A DNA stretch of 64,000 nucleotides, taken from the NCBI GenBank assembly GCA_964590885.1, contig CAZPWW010000009.1, positions 35,764 through 99,763 on the forward strand, given 5' to 3'. This stretch comes from an uncultured Phycisphaeraceae bacterium. GTDB taxonomy: Bacteria > Planctomycetota > Phycisphaerae > Phycisphaerales > UBA1924. This document shows positions 1 to 64,000 of the stretch, one piece after another (positions within the stretch are counted from its first letter, which is position 1; every line of letters starts with the position of its first letter). Below the pieces are notes generated by a model. That model made no database searches, was not told the DNA's origin, and worked only from the letters and a program-made list of their open reading frames with translations. Position numbers and translations under genes: made by a program.

Positions 1-1307
1 TCGACACCGCCGTGAGCGTGCGCGGCCGCACGCTCGAGCCCTCGCTGCTGGCCCTGCTGCCGCCGCCCGTGGCCGGTGCGCTCGAAGCGGCCGAGATCGG
101 CATCGCGGGCGGCTTTGTGCTCGAAGGGGGCAGGCTGCGCGTGGCGGGCGCGATCGCCAAGGAGCGCGAGAGCGCGCGAGGGGAGCGCGGGGGGGAAGGA
201 GGGGAAGGGGGTAGCGGGGGTAGCGGCATCGGCGCGGTCGGCTTCACCGGCACGCTCGCCTTCAGCGGCGGCTCGGCCCAGACGGGCGTGCCGCTCTCGG
301 GGGCCACCGGCACGGTCGCGGTCGATGCCCGGCTCGACGACGCCGCGGAACGTGCCCGGGTGCGCCTCGACTTTGACGTGCCGGTGCTCGAGGCCGCGGG
401 CCTGCCGCTGGAATCGGCCCGGGCCACGATTCTCACGGGCACGCCCGAGCACGACGTGCTGGCCGACTCGATCACCGGGGCGTGCGAGGGGGGCCGCCTT
501 GAGGCCCGGGCCTTCATCGGCAGGGCCGATCCGGCCGCGAGTGATGCCGCGCCGCGCACCTACGAGGCCCGCGTGAATCTCGAGGGCGTGCTGGTGGCCG
601 ACCTCCTGGCCAGCGTCAAGCGGCGGGCGGCCCGCTTCGAGCAGCCCGACCTCGTGGGCCCGCTGCCGGAGGAATCTGTCGATGCCGCGCTGCGGGCCGC
701 ACGCAGCGAGGCGGGGGCCGAGTCGGCCGGCAACCTGGCGCGCGGGAGGCTGGATGCGGGCCTCGCGCTCACGGGCCTCTTGGGCATCCCCACGAGCAAG
801 GTGGGCTCGGGCAGGCTGCGCGTCGCTGGCGGCGGCGACGTGCTGGCCAGCCCGCTCCTGACGCAGATGGTGGAACTCTCGAACCTGCGCCTCCCGTTTG
901 GCGAGCCGATCGACTTCGGGCACGGGCGCTTCACGATTCTGGGCGACCGCGTCGCCTTCGAGCACCTCGCGCTCGTCTCCGAGGGGATCAGCCTGATCGG
1001 CACCGGCCACATGCTGCTACCCGACTTCGCGCTCGACCTCACGTTCAACTCGCGCGGCAAGGACCACGTGCCGATCTTGTCGGACATCTACAAGGCCGCG
1101 GCCAACGAACTGCTCACCACGCGCATCACCGGCACGCTCCGCGCCCCGGCCGTGGCCGCCGAGCCGCTGCTGGGCACCCGCCGCGCTCTGGGCGACCTGC
1201 TGGGCACAAGCCCGCCGCCCGCCAGCCGCGCCGCCCGGCCCGACGACGCGGCGATCGACAAACTGGTGCGCGAGGAACGCCGCCGGTGGCTGGAGGGGCG
1301 GAGGTGA
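1..1307 (+). CDS. hypothetical protein, 5'-partial (open to the window edge); tail weakly resembles AsmA/TamB-like C-termini
   Basis: ORF 12..1307 stays open in the same frame back to base 3. Codon third positions are GC-rich. The C-terminal ...LTTRITGTLRAPAV segment is reminiscent of AsmA-like tails, but the product call is weak. Confidence 0.5.
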   Translation, partial: DTAVSVRGRTLEPSLLALLPPPVAGALEAAEIGIAGGFVLEGGRLRVAGAIAKERESARGERGGEGGEGGSGGSGIGAVGFTGTLAFSGGSAQTGVPLSGATGTVAVDARLDDAAERARVRLDFDVPVLEAAGLPLESARATILTGTPEHDVLADSITGACEGGRLEARAFIGRADPAASDAAPRTYEARVNLEGVLVADLLASVKRRAARFEQPDLVGPLPEESVDAALRAARSEAGAESAGNLARGRLDAGLALTGLLGIPTSKVGSGRLRVAGGGDVLASPLLTQMVELSNLRLPFGEPIDFGHGRFTILGDRVAFEHLALVSEGISLIGTGHMLLPDFALDLTFNSRGKDHVPILSDIYKAAANELLTTRITGTLRAPAVAAEPLLGTRRALGDLLGTSPPPASRAARPDDAAIDKLVREERRRWLEGRR

Positions 1308-1309
1308 GG

Positions 1310-1435
1310 GGGAAGGGCGCAGGGCTGAGGCAAGAAGGGAGCCCAGGGCTCAGGGCTCAGGGCCGAGGGCCGAGGGAAGAGGGAAGAGGGGATCAAGGGA
1401 GCGAGGGATCAACGGATCAGGGCCGAGGCCCGACA
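1310..1435. repeat. G-rich heptanucleotide-periodic degenerate tandem array (CAGGGCT/GAGGGCC/GAGGGAA words)
   Basis: Direct reading: cagggct cagggct cagggcc gagggcc gagggaa gagggaa gagggga ... There are at least 9 GGG tracts separated by 4-5 nt. The array lies between convergent genes. Confidence 0.85.
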
Positions 1436-1443
1436 GTTCTTTG

Positions 1444-1501
1444 CCGTGGGTGTCAACCCACGGGTGCGGCTTGAGGCGCGGGTCAAGCCCCCGAAGGGGG
1501 C
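1444..1501. terminator. two GC hairpins between convergent genes (CCGTGGG-n6-CCCACGG and GCCCCC-gaa-GGGGGC)
   Basis: Inverted repeats read directly. There are no U-tracts, so terminator function is inferred only from their position between the stops at 1307 (+) and 1523 (-). Confidence 0.35.
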
Positions 1502-1522
1502 GGCACCGTGCCGTCCGAGGGG

Positions 1523-2002
1523 CTACCCCAGCGCCCGCAGCCAATAAACGACCGCTATGACGCCAAGCCAGACGGGCGGCTCGTACTTGCGCATACCGCG
1601 GCCGAGGACCACGTCACGCGTGCTGCGCGCGCGCCACGGCGCGTTGTTCTGGTCCACTGCTTCCGAGAGAGCCGCACGGCTCGCGGGGCCGAGGAGGGTC
1701 TGATCGAGCACCGATAGGGATGAGCGGATCACCCTAAAGCGGACCCCGGCGTATCGCTCCTCGATCATCCACAGAAGCGCGAACACGGCCACCGGCAGCA
1801 GCGCAGCCAAGGCCGTCGTGTGCGTCCCGCGCCATATCGCCGCGCACACGGCAGCACCGACGCAGAGGGTCCGGCCGAGCACTCGCCATACTAAGACAGA
1901 TTGCCACACCAAGCGGAAGTCGGCAACAAGCAGGTGACCCGTCTGGCTCTGTGCCATCGTGGGCGGCGCGTGCGGCTCGGGCTTTCGCTCAGGCGACTCC
2001 AT
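1523..2002 (-). CDS. small predicted 3-TM membrane protein, immediately downstream of the GTPase gene
   Basis: ORF 1523..2053. Candidate ATGs are at 2002 (14-nt overlap with the GTPase stop) and 1957. Hydrophobic segments are LCVGAAVCAAIW, ALAALLPVAVFALLWMI and VWLGVIAVVYWL. I recognise no family. Confidence 0.55.
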   Translation of the reverse strand: MESPERKPEPHAPPTMAQSQTGHLLVADFRLVWQSVLVWRVLGRTLCVGAAVCAAIWRGTHTTALAALLPVAVFALLWMIEERYAGVRFRVIRSSLSVLDQTLLGPASRAALSEAVDQNNAPWRARSTRDVVLGRGMRKYEPPVWLGVIAVVYWLRALG

Positions 2003-2681
2003 TGACCTTGGCCCGTTTGCACGCCTTGTGGGCGAGAGTGTGGAGGAAGTCATTGAACATCCCCGGGGCTTTTTCGTGCCGGACCATGATCGTGGGCTTT
2101 ATCGTGACGTCGTCCGGCTTGAAGCCGAACTTACCAACAAGTCCGGCCTTGAGTGCACGCCGCAACCGGTTGTGGAAATCTTCCGGAGCCGTGCACAGGT
2201 CGTGCTTGTTTGCCAAGCAAATGACCGTATGCGGTCTGTCGAGGGGCTCCATGTTGTCGGCAAGATTGCACAAGGCCTTGCAGAAATCGCTCAGCCAGTC
2301 CGCCGATTCGGCCGGCTTGCTGCCGTCGGTCATAGCCACGACGATGTCGGGTGCATCGCAGAGTGCGGCGCCCGCCTGCCGTCCGACGCGATTGGTACCG
2401 GGCAGGGCTGTCGCGCGGCGAAACGTCAGGACGTGCTTTGTGCCGTCGACCTCAACGCGGAGGCGCTTGTACGTTTCGGACCCTTGGCTTACGGCCGTGG
2501 TTTCGTGGTCAGGGAAATGTCCGGACGCGAGCACGTCGATGAACGTGCTCTTCCCGGCCCCGGACGGGCCAACGACTAGCAGACGCTGGCCCCAAACTTC
2601 CGCTTGGACCCATCGCAGTGGCTGCGGACCGATCAATTTTGCGACTTGAACCGTAAACCCGACGACCGTGCTTGTGTCCAT
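1989..2681 (-). CDS. small P-loop GTPase-like protein (Era/Ras-like TRAFAC class)
   Basis: Walker A/G1 is GPSGAGKS (aa 38-45). A G3-like ALPG is at aa 92-95, with A in place of the usual D. G4 is NKHD (aa 158-161) in the context ICLANKHDL. GGAGG lies 7 nt upstream of the ATG at 2681. Confidence 0.7.
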   Translation of the reverse strand: MDTSTVVGFTVQVAKLIGPQPLRWVQAEVWGQRLLVVGPSGAGKSTFIDVLASGHFPDHETTAVSQGSETYKRLRVEVDGTKHVLTFRRATALPGTNRVGRQAGAALCDAPDIVVAMTDGSKPAESADWLSDFCKALCNLADNMEPLDRPHTVICLANKHDLCTAPEDFHNRLRRALKAGLVGKFGFKPDDVTIKPTIMVRHEKAPGMFNDFLHTLAHKACKRAKVNGVA

Positions 2682-2888
2682 GCAGTGGCCTCCACGAGGT
2701 CCGCCCCCAGTGCAGAACGCGTAGAGGCTGGTCCAGTATACCCGCTTGCCAAGGCCTTCCGTAGCGAGTGGATTCTGTGCCGAGTTGGACCGGCGTGCAG
2801 GTCGTGTTGGGATCCGTGGGCACGCGCTAGCGGCACGCTCGCTGAGGCACGGCGGGGCCGTCGATGCAGCCCGCCCTCCCTCACCCCG

Positions 2889-3545
2889 TCACTCCAGAAA
2901 CGAGATGCGGTCCACGATGAGGCTGCCCGCGTTCTCCAGGTCTAGCATGTACTTTGGTGGACGGGGCTTCCCGTTCGAGTTACGTCCCTGCTTCATTTCT
3001 CCGAGCGTGGCCGCCGACAGCTTGTCCAGTCGTAGGAAAAGGATTTCCCGAAGGAGCGCGTGCGTCTTGCGGTACCGCGACACGGCGGTGCGCGATCGCC
3101 GGTCCTTCTCGTAGGCCGAGAGGCCGCCCTTGAGTTTGCTGTGCCACTTCTGAAACGTGCGGTCGCAGTCGTTGTACTCAACGTCGCAGAGCCCGATCAG
3201 CACGCCGTGGTAGCCGTACGCCGCGATGCTGGCATCGGTGGCCGCACGGTCATTCAGGATGCACGTGTGGGCATCGGACTTGATGGCCTTGGCCTTCATG
3301 TCCCAGTTGACCGCGCCCTTGAGATCGAACGACACCGAGCCGAACCGATCCCCTGGGATCTGGAACGCGTTGCCTAGCCGAGAGCGGCAAAGGAACTCGA
3401 AGTAGAAAGCCCACCATTCCATCTGCCGCCAGTTGTAGTTCGCCTCCTTGAGCTCCAGCACGCACTTCTTGCCCTCCCAATCCCGTGGCATCGCTTCGAG
3501 GTACGCCTTGGCGCTGGCGATGTCTTTAGAAAAGGCGGGTGTCAT
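2889..3545 (-). CDS. putative Type II restriction endonuclease (PD-(D/E)xK-like)
   Basis: The internal ATG at 3545 overlaps the methyltransferase stop by 20 nt. The FDLKG...WDMKAK pattern is compatible with D...(D/E)xK. The call rests mainly on this position directly 3' of the MTase. Confidence 0.55.
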   Translation of the reverse strand: MTPAFSKDIASAKAYLEAMPRDWEGKKCVLELKEANYNWRQMEWWAFYFEFLCRSRLGNAFQIPGDRFGSVSFDLKGAVNWDMKAKAIKSDAHTCILNDRAATDASIAAYGYHGVLIGLCDVEYNDCDRTFQKWHSKLKGGLSAYEKDRRSRTAVSRYRKTHALLREILFLRLDKLSAATLGEMKQGRNSNGKPRPPKYMLDLENAGSLIVDRISFLE

Positions 3546-4371
3546 TCTGTACCTCCTGCCGCAGGCGGCGCAGCGCGATGGTGTGGTAGGCCTCGTTGAT
3601 CTCGATGCCGAGATAGCGCCGCTTCGCTCTCGCCGCCATGACGCACGTGGTCCCGCTCCCGCACATGGGGTCGAGCACAAGGTCGCCGGGCTTGGAGAAG
3701 CACTGGATGAGATCATCCGCCAGGCGGTCCGGATAGGTGGCGGGGTGCTCAAGCTTGGTGCGATTGCCCTCCGTGTTGCTGGTGGCGTATTCCCACAGTG
3801 TGCCCCGGCACTTCATGTCGTTCACCGCCTTCGGCTCGATCCTTTTGAAACCGCCGTTCGTGAGCCGATCCGTTCCCGAATACACCCTGCCGGCGTGCTT
3901 GGACGGGATCATGAGCATGGTCTTGTCGAAGTGGCGCGGCCGCGGCCCACGGAAGAAGATCAGGATGTACTCGTGATCCACACGGAACCGCTGGCTCCAC
4001 CACGCTCCGGGGTTCCCGTGGCGCTGGTAGATGCAACACTCAAAAAGCCGCCATCCGGCGCGGTCAACCCAGTCCACCGCCCACCTGAACGTCGTCAGCG
4101 ACTTGGCGAAGTCCTTTGTGCCGTCCCCGATGACCACGGCGCACACACCGCCCTCGGCCGTGGCCTGGTAGAGCAGATCGCCCAGCGCGCGGTAGTCCAG
4201 TGCCCAGTTCTTCCCGTAGTCGCGGATGCCGTCGTACGGCGGGCTGAAGACCGTCAGGGCCACCGAGCCCGCCGGGACGTCGGCCAAGACATCCAGCGCG
4301 TCGCCCAAGTGGATCGTGTCGCCTTGGTTCTGAGACGCCTTGGGGCGACGTTGTACGTGCACTCTGGTCAT
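3526..4371 (-). CDS. beta-class DNA methyltransferase (SPPY motif IV before motif I; N4-cytosine or N6-adenine)
   Basis: Motif IV is TVFSPPYDG, followed by C-terminal motif I LDPMCGSGTT. Start chosen at ATG 4371 (MTRVHVQRR...). The ORF is open upstream to a TTG at 4656, running through the 21-bp repeat. Confidence 0.85.
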   Translation of the reverse strand: MTRVHVQRRPKASQNQGDTIHLGDALDVLADVPAGSVALTVFSPPYDGIRDYGKNWALDYRALGDLLYQATAEGGVCAVVIGDGTKDFAKSLTTFRWAVDWVDRAGWRLFECCIYQRHGNPGAWWSQRFRVDHEYILIFFRGPRPRHFDKTMLMIPSKHAGRVYSGTDRLTNGGFKRIEPKAVNDMKCRGTLWEYATSNTEGNRTKLEHPATYPDRLADDLIQCFSKPGDLVLDPMCGSGTTCVMAARAKRRYLGIEINEAYHTIALRRLRQEVQNDTRLF

Positions 4372-4477
4372 ACGCCGCCAGTCTATCCGGCATCCGTTCG
4401 GCGTGCCCGGCCTTCCCCCTCTGCGTCCCTCCGCGCCCTCTGCGCTGCTCTGCGTACAGCCCGGCTTCGCGGCGGAT

Positions 4478-4645
4478 GGACCGGAGAAAGTCCCGCGTGC
4501 GCTGGAGAAACCCCGGCCCGCGCTGGAGAAACTCTCGTTCGCGCTGGAGAAACTCTCGTTCGCGCTGGAGAAACTCTCGTTCGCGCTGGAGAAACTCTCG
4601 TTTGCGCTGGAGAAACTCTCCGCCGCGCTGGAGAAAATCTCGCGC
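4478..4645. repeat. 21-bp tandem repeat, about 8 copies (consensus GCGCTGGAGAAACTCTCGTTC)
   Basis: Three perfect copies (4520-4540, 4541-4561, 4562-4582) plus a one-mismatch copy at 4583-4603. More degenerate copies flank them at 4478-4519 and 4604-4645. The array lies in the 381-bp gap between the MTase start (4371, -) and the ATG at 4753 (+). Confidence 0.9.
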
Positions 4646-4752
4646 GCAGGGGGCAAGGCCGCTCAAGTACCCCCCGCAGCGGTTCGAGAACATGGACGCA
4701 CGCCTGTTGCGTGCCCGTTTCGCTCGTCTCTCTCACAGAAAGGAGCCTTGTC

Positions 4753-5454
4753 ATGGCCACGAGCACGTTTCCGACCACGCCCCGGGCCGCGTTCCTCACC
4801 TGGGGCCTCGCCCACGCCATCGTTTTCGACAACGAGGAGGGGAACATCGGCCTTACGGCCGGGCAGGTCACCGCGTTCACCAACGCCATCAACGCCGCCA
4901 ACGCCGCCAACCAGGCTCAGGAGAACGCGCGGCTCGCCTACCGCTCCGCCGTGAGCGCGGCCACCGAGGCGTTCAACGCGGCCCGCCGCTCGGCCAGCCT
5001 CACCACCAAGGTGATCCGCACATTCGCCGACACAAGCAACAACCCCAACGTCTACACGCTGGCCCAGATCCCGCCGCCCGCCGTGCCCGGCACCGCGCCG
5101 CCGCCCGCCAAGCCCAGCGACCTGAGCGTGGAACTCAACACTGCGTCGGGCGCTCTCACGCTGCGCTGGAAGGCGAGTAACCCCGTCGGCACCACCGGCA
5201 CCAGTTACCTCATCAAACGCAAACTCCCCGGGCAGGCCGAGTTCGTCTACGCCGGCATCTCGGGCGAGAAGAAGTTTGTTGACAACAACTTCATCGCCGG
5301 GCCGGACTCCGTGCAGTACACGGTGCAGGGCCACCGCTCCGACGCCGTGGGCCCCGAGTCCGACGCCTTCACCATCAACTTCGGCAAGACCGCCAGCGGC
5401 CAGGTGGTCGCCACCGTGGCGGGCGAAGAGCAGCAGATGAAGCTGGCCGCGTAG
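4753..5454 (+). CDS. hypothetical protein with C-terminal fibronectin type III-like domain
   Basis: AGGAG lies 8 nt upstream of the ATG at 4753. The C-terminal LSVELNTASGALTLRWKASNP...SYLIKRK...VQYTVQG pattern is typical of Fn3. The 668-aa ORF upstream of 4753 is antisense to the R-M genes. Confidence 0.7.
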   Translation: MATSTFPTTPRAAFLTWGLAHAIVFDNEEGNIGLTAGQVTAFTNAINAANAANQAQENARLAYRSAVSAATEAFNAARRSASLTTKVIRTFADTSNNPNVYTLAQIPPPAVPGTAPPPAKPSDLSVELNTASGALTLRWKASNPVGTTGTSYLIKRKLPGQAEFVYAGISGEKKFVDNNFIAGPDSVQYTVQGHRSDAVGPESDAFTINFGKTASGQVVATVAGEEQQMKLAA

Positions 5455-5470
5455 CCGCGGGGCGGCAAAG

Positions 5471-5735
5471 GGCCAAATGGCCAAATGGCCAAATGAAAAA
5501 CATGAGCCAACCCCAGGGGGGCCGCAAGGCTCCCCTTTTTCGTTGGTGGCAAGGGGAGCACCACAAAGGCACAAAGGGCACAAAGGAAGACCGGTGCAGA
5601 GTGCACGCGGGCACAGCGCCGGATGCCGGGTGCCGAATGCCGACTCACCGCGAAGGCCGCGATGAGTACGAAGGACTCAGGACCAAGGACCCAGGACTCA
5701 GGACCACTTCGCCACTTCGCCACTCTGCCACTTCC
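5471..5735. repeat. series of short tandem word blocks: (GGCCAAAT)x3, (GCACAAAG)x3, (TGCCGNN)x4, (AGGACNN)x5, (CACTTCGC)x4
   Basis: Read directly at about 5471-5494, 5561-5587, 5618-5645, 5672-5706 and 5704-5735. All lie in the 310-bp gap before the LOG-family gene. Confidence 0.85.
5515..5540 (+). terminator. Rho-independent terminator
   Basis: GGGGGGCC-gcaa-GGCTCCCC hairpin (one G-U pair) followed by TTTTT, 60 nt after the stop at 5454. Confidence 0.7.
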
Positions 5736-5764
5736 CCTCCGCCCCCCCACTACCATGCCCGCGT

Positions 5765-6871
5765 ATGCCGACAAACCGCCAGGAACTCGATCCGCCCACC
5801 AGCCCCGAGCCCATCGCACCCGCCGCCGCGGCGCGGCCCGACCGCAGGCCGGAAGACCCCGCCGTGGCCGCCGCGATCGACGCCCTGATCGAGAAGCACG
5901 GCGGCAAGGCGGGCACGTTCGAGTCCAAGCTCGTGCACGACCTGGTGGCGACGAGTCTGAAACTCATCCCCGACGGGCGGCACACGGGCGAACTGAAGCT
6001 CATCACCGCCGCGGTGAAGGAGCTCCGCTACGCCTACAACATCTTCGCCAAGTACCCCGAGCCGCACAAGGTGTCGATCTTCGGCTCGGCCCGCACGCCC
6101 GCCGACCACCCCGATTACGTCGCGACCGTCGCCTTCAGCAAGCTGATGGCCGAGGCGGGGTGGATGATCATCACCGGGGCGGGCGGGGGCATCATGGAGG
6201 CGGGGCACGTGGGGCCGGGCAAGGACGCGAGTTTCGGCGTGGCGATCCGCCTGCCCTTCGAGACCACGGCCAACGAGGTGATCGCGGGCGACCAGAAACT
6301 GATCCACTTCCGCTACTTCTTCACGCGCAAACTCATGTTCATCAGCCAGTCGGAGGCGGTGGCGCTGATCCCCGGCGGCTTCGGCACGATGGACGAGGCG
6401 TTTGAGGCCCTGACGCTGATCCAGACCGGCAAGGCGGCCATGCTGCCGGTGGTGCTGCTGGAGGGCGAGGGCGGGAGTTACTGGAAAGAGTGGGACGTCT
6501 TCATGCGGCGGCAGTTGCTTGAGAACAAACTCATCAGCCCCGACGACACCGGCCTGTACAAACTGTGCGCCACGCCCGCCGAGGCGGCCCGGCACGTGGT
6601 GGAGTTCTACCGCAACTACCAGTCGAGCCGCTACGTGAAGGACGACCTGGTGATCCGCGTGCAGCGGCGGCTCTCCGACAAGGCCATGGACACGCTCAAC
6701 ACCGAGTTTGCGCGGCTCGTCAAGAGCGGCAAGATGGTGCAGCGCGGGCCGCTGGAGATCGAGGACGACCACCTGCACCTGCCGCGGATTGTCTTCACGC
6801 ACACGCGGCGCGACTTCGGCACGGTGCGGAAACTCATCGACCGGATCAACGAGCTCGACGCGGCGGGGTGA
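5765..6871 (+). CDS. LOG family (TIGR00730-type) nucleotide 5'-monophosphate nucleosidase-like protein
   Basis: Motifs ...VSIFGSAR..., ITGAGGGIMEA and PGGFGTMDE (PGGxGTxxE) are characteristic of LOG/PpnN-like proteins. Confidence 0.8.
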   Translation: MPTNRQELDPPTSPEPIAPAAAARPDRRPEDPAVAAAIDALIEKHGGKAGTFESKLVHDLVATSLKLIPDGRHTGELKLITAAVKELRYAYNIFAKYPEPHKVSIFGSARTPADHPDYVATVAFSKLMAEAGWMIITGAGGGIMEAGHVGPGKDASFGVAIRLPFETTANEVIAGDQKLIHFRYFFTRKLMFISQSEAVALIPGGFGTMDEAFEALTLIQTGKAAMLPVVLLEGEGGSYWKEWDVFMRRQLLENKLISPDDTGLYKLCATPAEAARHVVEFYRNYQSSRYVKDDLVIRVQRRLSDKAMDTLNTEFARLVKSGKMVQRGPLEIEDDHLHLPRIVFTHTRRDFGTVRKLIDRINELDAAG

Positions 6872-6895
6872 GACGCAGAAGGCGGAGCCGCGGGC

Positions 6896-7966
6896 ATGAG
6901 CACGACCCAGACACAGGGGCAGGCACACACACAGGCCGGGCCACCTCCCTTGTCGCGTGCGGGGGGCGTGCTGCTGATCCTGGGCACGCTGCTGAGTTGG
7001 TCGAGCATCCCGCTGTTCCTGAAGTTCTTCGCGCGGCCCGACGCGGGCACGGGTGCGGCCCTGATCGACGCGTGGACGGCCAACGGGTGGCGCTACGGAC
7101 TCTCGGCCCTGTTCTGGCTGCCGCTGCTGGGCGTGGCCTGGGCGAAGGGCCGGCTGCCCAGGGCCATCTTCGCGGCCGCGCTGGTGCCCACGATCTTCAA
7201 CGTGATCGGGCAGACGTGCTTTGCGTGGTGCCCGTACTTTCTCGACCCCGGCTTCTTCACGTTTGTCTTCCGCGTGCAGATCGTGTTCGTGGCCTTCGGG
7301 GCGTATCTGATGTTTCCCGGCGAGCGGGCGGCCCTGCGCAGCGGAACCTTCTGGCTGGGGGCTTTGCTCGTGGCGGGCGGGAGCGCGGGGCTGGTCTGGT
7401 TCGGGCGGGGTGTAGGGACGGGCCACTCGTGGTGGGCGATCGCGCTGGCGGTGGCGAGCGGCGGGCTCTTCGCGGGCTACGGGCTGGCGGTGCGGCGCTT
7501 CATGCACCAGTACCCGGCGGTGCTGGCGTTCGGCATCATCTGCCAGTACACGGCCGCGTGCGTGGTGGTGATGATGCTGGCGCTGGGGCGTGAGCGCGGT
7601 GCGGATGTCTTCCGGTTCGACGGATTTCAGTGGACGATGCTGGTGGCGAGCGCCATGATCGGCATCGCGCTGTCGCACGTGGCCTACTACGCGGCCATCC
7701 AGCGGCTGGGCGTGAGCGTGAGCATGGGGATCATCCAACTCCAGCCGGTGCTGACCGCCGCGGCGAGCGTGCTGCTGGGGTGGGAGACGCTGGCACCGCT
7801 CCAGTGGCTGTGCGGGGCCGTCGGCGTGGGGGGGGCGATTCTGGTGCTGCGGGCCGGGAGTCGCAAGAGTCCCCCCTCCACACCATCCGCAACCGCCGCG
7901 GTGCATGCCCCCACCCTCACCGACGAGAAGGCCGACGACCTGGCGGCGGAGCCGACGGCGAGTTGA
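6896..7966 (+). CDS. EamA/DMT superfamily transporter
   Basis: About 10 hydrophobic segments and a duplicated EamA-like organisation. High GC3. Confidence 0.7.
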   Translation: MSTTQTQGQAHTQAGPPPLSRAGGVLLILGTLLSWSSIPLFLKFFARPDAGTGAALIDAWTANGWRYGLSALFWLPLLGVAWAKGRLPRAIFAAALVPTIFNVIGQTCFAWCPYFLDPGFFTFVFRVQIVFVAFGAYLMFPGERAALRSGTFWLGALLVAGGSAGLVWFGRGVGTGHSWWAIALAVASGGLFAGYGLAVRRFMHQYPAVLAFGIICQYTAACVVVMMLALGRERGADVFRFDGFQWTMLVASAMIGIALSHVAYYAAIQRLGVSVSMGIIQLQPVLTAAASVLLGWETLAPLQWLCGAVGVGGAILVLRAGSRKSPPSTPSATAAVHAPTLTDEKADDLAAEPTAS

Positions 7967-7978
7967 TTCTCGCGGTGC

Positions 7979-8066
7979 CACGATCATCCGCGGCTGCCGC
8001 GGATGATCGTGTCTGGGTTCACGGCCACACCCACGATCATCGCCCCCGAGCCGGCGATGATCGTGG
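7979..8066. repeat. two related perfect palindromes sharing the core CACGATCATC (REP-like, between convergent genes)
   Basis: The first is CACGATCATCCGCGG-ctg-CCGCGGATGATCGTG (7979-8011). The second is CCACGATCATCGCC-n8-GGCGATGATCGTGG (8031-8066). Confidence 0.85.
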
Positions 8067-8072
8067 CACTCG

Positions 8073-9767
8073 TCACCCCAGCACGCGCTGCAACTCCGAC
8101 TCGGTCGTGAGCCCGCGCGACGACTTGTCGCGTCCGTCGTCCAGCAGGGTCTTCATGCCCGCGGCCCGGGCCGCGTCGGCGAGCGCGACCGCATCGGCCC
8201 GCTGCACGGTGAGGCGGCGGAGGGTGTCGTTCATCACCATGATCTCAAACAAGCCCACGCGCCCGTAGTAGCCGGTGCCGATGCAGCGCTCGCAGTGCCC
8301 CCCCGCCGGGCCCAGGGCCGTGCCCTTGCACTGCGGGCAGGTGCGCCGCACGAGACGCTGAGCGATCACCGCCAGGAGCGTGCTCGTGACCAGATACGGC
8401 TCGATGCCGATGTCGAGCACGCGCGCGATTGCGCCCGGCGCGTCGTTGGTGTGCAGCGTGGCGAGCACAAGGTGGCCGGTGAGCGAGGCCTGCACGGCCA
8501 GTTGGGCCGTCTCCTGGTCGCGGATCTCGCCGACGAGGATCACGTCCGGGTCCTGGCGGAGCAGGGCCCGCAGGCCGGCCGCGAAGGTGACGCCGCGCTT
8601 GGTGTTCACCTGCGTCTGGCTGATGCCGTCGAGGTGGTACTCGACGGGGTCTTCGATGGTCATGACGTTGCGGCTGGTGCGGTCGATGCCGCCGAGCGCG
8701 CCGTAGAGTGTGGTGGTTTTGCCGCTGCCGGTGGGGCCGGTGACGAGGATGATGCCGGTGGGGCGCGAGATCAACTCCATGAGTTGGCCGCGCTGCACGG
8801 GCGTCATGCCCACCTCTTCCAGCCCCAGTTTGTTCTGGCTCTGATCCAGCAGGCGCAGCACGATGCGCTCGCCGTAGACGTTGGGGATGACGCTGAGGCG
8901 GATGTCGATCTTGCGGCTGCCGATGCGCACGGTGGCGTGGCCGTCCTGCGGGGTGTGGCGGTTGGCGATGTCGAGTTCGGTCATCACCTTGAGGCGCGAA
9001 CTGATGGCGGGAGCGAGGGCCAGGGGCGGCGAGAACGAATCGACGAGCATGCCGTCGATGCGGAAGCGGATGACCAGCTTGGTCTCCATGGGGTGGACGT
9101 GGATGTCGCTGGCCCGCCGCCGCAGGGCCTCAAACAGGATCATGTTGACGAGGCGGATGACGGGTGTCTGGCGGGCCAGTTGCAGGAGGTCGGTGGCGGC
9201 CTTCACGCTGCCCGCGGCGGTCTGGATGGCCCGCTCATCCAGCGGCATCTCCTCGACGATCTCGGTGACCAGGTCCTGCCGCTGCTCGTAGCCGCGGTTG
9301 AGCAGGTTGGTGACGGCGGCGCGGGGCGAGAGCACCAGCCGCACGGGCGCGTCGAGGCGGTCCTCGAGCAGCGAGAACGCGGCGGGCTGGAGCGGCTGGC
9401 TGGTGGCGACAGTGAACGAGAGGCCGTCGGCGGCGATGGCCGCGGCCTGAAACTCACGGGCCATGGATCCGGGCACCAACTCGTAGTAACGGGCCGCGCC
9501 CTCCGAAAGTTTGGGCTCGGTCACCAGCGGCAAGCCCGTGCGCTGGGCCAGCCGCTCGAGCGCGGCGTGCTCGTCGATGGCGAGCATGGAGACGAGCACG
9601 TCCCAACTCTCGGTGTCGGAGCCGGGCAGATCGGGGAAGGCCCGCACCTGCTCGGCCGTCAGGCCCAGAGGCCCCGACAGCGCGGCGACGCGGGCGTGCT
9701 CACGCGGCGGTGCCACCGCCACGGGCGCGGCGGGTCGCTTGAAGCGTGCCAGCGGGGCCTCAGCCAC
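8073..9767 (-). CDS. gspE: type II secretion / type IV pilus assembly ATPase (GspE/PilB family)
   Basis: Walker A GPTGSGKTTT, MTIEDPVEY, RQDPDVILVGEIRD and TGHLVLATLHTNDA. Start chosen at GTG 9767 (GTGGCTGA, overlapping the secretin stop). The ORF is open to ATG 9854. Confidence 0.85.
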   Translation of the reverse strand: MAEAPLARFKRPAAPVAVAPPREHARVAALSGPLGLTAEQVRAFPDLPGSDTESWDVLVSMLAIDEHAALERLAQRTGLPLVTEPKLSEGAARYYELVPGSMAREFQAAAIAADGLSFTVATSQPLQPAAFSLLEDRLDAPVRLVLSPRAAVTNLLNRGYEQRQDLVTEIVEEMPLDERAIQTAAGSVKAATDLLQLARQTPVIRLVNMILFEALRRRASDIHVHPMETKLVIRFRIDGMLVDSFSPPLALAPAISSRLKVMTELDIANRHTPQDGHATVRIGSRKIDIRLSVIPNVYGERIVLRLLDQSQNKLGLEEVGMTPVQRGQLMELISRPTGIILVTGPTGSGKTTTLYGALGGIDRTSRNVMTIEDPVEYHLDGISQTQVNTKRGVTFAAGLRALLRQDPDVILVGEIRDQETAQLAVQASLTGHLVLATLHTNDAPGAIARVLDIGIEPYLVTSTLLAVIAQRLVRRTCPQCKGTALGPAGGHCERCIGTGYYGRVGLFEIMVMNDTLRRLTVQRADAVALADAARAAGMKTLLDDGRDKSSRGLTTESELQRVLG

Positions 9768-12588
9768 GGGGCGTGCCCTCCGAGAGCCCGGCAGACGACG
9801 CGGGAGGGGCGGGGGGGGCGGGGGGGGCGGGCACGCGGGGCCGCTCGAGCACATCGATGCGGATGGGCTTGAGGGGCGGCAGATCGGGCTGCTCGGCGGG
9901 CGTGAGGATCGCCTGCGGGCCGCGCGTGAGCAGGCGCAGGTCGTTGAACGTGGGGTCGCGCATCACGCGGGGGGTGAGGAAGATGTAGAGCGTGCGGTCG
10001 GTGGTGCTGGTGCTGGTGTCGCTGAAGAGCGGGCCGATGATGGGCAGATCGCCAAGAAGCGGGATCTTGATGACGGTCTTGCCCGTCTGCGTGCTGGTGA
10101 GGCCGCCGACCACGATGGTGGAATCGCTGGGGATGGTGACGGACTTGGAATCCACCTTGTTGGTGAGGCGCGGCGGCGGGATCACGGTGCCGTTGGCGCT
10201 GGTGGTGCCGGTGCCCTGAAAACTCGAGAGTTCGATCGTGTACTCGAGTTTCATGTAGTTGCCCTCGGAGATCTGCGGGCGAACGGTGAGCTTGGTGCCC
10301 GCCTCCTCGAAACCGCCGAAGCCGGTGAGCGTGGTGCTGGAGGAGCCCGACTGGCTCTGGGTGGTGGTGGGCTGCTCGTCCTTCACCTCCACGTTGGCCT
10401 CCTCGTTGTCGTCAACCAGGAGTTGCGGCCGGGCCAGGATGCGGGTCTTGCTCTCGCTGGCGAGCGCGTTGATGATGACGGGCACGTACTCGCTCTTGAT
10501 GATCGCGCCGGTGAAGCCCGCCAGCCCGGTGGCGACGTTCTTGCGGGTGGTGAAGGCGCCGTTGGTGGCGTTGGTGCCCGTGCCGCTGGTGAAGGAGCCC
10601 AGGCCGAACGCGGTGTTGAGCACGCCGCCGGACCCCTGCGCGTTGATCAACTGCGTCTCGAAGGCGAGGCGGAAGCCGTCGTTGCCGGAGATGGCGACGA
10701 TCAGGGCCTCGATGTACACCTGCGGGCGGCGCAGGTCGAGTTTCTCGATGAGCCGGGCGAACTGCGGCTGCAGGCGGCGCGGAGCCTTCACGAACACCTG
10801 GTTGTTCTGCGGATCGGACCCGACGTGGATGTCCTCGCCCGCGTTGATGGCCCCCAACTCGCCCGCGCGGGCACCCGCGTCGGGTCCCGCGGCCGTGAAC
10901 TGCACCGCCCCCGCGGCCGACTCTCCCCGGCGCGGCAGGCGCAGGGCGTTGTTGGTGTTCGTGCCCGCGGGCGCACCGGGCAAGAGCGGCCCGGCCGACT
11001 GCGGCCGCGTCTGGTTGGTGATGAGTTCCTGGATGATGGCCGCGATGTCGTCGGCCTTGCCGTGCCGCAGTTTGTAGAACTCGTACACCACGGTCTCGGC
11101 GGCGGTGATCTCCTTGAACTCATCCGCCAGCCGCTGCACCTCGACCTGCTGCTGCTCGGTGCCGTAGTAGATGAAGCCGCGCCCCTCGGGGTCGATCAGG
11201 AAGATCGACCCGCCCTCGGTGGTCTGGGAGCCTTGCCCGAAGGGGTTCACCTGCCCCTGCTGCAGGCCCGGCTGGTTGCCGGTGTTCAGGCCGTTGAAGG
11301 CGATGTTGCCCGCGCCGGCGCTCGCGTCGCGGGCACTGGGCAGTGTCACGATCTGGCCGAGACCCTGCCGCTGGCCGTGCTGGGCGAGTTGGATCGCCGC
11401 CGAGCCGATCGGATACCACTTGGGCCTCAGCCGGTTGGGCTTGTCCACCACCGCCAGCAGCCGCGTGATGAACTCCTGCTCGTCGGGCCGGCCGCGGAAG
11501 ATGAGCGCGTTGCTGGACGGATCGGGGATGAGCCGGTCGGCGAGGTTGGAAAGGTTGGTGCTGCCGCCGATCCCCGCCGCCGCCTGCTGGGCCTGGATCG
11601 CGGCCTGGGCCGGGTCCAGCGGGTTGCTGCTGCGACCGCCGCGCCCCAACAACTCGAGCAGCCGCTGGCGTGCCACGGGCGCCGCGATGTACGTGAGTTC
11701 GAAGAACGCGATGTCCTGCTTGCTCTGCTCGGCCGCGAGGCGGGCCACCAGTTGCTTGACCAACTCGATGCGGCGGGGCGTGTCGGTCATCAAGACCACG
11801 CCCAGGTCGTCGAGGTACGCGATCGAGCCCCCCCCAGCACCGCCCTGACCCAGACCGCCCGCGCCGCCCTTGGTCACCACGCTGATGGCCGTCGCCAGCG
11901 ACGACGGCTTCAGTCCGCTGGTGGGGATGAGTTGCGTGGCGGAGAACGCGTCATCGCCGATGCCGCCGAAGGCCTCTTGCGGGCCCTTGACGATGTAGAC
12001 ACCGGCCACGTCGGTGGTCATCGCCGCGCCGTTCTGTTCCATGAGCATGGTGAGGAACTGGAGCAGGTCGTCTTTGGGGATGCTCACGGGCACCGACAGG
12101 TAGATTTTCTTGCTCATCACGCCGATGGCCTGGTCGGTGGTGATGACCTGAATCTTGAGTTGCTCGATCACCAGATCCACCAGCAGCCGCATCTCGATGC
12201 CGTCAGCGAAGGGGCCGAAGTGGAAGAAGTTGTCGTCGGCCGAAACCGCCGGGGCCGCGTTCTTGCCGTTGGCGGGGACCGCGGGCGCGATCGGCTTCGC
12301 CTCCGGCGCGGCAGCGGGGGCAGCGGGCCCGCCCTGTTGCACCGGCACCGCCACGGGTACGGCCGGGGGTGGTGCCGGCGCTTCAGGCGGCTGTGCCGGT
12401 GGCGCGTCCGGCTGGGGCTGCGGGCTGGGTGGCGCATCCGCGGGCGGCTCGGCCAGCAGGGCCAGCGCGGCGGGCGCCCCGCCCAGAGCCCACGCGAGGC
12501 CCGCGGCACAAGCCAGGCGGGCCGCGCCGCCTCGAGCCCGAGTGCGAACAACAAGGGAAAGAGAGAGGGGGCGGCCGAGTGTTGCCAT
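9760..12588 (-). CDS. gspD: secretin (GspD/PilQ family) with Pro/Ala-rich N-terminal linker
   Basis: C-terminal secretin motifs ILARPQLLVDDNEEA and IPLLGDLPIIGPLF. Signal-like N-terminus MATLGRPLSLSLVV...ALALLA from the ATG at 12588. Confidence 0.85.
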   Translation of the reverse strand: MATLGRPLSLSLVVRTRARGGAARLACAAGLAWALGGAPAALALLAEPPADAPPSPQPQPDAPPAQPPEAPAPPPAVPVAVPVQQGGPAAPAAAPEAKPIAPAVPANGKNAAPAVSADDNFFHFGPFADGIEMRLLVDLVIEQLKIQVITTDQAIGVMSKKIYLSVPVSIPKDDLLQFLTMLMEQNGAAMTTDVAGVYIVKGPQEAFGGIGDDAFSATQLIPTSGLKPSSLATAISVVTKGGAGGLGQGGAGGGSIAYLDDLGVVLMTDTPRRIELVKQLVARLAAEQSKQDIAFFELTYIAAPVARQRLLELLGRGGRSSNPLDPAQAAIQAQQAAAGIGGSTNLSNLADRLIPDPSSNALIFRGRPDEQEFITRLLAVVDKPNRLRPKWYPIGSAAIQLAQHGQRQGLGQIVTLPSARDASAGAGNIAFNGLNTGNQPGLQQGQVNPFGQGSQTTEGGSIFLIDPEGRGFIYYGTEQQQVEVQRLADEFKEITAAETVVYEFYKLRHGKADDIAAIIQELITNQTRPQSAGPLLPGAPAGTNTNNALRLPRRGESAAGAVQFTAAGPDAGARAGELGAINAGEDIHVGSDPQNNQVFVKAPRRLQPQFARLIEKLDLRRPQVYIEALIVAISGNDGFRLAFETQLINAQGSGGVLNTAFGLGSFTSGTGTNATNGAFTTRKNVATGLAGFTGAIIKSEYVPVIINALASESKTRILARPQLLVDDNEEANVEVKDEQPTTTQSQSGSSSTTLTGFGGFEEAGTKLTVRPQISEGNYMKLEYTIELSSFQGTGTTSANGTVIPPPRLTNKVDSKSVTIPSDSTIVVGGLTSTQTGKTVIKIPLLGDLPIIGPLFSDTSTSTTDRTLYIFLTPRVMRDPTFNDLRLLTRGPQAILTPAEQPDLPPLKPIRIDVLERPRVPAPPAPPAPPASSAGLSEGTPRG

Positions 12589-12671
12589 GAGTCGGACTCC
12601 GTTCCGCGGGTGCCAACGGTATACCGTCGGGCCCGTTCGCCCGTCGCATTCCACCCACCCAGCCCCCGTGC

Positions 12672-13679
12672 ATGGCCGCCGCGCCGCCCCGAGTCGTGAG
12701 CCTTCTTCCTTCGGCCACCGAGGCCGTTTGCGCAATCGGCTGCGGGCATCTGCTGGTGGGACGCAGCCACGAGTGCGACCACCCTGCCCAGATCACACAC
12801 CTGCCCGCCCTGACCGCCGCGCGCACGCGCTTCGACACCTCGGCCCAGGTTGACCGGGACGTGCGGACCGCCCTGCGCGACCCGGCTGGACAGCGGACAC
12901 CCTCCGGCGCGGCATCGCTCTACACGCTGGATGAGGCGTTGCTGGCCGCGCTGAAGCCGGACGTGATCCTCACCCAGAGCCTGTGTGAGGTCTGCTCGAT
13001 CGACACGACCACGGTGCGGCGCATGGCCGGCAGCCTGAACCCCGCGCCCGTGGTGGTGGATCTGAACCCCACCACGCTGGAGGCGGTGCTCGACGACCTG
13101 CTCACCATCGGCGCGGCGGTCGGGGCCGCTGAGTCGGCCGCCCGCGCCGTGGTCTGGCTGCGCGAGCGTCTGTACGCCGCGTGCGACTACGTGAACGCCT
13201 TCGACGACGGACCGAACGTGGCCTTCCTCGAATGGACCGACCCGCTCTTCGCGGGCGGTCACTGGGTGCCGCAGATGATCGAGCGGGCCGGCGGGCGCTG
13301 CCCGCTCAACCCCACGCGCCCGCTGCGTACAGCCGGTGCCGCGGCGGGGCCGATCGGCACCACCCTGCGTGTGGCCGGGAAGAGCATCACGGTGCCGCGC
13401 GAGGTGCTGGTGGCGAGCCGACCCGACGCGGTGATCATCGCCCCTTGCGGGCTCACGCTCGAGCAGGCGCAGCGCGAGGCACGGGCGCTGTGTGCACAGG
13501 GGTGGTGGCGGGACCTGCCCGCGGCGCGCAGCGGGCGGGTGGCGATCGTGGACGGGAACAGGTATTTCAGCAGGCCGGGGCCGCGGCTGGTGGAGGCCTT
13601 CGAGTGGCTGGTGGGGTGGCTGAATCAGCGGCCCGAGGTGATACCGCCCGGGTTCGTCTGGAGCGGGCCCGCGGGCTGA
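12672..13679 (+). CDS. BtuF-like (cobalamin/siderophore type) periplasmic-binding-fold protein
   Basis: RVVSLLPSATEAVCAIG...LVGRSHECDHP and KPDVILTQSLCEVC are typical of the PF01497-type cobalamin-binding family. Confidence 0.6.
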   Translation: MAAAPPRVVSLLPSATEAVCAIGCGHLLVGRSHECDHPAQITHLPALTAARTRFDTSAQVDRDVRTALRDPAGQRTPSGAASLYTLDEALLAALKPDVILTQSLCEVCSIDTTTVRRMAGSLNPAPVVVDLNPTTLEAVLDDLLTIGAAVGAAESAARAVVWLRERLYAACDYVNAFDDGPNVAFLEWTDPLFAGGHWVPQMIERAGGRCPLNPTRPLRTAGAAAGPIGTTLRVAGKSITVPREVLVASRPDAVIIAPCGLTLEQAQREARALCAQGWWRDLPAARSGRVAIVDGNRYFSRPGPRLVEAFEWLVGWLNQRPEVIPPGFVWSGPAG

Positions 13680-13736
13680 ACGGACGTTGGGCACGCCGCG
13701 CCGGCCGCCAACAATCTCCCCGCGGTTGCGGGTCGC

Positions 13737-15317
13737 TTGAGGAGCACGCCGTTGGCAATCCGATTCGTTTGCGTCGTGGTCGCGGGGATCGCCTGCGGGG
13801 TGTCCGTCCTGAGTGCGCCGCTGCGTGCTCAGGTACCCGCGTCGACCATACCCGCCGCGACGGCTGGGCCCGCCCCCGTCACGGCCGGCACTCCGCTCGC
13901 GGCGGGCGACCTGCGCGCAGACCTCTCGCTCGTCCGTGAGGCCTTCACGCTCCTGCATCCCGGCCTGCACCGCTTCCGCACACCCGGGGAGATCGATGCC
14001 GCGTTTGCCGCTGCGGACGCCGAGTTCAACCGCGACCGCACCCTGGCCGAGGCGTTCCTCGTCTTCTCACGGCTGGCGGCGGAGTTCCGTTGCGGGCACG
14101 CCTTCTGCAACCCGGCCAACCAGAGCAAGGCCGTGCGCGCGGCCCTGATTGAACCGGGCCCGCGCGTTCCCTTTCTCTTCCGCTGGGTGGGCCCGCGCAT
14201 GATCGTGGTGGAGGCTCTGGCCCCGCGCGACGGGACGCCGCCCGCGCTCGCTCCGGGTGATGAGGTCGTATCCATCAACGACATGACGGCACCGGACCTG
14301 CTGGCTGCCATGCTGCCGCTGGCGCGGGCCGATGGTTCCAACGACGGCAAGCGGCTGGCCTCCTTGTCGGTGGAGGGGGGATATTCCCTGGCGGCCTTTG
14401 ATGTCCTGCTGCCGCTCGTGCATGCCGGCGTGCGCGATGCGGGCGAGTTCACCCTGCGGGTGCGCGGGCTTGAGGGCACCGAGCGCACCGTTGTTGCGGG
14501 CGCGCAAACCCACGCCGATCGCGTGGCCCTGGCCCGCACCCGGGCGGGCGACACGCGGGGCTCTACGCCCCTGTGGACGCTCACGCGTCCACGCGCGGAC
14601 GCGGCCCTGCTCACCATGCCAACGTGGGCCATGTACAACAGCACCTGGAACTGGGCCGCGTATCTGCACGGCGTGTTCGACGACCTGGTGCGCGAGGGCG
14701 TGCCCAATCTGATCATCGACCTGCGGGCAAACGAGGGCGGCAACGACGTAGGGCACGAAGTGCTGGCCCGGCTCAGCGGCACGCCCGTGGTTCTGCCCCC
14801 GCGCCAGTCGATCATCGCCGCGCCAAAGGTGCCCGATCACCTCAACCCCCACCTCGACACGTGGGACAACTCGTTCCGCGACCGCAGCGCGGTGAGCCGC
14901 CCTCTGGGCAACGGCCTGCACGAGATCGTGCCGACCGGCGGGCCGGCAGCGGGGACCATCGCTCCCCGGGCCCCGCGCTACGCGGGCCGCGTGTTCGTGC
15001 TCATCGGCCCCCAGTGCAGTTCCGCCACGTTCCAGTTCGCGCACCTGGTGAAGCGCAGCGGGCTGGCGACGCTGGTTGGTCAGACCACGGGGGGCAACCA
15101 GCGCGGCATCACGGGCGGCAACTTCTTCTTTCTTCGCCTGCCCAGGTCCGGCATCGAACTCGATCTGCCGCTCAAGACCACCCCGCTCGATCCGGCTCTG
15201 CCCGACGCGGGCGTGGAGCCCGACGTGCGTGTTGACACCACGCGCGAACATATCGCGGCCGTGCGCGACCCCGAACTCGAGGCCGTCTACGGGCTGATCG
15301 ATGCGGCCCGGCCCTGA
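13737..15317 (+). CDS. S41 family peptidase-like protein, secreted
   Basis: TTG start with a signal-like N-terminus. VFVLIGPQCSSATFQFAHLVK...LVGQTTGG resembles the S41 catalytic-Ser region. Confidence 0.6.
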   Translation: MRSTPLAIRFVCVVVAGIACGVSVLSAPLRAQVPASTIPAATAGPAPVTAGTPLAAGDLRADLSLVREAFTLLHPGLHRFRTPGEIDAAFAAADAEFNRDRTLAEAFLVFSRLAAEFRCGHAFCNPANQSKAVRAALIEPGPRVPFLFRWVGPRMIVVEALAPRDGTPPALAPGDEVVSINDMTAPDLLAAMLPLARADGSNDGKRLASLSVEGGYSLAAFDVLLPLVHAGVRDAGEFTLRVRGLEGTERTVVAGAQTHADRVALARTRAGDTRGSTPLWTLTRPRADAALLTMPTWAMYNSTWNWAAYLHGVFDDLVREGVPNLIIDLRANEGGNDVGHEVLARLSGTPVVLPPRQSIIAAPKVPDHLNPHLDTWDNSFRDRSAVSRPLGNGLHEIVPTGGPAAGTIAPRAPRYAGRVFVLIGPQCSSATFQFAHLVKRSGLATLVGQTTGGNQRGITGGNFFFLRLPRSGIELDLPLKTTPLDPALPDAGVEPDVRVDTTREHIAAVRDPELEAVYGLIDAARP

Positions 15318-15326
15318 GGCCGACGG

Positions 15327-17360
15327 CTACGGCCGCTCCTCGCGCAGCGATGCCGCGATCGACACTTCGTGCAGGCGCACGCTGGCCTCATCAAGGGCGT
15401 GCTTGGCGGCGTGAAACACATCCGCGTCCACCGTGCGCCAGTCGGCCTCGGCCCGCGTGATGGTGTCGCGGAGTGCGGCCATGGCACTTTCCAGGCGCGC
15501 ACGCTCCGCCGCGTTCAACCCCTCCCGGGCTGGCATGGAGCGGGTGCCGGGAGAGGGCGAGCAGGGAAGCCCGCCCCCCGGGGCCAAGCCGTAATCCACA
15601 CGCTGCAACTGTCGCGTGATCCAGTGCAGGTCGAGTTTGCTGTTGGCGATCAGGTCGGCGATGCGGTGGCGGGTCATGTCTTCGCGAGCGTGGGCAAAGC
15701 TCTCGCGCTCCAGCCGCTCGACTTCCGCCGCACTCAGGCCGTGGTGCGGCACGATCTGAATCGCGGCCCGCTTACCGGAGCGCTCTTCCACCGCTGACAC
15801 GGCGAGCACGCCGTTGGCATCGACCGCGAACTCGACCACCACCTTGGGGATGCCCGCCGGCATGGGCGGCAGCCCGGCCAGCGTGAACTCGCCCAAACTG
15901 CGGCAGTCCGCCGCCATCTCGCGCTCACCCTGGAGGACGTGGAGTTTGATGCCGGTCTGGTTGTCGACACTGGTCGAGAATCGCTCGGTGGCCCGGGCGG
16001 GGATCGCGCTGTTGCGCACGATGAGTTTGGCCACGGCCCCGCCCACCGTCTCCACGCCCAGGCTGAGCGGGATCACGTCGAGCAGCAGGGCGTCGCGCGT
16101 GGCGCCGGCGAGGATCGCCCCTTGCACCGCCGCGCCCAGCGCGACGACCTTGTCCGGGTCGAGCGCGGTGTAGGGCACGAGGCTGAAGAACTCACCCACG
16201 CGTCGGCGCACCAGCGGGATGCGTGTGCTCCCCCCCACCATCACCACGGCGTCGATCGGCGCTCCGCCCAACTCTCGCCGGGCATCGTGCAGGGCCTTGC
16301 GGCACGCCGTCAGCGTGCGCTCCACCAGCGGCGCTGCCAGGGCCTCGAACTCGGCCCGCGAGATCGCGCGCTCGTACACCCGCGCCGCACCGTCCGGCGC
16401 GGCACCCACGTCGATCCGCACACGGGCCTCTTCGTGCGTGCTCAGGCGGATCTTCGCCTCCTCCGCAAAGCGGGCCAGGGCCAGGCGTGCCTCCGGAGCA
16501 AGGTCGCCCGAGAGCGCGAACCGCTGCCGCATCTCGCGCAGGAACAGATCGTGCAACAGGCGGTCGATGTCGTCGCCACCCAGGTGCGTGTCGCCCGCTG
16601 TGCTCAGCACCTGAAAGAACTCGGCCCCGCCCGCATCGACTGGCCCGCCGGACGTCGCGGGCGCGTCGCCCGGTGTCAGGCGCAGCACCGACACATCAAA
16701 CGTGCCACCGCCGAAGTCGTAGACCGCGATGTGTCGGGTCCGCCCGCCGCCCGCGCCGGCGCCGGCCCGCAGGCCCAGCCCGTAGGCCAGGGCGGCCGCG
16801 GTCGGCTCGTTCACGATCCGCACGGCCTCAAGCCCGGCCAGGCGGGCCGCGTTGCGCGTGGCCTGCCGCTGAGCATCGTCAAAGTACGCGGGCACCGTGA
16901 TGACGGCCCTGCGCACGTGCACACCCAGCGCCCACGCCGCCTGCTCGGCCAGCCGCCGCAGCACGTGGGCCGCGACTTCCTGCGGCGAGACCAGGCGCGG
17001 TGCGGCACCATCGGCACCCGGCAGGCGCACGCGGGCCGTGCGCCCCTCTCCCTCGACCACCTCGTAGGGCAGGTAGGCCACGTCGGCGGCCGCGTCGGCG
17101 AGCGCTCGGCCCATCAGCCGCTTGGCCGAGTGCACCGTGGTGCGCGGGTGCGCCAGGGCGGTCTCCTTCGCGTCGTAGCCCACGGCCACAGCGTTGCCGC
17201 GTTGGTCAAACCGCACCACGCTGGGGCATAGGGGCCTGCCCTGCTCATCGGGAATCACGCGCGGCGCGGCGTGCGCCGCGGCCGCGCCCGGCGGCCAATG
17301 AGCCACCGCCACCAGGCTGTAGGTGGTGCCCAGGTCGATACCCACGATCGGCTCGGCCAT
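15327..17360 (-). CDS. Hsp70 family chaperone (HscA/DnaK-like)
   Basis: N-terminus MAEPIVGIDLGTTYS. Also VITVPAYFDDAQRQAT, IVNEPTAAALAYG, DFGGGTFDVS and VMVGGSTRIP. The 1422-aa track ORF is a run-on upstream of this ATG. Confidence 0.9.
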   Translation of the reverse strand: MAEPIVGIDLGTTYSLVAVAHWPPGAAAAHAAPRVIPDEQGRPLCPSVVRFDQRGNAVAVGYDAKETALAHPRTTVHSAKRLMGRALADAAADVAYLPYEVVEGEGRTARVRLPGADGAAPRLVSPQEVAAHVLRRLAEQAAWALGVHVRRAVITVPAYFDDAQRQATRNAARLAGLEAVRIVNEPTAAALAYGLGLRAGAGAGGGRTRHIAVYDFGGGTFDVSVLRLTPGDAPATSGGPVDAGGAEFFQVLSTAGDTHLGGDDIDRLLHDLFLREMRQRFALSGDLAPEARLALARFAEEAKIRLSTHEEARVRIDVGAAPDGAARVYERAISRAEFEALAAPLVERTLTACRKALHDARRELGGAPIDAVVMVGGSTRIPLVRRRVGEFFSLVPYTALDPDKVVALGAAVQGAILAGATRDALLLDVIPLSLGVETVGGAVAKLIVRNSAIPARATERFSTSVDNQTGIKLHVLQGEREMAADCRSLGEFTLAGLPPMPAGIPKVVVEFAVDANGVLAVSAVEERSGKRAAIQIVPHHGLSAAEVERLERESFAHAREDMTRHRIADLIANSKLDLHWITRQLQRVDYGLAPGGGLPCSPSPGTRSMPAREGLNAAERARLESAMAALRDTITRAEADWRTVDADVFHAAKHALDEASVRLHEVSIAASLREERP

Positions 17361-17382
17361 CGCGGGCAGGGTAGGGTTACGC

Positions 17383-18198
17383 ATGAACGTCGCCGTCATC
17401 ATCGCCGCGGCGGGGGCATCGCGCCGCTTTTCACAGGCCGCAGCCCGCGAGCAGGGCCTGTCCACCGACCGCTCCAAACTGGACGAAGACCTGGGCGGCC
17501 GCCCGGTGCTGCAACGCACCATTGAGCTGTTCAACCAGCGTCCCGACGTGAGTTCGATCATCGTGGCCGGCCCCGCCGATGCCGCGGCCATGGACGAGTT
17601 CAAGTTACGGTACGGCGACAAACTGGGCATGCTGGGCTGCAAACTCTGCACGGGCGGCAAGACGCACCGGTGGGAGACGGTGAAGAACGCGCTGGCGCTG
17701 GTGCCCGCCACCTGCACGCACGTGGCCGTACACGACGGGGCCCGCCCCTGCACGCCCGCGGATCTCATCGACCGCGTGTTCGCCGCGGCCGAGAAGCACG
17801 CGGCGGTGATCGCTGCCATCGACGTGCCCGACACACTCAAGCGCGTGCACGCCGAACCCCTGATAGAGGAGAGCGCCGACCCGTTCGCGGCGATTCTGGG
17901 CGAGGGGCCCAAGCGGCCGCCCAACCGGGTGGTGCAGGAGACGCTCGACCGGGCCCGCATCGTGGCCGTGCAGACGCCCCAGGTGTTCGCACGCGACCTG
18001 CTCAGCCGCGCGTACGCACAGGCGGACCTGAGCGGCACCGACGATGCCCAACTGGTGGAGCGGCTGGGCGAGCGTGTGGTGGTGGTGGCCGGAGATGCCC
18101 GGAACATCAAGATCACACTTCCCAATGACGTGGTGCTGGCACGGGCGATCATCGGGGCACGCCCGCCGTCTGAGAAGCCGGCCCACCTGCGGTTTTGA
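17383..18198 (+). CDS. ispD: 2-C-methyl-D-erythritol 4-phosphate cytidylyltransferase
   Basis: VAVIIAAAGASRRF, VAVHDGARP and VQTPQVF motifs. Lies divergent from the Hsp70 gene across a 22-bp gap. Confidence 0.85.
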   Translation: MNVAVIIAAAGASRRFSQAAAREQGLSTDRSKLDEDLGGRPVLQRTIELFNQRPDVSSIIVAGPADAAAMDEFKLRYGDKLGMLGCKLCTGGKTHRWETVKNALALVPATCTHVAVHDGARPCTPADLIDRVFAAAEKHAAVIAAIDVPDTLKRVHAEPLIEESADPFAAILGEGPKRPPNRVVQETLDRARIVAVQTPQVFARDLLSRAYAQADLSGTDDAQLVERLGERVVVVAGDARNIKITLPNDVVLARAIIGARPPSEKPAHLRF

Positions 18199-18323
18199 CG
18201 CTGGCGCGGCCCGCTGTTCCATGCCCACGGTGAGGTCGGCCGTGCAACCGAATCGTGGCGCTGAACGGGCGGACTGTCAGGCTGGCCGCGGCAATTTGGC
18301 CTGCAACGGAGCGTTGAACAAGC

Positions 18324-19532
18324 ATGAACTTCTTGTCCCTGGCAATGCTCTTGGCCGCGCCGCTCGCGGGCCAGCCCGCCACCCCCTCCACTCCCTCCGC
18401 GCCCCGCCCCCTCGCACCGGCGCCACCGTCGGCGTTGGCGGGGTCGCCAGCAGACACCTTCGCGGCGCTGGGTTCGCTTGCGCACGCGCACGCCGACCAC
18501 ACCTGGCACGACGCTGCCCGGCAGCGCGATGTGCCTGTGCGCATCTACACGCCGACGGCCCCCGCGGGCACGCGCTTGCCCGTGGTCGTTTTCTCGCACG
18601 GGGCGGGCGGCAGCCGGGAGGGCTACGCGTACGCCGCCACGCACCTTGCCAGCCGCGGCTACCTGGTGATTCTGCCCCAGCACGCGGGCAGCGACACACC
18701 CGCCTTGCGCGGCAGCATCGGGGCCGACGATGCCGACAAGCAGGCCGCGTTCCGCGACCGGTTGCGCGAGCGTGTGCGGCAACGGGTGCGCGACAAACTC
18801 ACGGGTGGCGGCGATGGCAAGACGCTGCAAGAGGGCTCGCGCGAAGACTTCTCGCGGGTGTTTCAGAACGCCGCGGGCGGACCGCTCGACACAATGATCA
18901 ACGACCCGGCCAACCTCGAGAACCGCCCGCGCGACGTCTCCTTCGTGATCGATGAGGTGGCCCGCCGGCCCGAACTCGCCGCGATCTGCGACCTGAGCCG
19001 CGTCGGCGTTGCCGGCCACTCGTTCGGGGCGTACACCAGCCTGGCCGCGGCGGGCCTGCGCGTGAAGGTGGGTGATGAGGATCGCTCGTGGCCCGACCCG
19101 CGAATCAGGGCCGCCGTGGCGATGTCGCCTCAGGGCACCGGCACCATGGGCATCCACGCCGGCTCGTGGGATGCGATCACCGTGCCCGTGCTCTGCCTCA
19201 CAGGCACCAAGGACATGGGGCAGGGTCAACGTGCCGCGGCGTGGCGGCGCGAGATCATGACGCACATCAAGGCCCCCACGACGTTCATCGAGATCACCGA
19301 CGCCAACCACATGACCTTTGCCATCAGCAAAGACGGCCTGAGCGACTCGGAGCGCGTGCGCGGCGGTGTTTACAACGAAGAGCACAACCGGCTGATCCGC
19401 CTCAGTCTGGCCGCGTTTATGGATGCGTACTTGAAGGGCGACGCGGCGGCGCGGGTGTTCGTGGAGGGGGAGGGCCTGGCCGACGCGGCGCGGGTGGGGG
19501 CGACGATGGAGCGATCGCAGGCGGAACGCTGA
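18324..19532 (+). CDS. secreted alpha/beta hydrolase (PAF-acetylhydrolase/dienelactone-hydrolase-like)
   Basis: Signal peptide, nucleophile elbow GHSFGA and VVFSHGAGGSREGY. Confidence 0.65.
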   Translation: MNFLSLAMLLAAPLAGQPATPSTPSAPRPLAPAPPSALAGSPADTFAALGSLAHAHADHTWHDAARQRDVPVRIYTPTAPAGTRLPVVVFSHGAGGSREGYAYAATHLASRGYLVILPQHAGSDTPALRGSIGADDADKQAAFRDRLRERVRQRVRDKLTGGGDGKTLQEGSREDFSRVFQNAAGGPLDTMINDPANLENRPRDVSFVIDEVARRPELAAICDLSRVGVAGHSFGAYTSLAAAGLRVKVGDEDRSWPDPRIRAAVAMSPQGTGTMGIHAGSWDAITVPVLCLTGTKDMGQGQRAAAWRREIMTHIKAPTTFIEITDANHMTFAISKDGLSDSERVRGGVYNEEHNRLIRLSLAAFMDAYLKGDAAARVFVEGEGLADAARVGATMERSQAER

Positions 19533-19579
19533 GCGGGCGGTAGGCACATCTACCATTGGCCCCCTTGCGGAAGAGCGCC

Positions 19580-21652
<2,073 letters not shown>

Positions 21653-21694
21653 GCAGCGCTGGCAACACTCCCGTATTGGAACCCAATACAGGCC

Positions 21695-21724
21695 TTGACA
21701 TGAATTTACGTGGATGGCTAATAT
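21695..21724 (+). promoter_or_regulatory. near-consensus sigma70-type promoter (TTGACA-18-TAATAT) upstream of the ATPase gene
   Basis: TTGACA at 21695-21700 and TAATAT at 21719-21724. An adjacent palindrome GTATTGG-aac-CCAATAC lies at 21673-21689. Confidence 0.4.
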
Positions 21725-21749
21725 TAGCCGCCAAACTTGGGGAGGCTCC

Positions 21750-22991
21750 ATGCCCGCTACGACTCCGGCTCGTCTGGATAACCCGTTTCGCCCTGGTGCG
21801 GGCCACATGCCCCCCTACTTGGCCGGTCGTACACAGGAGCAGGAGGAGTTCGGCAAACTCTTGGAGCAAGACATCATCCTGCAGAATGTCGTTCTGACCG
21901 GGCTGCGAGGCGTGGGCAAGACGGTGCTGCTCGAGACCTTGAAGCCCGAGGCGATCAACCACAGCTGGCTCTGGGTCGGAACCGATATGTCGGAATCGGC
22001 GACCGTGGATGAGCAGAGCATGGCGGTGCGACTGATCACGGACATGGCCGTGGCCACCGCGAACTTCGCGGTCGGCACCGTGGCAACGCGGGCGTTTGGA
22101 TTCGACCGAACGGTGAGCCACGAACGGCTGATGCTCGACTACAACACGCTGTGGGCGGTCTTTGAGCGGACACCCGGATTGATCGCCGACAAGCTGAAAG
22201 CCGTCTTGGAGCTGGTGTGGTCAGCCGTGCCAACCACCGGCTATCGGGGCATCGTGTTCGCATACGACGAGGCACAGAATCTGGGCGACCGGGCAGAGAA
22301 GGACCAGTACCCGCTCTCGATGCTGCTGGACGTGTTCCAATCCATCCAGAAGAAGGACGTACGGTTCATGCTGGCCCTCACCGGGCTGCCCACGCTGTAT
22401 CCGAAGCTGGTTGAGGCGAGGACGTTCGCCGAACGCATGTTTCGCGTCATCTCCCTGGACAAGCTCGACATTGCCGCCTGCCGGCAAGCAATCACCATCC
22501 CCGTGGCAAAGGCACCGCGCAAGTTCGCCGATGCCTCGGTTGAGACGATCATTGACCTCTCCGGCGGATACCCCTATTTCATTCAGTTCATCTGCCGCGA
22601 GGTCTATGACGTCTGGATTCGCCAGATGGCGTCCGGCCATGAACCTGCCGTTCCAGTCAACGAGATCCAGCGGAAACTCGACTCCGATTTCTTCGCCGGT
22701 CGCTGGGCGCGAGTGACCGACAGGCAGCGCGAGCTGTTGACAGTGATCGCCCGGCTGGACACAGCGGAGTCGGAGTTCACGGTTCAAGAGGTGGTCGAAC
22801 TTTCCAGCTCCATGCTCTCCAAGCCGTTCAGCGCCAGCCATGTGAATCAGATGCTCAACACGCTCACGGAGGCCGACCTCATCTACAAGAACAGGCGCGG
22901 CAAGTACTCTCTTGCCGTGCCCCTGCTGAACCGTTTCATCCTGCGGCAGATACGACAATCCCAGCCGAGCCTGTGGCCGGGCAGCGAGTGA
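21750..22991 (+). CDS. ORC/Cdc6- or STAND-like AAA ATPase with C-terminal winged-helix-like region
   Basis: N-terminal NPFRPGAGHMPPYLAGR, Walker A LTGLRGVGKT and Walker B IVFAYDEAQ. GGAGG lies 4 nt upstream of the ATG at 21750. The gene is visibly lower in GC than its neighbours. Confidence 0.7.
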   Translation: MPATTPARLDNPFRPGAGHMPPYLAGRTQEQEEFGKLLEQDIILQNVVLTGLRGVGKTVLLETLKPEAINHSWLWVGTDMSESATVDEQSMAVRLITDMAVATANFAVGTVATRAFGFDRTVSHERLMLDYNTLWAVFERTPGLIADKLKAVLELVWSAVPTTGYRGIVFAYDEAQNLGDRAEKDQYPLSMLLDVFQSIQKKDVRFMLALTGLPTLYPKLVEARTFAERMFRVISLDKLDIAACRQAITIPVAKAPRKFADASVETIIDLSGGYPYFIQFICREVYDVWIRQMASGHEPAVPVNEIQRKLDSDFFAGRWARVTDRQRELLTVIARLDTAESEFTVQEVVELSSSMLSKPFSASHVNQMLNTLTEADLIYKNRRGKYSLAVPLLNRFILRQIRQSQPSLWPGSE

Positions 22992-23001
22992 CCCCGATCC
23001 C

Positions 23002-23547
23002 ATGCTCGTCCGCCCCGCCACACCGGCCGACGTGCCCGCCATCCTGCCCATGGTGCGGCAACTCTGCGACCTGCACGAAGCCCGGGACCCGGCCCGCTTC
23101 CGCGTGCTGCCGGATGTGCTCGACCGCTACGCCAAATGGCTGCCCGAGCGGGCCGCCGACCCGCGCAGCGTGCTGCTGGTGGCGGAAGTGCCCCCAGACA
23201 CCGGCACAACTGCAGCCGGCACGGTCGGCGCGGCGGGCACGGGCAGCGCGGCTGAGGCTTCAGGAGTGCCGCGCGTCTCGGGCTTCCTCGTGGGCACCAT
23301 CGAGCCCGAAGTCCCGATCTTCTGGATCCCTGAGTGCGGAATGATCCACGATGTGTGGGTCGAGCCCGCCGCGCGGCGGAGCGGACTGGCCCGCGCTCTC
23401 GTGGAAGCGGCCATCGCCCGCTACACGGCGCTGGGCGTGAAGCAGGTCCGCCTGCACACCGCGGCGTTCAACGACCCGGCCCGCGCCGTGTTCGCAACCT
23501 GCGGCTTCCGCCCCTGCGTGGTCGAGATGCTGCGGACGCTGCCGTAG
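23002..23547 (+). CDS. GNAT family N-acetyltransferase
   Basis: The length and the ...IHDVWVEPAARRSGLARALVEAA... acetyl-CoA-binding pattern fit the family. Confidence 0.75.
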   Translation: MLVRPATPADVPAILPMVRQLCDLHEARDPARFRVLPDVLDRYAKWLPERAADPRSVLLVAEVPPDTGTTAAGTVGAAGTGSAAEASGVPRVSGFLVGTIEPEVPIFWIPECGMIHDVWVEPAARRSGLARALVEAAIARYTALGVKQVRLHTAAFNDPARAVFATCGFRPCVVEMLRTLP

Positions 23548-23556
23548 CCGCGTCCC

Positions 23557-24771
23557 TCATACGGCCCGACGCCGCCGCGCCGCCAGCACGCCCGCGCACA
23601 CCAGCATCGCCCCCGCACCCGGCCCGGGGATCGAGAACGCGAACGTCTCGAACACGTGCGACTCCACGTCGTGCAGCACCGCGTAGAACCCGATCGGGCC
23701 GTCCTCGTTGGTCGGGAAACTGACCTGGGCCTGATACAGGCCGGTCTGAAACTCCGACATCGTCAACTCGGCGCGAAACGCCTCTCCGGGCAGCGTCAAC
23801 CCGCCCCCGTACAGGCTCAGCGTGAGCGCCTCACCGCCCACCGGCACGCCCAGGAGATCGCGCACCGAGGCCAGCACGCTCAGGTTGAACCCGCCACCCG
23901 GCAGGGGCAGGGCCTGGGCGATGGCCGTGTCGATGGTGCGCGGCGTGATCGCCGCCGTGGCCACCAGCGGCGTCATGTCCTTGAGCAGCATGCTCTGGCG
24001 GTCGATCACCTGAGCCGTGGTGAGCGGGGCGATCGCGTTGCGCAGGGCCGTCTTGGCGGCGGCGTTGAGTTTCTTGGTGTCGTCGTAGCGGGTCTGGTCG
24101 CTGCCGATGAGTTCGCCCAAGTCCTGCTCGTCGCGGAAGCGAGCCGGCGACGGATAGACCACGCGCTGGATCTCGAGGCCGGCCTCGAAGCTCTTGAGCA
24201 GCTTCTCCCACTCGGCCTTGTCCACGTTCTTCTCGATGCACACCTCGGCGAACTTCTTCCAGATCGTCCACTGGTAGAGCTGGTTCATCTCGCGCCCGTT
24301 GCCGCGCAGCTCGCCGTTGGCGAACATCTCGGTGGCGGTCTGAAACTTGTCGAAGTCGATGGCCCCGTCCTTCACGAAGTGCTTCTTGATGATCTTGCGC
24401 TGCAGGTCGCTCAGGCGCTGCAGCACGCCGTCGTTCTTGGCCTTCGTGAACGCGTCGGCAACCTTGGTGCGGTCCTCCGCCTTGATCTTGTCGCCCTTGC
24501 CGTGGGCGTCGTAGATCATGTGCCCTACCGCCCGGCCCGCCGGGCTGGAGAAGTTGTCGAAGATGTCGCGGGCGATCTTCAGGCGCCGATCCGCCTTGTC
24601 GGCTGCGGTGTCGCCGCCGCCGTACACCTCCTTGGTCACGGGGCCCGTGCCGAAGAGCGTCGCGTCGTCAAACTCGCGGTAGAACGCGCTCGACTCGGCC
24701 GCCGTCTGCCCGACCACCGTGCCCGCCGCGAGCAACAGGGCACCACACGCACACGCCATCGCCTTGTTCAT
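23557..24771 (-). CDS. PEP-CTERM sorting-domain protein
   Basis: Signal peptide MNKAMACACGALLLAAG. C-terminus is IPGPGAGAMLVCAGVLAARRRRAV. The GA-rich leader GAGTGAAGGAGGGAAGGAAC precedes the ATG at 24771. Confidence 0.8.
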   Translation of the reverse strand: MNKAMACACGALLLAAGTVVGQTAAESSAFYREFDDATLFGTGPVTKEVYGGGDTAADKADRRLKIARDIFDNFSSPAGRAVGHMIYDAHGKGDKIKAEDRTKVADAFTKAKNDGVLQRLSDLQRKIIKKHFVKDGAIDFDKFQTATEMFANGELRGNGREMNQLYQWTIWKKFAEVCIEKNVDKAEWEKLLKSFEAGLEIQRVVYPSPARFRDEQDLGELIGSDQTRYDDTKKLNAAAKTALRNAIAPLTTAQVIDRQSMLLKDMTPLVATAAITPRTIDTAIAQALPLPGGGFNLSVLASVRDLLGVPVGGEALTLSLYGGGLTLPGEAFRAELTMSEFQTGLYQAQVSFPTNEDGPIGFYAVLHDVESHVFETFAFSIPGPGAGAMLVCAGVLAARRRRAV

Positions 24772-24916
24772 GTTCCTTCCCTCCTTCACTCCCCCACGCG
24801 GCCGACCCACCGGGCACCCCCCACCCCCCGAGTCTACCACAAACCATCCGCCTGCCAAGCCCCGCCGGGCATCCGGCCGCGAAATACTGCGGATTGCTGC
24901 CCCGCAGACCAACCGG

Positions 24917-27040
24917 TCAATCGCTCGCCCTCTTCTTCGGCCCGCTCAGCGGCACCACCAAGCTCTTGCGCTCCCCGGCCTCCGCGGCCGGCCCCGCCCC
25001 GCCCACGCCCCCGCGGGCAGATGGCAACCGCATCATGCTCGTAAGCTTGTCAGGCACCACGTCGCCGCTCTCGGGCCGCTCCTCCACACTGGTGATGTCC
25101 TGGGCCTCGAGCAGGCGCACCAGCAGGCGGTCGCGCTCGGTGGCGAAGGCGGCGCCCGCAGAGCCGGCCACCGGCCCCCCACCAACGGCCCCCTGCTTCT
25201 GCACCTCGTAGAGCGCGCCCACCACCTCCGAGTACGTCAGATCAAGCCCCGGCTCCGGGCTCTCCGGCACCGGTGTGCGGGCCATGAACCGGACCAGTTC
25301 GCGCAGGTCGCGGCTCACCGTCGCCTGCTGCACACGCCCGTCGCGATAGTCGCGGTAGTACAGGCGGGCGGTGCCGGTCCCGTTGGCGCCCGCCGCGCCG
25401 GTGTCGGCGGCCGCCGACTTCTCCACCGCCACCATCAGCCGGTCGCCCCACGCGCTCACGAGGGTGTCGTCGCTCAGGCGCAGGCCCGTGCCCATGAGCA
25501 CGATCCTGGGCCGCCCCTGCTGGCTCACGTAGATCAGGTCGTCGCCGATCGGGAGCGTGTCGAGCACGAACTTGTCGCCCATGGCGATGCGGTCGATGCT
25601 CGCATCCGCCCGCTCGGCCAGCGCCTCATACGCGGCCACGCGCACGTCCAGCTCGGGCGCTTTCACCAACTCGCGCAGGGCCAGGTTGATGGTCGGGTCG
25701 GGTCCCATCTGACCCAAGAGCCCGATCACCTCCGCACGCAGCGCCGTCGGCCCGGCGCGTGCCATCTCCAAGAGCCGCGGCGTCGCGCGCGGGTCGCTCA
25801 GTTTCGCTCCGGCCCGCAACGCGCCCAGGCGCGGCAGCAACTCCGGGTCGTCGTAGAGGCCCTGCAAAAAGGGCGTGGCGGTCTTTCCCACCGCCTGCAG
25901 GCACCAACTCAGTTCATCCGCCAGCGCGGGGCTCTTCTTGAGTTCCTCCGCAAACCGCTTGGCGTATTCCTGTGGAAAGGCCTGGTCGATCTGCGTGAAC
26001 CGCAGGAGTTGCAGGAACTCCTCGGTCTTCTCGCGGTACGTGCGCGGCACGCGCACGGCGATGCTGGCGTCGTTGCGGCCGCGGGCGGTGTTGCCCTCGT
26101 CGCCCGGGGTAGGCGGGAAGCGGGAGTTGATCGCCTGCACGATCGAGATCGCGCGCGCGTGGCTGGGGTTGTCGAGCACGAGTTCCATCGCCAGGGGCTC
26201 ACTCACAAAGCCCCCGCCAAGCACACGCCCGACCGTGCGCGTCACCCCGTCGCCCAGCGCCTCGCGGCGGGGGGCGGGCAGGGTCGCCTCTTCGCTCAGC
26301 GGTGCCGGGCCAGCCGTCTCGTCGCGCGGGCCGGGGGGGGCCGCTTCGCCCGCCGCGGAGCCGGGGGGCGCATCCAGTTCACCGCGGGCCGCCGCCGCGT
26401 TACTCGGTGCACCGCTCGGGTCGGCGAAGGGGTTGATGAAGACGTTGCCCTTGGCGATGGCGATGTTGCGGGCCTTCACACCGCCGAAGGGCGTCACCGG
26501 GCCCAGCCGCAGGTCGGTGGTCCAGAGTTTGCCGCCCTCCAGGCTGCTCACCGTGCTGCCCGGCAGCGTGCGCACACGCACGTCAAACGTGGCCCCGCGC
26601 GGCGAGCCCGGCGGCACCACGCCCTCCACCAGCACCACGGCGCAAGTCGGATCGCGCAACACCTCGCGGGGCGACTTGCCCGCCAGGGGCCCCTCCATCA
26701 AGGGCCCGCCCTTGCCGATGCCGCCCCGCGCAAGTTCGCGCTCCATCGTGGCCTGAATCTGCACGGGCAGCGGGCCGCCGCCGGTGTTGTTGAGGCCGAC
26801 GACCAAGCCCAGGCCGCTCACCAGCATGGGGTCGTTGCCACGGATGGAGCACTCGGCCCCGATGGTGCCCCGCAAAATCGCGGGCACGTCGCGCACGATC
26901 GGTTCCACGGCCCGGGCCTTCTTCCGCGGGCCCGAATCGCACGCGCCCAGGGCCAGGCCGCACACCGCCAGCACGCACGTCGCCGCTCGCGCCCAGACAC
27001 GAACACTCGGCGCGGCAAACGGGGTGGCGATGTGCGTCAT
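24917..27040 (-). CDS. FlgI (flagellar P-ring)-like lipoprotein with HEAT-like helical insert
   Basis: Lipobox LALGAC. GLGLVVGLNNTGGG, FDVRVRTLPGSTVSSLEGGKL and IAVRVP parallel FlgI segments GYGLVVGLDGTGD, IDVVVSSMG..SLRGGTL and IQVRVP. The central part has LPRLGALRAG...RLLEMA... helical repeats. Confidence 0.6.
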   Translation of the reverse strand: MTHIATPFAAPSVRVWARAATCVLAVCGLALGACDSGPRKKARAVEPIVRDVPAILRGTIGAECSIRGNDPMLVSGLGLVVGLNNTGGGPLPVQIQATMERELARGGIGKGGPLMEGPLAGKSPREVLRDPTCAVVLVEGVVPPGSPRGATFDVRVRTLPGSTVSSLEGGKLWTTDLRLGPVTPFGGVKARNIAIAKGNVFINPFADPSGAPSNAAAARGELDAPPGSAAGEAAPPGPRDETAGPAPLSEEATLPAPRREALGDGVTRTVGRVLGGGFVSEPLAMELVLDNPSHARAISIVQAINSRFPPTPGDEGNTARGRNDASIAVRVPRTYREKTEEFLQLLRFTQIDQAFPQEYAKRFAEELKKSPALADELSWCLQAVGKTATPFLQGLYDDPELLPRLGALRAGAKLSDPRATPRLLEMARAGPTALRAEVIGLLGQMGPDPTINLALRELVKAPELDVRVAAYEALAERADASIDRIAMGDKFVLDTLPIGDDLIYVSQQGRPRIVLMGTGLRLSDDTLVSAWGDRLMVAVEKSAAADTGAAGANGTGTARLYYRDYRDGRVQQATVSRDLRELVRFMARTPVPESPEPGLDLTYSEVVGALYEVQKQGAVGGGPVAGSAGAAFATERDRLLVRLLEAQDITSVEERPESGDVVPDKLTSMMRLPSARGGVGGAGPAAEAGERKSLVVPLSGPKKRASD

Positions 27041-27423
27041 GAGGAGGGCATTATTGCGGCCGCGGACCGCAGAGAAGCCGGAGCGCAGCGCGCCGCACTG
27101 CGCACAGACACGATGAAGCCGGCATCAAGATTTCCACACCCGAGATTCGGATGAAACGGCGCTCAGAAGTTTTTTGCGGACTGCACGGGCCATCGTAACT
27201 ACTTGTAAAACATGCACTTATGCGTTAACGACAAGTTTCGCACCACGCAACCACCACATTTTGCGGTTTTGCGGGCTTGAACCCACAACCGATGGTGTTA
27301 CGCTGTGCCCCCGCGTCCGGCAGTCGCCGCGACACGGTGCCCTGAACCTGACAACCTCGCACGGCTTGATACCCAGTATTCACGCGAATATGGGCACATC
27401 AAGCCGCTTATTTGCGCGATCTC

Positions 27424-28026
27424 ATGTCCATCCTCTGCGATTCTCAAATCCGCCAGCAGATCGGCATCGAGCCCTTCGAGGTTGCGGCCAAGCGGTCTGG
27501 TCGGATATCGTTTGGTGTGTCCTCCTACGGCTACGACATCCGTGTCGGCACCCGCTTCAAGATCTTCACGCCCACACCCCGCTCGGGCGGTGTCACCATC
27601 GTCGACCCGAAGGCCTTTCACGACGACCTCTTCGTCGAGATCGACACCGACCAGCGGGCCCCGAAGGCTGGCTGGGGCACGGGCGTCAACGCGGCTCATG
27701 TGGTGATCCCGCCCAACTCGTTCGCGCTGTGCGAGACCGTGGAGACCATCAGCGTGCCGCGCGATGTGCTGGCCGTCTGCGTGGGCAAGAGCACCTACGC
27801 CCGCTGCGGCCTGGTGCTGAACGTGACGCCCCTCGAACCCGAGTGGCGCGGCAAGGTGACACTCGAAATCTCCAACACCACGCCCCTGCCCGCGAAGGTG
27901 TACGCCAACGAGGGGATCGGGCAACTGCTCTTCTTCAAGGCCGACATGGCCTGCCAGACCAGTTACGCCGACAAGGGCGGCAAGTACCAGGACCAGACGG
28001 GATTGACGTTGCCGAAAGTGGATTAG
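27424..28026 (+). CDS. dcd: dCTP deaminase
   Basis: MSILCDSQI..., [20 protein letters not shown] and [14 protein letters not shown]. Confidence 0.9.
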
Positions 28027-28031
28027 GAATT

Positions 28032-28868
28032 ATGATCACCATTGCGCGTGAATATGTTGCGATCATGGACACGTCTCATATGCCTGCGCGGTGCGGGCAT
28101 TTTGCGATCGTGGTCCTGGTTGTCGGGAAAGCGTATCTGAACCAACTCGCCACATCTCTGCGGACCATCCGAGAGATGAACACGTGCAAGAACACAATCC
28201 ACTTTACTGACTTGGATCGAGACTCGAGCGAGTCGCGAGTCGCACACCAGTGGGTTCAGTTCGTCCTTCGCGCCAGCACCCTTCGCTTGGGCGTTCATGG
28301 CAAGATAGTGCCGCCCGACGGCTTTTCGCTCTCGCACTCCGGCGGGCGAATCGAGTCGGCGCTGAATCGTGTGGCGATGACGGCTTTGAAATCGGCCGTG
28401 TCGTTCTTGGGCGGTCCCCGTGATCGCCTTCAGCTGGACATCGCGATCGACGGCTCCGGGAGAGTTGGGAGTAGTGAGCATGGATTGGGTGAGTATCTGG
28501 CCACCAGTATCACACGTCACGCCGCTCGATCACAGCACTTGCCACGGGTTGCTCAGTCGCGGGTGCTGTATGTGCCCAAACGTCCTGAGGAAGGGGAGAA
28601 TCCGTTGGCACCGCTCCTGCGGGATGCGGTCGCGGTGGCAGACTTGATTGCGGGCGGAGCAAGGTTGGCCGCCGATTGCGGAGGAAGCCTGCCGCGGGAC
28701 TGTCCGATGCACTGGATCGCGAGGACCGTTTGGGCTTGGCAGCACTTTGCCCCGCCCGTGCCCAACGGGGCACTGCCCCGTATTCAGATGCAAACTTATC
28801 GATTCCCGACACGCGATTTTCTGCCATTTGGAAGGCCGCGGGTGACGTTGGCCGCTACGACCAATTGA
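28032..28868 (+). CDS. DUF3800-like hypothetical protein
   Basis: Three acidic motifs follow the DUF3800 order: AIMDTSH, IHFTDLD and VAVADLIAG. A sample at 28141-28200 counts 32/60 G+C. The gene starts 5 nt after the dcd stop and ends 18 nt before nrdJ. Confidence 0.45.
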   Translation: MITIAREYVAIMDTSHMPARCGHFAIVVLVVGKAYLNQLATSLRTIREMNTCKNTIHFTDLDRDSSESRVAHQWVQFVLRASTLRLGVHGKIVPPDGFSLSHSGGRIESALNRVAMTALKSAVSFLGGPRDRLQLDIAIDGSGRVGSSEHGLGEYLATSITRHAARSQHLPRVAQSRVLYVPKRPEEGENPLAPLLRDAVAVADLIAGGARLAADCGGSLPRDCPMHWIARTVWAWQHFAPPVPNGALPRIQMQTYRFPTRDFLPFGRPRVTLAATTN

Positions 28869-28886
28869 TCTTGTTGAGGTACTGTC

Positions 28887-31800
28887 ATGCGCATCACACG
28901 GAAGTTCACCACCTCTGGGAAGGACCCCTTCACCTCCGTCAACTGGATCAAGCGGTCCAGCAAGATCACCAACCCCGACGGGTCGGTGGTTTTTCAGATG
29001 GACGATGCGGAGGTGCCCGACACCTGGAGCCAACTCGCCACCGACATCATGGTGAGCAAGTACTTCCGCAAGGCGGGCGTGCCCAACCTCGATGCTCAGG
29101 GCAAGCCGGACGGCACGACCGGCCCGGAAAAATCGGCCCGCCAGGTGATTCACCGCCTCGCCGGGTGCTGGCGCTTCTGGGGTGAATCGCACGGCTACTT
29201 CGACACCGCCGACGATGCCCAGGCGTTCTACGACGAACTGGCGCACATGCTCATCCACCAGATGGCCGCGCCCAACAGCCCGCAGTGGTTCAACACGGGC
29301 CTGAACTTCGCGTACGGCATCACGGGCCCCGCACAGGGCCACTACGTGGTCGATCCCAAGACCGGCGAGGTGGGCCTGGCCCACGATGCCTACACACACC
29401 CGCAGCCGCACGCCTGCTTCATCCAGTCGATCGACGATGATCTGGTGAACGCGGGCGGCATCATGGACTTGTGGACCCGCGAGGCCCGCCTGTTCAAGTT
29501 CGGCTCCGGCACGGGCACGAACTTCTCCAAGCTCCGCGGCGAGAACGAGCGGCTCTCCGGCGGCGGCAAGTCGAGCGGCCTCATGTCGTGGCTCAAGATC
29601 GGCGACCGGGCCGCGGGCGCCATCAAGAGCGGCGGCACCACCCGGCGGGCCGCCAAGATGGTCTGCCTCGACATGGACCACCCCGACATCGAGGCCTTCA
29701 TCAACTGGAAGGTGCGCGAGGAGATCAAGGTCGCGGCCCTGGTCGAGGGGCTGAAGGTGCTGCGCGACAGGCAGACCAGCACGGGCGACGGCGAGACCGT
29801 GGGCCAGACCGCCGCGCGGCTGGGCCTCAAGCTCGACTACGACTTCAACGGCGAGGCCTACCAGACGGTGAGCGGGCAGAACTCGAACAACTCGATCCGC
29901 ATCCCCGATTCGTTCTTCGAGGCGCTCGACAACGACGCCGAGTGGACGACGACCTGGCGGCTGAGCGGCAAGGCCGCCCGCACCTACAAGGCCCGGGAGT
30001 TGTGGGACACGATCGGCTACGCGGCGTGGCGCTGCGCCGACCCCGGCGTGCAGTACGACACCACGATCAACGCCTGGCACACCTGCCCGGGCGCGGGGCG
30101 GATCAACGCCAGCAACCCGTGCTCGGAGTACCTGTTCCTTGACAACACGGCCTGTAACCTCGCGTCCATCAACCTCATCAAGTTCTACGACCCCGTGTCG
30201 CGGACGTTCGACGTGAAGGGGTACGAGCACGCCATCGACCTGTGGACGATCGTGCTCGAGATCAGCGTGCTCATGGCCGCCTTCCCGAGCAAAGAGGTGG
30301 CCGAACTCTCGTACCGCTACCGCACGCTGGGCCTGGGCTACGCCAACCTGGGCGCCATGCTGATGCAGGCGGGCCTCGCGTATGACAGCCACGAGGGCCG
30401 TGCGGTGTGCGCCTGCCTCACCGCCATCCTCACCGGGCGGGCCTATCGCCAGAGCGCGTTGATGGCCGCGCAACTGGGGGCCTTCCCCGGCTACGAACCC
30501 GAGCGGGCCAACATGCTGCGCGTGATGCGCAACCACCGCCTCGCCGCCCACGGCACACCCCGCGACTCGACGCGCTACGAGGGCCTCACGATCCGCCCCG
30601 TGCCCATCGACCACGGGGTGATCAAGTCGGGCCGCATCCCCGTGGCCAACGCCGACGCCCTGCTGCGGCACGCCACCGAAGCGTGGGACGACTGCCTCGA
30701 GTTGGGCGAGAAGTTCGGCTACCGCAACGCCCAGAGCACGGTGATCGCCCCCACCGGCACCATCGGCCTGCTCATGGATTGCGACACCACGGGCATCGAG
30801 CCCGACTTCGCCCTGGTGAAGTTCAAGAAACTCGCGGGGGGCGGCTACTTCAAGATCGCCAACGCGAGCGTGCGCCCCGCTCTCGAGGCCCTGGGGTACA
30901 CCGACGGCCAGATCCGCGAGGTCCTGATCTCGCTGCTGGGCACCCTGCACGTCGACGTGCCCATGCCCGCCGGGCCCGACCTGCACGCCGCGGGCTCCTC
31001 GTTCCGCTCCTTCCTGCTGGGCAAGGGCTTCAACCCCGATGACCTCGACCGCGTGAACGATGCTCTGCCCGGCGTGTTCGAGCTCTCCTTCGCCTTCAAC
31101 GCGTGGACGCTGGGCGACGCCCTGCTCCGCCGCCTGGGCATCGACCCCGAGCGGGCCAAGGCCGATCCCGGATTCAACCTGCTGCACGACCTGGGCCTAA
31201 GCGACGCCCAGATCAGCGATCTCAACGACCGCATCTGCGGCCGCCAGACCATCGAGGGCGCCCCCCACCTCCGCCCCGAGCACCTGAGCGTGTTCGATTG
31301 CGCCAACGCCTGCGGCAAGTACGGCGTGCGCTTCATCGCGCCCGAGGGCCACATCCGCATGATGGCCGCGGCCCAGCCCTTCATCTCCGGGGCCATCAGC
31401 AAGACCATCAACCTCCCCGCGACGGCCACCGTGGCGGACGTGAAGTCGGCCTACCGCCTCTCGTGGGAACTGGGCATCAAGGCCAACGCCCTGTACCGCG
31501 ACGGGTGCAAACTCAGCCAGCCCCTTTCCACCTCCAGCGAGAAGAGGGACGAGAGCACCGGCACGCCCGCCGCCTCGGCCCCCGCCACCGCCAGCGCCGC
31601 GGGAGTGGCCGCTCAGGACTCGGCCACGCTCGCCGCGGCCGCCGCCGGCAGCCTCGAGGCCGCCGCGGCCGAGGCCCGCGTGGCCGAACTGCTCGCGGCC
31701 GTGGCCCCGGCCGCCGAGACCATCGTGAAGATCGTGGAACGGCCCATGCGCCGCCGCCTGCCCGACACGCGGGCGAGCATCACCCACAAGTTCAACATCG

Positions 31801-32507
31801 CCGGCCACGAGGGCTATCTCACCGTGGGCCTGTACGAAGACGGCATGCCCGGCGAACTCTTTATCACGATGGCCAAGGAGGGCTCCACCATCGGCGGTCT
31901 GATGGATTGCGTGGGCACCGCCGTGAGCGTGGCCCTGCAGTACGGCGTGCCGGTCGAGAGCCTGGTGAACAAGTTCACGCACCAGCGCTTCGAGCCGGCG
32001 GGCATGACCACCAACCGCGACATCCCCTTTGCCAAGAGCCTGGTCGACTACATCTTCAGGTGGATGGGCATCCAGTTCATCCCCGGGTACCGCGAGGCCA
32101 ATACGCCCCGGCGAGAAGCACCGGTCGAGCCTGTGAAGATGAAGGAGCGCGAACTCGCGGCCCTCAGCGGGCACGAAGAGGGCGAGGCCGAGACTCCCGG
32201 GCGCCGGGCCGGTCAGACGTCCACCACGCGCCTGCCCGGCGTCGAGGCCCGCAGCGCCCGCCCCGACACTCCGCCGGCGGGCGACACCACCCTGGTGCAG
32301 CGCCACCTCCACGTGGAGCGGCGCGGCGACGCCACGATTCTCGACATCGAAACCCGCTCCGCCACCGGACCTTCGGTCTCGGCCCTTGCCGAGGCGATGA
32401 AGAACGCCGGCGACGGGCCGCCGTGTGAGGTCTGCGGCACGATCACCGTGCGCAACGGCACATGCCACAAGTGCGTCAACTGCGGAGCGTCGCTGGGCTG
32501 CTCGTGA
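28887..32507 (+). CDS. nrdJ: adenosylcobalamin-dependent (class II) ribonucleotide reductase
   Basis: The N-terminus MRITRKFTTSGKDPF...VSKYFRKAG is typical of the vitamin-B12-dependent RNR family. NPCSEY is present, and the C-terminal Cys cluster is CEVCG...CHKCVNCG. Confidence 0.9.
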   Translation: MRITRKFTTSGKDPFTSVNWIKRSSKITNPDGSVVFQMDDAEVPDTWSQLATDIMVSKYFRKAGVPNLDAQGKPDGTTGPEKSARQVIHRLAGCWRFWGESHGYFDTADDAQAFYDELAHMLIHQMAAPNSPQWFNTGLNFAYGITGPAQGHYVVDPKTGEVGLAHDAYTHPQPHACFIQSIDDDLVNAGGIMDLWTREARLFKFGSGTGTNFSKLRGENERLSGGGKSSGLMSWLKIGDRAAGAIKSGGTTRRAAKMVCLDMDHPDIEAFINWKVREEIKVAALVEGLKVLRDRQTSTGDGETVGQTAARLGLKLDYDFNGEAYQTVSGQNSNNSIRIPDSFFEALDNDAEWTTTWRLSGKAARTYKARELWDTIGYAAWRCADPGVQYDTTINAWHTCPGAGRINASNPCSEYLFLDNTACNLASINLIKFYDPVSRTFDVKGYEHAIDLWTIVLEISVLMAAFPSKEVAELSYRYRTLGLGYANLGAMLMQAGLAYDSHEGRAVCACLTAILTGRAYRQSALMAAQLGAFPGYEPERANMLRVMRNHRLAAHGTPRDSTRYEGLTIRPVPIDHGVIKSGRIPVANADALLRHATEAWDDCLELGEKFGYRNAQSTVIAPTGTIGLLMDCDTTGIEPDFALVKFKKLAGGGYFKIANASVRPALEALGYTDGQIREVLISLLGTLHVDVPMPAGPDLHAAGSSFRSFLLGKGFNPDDLDRVNDALPGVFELSFAFNAWTLGDALLRRLGIDPERAKADPGFNLLHDLGLSDAQISDLNDRICGRQTIEGAPHLRPEHLSVFDCANACGKYGVRFIAPEGHIRMMAAAQPFISGAISKTINLPATATVADVKSAYRLSWELGIKANALYRDGCKLSQPLSTSSEKRDESTGTPAASAPATASAAGVAAQDSATLAAAAAGSLEAAAAEARVAELLAAVAPAAETIVKIVERPMRRRLPDTRASITHKFNIAGHEGYLTVGLYEDGMPGELFITMAKEGSTIGGLMDCVGTAVSVALQYGVPVESLVNKFTHQRFEPAGMTTNRDIPFAKSLVDYIFRWMGIQFIPGYREANTPRREAPVEPVKMKERELAALSGHEEGEAETPGRRAGQTSTTRLPGVEARSARPDTPPAGDTTLVQRHLHVERRGDATILDIETRSATGPSVSALAEAMKNAGDGPPCEVCGTITVRNGTCHKCVNCGASLGCS

Positions 32508-32516
32508 GCCAGGGCC

Positions 32517-32542
32517 GCCCCGAGCCGTTGGGCTCGCGGGGC
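32517..32542 (+). terminator. GC-rich hairpin after nrdJ (no U-tract)
   Basis: GCCCCGAGCC-gttg-GGCTCGcGGGGC, 10 nt after the stop. Confidence 0.4.
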
Positions 32543-32967
32543 GGGGTCGGAGGAATCTGCCGCGGCGGGATGTAAAGGATCCCCGCCCCGGGTGGCGCGA
32601 TGGAACGTACCGCCCGGACGGAACCCGAACGAGCGAGACGGTGCCCGAGGGGCCACGGACGAGTCTTGCAGGTTCCCTCTCCGACCCCGCCCCACGAGTC
32701 TGATCACAGATGCCTGGCCACCGGGAGTCAGGCTACCGAACATTTCGTGTACATGCACAGAGCCTGCGCCGCTCAGGGGTACGGGAGGACCCGAACAGGC
32801 CTCACCCGCCGCACAACTTGCCGATTGTCCCGCGTCAGTTCGCCGGATTTTGCTTGCCCGGCCGGTGATCCGGGCGCATGATGTAGGGCTTGCGCCGCCC
32901 ATTGCGCGGGTAGGCTGTCCCCAGAGGGGGGGCTTGAGAGAGAGATGTTCGAGGAGAGGAGATTCCT

Positions 32968-33663
32968 GTGAAGACCAGCAAGGTTGTGCGTACCGGCATC
33001 ATGATGGCTGTCCCCGCGGTGTTTTCCGCGTGGTCGGCCGCCGCCGATGTCGCTCTTTCGTTCGGCTACAACGACCTCAGCGGGTCGTACACGAGCACCA
33101 GCGCCACCACCGGCAGCTTCACGGCCGTGGCGAGCGACACGCCGAACCTCCGCTCCAGCGGCGACGTGACGCGCCTGATCCCCACCACGGGCACGGCCGA
33201 GTTTGCGCCCGGCTTCGTGAGCACGGCCGGCAACTTCGTGGTCAACCTCTCGGTGTTCAACATCAACACCATCCCCGGCATCGCCGACGGCACCGGCAAC
33301 TTTGTCATCACCGATGTCAACGGCGACACGCTCTCGGGCGACATCGTCGGCATCTGGATCATGGGTGGCCTCGACCAGACGTTCTTCAACGGCGCCCTGT
33401 TCAACGTCGTCTTCACGAACAACTCCGCCGACGGCGGCATCGACGGCAGCAGCGGCGACCACGTCGATGGCAATCTGGGCTTCCCCTTCGTCTACGAGGG
33501 CGCGGTCACCCAGTTGTTCCTGAACCCCGGCACGCCCTTCTTCTTCGATTACGACTTCCAGAACGTGGACACCCAGGTGTTGGGCGAGATCTTCCCCACC
33601 CCCGGCGCGGCCACGTTGGCCGGTCTGGCTGGCCTGATGGTGGCACGCCGCCGCCGCCGCTGA
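32968..33663 (+). CDS. PEP-CTERM sorting-domain protein (paralog A)
   Basis: GTG start after a GA-rich leader, then a signal peptide. C-terminus is FPTPGAATLAGLAGLMVARRRRR. At 231 aa it aligns along its whole length with the 34035..34730 product. Confidence 0.8.
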   Translation: MKTSKVVRTGIMMAVPAVFSAWSAAADVALSFGYNDLSGSYTSTSATTGSFTAVASDTPNLRSSGDVTRLIPTTGTAEFAPGFVSTAGNFVVNLSVFNINTIPGIADGTGNFVITDVNGDTLSGDIVGIWIMGGLDQTFFNGALFNVVFTNNSADGGIDGSSGDHVDGNLGFPFVYEGAVTQLFLNPGTPFFFDYDFQNVDTQVLGEIFPTPGAATLAGLAGLMVARRRRR

Positions 33664-33700
33664 TCTGCGACCGGTGAAGCAAACTTCTCCTTGCATATCC

Positions 33701-33734
33701 GGCGACCCGCCCCGTGGCGGGTCGCCTCGTTTTT
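33701..33734 (+). terminator. Rho-independent terminator
   Basis: Perfect GGCGACCCGCC-ccgt-GGCGGGTCGCC followed by TCGTTTTT. Confidence 0.8.
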
Positions 33735-34034
33735 GTCGCGGCGAGGGTGGGTGCGCTTCGGCCGCACACCGTCGGCACCAAACACGCACCAATCATGCTG
33801 CAATGCACCGGATGATGTTCGTAAACCACTGTGCGAAAAGCATTTATCGATGCAAACCGCACTCGCCATAAACACGGTGTATTTTGACATTTTCGAGGTT
33901 ACCGGCTTGCATTTTGGTCCGGATCGGGCAAACTATGGGGTCAGGCTTTGTGTCCGCGTTGCGCGTTGGTGCCCGGAGTGGGCTTCTAACGTGCGGGCGG
34001 GGTGAGTGTGAGAGTAGAGGAAGAGGAGAGTCTC

Positions 34035-34730
34035 GTGTTCAAGAACAAGATCACTGCTGCCGCGGCCTTGCTGGTGCTCTCGGGCACTGCGCTGGCTCAG
34101 ACCGGTTCGCCTGCGGTCGTTACGTTCACGTACACCGATCTGAACGGGTCGTACGTGGGCACGCCCGCCGGCGGCACGTTCACGGCCCGCGCCTCGAGCA
34201 TCAGCCCGCTGGTCTCCTCGGGGACGGTCAGCCGTATCCTGCCTGCAGCCAACATCGCTGTGTTCAACACCGGCTTTGAGTCGGCGGCTGGGTCCTCGGC
34301 CGATGCCGTGTTCTCGATCAGCGTGTTCAACAAGACGGCCTTCACCGCCCAGGGCGCGGGCCAGATGACGCTGACCGACTTCGACGGTGATCAGATCATC
34401 GCCGCGATCGACGGCACGTGGGTTACCACCTTCGGCGGCCGCACGTTCTTCAACGGCAACCTTCGCCAGGTGACGTTCGTGAACAACAGCGGGTTCAACC
34501 GCTTCAACGCCACGGCGATCGACCCCGGCTTCGACATGTTCTTCTTCAACAACGGGGCCCTCACGGGCGCCCTTGTGCAGCTCCAGATCATCCGCGCGGG
34601 CCTGGGCTTCTTCAACACACCCTTCACCAACAACGCCGTGCAGACCTCCGGCCAGATCGTGCCGACGCCGGGTGCCATGGCCTTGGTGGGCATCGGCGGC
34701 CTGATCGCGGCCCGCCGTCGCCGCGCCTGA
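34035..34730 (+). CDS. PEP-CTERM sorting-domain protein (paralog B)
   Basis: GTG at 34035 after GAGGAGAG, then a signal peptide. C-terminus is VPTPGAMALVGIGGLIAARRRRA. 231 aa. Confidence 0.8.
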   Translation: MFKNKITAAAALLVLSGTALAQTGSPAVVTFTYTDLNGSYVGTPAGGTFTARASSISPLVSSGTVSRILPAANIAVFNTGFESAAGSSADAVFSISVFNKTAFTAQGAGQMTLTDFDGDQIIAAIDGTWVTTFGGRTFFNGNLRQVTFVNNSGFNRFNATAIDPGFDMFFFNNGALTGALVQLQIIRAGLGFFNTPFTNNAVQTSGQIVPTPGAMALVGIGGLIAARRRRA

Positions 34731-34755
34731 GACACGGTCCTCGTGTTCTTCCTCG

Positions 34756-34790
34756 CAGGGCCCCGATTCGTCGGGGCCCTGTTCGTTTTT
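34756..34790 (+). terminator. Rho-independent terminator
   Basis: CAGGGCCCCG-attcgt-CGGGGCCCTG followed by TTCGTTTTT. Confidence 0.8.
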
Positions 34791-34798
34791 GCCCGCGC

Positions 34799-35443
34799 TC
34801 AGCCCACCGGCAGCGCGGCCCGGCCGAACGGCAAGTCGAACCGGTCGCGCGTGGTGCAGTAGCCGCTGCCCCCCATCCGGGCCACGCTGTCGAGCCGCGC
34901 AGCATCCACATGCCCGGCACCGTCAACGAGTCCATCCGCAGCGTGCACGGCCACCACGATGCCCAGCACGATGTTGCCAGCCCCCGGCTTGCCGGGGTCG
35001 AGCCTCGTCACGCTGAGCGTGCGGCACTCAAAGGTCAGCGGCGAAGCGGCCACGCGGGGCGGCAAGACCAGCCGGCTGGGCTCGGGGCCGACCCCCGCCA
35101 GCGCCCACTCGCTCTCGCCGTAGGGCAGCGCCTCCCCGCAGGCGGCCATGGCCCGCGCCAGCGCGTGCGGCACGGTGCTGACCACAAACTCACCGGTGCC
35201 CCCCTCGGCCACCGGCTTGGCATTGCGGAGCGTGTCCTTCTCCCCGCCGTCGGGCCGGTTGGCGGGCGCGAACATCAGCACAGGCGGCGATGCCGACACG
35301 GCGTTGAAGAATGAGAACGGGGCCAGGTTCGCCCGCCCGTCGGGGGAGAGCGTGGAGACCCAGGCGATCGGGCGCGGCACCACTCCGCCGATCAACAGGC
35401 GATAGCGGGCTTCAGCCGAAAGCGTTGCCGGGTCGATGTGCAT
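34799..35443 (-). CDS. flavin reductase-like FMN-binding (split-barrel) protein
   Basis: LLIGGVVPRPIAWVSTLSPDGRANLAPFSFFNAVS is the typical flavin-reductase-domain signature. Confidence 0.75.
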   Translation of the reverse strand: MHIDPATLSAEARYRLLIGGVVPRPIAWVSTLSPDGRANLAPFSFFNAVSASPPVLMFAPANRPDGGEKDTLRNAKPVAEGGTGEFVVSTVPHALARAMAACGEALPYGESEWALAGVGPEPSRLVLPPRVAASPLTFECRTLSVTRLDPGKPGAGNIVLGIVVAVHAADGLVDGAGHVDAARLDSVARMGGSGYCTTRDRFDLPFGRAALPVG

Positions 35444-35571
35444 GGCCGAGGGTACGGGCGGCCGGCCGGGTACCGACCCGCGGCTCGCCCCGGGGCCGGA
35501 CCGCGCGGGTTCGGCGGAGGTATCATCGTGCCCCACGGCGGAGGCCGGCTCCACCGACCGGGTCTACCCGC

Positions 35572-36084
35572 ATGCACACGCACGCACCAGATTGGGACCT
35601 GATCCGCACCCGCGCCGCGGCCTTCCCGGAGGCCGCGTTCGTGTTCGCCCACGACGTCTTTGTCCACACCACCATGCTGCTGCACGGCGGCCAGGCCGAC
35701 AGCGAGGTCGGCGACGGCGCGGACACCCGTGGGGGCGGGCCGGCGTCGCCGGAGGCCCGCGACGCCGGGACGCTGTCGCAACCGTCGCGCCATGTGTCGG
35801 GCCCGCAACTGTGCATGGGCATGGTCGATCTGGCCCGCCAGCGCTACGGGCGCATGGCCCGCTTTGTGCTGTCGCGCTGGGGCGTGCGGAGCACCTTCGA
35901 TTTCGGCGTGCTGGTCTACGGCCTGATCGACCGGGGCGACCTGCGCTGCGCGCAGGATGACCACATCGACGACTTCCGCGACGTGTGCGACCTGGAGGAG
36001 GCGCTGGCATCCGAGCGCGACGATGAGCCGCGCGTGGCGGCGCGGCCTGAGCGCGGGCACCTGCCGGACGCCGACCACGCCTGA
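35572..36084 (+). CDS. hypothetical protein (possibly a Planctomycetota/Verrucomicrobiota-restricted family)
   Basis: ATG at 35572 and high GC3. I have no confident family assignment. Confidence 0.5.
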   Translation: MHTHAPDWDLIRTRAAAFPEAAFVFAHDVFVHTTMLLHGGQADSEVGDGADTRGGGPASPEARDAGTLSQPSRHVSGPQLCMGMVDLARQRYGRMARFVLSRWGVRSTFDFGVLVYGLIDRGDLRCAQDDHIDDFRDVCDLEEALASERDDEPRVAARPERGHLPDADHA

Positions 36085-36127
36085 GTGCCCCGGCCCGTCC
36101 CCGCGGCACCCTGTACCCTCAGCGGCC

Positions 36128-37501
36128 ATGGCTGACCCCAAGCCCGCACCCAAACCCACCGACTGGCGCACGCTGCACCTGTGGCAGATTCAGCCCGTGC
36201 GCGACGGGCTGATCATTCTCGCCGCGCTGGGCTTGCTCTGGCTGGGCAAGATGCTCAGTGTGGTGACCGTGCCCATGCTGCTGGCGCTGCTGCTGGCCTA
36301 TCTGTGCGAGCCCCTTGTGCGGCGGCTCACGCGCGGGCGGCTCATAAGCCGGCAGGGCGCGGCGGTCGGCCTCGTGGTGCTCGCGGCGGGCCTGGTGGTG
36401 CTGCCGGTGGGCATGGGTCTGGGCTTCGCCGCGCTGCAGGGGGCCACCTACGCCCAGCGCGTGGCGATCAACGCGCAGCAACTGGTGGAGACGGTGCGGA
36501 ACCCGACCGATGCGGCCGGGCGGGCCGCGCTGCCGGGGCCGTGGCAGCGGGCCGCGGACAAACTCATCGAACTCCGCAAGCGCGCGGATCGGGTGCGCGA
36601 CGGGCGGGGCACGCCTTCCGCAGCGGACGCACCCGCCGCGACGGGCACACGCGGTGCCGAGGCTGGCGCGGGCTTCGAGCCGCTGCCCACGGTGGCCGGG
36701 GTGTCGGAAGACGACCTGCGCGCGGCCCACATCTACCGCCTGGCCGAGTCGGCGATCTCGTGGCTGCAGGCCAACGCGGCCCAGGTGTCGCGCCAGGCCT
36801 TTGCCACGGGTGCCGGCGCGGTTGAACTGGGCCTGCGCTGGGTGCTGGGCTTCGCCACGGTGGTGTTTGGCCTTTTTCTCACGGCCTTTTTCTTCTACTT
36901 CTTCTGCACCGGGTACGGCCGCCTGCTGCACTTCTGGGAGAGCCTGATCCCCGAGCGCAAGCGCGGGCGGGTGGTGGAACTGGCCCGCAAGATGGACGTG
37001 GTGACCAGCGGCTTTGTGCGGGGGCGGCTCATCATCTGCTCGCTGCTGGGTGTGTACTACACACTCGGGTACTGGCTCATCGGCGCGCCTGCACCGCTCA
37101 TCCTCGGCCCCATCGTCGGCGCGCTCACCATCATCCCCTACGCGGCGGGCATCGCGGCGCCCCTGGTGGTGGGCCTGATGTGGCTCGAGCCGCCGGGCGC
37201 GGGGTGGCAGGCGACGTGGTGGTGGATCACGTTCGCCCCGCTGGGCGTGGCGGTGGGCCAGCAGATGCTGGACGACTACTTTCTGACACCGCGCATCCAG
37301 GGTGAGACCACCGGTATGGACACGCCGACGATCCTGTTCGCGTCGTTGGCGGGCGGGCTGCTGGCGGGCGTGTACGGCCTGCTGGTGGCGATCCCCGTGG
37401 CGGCGTGCCTGCGGATCGTGGTGCGCGAGGTGGTGTGGCCGCAGTTCAAGGCGTGGGCCGAGGGCAAGGCCGACGACCCGCTGCCGATCGCGAAGGGTTA
37501 G
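36128..37501 (+). CDS. AI-2E family (PerM/UPF0118) transporter
   Basis: Multi-TM protein with the C-terminal pattern ...LDDYFLTPRIQGETTGMDTPTILFASLAGGLLAGVYGLLVAIPV. Confidence 0.75.
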   Translation: MADPKPAPKPTDWRTLHLWQIQPVRDGLIILAALGLLWLGKMLSVVTVPMLLALLLAYLCEPLVRRLTRGRLISRQGAAVGLVVLAAGLVVLPVGMGLGFAALQGATYAQRVAINAQQLVETVRNPTDAAGRAALPGPWQRAADKLIELRKRADRVRDGRGTPSAADAPAATGTRGAEAGAGFEPLPTVAGVSEDDLRAAHIYRLAESAISWLQANAAQVSRQAFATGAGAVELGLRWVLGFATVVFGLFLTAFFFYFFCTGYGRLLHFWESLIPERKRGRVVELARKMDVVTSGFVRGRLIICSLLGVYYTLGYWLIGAPAPLILGPIVGALTIIPYAAGIAAPLVVGLMWLEPPGAGWQATWWWITFAPLGVAVGQQMLDDYFLTPRIQGETTGMDTPTILFASLAGGLLAGVYGLLVAIPVAACLRIVVREVVWPQFKAWAEGKADDPLPIAKG

Positions 37502-37511
37502 CAGTCGGCAT

Positions 37512-38630
37512 TCACCCCACCACGCCGCGCCGACGCAGCACGCCGAGCACGAGGTCGCCCGCGTCGGTGTCGCTGGGCACCAGCGCGTGCGTGCAGCCAC
37601 GGGCCGCGCAGAACGCCGCGGCCTCGTCCACGTAGCGCCGCACCGAGCGGCGATACCGCTCGATCACCTCCGGCGTGGCGGTGATCTCGGCCTCGCGCCC
37701 GGTCTCCACGTCGGTGAGCCGAAGGTCGCCGCTGATGAGCCCGGGGCGGGCGGCATCGGCCTCGGGTTCCGCGTCCTCGTCGCCCCGGTGCCGGGGGGGT
37801 GCCCGCCGCTCGCGGGCCGGGTCGATCTCACCGGGCGAGAGCACCTGCAGCACCACCGTGTCGAAGCCACCGCCCGAAGCGCCCGCGGCTGTCAGCAACT
37901 TCAGACCCCCACGATAATCGCCCGCGCCCGGAATCAGCAGGTCGCTGAGCAGCACCAGCACGCCCTTGCCCCCCCTGCCCCCCCCACCTCCGCCACCTCC
38001 CGCACCCGCCGCGACGATCGTGCGGCACGCATCGGCAAAGGCCTCGGCGGGCGTGCCCCGCGCCCGCGCGGGCGCATCGCCCGTCGCCTCGGGCAGCGGC
38101 GCGAAGAGTTCATCGACCAGGTAAGCAGCCAAGCGCTGCACGCTGGCACGGCCGCGCAGGGGCGACAACTGGCGCAGAGCCCGAGCCGGCACGTCGCCCG
38201 CGGCCCGGCCGTCGCCGATGAGCGACACCCGCACGCGGTTGTTCTTCACCAGCCCGATGTAGCCCAGCGCGGCGGCGATGCGGGCCGCGCACAGGAGTTT
38301 GGTGGGCACGCCCGCGAGCATCGATGCCGACGCGTCGATCACCAAGTGCAGGCAGAGGTCTTCCTCTTCCTGAAACACCTTGATGAAGAAGCGGTCGAGG
38401 CGTGCGAAGACGTTCCAGTCGATGTGGCGGAGGTCGTCGCCGGGCACGTACTCGCGGTAGTCGTCGAACTCGACGCTGCGGCCGCGGCGCTTGGAGCGGC
38501 GCTCGCCCTGGAGTTTGCCGGAGAAGACCTTGCGGCTGACGACGTCGAGGGATTCGAGCCGCGCGGCGAGGGCGGGGTCGAGGAGTTCGGCGATGGATGA
38601 GGGGCCGCGACCGGCGGTGCCGACGATCAT
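37512..38630 (-). CDS. DUF58 domain protein (vWA-like)
   Basis: GERRSKRRGRSVEFDDYREYVPGDDLRHIDWNVFAR and LVIDASASM. No adjacent MoxR ATPase is present. Confidence 0.8.
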   Translation of the reverse strand: MIVGTAGRGPSSIAELLDPALAARLESLDVVSRKVFSGKLQGERRSKRRGRSVEFDDYREYVPGDDLRHIDWNVFARLDRFFIKVFQEEEDLCLHLVIDASASMLAGVPTKLLCAARIAAALGYIGLVKNNRVRVSLIGDGRAAGDVPARALRQLSPLRGRASVQRLAAYLVDELFAPLPEATGDAPARARGTPAEAFADACRTIVAAGAGGGGGGGGRGGKGVLVLLSDLLIPGAGDYRGGLKLLTAAGASGGGFDTVVLQVLSPGEIDPARERRAPPRHRGDEDAEPEADAARPGLISGDLRLTDVETGREAEITATPEVIERYRRSVRRYVDEAAAFCAARGCTHALVPSDTDAGDLVLGVLRRRGVVG

Positions 38631-38655
38631 GGCTGATGGTAAGGACCAGGCCTGC

Positions 38656-38880
38656 TCACGCCACCTGATAGATCGCGGGGCGATACCGCGGCGTGGGAAT
38701 CCGCTTGCCGTGCGCCTTGGCCACGGCCAGCCACGCACGCATGGCCACCTGCACCTGGCGCACCGCCTTCTCCGGCGTGGTGTCGTGGGCGGAGCAGTGC
38801 TTCAGGTCGGGCACGTCGGCGATGAAGGCGTTGTCGTCTTTGCTGAAGAACACGTTGATGTGGTACTTGAGGCGACGCAC
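38656..38880 (-). CDS. HicB-like (UPF0150) antitoxin-fold protein, orphan
   Basis: GTG start. FIADVPDLKHCSAHDTTPEKAV...AMRAWL fits the HicB N-terminal-domain pattern. I see no HicA-like partner. Confidence 0.55.
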   Translation of the reverse strand: MRRLKYHINVFFSKDDNAFIADVPDLKHCSAHDTTPEKAVRQVQVAMRAWLAVAKAHGKRIPTPRYRPAIYQVA

Positions 38881-38921
38881 GAGCGACAGTATCCACGGCG
38901 GATGCGCGCGAACAATCCCGG

Positions 38922-39185
38922 ATGCTCCCCCTCGCCGGTTCCATTTCGGGTCGCGTGCTCCGCGTGGCGGGCGTGTCCATTCACGGGGACATCTACTTCG
39001 ACGTGCTCATCGAGCCCGATGCGGGGAGCGTGCCCGGGTTGCCCGAAGCGGCACCCGGCAAGGTCGCGGCGATCTCAGTGCGGGTGCCGCGGCACGCGCT
39101 CGAGGGCGGCCATCCCCCCGATGAGGGCCAGCGCGTGGAGGTGCAGATGCTGATGCAGCAGGCGACGCGGGTACGGGTGGTGTAG
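38922..39185 (+). CDS. hypothetical small protein (87 aa)
   Basis: ATG start with strongly GC-biased third codon positions throughout. No recognisable family. Confidence 0.35.
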   Translation: MLPLAGSISGRVLRVAGVSIHGDIYFDVLIEPDAGSVPGLPEAAPGKVAAISVRVPRHALEGGHPPDEGQRVEVQMLMQQATRVRVV

Positions 39186-39269
39186 GAGCGGCGCGGGGGC
39201 GCAGGTCGCCTGCAGGCGGACGGGACGTCCGCCCCACCTGAGCCAAAGACCCGGCGCGTGCCGCGTGGC

Positions 39270-40943
39270 TCACACCAGGGCCTTGCGGTCGCGCAGGGAT
39301 TCGTGCACCCGTTGCAGCGAGGCAAGCGCGGGCTTGGATGCGCCCGAACCGCTGAGCAGGCCGCCCCCGGGCATCTCGCCGCCGGGCTCCAGGTCGCAGA
39401 GTTCCTGCCAGCACAGGCTCTGCACATAGGGCTTGCCGGCCACGATCCGGGCCACATCAGCGAGCCAGCGAGCCTGCGACTCGGGGGTCCACGGCCCGCC
39501 CCAGCAGCCGGGGTCGGCGGGCTCGTCGCCCTTGATGGCGGGCACGCGGCTGGGCGCACCCGCCGCGCTCACCATGACGGGGCGGTCGAGGTTGGCGTAG
39601 CGGTCGAGCATGGCGCTCACGGCCATGGGGTCGCGGGTGCTGCGGCCGGGGGAGTTCTGGCCCATCTGCAGACGGATGCCCAGGGCATCGATGTTGAGCC
39701 CGAGCTGGTTGAGCAGTTCGGCATAGAGCGTGGGCGGGATGGCCTTCCAGCCCTGGCCGGCACCCTGCGCGGGCCCGGCGTTGTACTCGCCCCAAGGCTG
39801 GGCGATCTCGACCACCACCTTGGCGGCGGGCTGGAGTTTGCGCACCAGCAGCACGCAGGTGCGGGTGAGATCGATCACCTGCTCGTAGGTGAGTTTGAAG
39901 GCTCCGCCGCAGGGCAGGCCGCTGGCGACGATCCACGTGTGCACGGCCTTGCGGTAGCGGGTGACGAGCGTCTTGCAGTGCTCGAAGACGACTTCTTTCA
40001 AGGTCTCGTAGTCGTGCTCCCAGATGTAGAGAAAGTCGGGCACCACACCTGAGCGCAGGTCGACCAACGGTCCGGCGACCACGGGGAGTTTGGCCTTCAT
40101 CACGGCCCATTCGATCCATTTGTCGGTCTTGGCGAAGGCGTACTTACCCTCGGTGGGCTCCATGTCCACCCAGCGCATGGGCGTCTGCACAAAGTCGCAC
40201 GTGGCCTGCACCACGGCCTGCAACTCGGGCGTGCAGTGGTTCGGGCTCACGCTCACGCCCACGCGCGGCATCTCCGGCAGCAGCAGGCCCGGCGTGCCCA
40301 GCGCCGCGGCCCTGCTGGCACGGGCCTCGTGATCGGTGATGGCGTTGGGCGGGGGCGTGATGGCCGCGGCCTTGGCCATGTCGCCCGACACCCGCCGGCC
40401 GTGCTGCACCTGGGCCTGGCGCAGGGCAAGGTCGTGGCTCACATCAACGGCGAGGGCCAGAGCCCGGCGGGCCGCGTCATCGGCTTCGCGTGTGAACGGC
40501 GGGCGTCCCTTGGCCATGCCCGCCGCCGCGCCGGTGCGCTGGATGAGCAAGGCAGCGGTGAAGGCGAGGCGGGCCTCCTCCACCTTCTGCATCAGCGGGT
40601 CGTCGGCGGCAAGGTCGAAGAAGGCCCACTCCTCGAGTTTGTTCAGCACCAGCATCAGGCGGTGGCGGGCGAGTTCGAGGCTGAGCAGATAGGGCTCGGT
40701 GCGCTGGGGCAAGAGGCACGTACGCAGGGTGAGCAGGCTGGGCTGACTGTCGCGGGGCAGGCGCACAGGGAACTGCACGCCAAGACCGCAGGCCCCCTCT
40801 TGCCGGCGTTCGCAGCGCAGGAAGCCCTCTTCGAGGCGCACCTCGCCCGCGAAGACCAGATCGTCTCCGCCCACCAGATAGGCGTGGCGCAGGGGCCAGT
40901 CGGCGGCCGGTCCGGACTCGTCAAAGACGGAGAAGAGCAGCAT
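39270..40943 (-). CDS. hypothetical protein, possible TIM-barrel glycoside-hydrolase-like C-terminal half
   Basis: ATG at 40943 (MLLFSVFDESG...). WVDMEPTEGKYAFAKTDKWIEWA...VHTWIVASG is loosely GH10-like. The product call is weak. Confidence 0.45.
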   Translation of the reverse strand: MLLFSVFDESGPAADWPLRHAYLVGGDDLVFAGEVRLEEGFLRCERRQEGACGLGVQFPVRLPRDSQPSLLTLRTCLLPQRTEPYLLSLELARHRLMLVLNKLEEWAFFDLAADDPLMQKVEEARLAFTAALLIQRTGAAAGMAKGRPPFTREADDAARRALALAVDVSHDLALRQAQVQHGRRVSGDMAKAAAITPPPNAITDHEARASRAAALGTPGLLLPEMPRVGVSVSPNHCTPELQAVVQATCDFVQTPMRWVDMEPTEGKYAFAKTDKWIEWAVMKAKLPVVAGPLVDLRSGVVPDFLYIWEHDYETLKEVVFEHCKTLVTRYRKAVHTWIVASGLPCGGAFKLTYEQVIDLTRTCVLLVRKLQPAAKVVVEIAQPWGEYNAGPAQGAGQGWKAIPPTLYAELLNQLGLNIDALGIRLQMGQNSPGRSTRDPMAVSAMLDRYANLDRPVMVSAAGAPSRVPAIKGDEPADPGCWGGPWTPESQARWLADVARIVAGKPYVQSLCWQELCDLEPGGEMPGGGLLSGSGASKPALASLQRVHESLRDRKALV

Positions 40944-41039
40944 GCAGGGGCCCGTAGGCCGCGGGGGCCGGGGGCCTGCCGCGGGGGCCGTGAGCGTAGC
41001 CGGACGACGGGCGGGTGTCGCCGGGGTACCGTACCGCCG

Positions 41040-42020
41040 ATGCCCGCAGCCCCTCCCACGCCCGGCCCGTACCCCGCCATCAACCTGCCGCTGTTGCGGC
41101 GCGGCAAGGTGCGCGACGTTTACGAGTTGCCCGCCGCCCCAGGCCCGCGCGGCGGGCCGGACACACCGCGCGTGTTGATCGTGGCGAGCGACCGCATCTC
41201 GGCCTTCGACGTGGTGATGCCCACGCCGATCGAGGGCAAGGGGCGGGTGCTGACGGCGATGGCCGCCTTCTGGCTCGGCTTTGTGCAGCGGCGCGGCCTG
41301 TGCGAAACCCACCTGCTGTCAACATCGCCGGATGACCTGCCGGCGGACGTGGCCCCGCCCGGTTCACGGGCACGGGCGTGGCTGGAGGGGCGGATGATGA
41401 TCGGGCGCCGATGCCGGGTGGTGCCGATCGAGTGCGTGGTGCGCGGGTACCTTGAGGGTTCGGGGTGGAAGGAGTATCAGGCGACGCAGAGCGTGTGCGG
41501 CGTGCGGCTGCCGGCGGGGCTCAAGCAGTGCGACCGGCTGCCCGAACCGGTCTTCACGCCCGCTACCAAGGCCCAGAGCGGGCACGACGAGAACATCTCG
41601 TTTGAGCGGGCCGCGGATGAAGCGGGGATGGAGGTGATGGGGGTGCTGCGCGACACTGCGCTGGCGATCTACAAGGCCGCGGCGGCTCACGCGCTGGAGC
41701 GCGGCATCATCATCGCGGACACCAAGTTCGAGTTCGGCATCCCGGAGGGAGGCGTGGATGCGCCCGCACGGGTGTGGACGCCGCCGATCCTGATCGACGA
41801 GGCGCTCACGCCGGACTCATCACGCTTCTGGCCGGCGGAGGGGCACAAGCCGGGCGGGCCGCAGAGGAGTTTCGACAAGCAGTACCTGCGCGAGTATCTG
41901 GAGACGCTGGTGAGCGCGGGAGCATGGGACAAGACCCCGCCCGGCCCCGAGCTGCCGGCGGAGGTTGCGGGCAAGACCCTGGAGAAGTACAGCGACGCGA
42001 TGCGGCGGCTGTGCATCTGA
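41040..42020 (+). CDS. purC: phosphoribosylaminoimidazole-succinocarboxamide synthase
   Basis: RGKVRDVYE, ASDRISAFD, ECVVRGYLEGSGW, TPATKA..GHDENIS and ADTKFEFG. Confidence 0.9.
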   Translation: MPAAPPTPGPYPAINLPLLRRGKVRDVYELPAAPGPRGGPDTPRVLIVASDRISAFDVVMPTPIEGKGRVLTAMAAFWLGFVQRRGLCETHLLSTSPDDLPADVAPPGSRARAWLEGRMMIGRRCRVVPIECVVRGYLEGSGWKEYQATQSVCGVRLPAGLKQCDRLPEPVFTPATKAQSGHDENISFERAADEAGMEVMGVLRDTALAIYKAAAAHALERGIIIADTKFEFGIPEGGVDAPARVWTPPILIDEALTPDSSRFWPAEGHKPGGPQRSFDKQYLREYLETLVSAGAWDKTPPGPELPAEVAGKTLEKYSDAMRRLCI

Positions 42021-42041
42021 GCGCGGCGGAGAGGCGACGGG

Positions 42042-44069
42042 CTACTTCTGCTCGGTGATGGCCTTCTGCACATCGGGCCGGACCTTCGCCTCGCGCGCGG
42101 CCCGGTACTCGGCGTACCCCTCGGGCGGGGGAAACCAGGTGTCGAACTTGGGTTGGCCGTTCTTTGCGGCCAGTTCGTCAACCTTGGGCTTGAGCGTGGT
42201 GGAGAGTTCGTCGTAGGCGGCCAGTTGCAGGTCTTGGGGCGCCCGGGCGTAGATGATGGCCCCGTCCTCGAACGAGCCGTCGGCCACGCCGAGCTGGATC
42301 ATCACCGCGATCATGATGCGGCTGGCGGCCTCGCCGAAATCTCTGGGGAGCACCTCGAGGCGGGCCCGCTCGGGGTCGACCTGGGTGTTCTTGTACTGCT
42401 CCTTCATGTAGACGGCGTGGAAGAGTTTGGCGTACTCCATCTGGCGGCGGAACTGCTCGGTGTCGCCGAACAGGAGGCCCTGCACGTAGGCCGACTGGAG
42501 CGCGCCCTGGATCTCGGCCACGGCCACGTTGGGCGTGGTGACGCGGTTGTAGACCTGGCGGAGCACGAACTCGTCGAGCGGGAGTTCGAGTTGGAACTGC
42601 TGCTCGACCTTGTCGTGCCAGTTGAGGCGGCCGGCCGCGAAGTCGGAGTAGAGCAGGTCCTTGTATTCCTGGGCGGTGCCCACGTCGCCGCGCCGGTACA
42701 TGTAACTGATGGCGTCGCGCATGAAGTTCTCGTAGCCGGCGTTGTAGAGTTTGTAGGGGCGCTCGGTGATGTCGGCCTTGCGCTGGTCCATCATCTGGCG
42801 GGCCTCGCGCTCGCCCACCGCCATCATGATCTCCCGGTACGTCGGGATGAAGTCGGGGTTGGGCAGCGTCATGTAGTACTCGGGCCGCAGAACATCGAAC
42901 ACGACGGTGCCGTAGCGGAAGAGTTCCTGCACGCTGTGCAGCGCGATGCGGTCGGTGTTGATGAAGTCGAGGTCGGAGCGGTTCTGCTCCGTGGCCTTGC
43001 CGTCGGCCTCGTCCACCCCGCGGGTGGCCCAGTACAGGGCGTGGGCCGCGGCGTGCCGCCAGTCGAGCGGGCCGAAACGCCGCACGGTCGCCACCATCCG
43101 CTCGGGCTCCATGCGGTAATGATCCACCAGCACGCGCTTGCGCACGTGGGGCACCAGCACGGCAAACGCGTCGTCGTGGGCACGATCGCCCAGCACGCGC
43201 ATGATCGGGCTGTCGGTGGCTCCGAAGCCGATCCTGGGCAGAGCCTGCCGCAGCCGCTCCAGGGCCCGCCCGTATTCGATGCCCGCCAGCAGGGCGAGCC
43301 GACCTTCGGTGCTCTTGAGGTCAAGCCCGGCCTCGTCGCGCAGGCGCGCGATCAGCGCGGCGGCACGCGGCTCCTTGACCACGACCTCGTCGAGCGTTTC
43401 CGCCGCGCCGGCCACGCGCTGGAGGAAGGCGGCGGCCTCGTCGATGGACTGAGCCCGCGTCTGCGTGAGCGAGGCGCGCCGGGGCGGGCCCAGCGCGATC
43501 GTCCACTCCAGCGCAAACATTCGTTTGTAATAGTTGTGGGCGTCGTCCATCACGCCCTGCACCTTGTGCAGCAGGATCCACGCCAACTCCTTGTGGATGA
43601 ACATGTCATTGGGGTTGGATGGGATGCCCTCCTCGCGGAGCAAGCGGATCCCCGAGTTCACCCACTGCCAGCGCTCCGTGTGCGTCTGCGTGGCGACGGA
43701 GATGTTGTACGCCAGGTTCCACGCGTGAAAGGCCCACACGCGGGGGAAGCGCGGCTGCAGGCGCGTGATGGTGCGGGCCAGATCGACCGCCTCGTAGAAG
43801 TTGCCGTCTTCCTTGGCCTTGTTGGCCCGCCACCACAACGCGTTGACAAACAGCCCGCGGAACGCGCCCATGGCGATGCCGATGCCGACCTCGGGCGGGT
43901 CGCCCTCCTCGGCACGGTCGGTGTACACCAGCCCGTTCCGGCCCACGCTGCCCGCAACCCAGGTGGTGGTGGCCACCGAGCCGCCCAGAGCCGCCAGCAT
44001 GGTGGCGCCGGCCGCGAGTTGGACAAACGTGTCTCGACGCATGAAGAACGCGCTCCGCGCACGGGGCAT
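42042..44069 (-). CDS. conserved hypothetical protein (N-terminal membrane anchor, helical-repeat-like), last gene of the SPFH/ABC operon
   Basis: 675-aa ORF with high GC3. It starts 1 nt after the permease stop. No family recognised. Confidence 0.6.
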   Translation of the reverse strand: MPRARSAFFMRRDTFVQLAAGATMLAALGGSVATTTWVAGSVGRNGLVYTDRAEEGDPPEVGIGIAMGAFRGLFVNALWWRANKAKEDGNFYEAVDLARTITRLQPRFPRVWAFHAWNLAYNISVATQTHTERWQWVNSGIRLLREEGIPSNPNDMFIHKELAWILLHKVQGVMDDAHNYYKRMFALEWTIALGPPRRASLTQTRAQSIDEAAAFLQRVAGAAETLDEVVVKEPRAAALIARLRDEAGLDLKSTEGRLALLAGIEYGRALERLRQALPRIGFGATDSPIMRVLGDRAHDDAFAVLVPHVRKRVLVDHYRMEPERMVATVRRFGPLDWRHAAAHALYWATRGVDEADGKATEQNRSDLDFINTDRIALHSVQELFRYGTVVFDVLRPEYYMTLPNPDFIPTYREIMMAVGEREARQMMDQRKADITERPYKLYNAGYENFMRDAISYMYRRGDVGTAQEYKDLLYSDFAAGRLNWHDKVEQQFQLELPLDEFVLRQVYNRVTTPNVAVAEIQGALQSAYVQGLLFGDTEQFRRQMEYAKLFHAVYMKEQYKNTQVDPERARLEVLPRDFGEAASRIMIAVMIQLGVADGSFEDGAIIYARAPQDLQLAAYDELSTTLKPKVDELAAKNGQPKFDTWFPPPEGYAEYRAAREAKVRPDVQKAITEQK

Positions 44070-44070
44070 T

Positions 44071-46083
44071 TCAGTGCCCCGAGTAGGTGGCCAGTTCGCG
44101 ACGCCGGAAGATCGCCGCGCCGCAGGCGAGCACCACGCCAGCCAGGCCTCCCAGCATCACCGCGGCCCGGCCCAACGCCGTCCATCCTACGAAGCGGCCG
44201 GTGGCGATGTTCTGGGCCGGGTTCACCGTGGCGTAGAAGCCCAGAGCGGCGGTCACGGTCTCGGAGATCCAGATGATGGGCACCCGGTACCACTTGAACT
44301 CTCGGTCGTATCCCACCGGGCCGTAGGAATCGAGCGCGGCCTTGAGATAGGGCACGCCCTCGGCGCACACCAGCACGCCGAACGCGGCCAGCGCGGCCAC
44401 CGGGAAGGAGAGAAACGTGCCCAGCATGAGCCCGATGCTGGCGAGGAAAAGCAGTTTGAGGCACGCGATGGCGACGATGCGCAAGAAGTTGGCCCGGAAG
44501 GAGTCGACGGGGTAGGACACCTCCAGCCCGCCAGCGGGGTTGAAGGTCACGGTCTCCTTGTTCATCGTCTGGCGGTTCCAATCGCCGTTGAAGACCTGCA
44601 CGCGCAGGATGCCCACGGGGTCGCTGTCCTTGTCCGTCAACACCTCGATCAGCGCCGGCGACAGCGGCAGGCTGATGAACTGCCCCAGGCGGATCTCGCG
44701 CACGATCGGCTCCTGCCCGCCCACGAGGAACGAGAGGCGGTAGGTGTCGATGGGGTTGTTGTTGCCGGCATCGGCCTTGAAGCGGAGCGTGATGGGCGTG
44801 CCGCGCTGACGGGCGGCCAGCAGGCCGGGAAACTCGTACTCGCGCCACGTTCCCGGCGACACCGCATAGAAGGCGCCCATCACCTCCTTGTCGAAGTCGT
44901 CGCGGAGTTTCTTGCGGGCCTCGGGGGTGTCGCGCCAGTCCAGTTCGCTCTGTTTGGCCAGTTCGGCCCGGCGGTCGAGTTCCTTGGCCAGCGCATCCTC
45001 CACCACGTTGGGCCCGACGGGGATCACCGATTCGCGGGCCGTGAGCACCTGGGTTTCGAGCACGAGGCGGTCCATCGAGACGCTCTCGCCCGAGCCCTCG
45101 AGCGCCCCGCGGGCCTGGAAGGGGCGGGCCTCGCCCTGGGCGGGCTGGTTGCGCAGATACTCGGTGAAGAGGTAGATGCCCGAGGTGGCCACACCCATGA
45201 GCACCAGCGACACCGCGCCCACGCCCAGCCACTTGCCCAGCACGTAGTGCCAGGGCTGCACCGGCTTGGTCATGGTCTGCCAGATGATCTTGTCGCGCTG
45301 CTCGAAGGCCACGGTGGCGCAGGCCAGAAAGACCGTGAGCGACGCCACCACCACAAACGCCCCCTCAAGCCCGTAGGTGAGGAAGGCCTGCACCCGGTAG
45401 CGCAGCGGGCTGTTGGCGTCGAGCGCGCCCGGCAGCGCGGCCAGCCCGAAGATGAGCAGCACGATGAAGACCAGGCTCACCTTCATGCGCACGGCCTCGT
45501 TCACCACGTTGCGGGCGATCGAGAGCACCGGGTGCGACCCCGCCAGCACCAGGCGGGCGAGTTGCACGAGGGCCGAAAACGAACTCGCCAGGGCCAGCGA
45601 CCCGGCCACGAACACGCCCACACCCCGCCACCACGCCGAGCCCCAGACCCACAGCGGCAGGGCCGTGGCCAGCCCGGCCACGATCACCGCCAGGTACGTG
45701 AGCGCCAGGCCCAGCCACACCACCACCAGGGCCACGCCGGACACCAGGCCTGTGCCCACGGCGAAGTCGGCCACGCTCATGCGCCGCTCGAGGATCGAGT
45801 TCACCGCCTGGACCGTGGCCTGCGCGGATGCCCGCTGCGACTTCTCCAAGGCCGCGCGGGCCGCGGCCTGCTCCGGCGTCTCGCCCGGAGGGGGCGCGGC
45901 ATCGGCCGCTTCGGCCCTCACCACCTCCAGCAGGGGCAGCGACTGCCGGGCCGCCGCGCTCTGCACCGCGTAGGTGGCGACGGCGGCGATGCCCAGGGCC
46001 AGCACCAGCACGCTCGCCACGATCTTGAAGAGGCGCCCCTGCTGCAGGCGGTTCAGCCGGCCCAGCCCGTCGGCGAAGGTCAC
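44071..46083 (-). CDS. ABC-2-type transporter permease-like protein with large extracytoplasmic insert
   Basis: Multi-TM. IARNVVNEAVRMKVSLVF and FEQRDKIIWQTMTKPVQPWHYVLGKWLG are paralogous to the 52302..53660 product. 4-nt overlap with the ATPase gene. Confidence 0.7.
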   Translation of the reverse strand: MTFADGLGRLNRLQQGRLFKIVASVLVLALGIAAVATYAVQSAAARQSLPLLEVVRAEAADAAPPPGETPEQAAARAALEKSQRASAQATVQAVNSILERRMSVADFAVGTGLVSGVALVVVWLGLALTYLAVIVAGLATALPLWVWGSAWWRGVGVFVAGSLALASSFSALVQLARLVLAGSHPVLSIARNVVNEAVRMKVSLVFIVLLIFGLAALPGALDANSPLRYRVQAFLTYGLEGAFVVVASLTVFLACATVAFEQRDKIIWQTMTKPVQPWHYVLGKWLGVGAVSLVLMGVATSGIYLFTEYLRNQPAQGEARPFQARGALEGSGESVSMDRLVLETQVLTARESVIPVGPNVVEDALAKELDRRAELAKQSELDWRDTPEARKKLRDDFDKEVMGAFYAVSPGTWREYEFPGLLAARQRGTPITLRFKADAGNNNPIDTYRLSFLVGGQEPIVREIRLGQFISLPLSPALIEVLTDKDSDPVGILRVQVFNGDWNRQTMNKETVTFNPAGGLEVSYPVDSFRANFLRIVAIACLKLLFLASIGLMLGTFLSFPVAALAAFGVLVCAEGVPYLKAALDSYGPVGYDREFKWYRVPIIWISETVTAALGFYATVNPAQNIATGRFVGWTALGRAAVMLGGLAGVVLACGAAIFRRRELATYSGH

Positions 46084-47297
46084 GGCTTGGCTCCGGGCTT
46101 GGTGGGAGGAGCCGGAGCCTGGCCCCCGAGCAGGGCCGAGATCACACCCCGGTCCACGTCCGCAGACGGCGCGGCCTCAACCTCCGGGGCGGCCGCCGGG
46201 GGCGCGGGCGGTTCGGGTTGCACCAGCGACGTGATGAGCGACGCGTCGGGCCCAGCGGCTGCGGGCACCGGCGCCCGCGGCGGCAACGCGGCCGGTGCCA
46301 CGGCGGGCTCCTCGCCGGCCAGCAGGCTGGCGATCACGGCCCGCCCGTCGCCCGCATCGGCACCGCCCCCGCGCAAGAACGCGGCGGTGCGCCCGTCGTG
46401 GCTCGCCCCGCTGGTGGCGAGGCGGCGGGCCTGGGCCTCGTTCACGATGTCCACGAACAGGGCTTCGAGCGTCTGCCGGGGCTTGCGCACACGGCCGATG
46501 CCGCGCTGGCCGCCGCTGCGCTCGCGGATGAGGCGGTCGATCTGCTCAATGGTGGCGTCGTCGAGATCGTCGGTCTCGATGAGCCGGCCGGAGGAGGCGC
46601 TGAGCAACTGCTCACAGGTGCCCTCGCGTTGCACCTTGCCCCCGTAGAGGATGACCATGCGGTCAACGCAGTCTTCGACATCGGCCAGGAGGTGCGAGGA
46701 GAGGATGATGGTCTTGCCGCGCCTGCCCAGGGCGAGGATGAGGTCCTTGATCTGGCGGGTGCCGATGGGGTCGAGGCCGGTGGTGGGTTCGTCGAGGATG
46801 AGCAGGTCGGGGTCGTTGATGAGGGCCTGAGCGATGCCGATGCGGCGCTGCATGCCCTTGGAGTACTCGCGCACGGCCCGGTGCTGGACCGCGGTGAGGC
46901 CCACCATGTCGAGCAACTCGTCGATGCGGCGCGTGCGCACGCGGTGGTCGAGTTGGAAGAGTTTGGCGTAGTAGTCGAGCGTCTCGCGGGCGTTGAGGAA
47001 GGGGTAGAGGTACGACTCCTCGGGCAGGTAGCCGATTCGGTTCTTGGTGGCGACGTCGGTGGGGAGTTTGTTGAACACCAGGACGCGCCCGGCTGTTTGA
47101 CGCAACAGGCCCAGGATGATCTTGATGGTCGTGGACTTTCCCGAGCCGTTGGGACCCAGGAGGCCGAAGACCTCGCCGGGCGCGATGCTGAACGACACGC
47201 CGTCCACGGCGCGGGCCCGGGGCCGCAGCCAGAAGTCTTTGAAGACCTTGGTGAGGGCCTGCACGGCGACGACGGGTTCGTGGTGGGCTTGGGCCAT
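46080..47297 (-). CDS. ABC transporter ATP-binding protein with roughly 165-aa Ala/Pro-rich C-terminal extension
   Basis: Walker A GPNGSGKSTT, signature YSKGMQRR and Walker B LLILDEPTTGLD. Confidence 0.9.
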   Translation of the reverse strand: MAQAHHEPVVAVQALTKVFKDFWLRPRARAVDGVSFSIAPGEVFGLLGPNGSGKSTTIKIILGLLRQTAGRVLVFNKLPTDVATKNRIGYLPEESYLYPFLNARETLDYYAKLFQLDHRVRTRRIDELLDMVGLTAVQHRAVREYSKGMQRRIGIAQALINDPDLLILDEPTTGLDPIGTRQIKDLILALGRRGKTIILSSHLLADVEDCVDRMVILYGGKVQREGTCEQLLSASSGRLIETDDLDDATIEQIDRLIRERSGGQRGIGRVRKPRQTLEALFVDIVNEAQARRLATSGASHDGRTAAFLRGGGADAGDGRAVIASLLAGEEPAVAPAALPPRAPVPAAAGPDASLITSLVQPEPPAPPAAAPEVEAAPSADVDRGVISALLGGQAPAPPTKPGAKP

Positions 47298-47311
47298 GGG
47301 GAGAGCCGGGG

Positions 47312-48751
47312 TTACAGACCGGCAGCCGCGCCGGCCTTCTTCACCTCGCCGAACTTGGCCGCGTCGGCCTCCTCCTGCGCGGCCTTGTTGCGCTTGTCGG
47401 CGGCCTCGCGCTGGCGGCGCAGGGCCATCTTGCGCACCAGTTCCGGGTCGCGGTTGAGCGAGAGTTGCACGGGCCCCGAGCCGGGCGGCAGGATGTGGGC
47501 CTCGACGTTGTCGCGGGTCATGAAGCGGGTGAAGGCCTGCGTCCAGTCGCCGGTCATCACGACCTCGGGGTTCTGGCGGAAGGCTTCGAGTTTGCGCTCG
47601 AACATGGTGGCGTCCGCGGCGGCCCGGCTCACGGCGCTGCTGCGGTACTCACGCGCTGCGGAGAGGGCCTGGGCCGCCTCGCCGCTGAGCGCACCCGGCG
47701 GGACCTCGACGCCGAAGCCCGAAAAGGCCTTGCCCTCCAGAATGGTGTCGATGCCGGCCAACACCTTCTCCGCCTCCTGCACCTCGCCCCTGGCGAGGCG
47801 GCGGTCGTACTGGTCGATCAGTGCCAAGAGCGGCTCGCTGGCCGAGCCGGCCACCCGGGCCAGGCGGCGAACGCGGTCTTGCCCGGCTCTATCGATCGCC
47901 TCCTTGGCGCCGGACTGGGCCGTCTGCACCAACTCGAAGTCGCGGATGAGAAAGAGCGGCGCCGTCGGCTCGAGCACCGAGAGGTCGTCGATCACGATGC
48001 CGGTGTTGAGGGCGTTGAGCAGTTCCTGGGCGGCCTCGCGGGTGCGACGCTGCATCGAGGCGAACGCCCCCTTGCGGCCGTCGTCGGGCAGGCCGCTGCG
48101 CATCTCGTCGATGGTGACGCCCGCCGCGGCGATCACGGCCCCGCGCCGCACGGCGGCCCGCACCACCCACACCTCGTCGAGCGGGTCGACGTTGCGGGCG
48201 TTGTCCATCACGTTCTCGCGCCGGTAGAGGACGCTGAAGCGGGCGTGGGCCAGGTTGCCGTCGGCGGTGATGAGCGAGCCGTCGGCCGCGGGGTCGAGCC
48301 GGGCCTTGCCCTCGTTGCGAATCTCGGCCACGGGCTTGCCGCGTGCACTCTGGCTCACCGCCGGCCAGAACTCGTCGTCAAAGCGGGCGGTCTGTGCCCC
48401 GGTGCTGATCCGCACCAGTTCGCCCAGCGGCTCGGGCAGTGTGAACTGTGGACCCGGCGGCAGGTCGGTGGCCTGCGGCCGGCCGAAGAGCAGGCGCATG
48501 CCCTTCTCACCGGTGTTCACGGTCTTGACTCCGCTGAACGCGAACAGCACCACCAGCACCACCATGGTGCCCTGCAACAACCGGTAGCAGATGCGCAGCG
48601 CATCCGCCAGCGACTTGCTCGCCGGGTCCATCATGGTGGCCAGGTCGGCCTGGTCTCCGGCTCGCTCGCGCAGGGTGATCGACGCGGCACGCCTGCCGGA
48701 GGGCGGGGGCATCATGGCGGGATTGGGCGCGGGGCCCGGCTGATCGCTCAC
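47312..48751 (-). CDS. SPFH/band-7 (HflK-like) membrane protein
   Basis: Single TM (MVVLVVLFAFSG) followed by VNTGEKGMRLLFGRP... and ITADGNLAHARFSVLYR. ATGA overlap with the upstream gene. Confidence 0.65.
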   Translation of the reverse strand: MSDQPGPAPNPAMMPPPSGRRAASITLRERAGDQADLATMMDPASKSLADALRICYRLLQGTMVVLVVLFAFSGVKTVNTGEKGMRLLFGRPQATDLPPGPQFTLPEPLGELVRISTGAQTARFDDEFWPAVSQSARGKPVAEIRNEGKARLDPAADGSLITADGNLAHARFSVLYRRENVMDNARNVDPLDEVWVVRAAVRRGAVIAAAGVTIDEMRSGLPDDGRKGAFASMQRRTREAAQELLNALNTGIVIDDLSVLEPTAPLFLIRDFELVQTAQSGAKEAIDRAGQDRVRRLARVAGSASEPLLALIDQYDRRLARGEVQEAEKVLAGIDTILEGKAFSGFGVEVPPGALSGEAAQALSAAREYRSSAVSRAAADATMFERKLEAFRQNPEVVMTGDWTQAFTRFMTRDNVEAHILPPGSGPVQLSLNRDPELVRKMALRRQREAADKRNKAAQEEADAAKFGEVKKAGAAAGL

Positions 48752-49806
48752 CGGCCACCTCCGGCGGGTGTCATGTCGGAGCCGTTCGCGTCGCTGACCG
48801 GCTTGGACGCGGGGGGGCGGGGCGTGCGCAGCGTGTTCAGATCAAAGGGCGGCAGTTGTCCGGGCGGCAAGCCCGTGAGGGCGTCCGGGTTGAGCAGGCC
48901 CAGGCCCGGCAGGTTGGTGGGCAGCACCAGCGTCACGTTCTTGGCGAGGGCCTCCCGCATGAAGTCGAGGTTCTTGAGGAACACGGCCAACTCAGGGGCG
49001 GTGCTCTGCTTGGCAAAGTACTGGGCCGCCTCCAGGTCGCCCTGGCCGCGGATGGCCTTGGCACGCCGGTCGGCGAAGGCCAGGATCTTCTGAGCCGCGC
49101 TCTCGGCCTCGGAGCGGATGCGGCTCGACTCGGCGTTGCCCTTGCTCACCGCCTCCTGGGCGATGCGCTGGCGCGTGGCCGACATGCGGTTGAAGACGGC
49201 CTTGCTTGTCTCCTCGGGCAGTTTGATGGAACTGATGCCGACGGCGAGAGGCGCGATGCCGTAGGACGAGAGCGCGGGGGAATCGCCCCCGCCGGTGTCG
49301 AGCTGGGCGAGGATGGCCTTCTCGAGGTCGGGCAAGCCGCCCCCCCCCGCCGCCGCGGGGTCGGTGGTGAAGAGCTTGTCCATCTGGAAGCGGCCCATCT
49401 GGCCGCCCATGGCAAAGCGGAGCTTGTCCTGCAGGGCCTTCTCCGCGGCCTTGAAGTGCGAGGCGGAACCCGAGCCGGCGTTGGAGAACGCCTGGTAGAA
49501 CCGGAGCGGGTCGCTGACCCGGAAGGTGACGAAACTGGTCACCACGATCAGGCGGTTGTCGCCGGTCTGCAGGGTCTCGGGGCGGCTCTCCACGTAGCGT
49601 GTGCGGGTGTCGTACTTGGTGACGCTCTGCACCGGGTAGGGCACGCGGAAGCGCAGGCCCGGCTCCTTCACCACCGACTGCTCCGTGGCCTTGCCGAAGG
49701 TGGCCACCACGGCCACCTCCGTGAAACGAACGGTGTAGGTGGCCATGAACGCCACGATGGCGAGAAGAATGACCAGGGCCACGACGTATCTGAGTACCGA
49801 CTGCAC
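48748..49806 (-). CDS. SPFH/band-7 (HflC-like) membrane protein
   Basis: N-terminal TM, then EVAVVATFGK...EPGLRFRVPYPVQSV..YDTR...TGDNRLIVVTSFVTFRVSDPLRFYQ. Confidence 0.8.
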   Translation of the reverse strand: MQSVLRYVVALVILLAIVAFMATYTVRFTEVAVVATFGKATEQSVVKEPGLRFRVPYPVQSVTKYDTRTRYVESRPETLQTGDNRLIVVTSFVTFRVSDPLRFYQAFSNAGSGSASHFKAAEKALQDKLRFAMGGQMGRFQMDKLFTTDPAAAGGGGLPDLEKAILAQLDTGGGDSPALSSYGIAPLAVGISSIKLPEETSKAVFNRMSATRQRIAQEAVSKGNAESSRIRSEAESAAQKILAFADRRAKAIRGQGDLEAAQYFAKQSTAPELAVFLKNLDFMREALAKNVTLVLPTNLPGLGLLNPDALTGLPPGQLPPFDLNTLRTPRPPASKPVSDANGSDMTPAGGGR

Positions 49807-49913
49807 GAGGCTGCTCCTTCGAGGCTTCAGGCTTCAGACATCAGGCTTGAGGCATCAAGCCTCGCTCTGCCACTGTCCCACTCGGCCACTTTGCGACTTG
49901 CCCGTTTCCGTCC
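49807..49913. repeat. intercistronic heptanucleotide-periodic word array (AGGCTTC/AGGCTTG/AGGCATC ... GCCACT words)
   Basis: Read directly: aggcttc aggcttc agacatc aggcttg aggcatc aagcctc gctctgc cactgtc ccactcg gccactt. It fills the gap between two SPFH genes. Confidence 0.8.
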
Positions 49914-51938
49914 TTACTGCGTATCTCCCACGGGGTTGGTGAGCACGTTGCCGCCCGTGTCCACATCCTTGAGGTCCATCATCACCCAAGGGTTGGGCGG
50001 GGTGATGAACACCCGCGCATCCGCCATCAGGTCTTTGAGCATCTGGAAGTACAGGGTTGCCATGTAGACGCGCGGCTCGGCGTTGTACGCCGCGGTCTGG
50101 CCCACATAGGCCTCGGCCCTGCCCCGCTCGCTCATGTGCCGCATCCAACGGTCGGCCCGCGCCGCCTCGATGGCGGTGCCCGCCTTGCCGCCCGCCTTCA
50201 TCACGAGGTCTTCGATGACGAGCGTCTGCGCCTCCACCTCGGCCGCGGGGCGGCCCGCCATCGCGTCGAGGGTGTCGATCGCAGCGGAAATCTGGCGGGC
50301 CAGATCCACGCTGCCCACCGCCTCCGTGAGGGTCTCGATCGCCTTGGTGCGGCCCGCCTCGATCGCGCCCTGACCCTGCTGCTCGTTCTCCACCACGGCC
50401 TCGAAGTGCTTGGCCGCCTCGCGGTCGGGGTGCACACCCTCGAGCCCGGCGAAGATCACCTCGATGCCCGCTCCCATGTCGTCCAGCCGCTGCTGCACCC
50501 GCCGCCGCATGGCCTCCGACGCGTCCACCCTGCCGCGCCCCAGGACCTGGTCCTCATCGATCGAGGCCAGGTGCCGCATCACCTCGGCGCGGGCCGCGCT
50601 CTTGAGCCAGCCGTCGCGCGTGGCCGGGTCGGCGAAGGCATCGAACTTGGTCAGGTCGCGGATGCGGTAGACCAGGGGCACCTCGACAGCGACCAAGGCC
50701 ACGTCGCGCACGTCTGCCCCGCCCGAGGCCGCGCCCCCCGAACCCGCCGCGGCACCGCCCCGCACCGTGGGCTGCACAATGGCGTACATCTCCTCGGTCT
50801 TGTGGTCGTTGGTCCAGAGAATCGGACCGTCGTTGACCGGCGTGCCGGTCATCAGGTCCATGCGGCGCGGGGCGGTGGTGCGGACCGTCTCGAGCACCTC
50901 AAAGGGCCACGGGAGTTTCACGTGCAGACCGGGGCCGGCCACGCCCACCATGCGCCCCGTGCGCACCCGCACCGCCTGCTCGTCGGGCTCCACCTGCTCG
51001 AGGGCCGTGGTGGCCCAGAGCACGCCCGCCACCACCACCCCCAGCATGAGCACCGAGCGTGACAGAAGGCGATAGGCCCAGGAGCGCGTCACATCGACGC
51101 CGAACTGGTAACTGATGGCGCCGCCCAGACTCTCGGCCAGCCGATCCGGCGAGGCGATGAAACTCATCACCCGCGAGTCAAAGGCCGGCCGGGGCACCTC
51201 GCCCGGCTTGCGCGGCCGGTACAGGTTGAGCAGGAAGTTCAGGAGCGTCTCTGCGCCCACCAGCACCATCATGGCGTCGAGCGCCACCGCCAGGTGCCGC
51301 AACACCCATTCGCTGCCGACGTAGTGGAGGAAGTGGGCCACGCCCAGCAGCACGCCCGCCAGCGCGGCACAGGCCGCCGCGCCGGCCCCGCCGCGCAGGT
51401 TGGCCCATGCGCCCTGCTTGGCCATGCCCGACACGAAGCGCGCAAAGACAAAGCCGACCACGGCCACGCCCAGGCCCACCGACACGGCCCAGCCCCGCTG
51501 CGCCGGCGCCGTGTACGTCTCCGCGTTCAACCCGGCGATCGAGGCCCGCAACAGCCAGACACCCAGCCCGATCTGCACGCCCGCGAGGGCCAGACTGGCG
51601 ACCGGGAGCAGCACCCGGTGCATCCACGCCAGGCGCCGGGCCGCCACCAGCAGCTCGTCTCCGGCGCGCTCGAACACGCTCTGCTGGGCCGCGCCGCCCG
51701 TCGCCAGGGCCTCCGCCTCCATGGCCTCGATCCGCTCACGGCGGTGCTGATCGAAGACCAGGGCCAGCGCCAGCCAGATCAGGCCGCCCGACAGCACCAG
51801 ATAGCCTGCGTGCAGGCCGGCAGGGTCCTTGCCGAGCACGCCGTAGATCACCAGTCCGATGCCCGAAGCGCCCTGCAGGGCCAGACCCAGCAGACTGACA
51901 GCCGCGGCACGCGAATAGGAAAATGAGTCCGCCTTCAT
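49914..51938 (-). CDS. polytopic membrane protein with C-terminal SPFH/band-7 domain
   Basis: ATG at 51938 (MKADSFSYS...) and about 8 hydrophobic segments. The SPFH part is VRVRTGRMVGVAGPGLHVKLPWPFEV...VEVPLVYRIRDLTKF. Confidence 0.75.
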   Translation of the reverse strand: MKADSFSYSRAAAVSLLGLALQGASGIGLVIYGVLGKDPAGLHAGYLVLSGGLIWLALALVFDQHRRERIEAMEAEALATGGAAQQSVFERAGDELLVAARRLAWMHRVLLPVASLALAGVQIGLGVWLLRASIAGLNAETYTAPAQRGWAVSVGLGVAVVGFVFARFVSGMAKQGAWANLRGGAGAAACAALAGVLLGVAHFLHYVGSEWVLRHLAVALDAMMVLVGAETLLNFLLNLYRPRKPGEVPRPAFDSRVMSFIASPDRLAESLGGAISYQFGVDVTRSWAYRLLSRSVLMLGVVVAGVLWATTALEQVEPDEQAVRVRTGRMVGVAGPGLHVKLPWPFEVLETVRTTAPRRMDLMTGTPVNDGPILWTNDHKTEEMYAIVQPTVRGGAAAGSGGAASGGADVRDVALVAVEVPLVYRIRDLTKFDAFADPATRDGWLKSAARAEVMRHLASIDEDQVLGRGRVDASEAMRRRVQQRLDDMGAGIEVIFAGLEGVHPDREAAKHFEAVVENEQQGQGAIEAGRTKAIETLTEAVGSVDLARQISAAIDTLDAMAGRPAAEVEAQTLVIEDLVMKAGGKAGTAIEAARADRWMRHMSERGRAEAYVGQTAAYNAEPRVYMATLYFQMLKDLMADARVFITPPNPWVMMDLKDVDTGGNVLTNPVGDTQ

Positions 51939-52071
51939 GCACACTCCGACCGGCTTTGTCGCCCGGCGAACCGGGGACGGAGAGAGAACCGCCAACCCTG
52001 GCAGCGCGGCCCGAACGGGCCCGCGCGGCGGGGAGGGTATTGTCCGTCGCCGGGCCGCGGCTGTCCAGCCC

Positions 52072-52095
52072 GCACGGCCGCACGGCCGCACGCCC
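52072..52095. repeat. (GCACGGCC)x3 short tandem repeat in a divergent intergenic region
   Basis: gcacggcc gcacggcc gcacgccc, read directly. Confidence 0.8.
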
Positions 52096-52301
52096 GACGA
52101 CCGCGGCCCTCGGGCCGAACCCGTAGACACGGCCGTGCGTAAGTACGGGCCGAGCGGGCCGCCGGTTCGCGCGATCGCGCCCCCTCAGCCGGCCGCCGCG
52201 GACCGCCACCCGCCGCGGCTGCTGGGCGGTTACCCTCTGCCCCCGTCCACACCGCGCTCGGCGCCGCCTCTGTTTCGGGTCACGCCGCCCTCACGCAACC
52301 G

Positions 52302-53660
52302 ATGATGGTTTCCCTCGCCCTCACCATCGCGCGCACCACCTTCATCGAGAGCGTGCGCCAGCCCGTCTACTTCATCCTCATTGCCCTCAACGGCATCTTC
52401 CACTTCTTCAACACGGCCTCCGTGGGCTACGCGCTGGAGTACTCGAGCAGCGGCGAACTCTCCAACGACAACAAACTCCTGCTCGACATCGGGCTGGCCA
52501 ACGTGCTCTTCTGCGGGGCCCTGCTGGCCGGCTTCGTGGCCACCAGCGCCATCAGCCGCGAGATCGAGCAGCGCACGCTGCTGACGATCGTGTCCAAGCC
52601 GGTGCCGCGCGTGAGCGTGGTGCTGGGAAAGTTCGCCGGAACCGGCGCGGCCGTGCTGATCGCTGCGGCCACCATGCTCCTGTTCCTGCTGATGAGCATC
52701 CGGCACGGCGCGCTCTCGACAGCGGCCGACGACCCCGACCAGCCCGTGATCCTGTTCTCGCTGGGGGCGATCGCCCTGGCGTGCGGCATCGCCATCTGGG
52801 GCAACTTCTTCTACGGCTGGCACTTCGTGCAGGTCTCGACCCTGCTGGTGCTCCCCTTCATGGCCGTGGCGTGGTTCCTGGTGCTGCTCCTGAGCAAGAA
52901 GTGGGAAGTGCAGGACCTGCACAAGGATTTCAAGCCGCAGGTGCTGACCGCCAGCGTGTGCCTGCTGCTGGCCCTCACCGTGCTCACGGCCGCGGCGGTG
53001 GCGGCCAGCACGCGGCTTGGGCAGGTGATGACCATCCTGATCTGCTTCGGGGTCTTCCTCGCCGGCCTGCTATCGAACCATCTTGTGGGCCGGCACGCTT
53101 TCGACAACGCTCTGGTGGGGCAGATCCAGTCGGTGGAGGCAGAGCGGCAGAGCGCAGAAACCCTGGCCCGCTCGGGCGACATCAACTTCATCCGCCTGCG
53201 CTCCGCACCCTCCAGCCCCATCGCCCCCGGCGACCGCTTCCACTACGGGCCGGTACCCAACGGCATGGCCCTCGCCGCGGGCCCCTACGCGCCGTGGAAC
53301 GGCAACGTGGCCGACGAGCGCACGTGGACCGCGCCAACCACGACACCTGCCCTCGTGGTGACTGCCATCGAGGGCACGCTCCTGACCGTGCGCAACCTGG
53401 GATACGACCCGGCGCGTGTGTCGCGCCCGCCGCGGGCCGGCGACTTTGTCTTCACGCACGCCACCCGGACCAATCCGGTGGCCCTGGCGGTGTGGGGCCT
53501 GGTGCCGAACATGCAGTTCTTCTGGCTCAGCGATGCCGTTACCCAGAACGTGCCAGTACCGGCCGGGCACCTGGCACTTGTCGTGCTTTACGCGCTGATA
53601 CAGGTGGTTTTTCTCCTGGCCCTGGCCACGCTGCTCTTCCAGAAGCGCGATGTCGGCTGA
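52302..53660 (+). CDS. ABC-2-type transporter permease-like protein (paralog of 44071..46083), no adjacent ATPase
   Basis: IARTTFIESVRQPVYFILIA and EIEQRTLLTIVSKPVPRVSVVLGKFAG. Multi-TM with a soluble insert. Confidence 0.7.
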   Translation: MMVSLALTIARTTFIESVRQPVYFILIALNGIFHFFNTASVGYALEYSSSGELSNDNKLLLDIGLANVLFCGALLAGFVATSAISREIEQRTLLTIVSKPVPRVSVVLGKFAGTGAAVLIAAATMLLFLLMSIRHGALSTAADDPDQPVILFSLGAIALACGIAIWGNFFYGWHFVQVSTLLVLPFMAVAWFLVLLLSKKWEVQDLHKDFKPQVLTASVCLLLALTVLTAAAVAASTRLGQVMTILICFGVFLAGLLSNHLVGRHAFDNALVGQIQSVEAERQSAETLARSGDINFIRLRSAPSSPIAPGDRFHYGPVPNGMALAAGPYAPWNGNVADERTWTAPTTTPALVVTAIEGTLLTVRNLGYDPARVSRPPRAGDFVFTHATRTNPVALAVWGLVPNMQFFWLSDAVTQNVPVPAGHLALVVLYALIQVVFLLALATLLFQKRDVG

Positions 53661-53754
53661 GGTGAAGGTCCTCTTCGTCCGCCCCGCGCCCCCCAAACCA
53701 TGGTGGTACACTTCCGTTACCGGCGGCCGGTGTGCCGCCTGATTGGAGGACTCG

Positions 53755-54012
53755 ATGCCCGCTCCACGTTCATCGTCTGGCAGCCCGATCAACCCCGCCA
53801 TGATCAAGGTCGGCGTGGCCGTGGTGGCCCTGGCTGTGGCCGGCACGCTGGTGGCCTACCAGTTGGGCTGGTTGGGTGGCAACACGGCTCCGCCGATTTC
53901 CGCCGAGGCCCAGAAGGCCGCCGAAGAACTGTCCGCCAAGGCCAAGGCCGAACTCCCGCCGGCGCCGCCGCCCGATCCGGTCAAGCGGGCCGCCGAACGG
54001 CGCTCGCAGTAG
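53755..54012 (+). CDS. small single-TM hypothetical protein
   Basis: GGAGGA lies 4 nt upstream of the ATG at 53755. TM segment is IKVGVAVVALAVAGTLVAY. Confidence 0.45.
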   Translation: MPAPRSSSGSPINPAMIKVGVAVVALAVAGTLVAYQLGWLGGNTAPPISAEAQKAAEELSAKAKAELPPAPPPDPVKRAAERRSQ

Positions 54013-54035
54013 CCGCCGATGTCCGGCTGCCGAAC

Positions 54036-55523
54036 TCAGACCCGCGGGCCGGCAAGCCACGAGTAGACCTTGCCGCAGGCTGTGGCCGCGCCCTCCCACG
54101 TGAGGCGGCGCAACTCGAAACTGCCGTGCTCGCGCAGGGTCTGGCCCAAGGGCGGGTGCCGCAGCACCGCCACGATCTTGTTGGCGATGTCGTGCGTGTC
54201 CCAGAAATCGACTTTCAGGGCGTGGCTGAGCACCTCGCTCACCCCGCTCTGCTTGCTGATGATGACCGGCACGTCCTGCCGCATCGCCTCAAGCGGTGCC
54301 AGGCCGAAGGGTTCGCTCACGCTCGGCATCACGTAGCAATCCGCCATCTGGTACGCGCGGTCCACATCCTTGCCACGCAAAAAGCCCGTGAACAGCACCC
54401 GGTGGCCGATCCCCAGTTCGGCCGCGAGTTCGATCATGCGCAGTTCCATGTCGCCCGAGCCGGCGATGATGAACTTGGCCTCCGGCACCTTCTCCAGCAC
54501 CTTTTTGGCCGCCGCGATGAAGTATTCCGGCCCTTTCTGCATGGTGATGCGCCCCAAAAAGAGCACGATCTTGTCCTTGCTGCGGATCATCTCACCCGGG
54601 CGCGGCTGCACACCCTCGGAATCGATGCCGTTGTAGATCACCTCCACGCGCCCCGGGTCCATGTCGTAGCGGCGCACGCAGATGCTCTTGGTGAGTTCGC
54701 TGACGCAGATCACCTTCATCGACGAGTGCATGCCCCGCCGCTCGATGTCGTACACGCGCTGGTTCACGTGCTCGCCGGAACGGTCGAACTCGGTGCTGTG
54801 CACGTGCACCACCAGCGGCTTGCCGCTCACCCGTGCCGCCGCCTGCCCGGCCGGAAAGGTCAGCCAGTCGTGAGCGTGCACCACGTCAAACGTCTCGCCG
54901 CGCGTGAGGGCCACCACCAGGCGTGCGTAGCGCTCCGCCTCGGCAAAGAGGTCGCCCCGATACCCCGCGCCCGCCCCGCTCTTGCCGAAGCCGGGTGCCC
55001 CGTGCCCGTCGTGCGCGCTGGCCCCCGCGCCGTGCACCTGGGCCAGTTCCTCGGCCAGTTCGTCGCCGTCGGTATCGAACTCGTACTCGGTGCCCCCGGG
55101 GCCGGACGCGCCCACGGCCGTTCCCACCTTCACAGTGCGCACCACCCGCTTCTTTCCGAACCCCGGGTAGGGGCTGGAAAAACTCGCCGGGACACCCATG
55201 AACCGCGTGTGCGCGAACGGCCGTGCCCCGCCACCCCCAGCGCCGCCTGCACCGCCGGCGCGCGGCTCCGCCTCATCGTCCCAGACCACCTGGCCGCCGG
55301 CGACAATACCGCCCACACCCCGGGCCGCCGGCGACCCCGCCGCGAGTCCCTCCGGGCTGAACATCTTCACGTGGGAGGCCAGACTCCGGTCAACCGGGCG
55401 CGGCAGCACAAACAGGATTTCGTGCCCCGCACGATCAAGGGCCCGCGTGAGCCCATAGCACGCCGTGCCCAAGCCGCCGGCGATAAACGGGGGAAACTCC
55501 CACCCCAGCATGAGGACTCGCAT
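54036..55523 (-). CDS. glycosyltransferase (GT4/GT5 glycogen-synthase-like)
   Basis: MRVLMLGWEFPPFIAGGLGTACYGL N-terminus. C-terminal MPSVSEPFGLAPLEAM (E-x7-E region). Confidence 0.8.
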   Translation of the reverse strand: MRVLMLGWEFPPFIAGGLGTACYGLTRALDRAGHEILFVLPRPVDRSLASHVKMFSPEGLAAGSPAARGVGGIVAGGQVVWDDEAEPRAGGAGGAGGGGARPFAHTRFMGVPASFSSPYPGFGKKRVVRTVKVGTAVGASGPGGTEYEFDTDGDELAEELAQVHGAGASAHDGHGAPGFGKSGAGAGYRGDLFAEAERYARLVVALTRGETFDVVHAHDWLTFPAGQAAARVSGKPLVVHVHSTEFDRSGEHVNQRVYDIERRGMHSSMKVICVSELTKSICVRRYDMDPGRVEVIYNGIDSEGVQPRPGEMIRSKDKIVLFLGRITMQKGPEYFIAAAKKVLEKVPEAKFIIAGSGDMELRMIELAAELGIGHRVLFTGFLRGKDVDRAYQMADCYVMPSVSEPFGLAPLEAMRQDVPVIISKQSGVSEVLSHALKVDFWDTHDIANKIVAVLRHPPLGQTLREHGSFELRRLTWEGAATACGKVYSWLAGPRV

Positions 55524-55789
55524 GAGCCGACTCCATCGGTCGCCAGGCCGGTGCGCAGCACACCGGTCGCCAGCGGGGCCAAGCGTACTCACGTGGGCAG
55601 GCCGCTGCGGGGGGGGCCACGCCACCCCACGCCACGATCGGACACCGACGTACACGAACAACTCGCGTACAGATTGCCCCGGCATTTTCCTTGCCCAGCC
55701 TGCCATGCGGTGTATCGTGTAAGCACGGCCGCGCAGTGCGGGCCGTGCGCGGCGATTGGCCGCAGTGCGAGAGTGTGAAGGAGGGAAGC

Positions 55790-56539
55790 ATGAAGGTTTT
55801 CACGTCGTTGATGTCCGCTTTGGCGTTGGCCGGCGCTGCCGGTGCCGCACGCGACCTTCAGGCCCAGGTGGTCCTGCAAGATGTGCTGGTGAGCAGCGCC
55901 CAGTTCGGTGCCCCGCCTGCCCAGGCCGCGCGGGTCGGCCTCCACCGGGTGATCGACCGCGGCCTCGTCCGCACCCACACCGCCGCGATGGGTGTCCGCA
56001 GCCTCCTGCAGCAGCCCGGCGACGTGATGGGCGACGGCTCCGTCAACGTGATGCTGCCCGGCGGCGCCGCACCCCCGGAGAGTTCCTTCTTCGATGTCTT
56101 CCTCGCAGAGCCGCCCGACCCCAACCGCACGCACTTCTTCCGCTTCTTCGGCGACCTCACCGGCCCCGAACCCACCAACGCGCTCATCGGCCTCCTCCTG
56201 CCCGCCGTGCAGAAGGTCCGCCAGGCCGCCGCGCGGGCCAGCACCAGCGTGCTGGACACCGACGGTGCCCTGATCGCCGTCGAATGGAACATCGAGGTCC
56301 TGCACCCCGGCGCCACCATCGGCATGATCGACGTTCAGCCCGGCATCGACTCGTTCTTCGACATCTTCATGGAGGTCAACCTCCCCGGCCCCGCCCTGCG
56401 CGGCGCGTCGCTCATTGACGAGCCGCTCGTCCGCATCACGCTCACGGCGGAGGCGACGCCCGTCCCCGCCCCCGGGGCAGCCGGTCTGCTGGGTCTCACA
56501 GGGCTGGTCGCCACGCGTCGCCGCCGGCGCTGGCGCTGA
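55790..56539 (+). CDS. PEP-CTERM sorting-domain protein with internal pseudopilin-like segment
   Basis: Leader GAGTGTGAAGGAGGGAAGC precedes the ATG, followed by a signal peptide. C-terminus is PVPAPGAAGLLGLTGLVATRRRRRWR. The internal segment is ALIGLLLPAVQKVRQAAAR. Confidence 0.8.
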   Translation: MKVFTSLMSALALAGAAGAARDLQAQVVLQDVLVSSAQFGAPPAQAARVGLHRVIDRGLVRTHTAAMGVRSLLQQPGDVMGDGSVNVMLPGGAAPPESSFFDVFLAEPPDPNRTHFFRFFGDLTGPEPTNALIGLLLPAVQKVRQAAARASTSVLDTDGALIAVEWNIEVLHPGATIGMIDVQPGIDSFFDIFMEVNLPGPALRGASLIDEPLVRITLTAEATPVPAPGAAGLLGLTGLVATRRRRRWR

Positions 56540-56577
56540 CGCGCCGCCGCGCACCCTGTCAACCGACCACGCAAACA

Positions 56578-56605
56578 GGCCCCCGCCCGGGCGGGTGCCT
56601 TTTCG
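56578..56605 (+). terminator. Rho-independent terminator
   Basis: GGCCCCCGC-ccgg-GCGGGTGCC (one mismatch) followed by TTTTCG. Confidence 0.6.
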
Positions 56606-56637
56606 TTGCGCACGCCGTGGGCACGCGGCCCGCCCGC

Positions 56638-57231
56638 TCAGCAGCGCAGCCGCGCCAGTCTGAACTTCAGCGGCTGCCGCGGCTTCTCACCCTGCACAAA
56701 CTCCACGTCAATGTGCAGCGCGCCGTCGCGCAACTCGTAGCGCACACTCGTCAGGTCGCCCGCGCCGTCCTTCTCCGCCGCAAACACGGCCTTGCCCGGC
56801 CCGCTCTCGCTGAGGGTCAGCGTGAGCGGCTTGTCCTTCTCCTCCTTGGCTGTCAGCGTGGGCGAGTAGTGGCGGAGGCGCAGCAGGGTGCGCTCACCCT
56901 CGCGGGTGATCGTGAGCATCTCGAACATGCTCGGCGACTGGTCCGGCTTCAACCACCGGAAGCACCCCATGATGCTGGTGCCGATCGGGGCGCTCCAGAC
57001 CTCCTCGGCCATGCTCGGGCCCATGTCCCCGCGCCACGTACCGGCAAGAAAGCCCAGTTCCGCCAGCGGCGATGTCGCCTGAGCCGCGCCGGCCGCCGAG
57101 GCAGCACCACCGTTGCCGGCGGCGGTGCCCGGAGCGCCGTCGGGGCCCATCGCCACGAGAACGCCGCACGCCGCCACGCCGGCGGCCAAGCCCGCCGCCC
57201 ACACGCTCATTCGCTTCGCTCGCATCGCCAT
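56638..57231 (-). CDS. secreted hypothetical protein (DUF6265-like)
   Basis: AAGGAG before the ATG at 57231, then a signal peptide. The LAGTWRGDMG...AEEVWSAP...MGCFRW pattern is present. Confidence 0.55.
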   Translation of the reverse strand: MAMRAKRMSVWAAGLAAGVAACGVLVAMGPDGAPGTAAGNGGAASAAGAAQATSPLAELGFLAGTWRGDMGPSMAEEVWSAPIGTSIMGCFRWLKPDQSPSMFEMLTITREGERTLLRLRHYSPTLTAKEEKDKPLTLTLSESGPGKAVFAAEKDGAGDLTSVRYELRDGALHIDVEFVQGEKPRQPLKFRLARLRC

Positions 57232-57302
57232 GCTCCTTGATCCAGAGTCGCGCCGATCCGCCGGCGCGGCACACGCGGCCACGCCCAGTTCACACGCCTG
57301 AT

Positions 57303-57686
57303 TCAGCCCTTGGCCGCCAGGTCTTGATACAACATGAGGGCGTTACCGTCGGGGTCGAAGAACGTGGCAAGCGCCACCATGCCCTCGTAGCGCCGCGTGG
57401 GGCCGTCAAACCGCACGCCAGCCGCCTCCAGTTGCTTCCGCGCCGCATCCACGTCCTTCACGCCCCACGTGGGCACCGGCCCCGCGCCCACCTTGGGTTT
57501 CTCCACCTGCGAGAGGCCCACGTTCACCCGGGCCACCGGCGAGGCCAACTCGCACCAGCCGATCTCCTCCACGTCGTACAGCAGGGTCATGCCCAGCACG
57601 TCGCGATACCAGGCCGCGCTGGCCTTGCGATCCTTGCAAGAGAAGGCGATGGTGAGGCCGCCGTCGTACCCGAGTGAGAGTGGCAT
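57303..57686 (-). CDS. VOC (glyoxalase/bleomycin-resistance) family protein
   Basis: 127 aa. WYRDVLGM... and ...FFDPDGNALMLYQ are typical of the family. Confidence 0.75.
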   Translation of the reverse strand: MPLSLGYDGGLTIAFSCKDRKASAAWYRDVLGMTLLYDVEEIGWCELASPVARVNVGLSQVEKPKVGAGPVPTWGVKDVDAARKQLEAAGVRFDGPTRRYEGMVALATFFDPDGNALMLYQDLAAKG

Positions 57687-57744
57687 GGTCTGCTCCGGAG
57701 ATGATGCGAATGGACCCAGTTGAGCCGTCCGAACGGATGGATTT

Positions 57745-57771
57745 CACAAAGTATATCTGATATACTTTGTG
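57745..57771. promoter_or_regulatory. perfect 11-bp inverted repeat (CACAAAGTATA-n5-TATACTTTGTG), candidate operator
   Basis: Read directly in the AT-rich 126-bp divergent gap between the VOC gene and the HxlR-like gene. Confidence 0.5.
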
Positions 57772-57812
57772 TGTCAAGCCGATTCCACAGTCACTGACGT
57801 TCAACTCGCGCC

Positions 57813-58349
57813 ATGCCCCCGCTCTCGGCCATCCTGACGCTGGCACGCCGCCGCTGGGCCCTGCCCATCGTCGGCCTGCTGCACACGCAGCAGGGCAGCC
57901 GCTTCGCCACGCTCTGCTACCGCCTGGACGGCAACCCGGGTGCCGTCCGTCAGTCCATAGACCACCTGATCGCCGCGGGGTTGGTGGTTCCAAACCCCGG
58001 CTATGGCCACCCTCTGCGGCCCGAGTACATCCTCACACCGCGCGGCGCGGCTCTCGGCCCCGCCTGCTCCGCGGCCACAAGCGTGCTCAGACGCCTGCGC
58101 GTGCTGGATGTGGGCCTGCGGCGCTGGAGCCTGCCGCTGGTTGCCGCGCTGGCACGGGAGCCCGAGGCCCGCTTCACGCCGCTGCTGCGGGCCATGGGCG
58201 ATGCCACGCCCCGCGCGGCATCCATCTGCCTGCGCAACCTGACCGACGCGGGCCTTGTGCAGCGCTCCGTGCTGGATGCCTCGCCCCCCGTGCCGATCTA
58301 CGCGCTCACGCACACGGGCCGCGAGTTGGCCGCGTGCCTGCCGACCTAG
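57813..58349 (+). CDS. tandem-duplicated HxlR-like winged-helix transcriptional regulator
   Basis: Two HxlR-like units: RRWALPIVGLL...RFATL...LIAAGLV...PEYILTPRG and RRWSLPLVAAL...RFTPL...LTDAGLV...PIYALTHTG. Confidence 0.6.
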   Translation: MPPLSAILTLARRRWALPIVGLLHTQQGSRFATLCYRLDGNPGAVRQSIDHLIAAGLVVPNPGYGHPLRPEYILTPRGAALGPACSAATSVLRRLRVLDVGLRRWSLPLVAALAREPEARFTPLLRAMGDATPRAASICLRNLTDAGLVQRSVLDASPPVPIYALTHTGRELAACLPT

Positions 58350-59188
58350 GCACGCGTGCCCGCCACAATCCACGGCCCGTCGCTCACCTCGACGCGGGTG
58401 GCGCTCGCGGCAGAGCCCGCACCGCTCACCGTGAACACCACGCGCACGCCCGCAGCGCCCACGGGGTGGAAGGTGTGCTCCCCGGTGCGGAGGAGCGTGC
58501 GGTCAAGCCCCTTGGGGCCCTGCGACCCGCCATCCACCCGCAGAGCCAGGCCGAAGCGCGTTCGCGCAGCCACCAGCCGCACCCCACCGCCCGCGTCGTA
58601 GTCGCCCAGATACCCGGCCATCTCCTCTTCGGACAGCGCCGGCGGCGACGACGCATCCGCCGCCGGCAAGGAAGCCACGTACGCGATCATGGCTTCGCTC
58701 TTGCCCGCCTTCGCGTGCGCCAGCAGACTGATGCCGTGCGGGCCGGGCGTGCGCTCCACGCCGGGCTGTGCCGCCACGATCGCCTTCACCGCTTCCACCA
58801 TGCCCAGCATCGTGGCCGCGAAGATGTCGAGCCGCGCCCCGTGCTCGATGAGCAGGAGAGCGATCTCGCGATTGCCTACGTGGGCCGCGGCGCCCAGCGC
58901 GGTTTCCCAGTCGCCGAAGCCCCAATCGACCGCCGACTTGGCCAGGCCCGGGTGCTGCGCCAGCAACTCGCGCACGCGGGCCACGTTGCCGTGCGAAGCC
59001 CCGACAAACTCCTGCACCACCGTGGGGTCTTGCCGCGGGAACCCGGGCCACGCGCCCGGCGCGCCCGCCGGTGCCGGCTGGTCCGCCCGCGCGCCCGCGC
59101 CGGATGCCGCCACCCCACCCAGGGCCAGGAACGCCGCGCCCGCGCTGTGGGCAACCAGAAACGACCGACGGTCAAGCGTGCTGCTCAT
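58346..59188 (-). CDS. Tat-signal ankyrin-repeat protein
   Basis: MSSTLDRRSFLVAHSAGAAFLA is a twin-Arg signal. The ANK-like repeat is TALGAAAHVGNREIALLLIEHGARLD. Its stop overlaps the HxlR gene stop (CTAG). Confidence 0.7.
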   Translation of the reverse strand: MSSTLDRRSFLVAHSAGAAFLALGGVAASGAGARADQPAPAGAPGAWPGFPRQDPTVVQEFVGASHGNVARVRELLAQHPGLAKSAVDWGFGDWETALGAAAHVGNREIALLLIEHGARLDIFAATMLGMVEAVKAIVAAQPGVERTPGPHGISLLAHAKAGKSEAMIAYVASLPAADASSPPALSEEEMAGYLGDYDAGGGVRLVAARTRFGLALRVDGGSQGPKGLDRTLLRTGEHTFHPVGAAGVRVVFTVSGAGSAASATRVEVSDGPWIVAGTRA

Positions 59189-59196
59189 GCACCCGT

Positions 59197-59670
59197 CTAC
59201 CGGCCGTTGCCGGGCGGGTTCCCTTCCCCGAAGACCCGGTCGATGGCCGCCCGGCGATAGGCGAATATGCGGGCCAGGTTCGGGCCGACAAACCAGCGGT
59301 GGCTGAGCCAATCCATCGGCGCGGCGTACCGCACGCGGTCGCACACGACGGTGGCATCGGCCCCGCGGGCAGCGAAGGTGTGCTCGTGCACCCACAGCGC
59401 ATACGGCCCCTTGACCTGCTGATCCACGAAACGCACGCCCGGCTCCCACACCGTGATCCGCGAGCGCCAGCGCATGGGCACGCCGTAGAGGCGGATGGAG
59501 TAGTCGATGAGCGCGCCGGGCCGCATGGCGATGGGCCGGGGCGTGAGGATGCGAAACCGCAGGAACTCGGGCGTGAGGGCTTCGAGGTTGCCCGCATCGG
59601 CAAAGAACGCGAACACCCGCTCAAGGGGCGCGGGCACCACCTGCTCGGTCGTCAAGAGTCGCTCACGCAT
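59197..59670 (-). CDS. SRPBCC (START/Bet v1-like) family protein
   Basis: PAPLERVFAFFADAGNLEALTPEFLRFRI...VDQQVKGPYALWVHEHTF. ATG at 59670. Confidence 0.7.
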   Translation of the reverse strand: MRERLLTTEQVVPAPLERVFAFFADAGNLEALTPEFLRFRILTPRPIAMRPGALIDYSIRLYGVPMRWRSRITVWEPGVRFVDQQVKGPYALWVHEHTFAARGADATVVCDRVRYAAPMDWLSHRWFVGPNLARIFAYRRAAIDRVFGEGNPPGNGR

Positions 59671-59710
59671 CGGGCTGCATCCGGAATCCCGCGGCGGAGC
59701 GTAGTCGGGC

Positions 59711-60151
59711 TCAATCGGGCCACACCCGCCCCTCGACAAACTCGACGGAGTTGCCCGCGGGGTCGCGCACATAGACCGAGCGCCCGCCACGCTCCCACGG
59801 CACCTCCATCTCGACGGGCACGCCCAGCGCGGCGAGGCGTGCCCGCACCGCTGCAAGGCCGCCGGGGCCGACGCGGAACGCCACGTGCCCGTGCGCGCCA
59901 CCCGAAGCCACGCCCCACGCGCCGTGGCTGGGCACGCCGCGGTTGGGGAGCGCGGCCTGCTGCGGGTCGAAGATGAGCAGCACCTGGTCGCCCTCGGGCA
60001 GCCGCAGCACGGCGCTCAGCGAGCCCGGGCCGGGCTGCGTGCCCACAGGCCGCAGGCCCAGCACGTCTCGGTAGAACGCAGCGCACGCGGCCACATCGCG
60101 TGCGTAGAGCACGGTCTCGTGTACGTGGTGTACCACCGGGTCCGCGGCCAT
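59711..60151 (-). CDS. VOC (glyoxalase) family protein
   Basis: HETVLYARDVAACAAFYRDVLGL...HVAF...YVRDPAGNSVEF. The alternative start is at 60166. Confidence 0.7.
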   Translation of the reverse strand: MAADPVVHHVHETVLYARDVAACAAFYRDVLGLRPVGTQPGPGSLSAVLRLPEGDQVLLIFDPQQAALPNRGVPSHGAWGVASGGAHGHVAFRVGPGGLAAVRARLAALGVPVEMEVPWERGGRSVYVRDPAGNSVEFVEGRVWPD

Positions 60152-60276
60152 GCGGGGAGGGTACAACCCCGCTGTCCCACGTCGCTCGCCCAGCCCGTGC
60201 GTCCGCGTGCGCGAGCACTACCATGGTCCCGCCAGGCCGAACTCGGGCGCTGCCCGACACCCCCGACGGCTGAACC

Positions 60277-60909
60277 ATGCGTCGCTCCAACCCCCTCATC
60301 GCGGCCTTCTCCATCGCGCTCCTCGCGTGCGGGCTGGGGTTCGGCTTCCGCTACGGCGTGCGCGACGACCTCTTCGCCCGCAACTTCGGCGTGGTGGACG
60401 AGGGGGCCGTCTACCGCTCGGGCCGGCAGACACCGGCGATGATGAAGCGGCTGGTGGAGACGCACAAGATCAAGACCATCGTTGATCTGGGCGCGTACCC
60501 CGAGGGCTCCATCGACGAGAAGCAGGCCCACGCCGTCGCGTCGGTGCTGGGCGTGCGGCGGCACCGCTTCTTCCTGCACGGCGACGGCACCGGCGACCCC
60601 AACGCCTATGTAAGCGCCCTGCGGGTGATGCTCGACCCCGCGCAGCGGCCCGTGCTGGTGCACTGCGCCGCCGGGGCCCAGCGCACCAGCGGCTGCGTGA
60701 TGCTCTACCGGCTTGCCACGCAGGGCAAGGGCCTGGACGAGACGTACGAAGCGGATGCGCAGAGGTACAGGCACCGGCCGCAGCGCAACCCGAACCTGAT
60801 GCCCCACCTCAAGCAATGGGGCAACAAGATTGTCGATGCACTCGCGGGCACAGAGAAGATCCCCTACACCGAGCCGCGCGGCGGGGCGAAGAGCGAGTGG
60901 GCGGACTGA
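60277..60909 (+). CDS. membrane-anchored protein-tyrosine/dual-specificity phosphatase
   Basis: CX5R active-site loop VLVHCAAGAQRTSG. N-terminal TM. Confidence 0.75.
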   Translation: MRRSNPLIAAFSIALLACGLGFGFRYGVRDDLFARNFGVVDEGAVYRSGRQTPAMMKRLVETHKIKTIVDLGAYPEGSIDEKQAHAVASVLGVRRHRFFLHGDGTGDPNAYVSALRVMLDPAQRPVLVHCAAGAQRTSGCVMLYRLATQGKGLDETYEADAQRYRHRPQRNPNLMPHLKQWGNKIVDALAGTEKIPYTEPRGGAKSEWAD

Positions 60910-61110
60910 CGGGACCCAACGTTCCCGCGGCAAACCACACGCGCCATGTTCGCACCTCTTCGGTGAAGGGGCGTACCCAGACAGCCGCTCGTTCGTGCAA
61001 GTGAGCGGCGACGCTCTCGCGTGGCCGCCCGGAGGGAGAAAGAAAGAGAGAGACCTGAAGACCCGGTCGCGGGGCCGCGAGGCTCGCCGCGCCGGATCGT
61101 GAGTTCGTTG

Positions 61111-61977
61111 TTACGACAGCATCCGCTCGATGTCGGCGATCTGATCGGGCAGGGCCGTGCGGATGCCCTCCATGTCCGCCGCGCTCAGGCGCAGTTCGTC
61201 GAGCAGGTCCTGGCCGATGGTGGCGTCGGGCGTGTCGGCGGTGAAGCCCGCCTTGAGGCCCGCGGCGAGGCGGTCGGCCGCGGCGATCATGCACGTGAGG
61301 ACACGCTGATCGGCGGGGAGTTCGAGGGGCCGGTGGTGATACCCGCAGACGTGCACGAACGAGCGAGGGAACTTCCACTTGTCGGCCAGGGCCATGCCGA
61401 AGTCCTGGTGGTTGGCGTGGAAGATGGCATCCTCGGCCTCGAGCATGGGCGTGCCCTGGGCCACGCGGTCGAGCACATCGGCCAGCTTGTTGCGGTCAAA
61501 CTGCATCTCGACCATCACGCCCACGTCGTGGATGAGCCCGGCGAGAAAGGCCTCGTCGGCCAGGCCCAGTTTCATGGCGTGGGCGATGCTCTTGGTGCCC
61601 GCGGCCACGGCCACGCTGTGCGTCCACAGGTCTTTGGCGCTGAACGTGGGCGTGAGTTGCCCGCCCTTGAACAGTTTGGCCAGGCTGGCGGCGATGGCGA
61701 TGTTCTTCACCGCGTTCAGGCCCAGCAGCACGATGGCCCGGTTGATGGAGCCGATCTGCCCCGGCAGGCCGTAGAAGGCGGAGTTAACCACCTTCAGGAT
61801 GCGCGTGCACAGGGCCGGGTCCTTGGCGATCACGTTGTGCAGGTCCTGAGCGGTGCTCGAGGGATCCTCCACAAGTTTGATGATCTTGAGGGTGATCTCG
61901 GGGAGCGTGGCGATGTGCGAGATCTCGCGGATCGCGCCGGCGACGGCCTGCTCTCGGGTGGCGGTTTCAACGCTCAT
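61111..61977 (-). CDS. HDOD domain protein
   Basis: LPEITLKIIKLVEDP..., ILKVVNSAFYGLPGQI.SI..AIVLLG and GLIHDVG. Confidence 0.8.
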   Translation of the reverse strand: MSVETATREQAVAGAIREISHIATLPEITLKIIKLVEDPSSTAQDLHNVIAKDPALCTRILKVVNSAFYGLPGQIGSINRAIVLLGLNAVKNIAIAASLAKLFKGGQLTPTFSAKDLWTHSVAVAAGTKSIAHAMKLGLADEAFLAGLIHDVGVMVEMQFDRNKLADVLDRVAQGTPMLEAEDAIFHANHQDFGMALADKWKFPRSFVHVCGYHHRPLELPADQRVLTCMIAAADRLAAGLKAGFTADTPDATIGQDLLDELRLSAADMEGIRTALPDQIADIERMLS

Positions 61978-62139
61978 GGGTGCGCTCCACGGGCGTGCGC
62001 TGCAGGCGCCGCCCTCGCCCACGGGTATCGGCCCATGCTCCGCGCCACTTGGGTCCGGGTTGGTCGCGTGTGCGCGATGGGCTGTTATCGGGCGGCGGAA
62101 CACGGGATGCGTGCCCTCCACGCGTTGCGACGCTGGGCC

Positions 62140-63327
62140 TCAGTACGCGTTGCGCTTGCGCAGCAGCACGGAGTCGTGCGGGTTCACGCGGTCCAGAAGC
62201 GCCGCGATGCGCTGGCCGGCCCGCCCGGTGCCGAAGAGACCGCTGGGCTGTAGCGTGTGCCTGAGGCGCAGCACGCGGCCCAGCGCCCGCACTATGCCTG
62301 CCTCGTCGGAACGCGGCACGTCGATCACGTTGCCGGCCCGTTCCCGTCCCGCCTGCCGCGGGCCGAGGTTCACGGCCGGCACGCCAAGGGCGGCGCACTC
62401 GATGAGGCCCGCCGAGGAGTTGCCCAGCAGCACGGCACGCGGCGACGCCAGCAGCAGACGCTTGAGCAGTCCGACAAAGCCGGCACGCGGCAGGTGGGCC
62501 ACTCGCCCGGCGCACGCGCTGTGCCGCGCGAAAGAGCCGAGGGCCCGCACGATGCCCGCGCGGCCCGCGTCGTGATTCGGCTCCAGCACCAGCAGCGTGC
62601 TCCGGCCCGGCACGGCCCGCGCCCACGCCCGCAGGGCCCGCGCCGCCGCAGCATGCTCGCGGGCCTCTGTGCCGCCCGCCGGGTGCATCAGGAACACCCC
62701 AACGGGCAGGCCCAGGTCGGCCCAGGCATCCACGCTCATGGCGGGAACGCCAGCCAACCCATCGATGGCGGGCGAGCCGCACACGTGCACGTGCGCCGGC
62801 CGCTCACCCATGCGCACGAGCCGGGTGGCCGAGCCGGACGTGGCCGCGCAGTGCAGATGCGCGAGTTTGGTGATGGCGTGGCGCATGGCCTCATCGGCGA
62901 TGCCCTCGGCACGGTCGCCTCCGTGGATGTGGCAGACCGCGAGTCCGGAGATGCTGGCCGCGCTCGCCGCAGCGAAGGCCTCGATACGGTCGCCCAGCAC
63001 CACCACCCAATCGGGTTTGAGTTTGGCGAAGACGCGGGTGAAGCAATAGATGCCGCGTGCCACGCCCCGGGCATCTTCTGCGCGCGTGCTGTGCGCGGCG
63101 CGTTGCATGGGCACACGGGCGGCCACGGTGTACGCGGCTTCCACCTCACGGATGGTGCGTGCAGGGGGGAGCATGTGCGACCCGGCCGCCACCACCCGCA
63201 GACGCAGCGCGGGATGAGCGCGGACCGCGTCCATCACCGAGCGCAGGAGGCCGAACTCGGCCCGTGAGCCTGTAACGACAGCCACCGTGCGGATCGTGCG
63301 TGCTCGGGCCGGCTTACGCGAGGGCAT
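62140..63327 (-). CDS. neuC: UDP-N-acetylglucosamine 2-epimerase (hydrolysing), NeuC family
   Basis: VAVVTGSRAEFGLL, VLGDRIEAFAAA and HIHGGDRAEG. The start at 63327 overlaps the neuB stop by 14 nt. Confidence 0.8.
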   Translation of the reverse strand: MPSRKPARARTIRTVAVVTGSRAEFGLLRSVMDAVRAHPALRLRVVAAGSHMLPPARTIREVEAAYTVAARVPMQRAAHSTRAEDARGVARGIYCFTRVFAKLKPDWVVVLGDRIEAFAAASAASISGLAVCHIHGGDRAEGIADEAMRHAITKLAHLHCAATSGSATRLVRMGERPAHVHVCGSPAIDGLAGVPAMSVDAWADLGLPVGVFLMHPAGGTEAREHAAAARALRAWARAVPGRSTLLVLEPNHDAGRAGIVRALGSFARHSACAGRVAHLPRAGFVGLLKRLLLASPRAVLLGNSSAGLIECAALGVPAVNLGPRQAGRERAGNVIDVPRSDEAGIVRALGRVLRLRHTLQPSGLFGTGRAGQRIAALLDRVNPHDSVLLRKRNAY

Positions 63328-64000
63328 CTTCCATGATCGGCACGTCGGCCTCGATGGGGCGAGCGACGCGGCGGCCGATCGCCTCCGACAGCCGGAACGG
63401 CTCCAGCCCCGTGCCCGGCCGCTTGAAGGTGATATCCGCCAACCTGAGGGTGTGCCCCGCCGGCAGAGCCCGCAACGTGCAGATCGACTGGCGTGAGGCA
63501 CCCCGTACATCCGCCTCGCACGCCAGCACGCGCTTCTCGCCTTGGGCGGAACGGGCCGCAATCTTGGCCGCGTACTCGGGCATCTCCGCCTTCATGCGCA
63601 CGGCCCGCGCCGCCTCGCGCACGTAGCGGCGCAGTGCGGGCGGTTCCAGGCTCGCGGCGTGGTCCGGGCCCGGCGTGGCCTTGTCAATCGTGAAGTGCTT
63701 CTCGAGCAGGCACGCCCCCATGAGCACAGCCTTCACGCTCGCATCGGCCGCGCGCGTGTGGTCGCTGTAACCGATGGGCCCGGCGAAGACCCGCGCCAGC
63801 GCCCCCATGCCCTCCATGGCCGCGTCCTCGCCGTTGGTGGGGTAGCAACTCACGCACTGGAGCAGGGCGAGGCGGTCGTGCGCACTCAGCAGCCAGCCCA
63901 CGGCCCGCTGCACCTCGCCCAGGGTGCTGGCACCCGTGGAGACGATGAGCGGCTTGCCGGTGGCGATGAGCGCATCGAGCAGGGGCTTGTGGATGATGTC
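63314..64000 (-). CDS. neuB: N-acetylneuraminate (nonulosonate) synthase, 5'-partial (runs off the window)
   Basis: GKPLIVSTGAST, CVSCYPT and IGYSDHT, with a C-terminal SAF-like domain (ITFKRPGTGLEP). The frame is open to base 64000. Confidence 0.8.
   Translation of the reverse strand, partial: DIIHKPLLDALIATGKPLIVSTGASTLGEVQRAVGWLLSAHDRLALLQCVSCYPTNGEDAAMEGMGALARVFAGPIGYSDHTRAADASVKAVLMGACLLEKHFTIDKATPGPDHAASLEPPALRRYVREAARAVRMKAEMPEYAAKIAARSAQGEKRVLACEADVRGASRQSICTLRALPAGHTLRLADITFKRPGTGLEPFRLSEAIGRRVARPIEADVPIMEDALA

Follow-up and report, generated by a model that had tools for sequence, protein, structure and literature searches.

We found that a tandem array of eight 21-bp units, located at positions 4478–4645 of the window (the whole 64,000-nucleotide stretch analyzed here), almost certainly belongs, on comparison of related loci, with the Fn3-domain family gene that follows it on the plus strand. 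By the same comparison, the adjacent methyltransferase is an incidental neighbor. The array appears to represent, in the window, a conserved cis-element without coding function that accompanies a planctomycete (Phycisphaerae) family of helical/Fn3 proteins of about 230 amino acids. The explanation that we favor, and hold to be somewhat likelier right than wrong, is that the units are phased protein-binding sites on the same face of the helix, iteron-like or operator-like, which tune transcription of the family gene and behave as a VNTR. The relevant features of the window are the following.

Positions 2889–3545, minus strand: 218-aa ORF, a putative restriction partner that overlaps the methyltransferase stop; GC3 0.83; outside the conserved module.
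Positions 3526–4371, minus strand: Type II beta-class N6/N4 DNA methyltransferase of 281 aa (Pfam PF01555, E = 5e-29), the divergent neighbor.
Positions 4478–4645, no strand assigned: tandem array of eight 21-bp units, head-to-tail, with consensus GCGCTGGAGAAACTCTCGTTC; the central three units are identical.
Positions 4499–4636, no strand assigned: seven invariant 12-bp cores GCGCTGGAGAAA, exactly 21 bp apart, the presumed contact blocks.
Positions 4646–4752, plus strand: unique 107-bp spacer or leader from the array to the start codon, with an SD-like AGAAAGGAG at 4737–4745 and a single ACATGGACGCA at 4690–4700.
Positions 4753–5454, plus strand: 233-aa family gene (helical N-domain, Pro-rich linker, Fn3), the gene that the array accompanies.
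Positions 5515–5536, plus strand: terminator-like GC hairpin and then a T-run, after the family gene.

Tandem Repeats Finder reported one array at 4483–4647 (period 21, 7.9 copies, 87% matches, score 209), by far the strongest in the window; the rest of the window held no comparable array and just two rows of about two copies each with period 21. Set in register from 4478, the units read as follows.

Unit at 4478: GGACCGGAGAAAGTCCCGCGT.
Unit at 4499: GCGCTGGAGAAACCCCGGCCC.
Units at 4520, 4541 and 4562: GCGCTGGAGAAACTCTCGTTC, three perfect copies.
Unit at 4583: one mismatch, ending in GTTT.
Unit at 4604: ending in CTCCGCC.
Unit at 4625: GCGCTGGAGAAAATCTCGCGC.

This agrees with a sequence-only reading made earlier, which had counted about eight copies, three of them perfect and one with a single mismatch; the other four units are more diverged. 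The distances given in that reading were also right: the array lies 107 bp from the methyltransferase ATG (4371) and 108 bp from that of the family gene (4753). Searching for the unit beyond the array, as the reading had proposed, we found the 21-mer nowhere else in the 64-kb window: at up to three mismatches there were six matches, all inside the array, with 0.00 expected. The 12-bp core, at up to one mismatch, had eight matches in the window versus 0.36 expected. Seven of these were exact and lay in the array, and the eighth was a one-mismatch copy at 43416; outside the array, the exact core GCGCTGGAGAAA is absent from the window. An exact-pattern scan of GTDB genomes for the window core pair returned two chance matches only. 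Within the array, differences from the consensus were concentrated outside the core, with 3/96 in columns 1–12 versus 17/72 in columns 13–21 (Fisher P = 6e-5; conserved-block test for the window array, P = 0.047).

We placed the start codon of the family gene at 4753 because GC3 climbs only from about 4740 and because the family N terminus, M-x-T-Y-P-T-S-P-R, is conserved; the array is therefore intergenic. The array itself is non-coding with near certainty, judging from its frames and its pattern of substitution. All six frames are free of stops over its length. A random 56-codon frame of the same composition would be stop-free about 33% of the time, and an open frame therefore carries no evidential weight. 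The differences between units show no codon periodicity, and the 20-bp period of sister arrays excludes a coding role for this class of array. The minus-strand frame does read (NESFSSA)n, in frame with the methyltransferase and open to a TTG at 4656, as had been described. The methyltransferase, however, aligns over residues 14–275 with positions 6–255 of 260 in the PADLOC MTase_II profile, and over residues 16–270 with residues 31–274 of 283 in PDB 8urk; this end-to-end alignment with methyltransferase profiles and solved structures shows that it is already full length from the ATG at 4371. A translated repeat, in the methyltransferase frame or any other, was thus rejected on the full-length enzyme, the six open frames, the absence of codon periodicity and the 20-bp sister periods, and the earlier view that a repeat-bearing N-terminal extension is unlikely was borne out.

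The same observations bear on whether the array serves the restriction–modification genes, either as an operator or phase-variation element of the methyltransferase promoter or as an (NESFSSA)n extension translated from the TTG at 4656. The array lies 107 bp from the methyltransferase ATG and in frame with it, the GC3 of that frame is about 0.8, and the window unit contains CTGGAG, a known type IIS/IIG recognition sequence. However, GC1 of the methyltransferase frame is 0.33, atypical of coding sequence here, no C-protein gene is present, and the inverted repeat in the window unit, GAGAaacTCTC, is no longer than in shuffled sequences (P = 0.53). The same type of array occurs at about 30 of 32 loci of the Fn3 gene, none of which shares the methyltransferase or any other neighbor. 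A restriction–modification role, which the sequence-only reading had implied in describing the array as upstream of that operon, is therefore extremely unlikely and is, across the loci compared, already contradicted. Two specific forms of it were also rejected: a C-box operator, on the lack of an HTH gene and on the inverted-repeat test, and a phasevarion repeat (1–7 bp in an ORF or core promoter), since a 21-bp unit keeps both frame and phase and lies outside the full-length methyltransferase ORF.

The "R-M operon" is itself putative, since the endonuclease candidate at 2889–3545 lacks detectable relatives, with no match in Pfam, NCBIfam, PADLOC or the PDB; the label remains plausible for the methyltransferase and this ORF. 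Both genes sit in a GC dip (2001–4400, 0.62 versus about 0.69 for the window), which suggests, from composition, recent horizontal acquisition beside the array. Between the methyltransferase start and the array, at 4418–4461, we observed a 9-bp repeat of the CCTCTGCG type, which is also found at locus L003 (5381–5423) and in the spacer of L057 (5764–5792). The window as a whole has a GC content of 69%, and Pfam matches near the array include a secretin, a T2SS/T4P-type (T2SSE) ATPase, a LOG-family protein and an EamA transporter, from which we conclude that it is chromosomal DNA of a diderm bacterium. The T2SSE/PilB-like ATPase, which carries an MshEN domain, and the secretin form a cluster, for type IV pili or type II secretion, at 8073–12354 on the minus strand. 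No plasmid or phage matches of the window were found beyond conserved genes, and the protein family has no members among viral contigs; a phage or plasmid origin was rejected on these grounds. The locus is present in public bioreactor, sand and biofilter metagenome runs; a search for RNA runs returned none for the window or for L025.

Downstream of the family gene, the terminator-like hairpin at 5515–5536 suggests, from sequence, that the gene is monocistronic. The 310-bp intergenic region after the gene (5466–5734) is a mosaic of five tandem blocks of 7–8 bp around this hairpin, with units CAAATGGC, CACAAAGG, GCCGGAT, AAGGACC and CCACTTCG, each present three to five times. Similar intergenic blocks of 7, 8, 14 or 16 bp occur at L003, L009, L025, L036, L041, L043, L044, L051 and L055–L061, and short tandem blocks seem to be widely used in these genomes.

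The 233-aa protein has no family match in Pfam, NCBIfam or PADLOC, and no signal peptide was evident by visual inspection of its N terminus. In an AlphaFold2 model (mean pLDDT 84), a short helix and one of 60 residues precede a Pro-rich linker and an Fn3 sandwich, and Foldseek searches with this model matched solely Fn3 domains, in the PDB and among viral models. The family comprises at least 531 clusters at 50% identity (E ≤ 1e-30), almost all of 220–260 aa, and 170 clusters at 90% identity; the window protein has its nearest relatives in MAGs of Phycisphaerales and other Planctomycetota. In the family alignment, the long N-terminal helix is the most variable region. The N-domain is acidic (median pI 5.7); the linker and Fn3 domain together are mildly basic (median pI 9.4) and contain invariant basic residues. 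Many family proteins terminate in (K/R)(L/M)AA, with LAA ending 15 of 47 (5440–5454 in the window). As the ssrA degradation tag has a similar C terminus, the proteins with such ends might be protease substrates.

To place the array within the family, we assembled 51 family loci from metagenome contigs and seven more through a contig index, and collapsed loci with proteins at least 90% identical, which left 32 non-redundant loci with assessable upstream DNA. An array detectable by Tandem Repeats Finder, with a period of 20, 21 or 42 bp, was present at 24 of these, 165–670 bp upstream of the ATG (−666 to −165). Six more showed a degenerate periodicity at lags of 20, 21, 42 or 63 in the same upstream zone, and two had neither array nor periodicity upstream. 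Among loci negative by Tandem Repeats Finder, the top self-similarity lag was 20, 21, 42 or 63 at 8 of 12, with 59 lags tested (binomial P = 2e-7). L030/L031 only seems to be negative: its array lies 2.5 kb upstream, with an intervening ORF between array and gene. At L003, a homolog with 76% identity from another Phycisphaerales MAG, no methyltransferase lies beside the gene, and an array of 11 units with a 21-bp period and a different unit sits 245 bp upstream of the ATG. In the other DNA of the same loci (about 210 kb), we found eight arrays of the 20/21/42 period class: the displaced L030/L031 array, counted twice, a coding 84-bp repeat, four made of 7/8-bp units and one genuine 21-bp array.

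When all ORFs at 52 loci were compared with one another, no neighboring gene proved to be conserved, nor was a regulator gene found linked to the family module at these loci. From the recurrent array and the lack of a conserved neighbor, we therefore define the module as the array, a unique spacer of about 100–500 bp with an SD-like GAAAGGA(G), and the family gene; GAAAGGA(G) lies 6–10 nt before the ATG at most family loci. Three further repeats were seen in flanking DNA. At L003 (4573–6523), a Y1-transposase (RAYT-like) gene followed by a 315-bp repeat (1.9 copies) rich in GC-rich hairpins lies upstream of the array; L039 carries an 84-bp repeat (13.7 copies, 90% identical) at 94–1245, and L029 a 69-bp repeat (7.5 copies) at 1394–1908, the latter two probably encoding repeat proteins.

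The window array ends 107 bp before the ATG, nearer than at any other locus (at least 165 bp), and could overlap the promoter or sit in the leader. We found no sigma-70 consensus in the spacer at 4646–4752. The lone ACATGGACGCA of the spacer, 53–63 bp ahead of the ATG, is identical to the repeated array core of L029, L013, L030 and L025 and may, by this identity, be an isolated copy of a site which other loci have multiplied.

This position raises the possibility that the array acts as RNA, transcribed as a long 5′ leader in which the units are decoys for protein or ribosome binding or are structural modules. Each window unit does contain an SD-like GGAG, the array is close to the ATG, and no promoter was located between array and gene. 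However, the sense strand of many arrays lacks GGA, and core orientation is opposite among close relatives. The core GGA(T)GAAAC(TC) recurs in the window's clade, at L003 (GGGATGAAACTC, reverse), L061 (CAGGGATGAAAATC, forward) and L055 (GGATGAAAC, reverse), so that it runs in the same direction as the gene in the window and L061, and against the gene in L003 and L055; the arrays of L003, L029 and L037 each contain units of both orientations. In addition, the sense-strand RNA folds no better than shuffled sequences (z = −1.1) and there is no Rfam match for the array; the antisense strand has an MFE z of −3.2, but its centroid structure leaves the array unpaired. We therefore regard a leader-RNA function as distinctly unlikely.

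Comparison of the arrays with the protein tree showed that they evolve quickly. Unit sequences are unrelated among paralogs of one assembly, as at the four VYMG01 loci, and are common to sister loci on the tree, where the 20-bp period marks one clade. The proteins of L006 and L012 are at least 90% identical and their arrays have the 20-bp period in common, yet the units clearly differ, which indicates that the arrays turn over faster than the gene. Among near-identical loci sampled separately, L008, L010 and L013 carry three, four and five copies of one sub-unit next to virtually identical spacers and genes, and L023, L024 and L028 differ by 21-bp indels. Because tandem repeats can collapse in short-read metagenome assemblies, the source of these copy numbers, the counts should be treated cautiously; in public runs, the window's own array is found as short unitigs collapsed at the repeat. 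The contigs of L019, L020 and L056 start inside or beside the array, as expected if arrays break short-read assembly.

One explanation for these patterns is that the array is a functionless mini-satellite, neutral or selfish, which descends from a 21-bp array of the founder gene and has been regenerated by slippage and unequal exchange (concerted evolution). Several features are consistent with this: the units follow the protein tree, with a period 1 bp shorter fixed in one clade; the identical central units in the window are consistent with recent duplication; the higher-order periods of 42, 63 and 105 bp are typical of unequal exchange; near-identical loci differ by unit-sized indels; and these genomes are rich in intergenic short tandem repeats. 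Nevertheless, the array has been kept at about 30 of 32 loci whose proteins are just 40–50% identical, despite the bacterial deletion bias, and arrays of this period are scarcely found in about 270 kb of other DNA from these genomes. Old, degenerate arrays that are no longer homogenized still hold particular columns at 21-bp spacing, and variable columns across the family arrays cluster outside a block of about 11 bp (Fisher combined P = 0.001). We consequently hold the mini-satellite explanation to be unlikely.

A joint alignment of 24 array profiles, in which rotation and orientation were optimized together, reached 6.80 bits versus 5.47 ± 0.15 for column-permuted nulls (0 of 40 reached the observed value), an excess that partly reflects common descent because the arrays are not independent. 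The resulting pattern is weak, approximately GGA(N)..AAC, and is present in both orientations. A universal sequence motif was rejected, as the sharing of k-mers (CATGG, AAACTC, CATGGAC) was not family-wise significant. Also rejected were a reading of the GTGGA(C/T) cores as DnaA boxes, in which just 5–6 of 9 positions are alike, and one of the units as palindromic operators: several look palindromic by eye, yet just 5 of 22 arrays exceed shuffled sequences. Nor did the spacing of a sigma-54 or an ECF promoter fit.

A further alternative requires no specific protein: units of two helical turns could sum small bends into a curved segment that stimulates or insulates a promoter. A wedge model whose positive control behaved correctly predicts curvature for the window array (end-to-end/contour ratio 0.90 versus 0.975 for shuffles, z = −4), and many units contain one short A/T tract in otherwise GC-rich DNA. 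However, greater curvature than in shuffles is predicted for just 3 of 20 arrays, which led us to reject intrinsic curvature as a common property, and a model based on curvature alone needs no conserved core blocks. A purely structural role is thus very improbable.

Taken across the family, the pattern of sequences suggests a conserved, fast-evolving regulatory platform, and we return to phased protein-binding sites as the favored explanation. Each unit would consist of a contact block of about 11–12 bp and then a tolerant linker of about 9–10 bp and, given a repeat length of two helical turns (21 bp, or 20 in a single clade), the blocks would all lie on the same side of the duplex. The array would then be a multi-site landing platform, upstream of the family-gene promoter, for an oligomerizing DNA-binding protein, which would activate or repress through the DNA itself, whichever way the units point. 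Whole units would be gained or lost by slippage or unequal exchange, altering the number of sites, and presumably the level of expression, with helical phase kept. The two-turn, same-face geometry of the iteron or operator-array type, which had been noted from the window alone, holds and remains the best mechanistic reading. By contrast, the suggestion that copy-number change would alter promoter spacing is unlikely to be the point, as a step of 21 bp keeps helical phase and changes the number of sites. From these patterns we infer all three of protein binding, an effect on transcription and a tuning of expression by copy number. The constant period could merely be inherited, since unequal exchange preserves unit length and would require no selection on phase.

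Another alternative is that the family protein itself recognizes its own upstream array, for autoregulation or in a centromere-like or anchor-like complex (compare ParR–parC and SopB–sopC). Array and gene are the sole co-inherited partners, with no other gene linked, and a single common regulator poorly explains why units differ among paralogs of one assembly. The most variable part of the protein is its long N-terminal helix, and the linker-plus-Fn3 part is the mildly basic one with invariant basic residues. Against this, no DNA-binding fold was recognized, Foldseek matches being to Fn3 domains only; the N-domain is acidic; no partner NTPase is linked; and near-identical cores, GTGGACCAAC, occur at L017 and L022, which belong to distant protein clades. 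We consider self-recognition quite improbable. An extension of it, to which we give equally little weight, pairs an address with its reader: the Fn3 protein would be made beside a private 21-bp array, bind it and polymerize along one face of the DNA, perhaps through its basic beta-sandwich in the way of eukaryotic Ig-fold transcription factors. If that were true, both the bacterial DNA-binding proteins of this family and their cognate sites would form new classes. The arrays would then serve planctomycetes as mutually orthogonal, rapidly changing landmarks on the chromosome, used in anchoring, segregation or the organization of the nucleoid.

Among known systems, the arrays resemble iterons, such as those of R6K (22 bp, seven copies), P1 (19 bp at about 21-bp spacing) and RK2 (17 bp at about 22 bp). 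In both cases direct tandem repeats of about 20 bp are spaced by two turns on the same face (here, eight units with period 21), a conserved contact block is joined to a variable remainder, and the repeats lie beside one gene that co-evolves with them. Unlike iterons, the arrays accompany an Fn3-domain protein rather than a winged-helix Rep initiator, and they are chromosomal, with several copies per genome that each have a different unit. No Rep initiator gene was adjacent or conserved at the 52 loci, and no replication-origin features were identified.

Tandem-repeat centromeres, including R1 parC (11 bp, ten copies), pSK41 parC (20 bp, four copies) and F sopC (43 bp, twelve copies), are similar in having phased repeats upstream of a gene, and the known ones nucleate a cooperative nucleoprotein filament. 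Their periods of 20 or 43 bp come near those found here, in 20/21-bp units and a 42-bp super-period. The arrays differ from parC, sopC and tubC in that Pfam searches of flanking genes showed no linked ParA/ParM/TubZ-type NTPase and no RHH/HTH adaptor, and palindromic sub-sites are not general in the family arrays.

At contingency loci such as ctxAB, preceded by TTTTGAT heptads to which ToxR binds, and Haemophilus hmw1A/hmw2A, which have 7-bp repeats upstream, strain-variable VNTR copy number sets the number of regulator sites and hence expression. The family arrays likewise are upstream tandem repeats (108–275 bp before the ATG in the window and 165–670 bp in the family) of genes that form a multi-copy family of variable sequence. 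The copy differences between sister loci (3/4/5 copies and 21-bp indels), seen in short-read assemblies, suggest that the arrays may be polymorphic in the manner of promoter VNTRs. They differ in having a unit three times longer that preserves phase, and in being kept family-wide over deep divergence rather than being strain-specific. Two other repeat classes were rejected. CRISPR arrays do not fit units that run head-to-tail with no unique spacers and whose 42-bp super-periods are two related unit types, and for REP/BIME palindromes the inverted-repeat length beat shuffles in just those same 5 of 22 arrays, the window array not among them. In the literature that we searched, such arrays are not described for planctomycetes. 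We conclude that the arrays are a gene-family-wide, phase-preserving upstream repeat platform.

These results carry a warning for annotation, in that a repeat can lie beside a methyltransferase and in frame with it, yet be unrelated to it. To our knowledge, almost nothing is known about the regulation of transcription in planctomycetes, especially Phycisphaerae. The arrays provide a sharply defined cis-element, with a two-turn period, a fixed upstream position, a core block and fast turnover, that is tied to one large gene family and offers a handle for finding the DNA-binding factor. They also constitute a natural series of orthogonal, operator-like arrays that vary in copy number, phase and orientation, and are a candidate for a copy-number-tunable expression system outside the classical pathogens.
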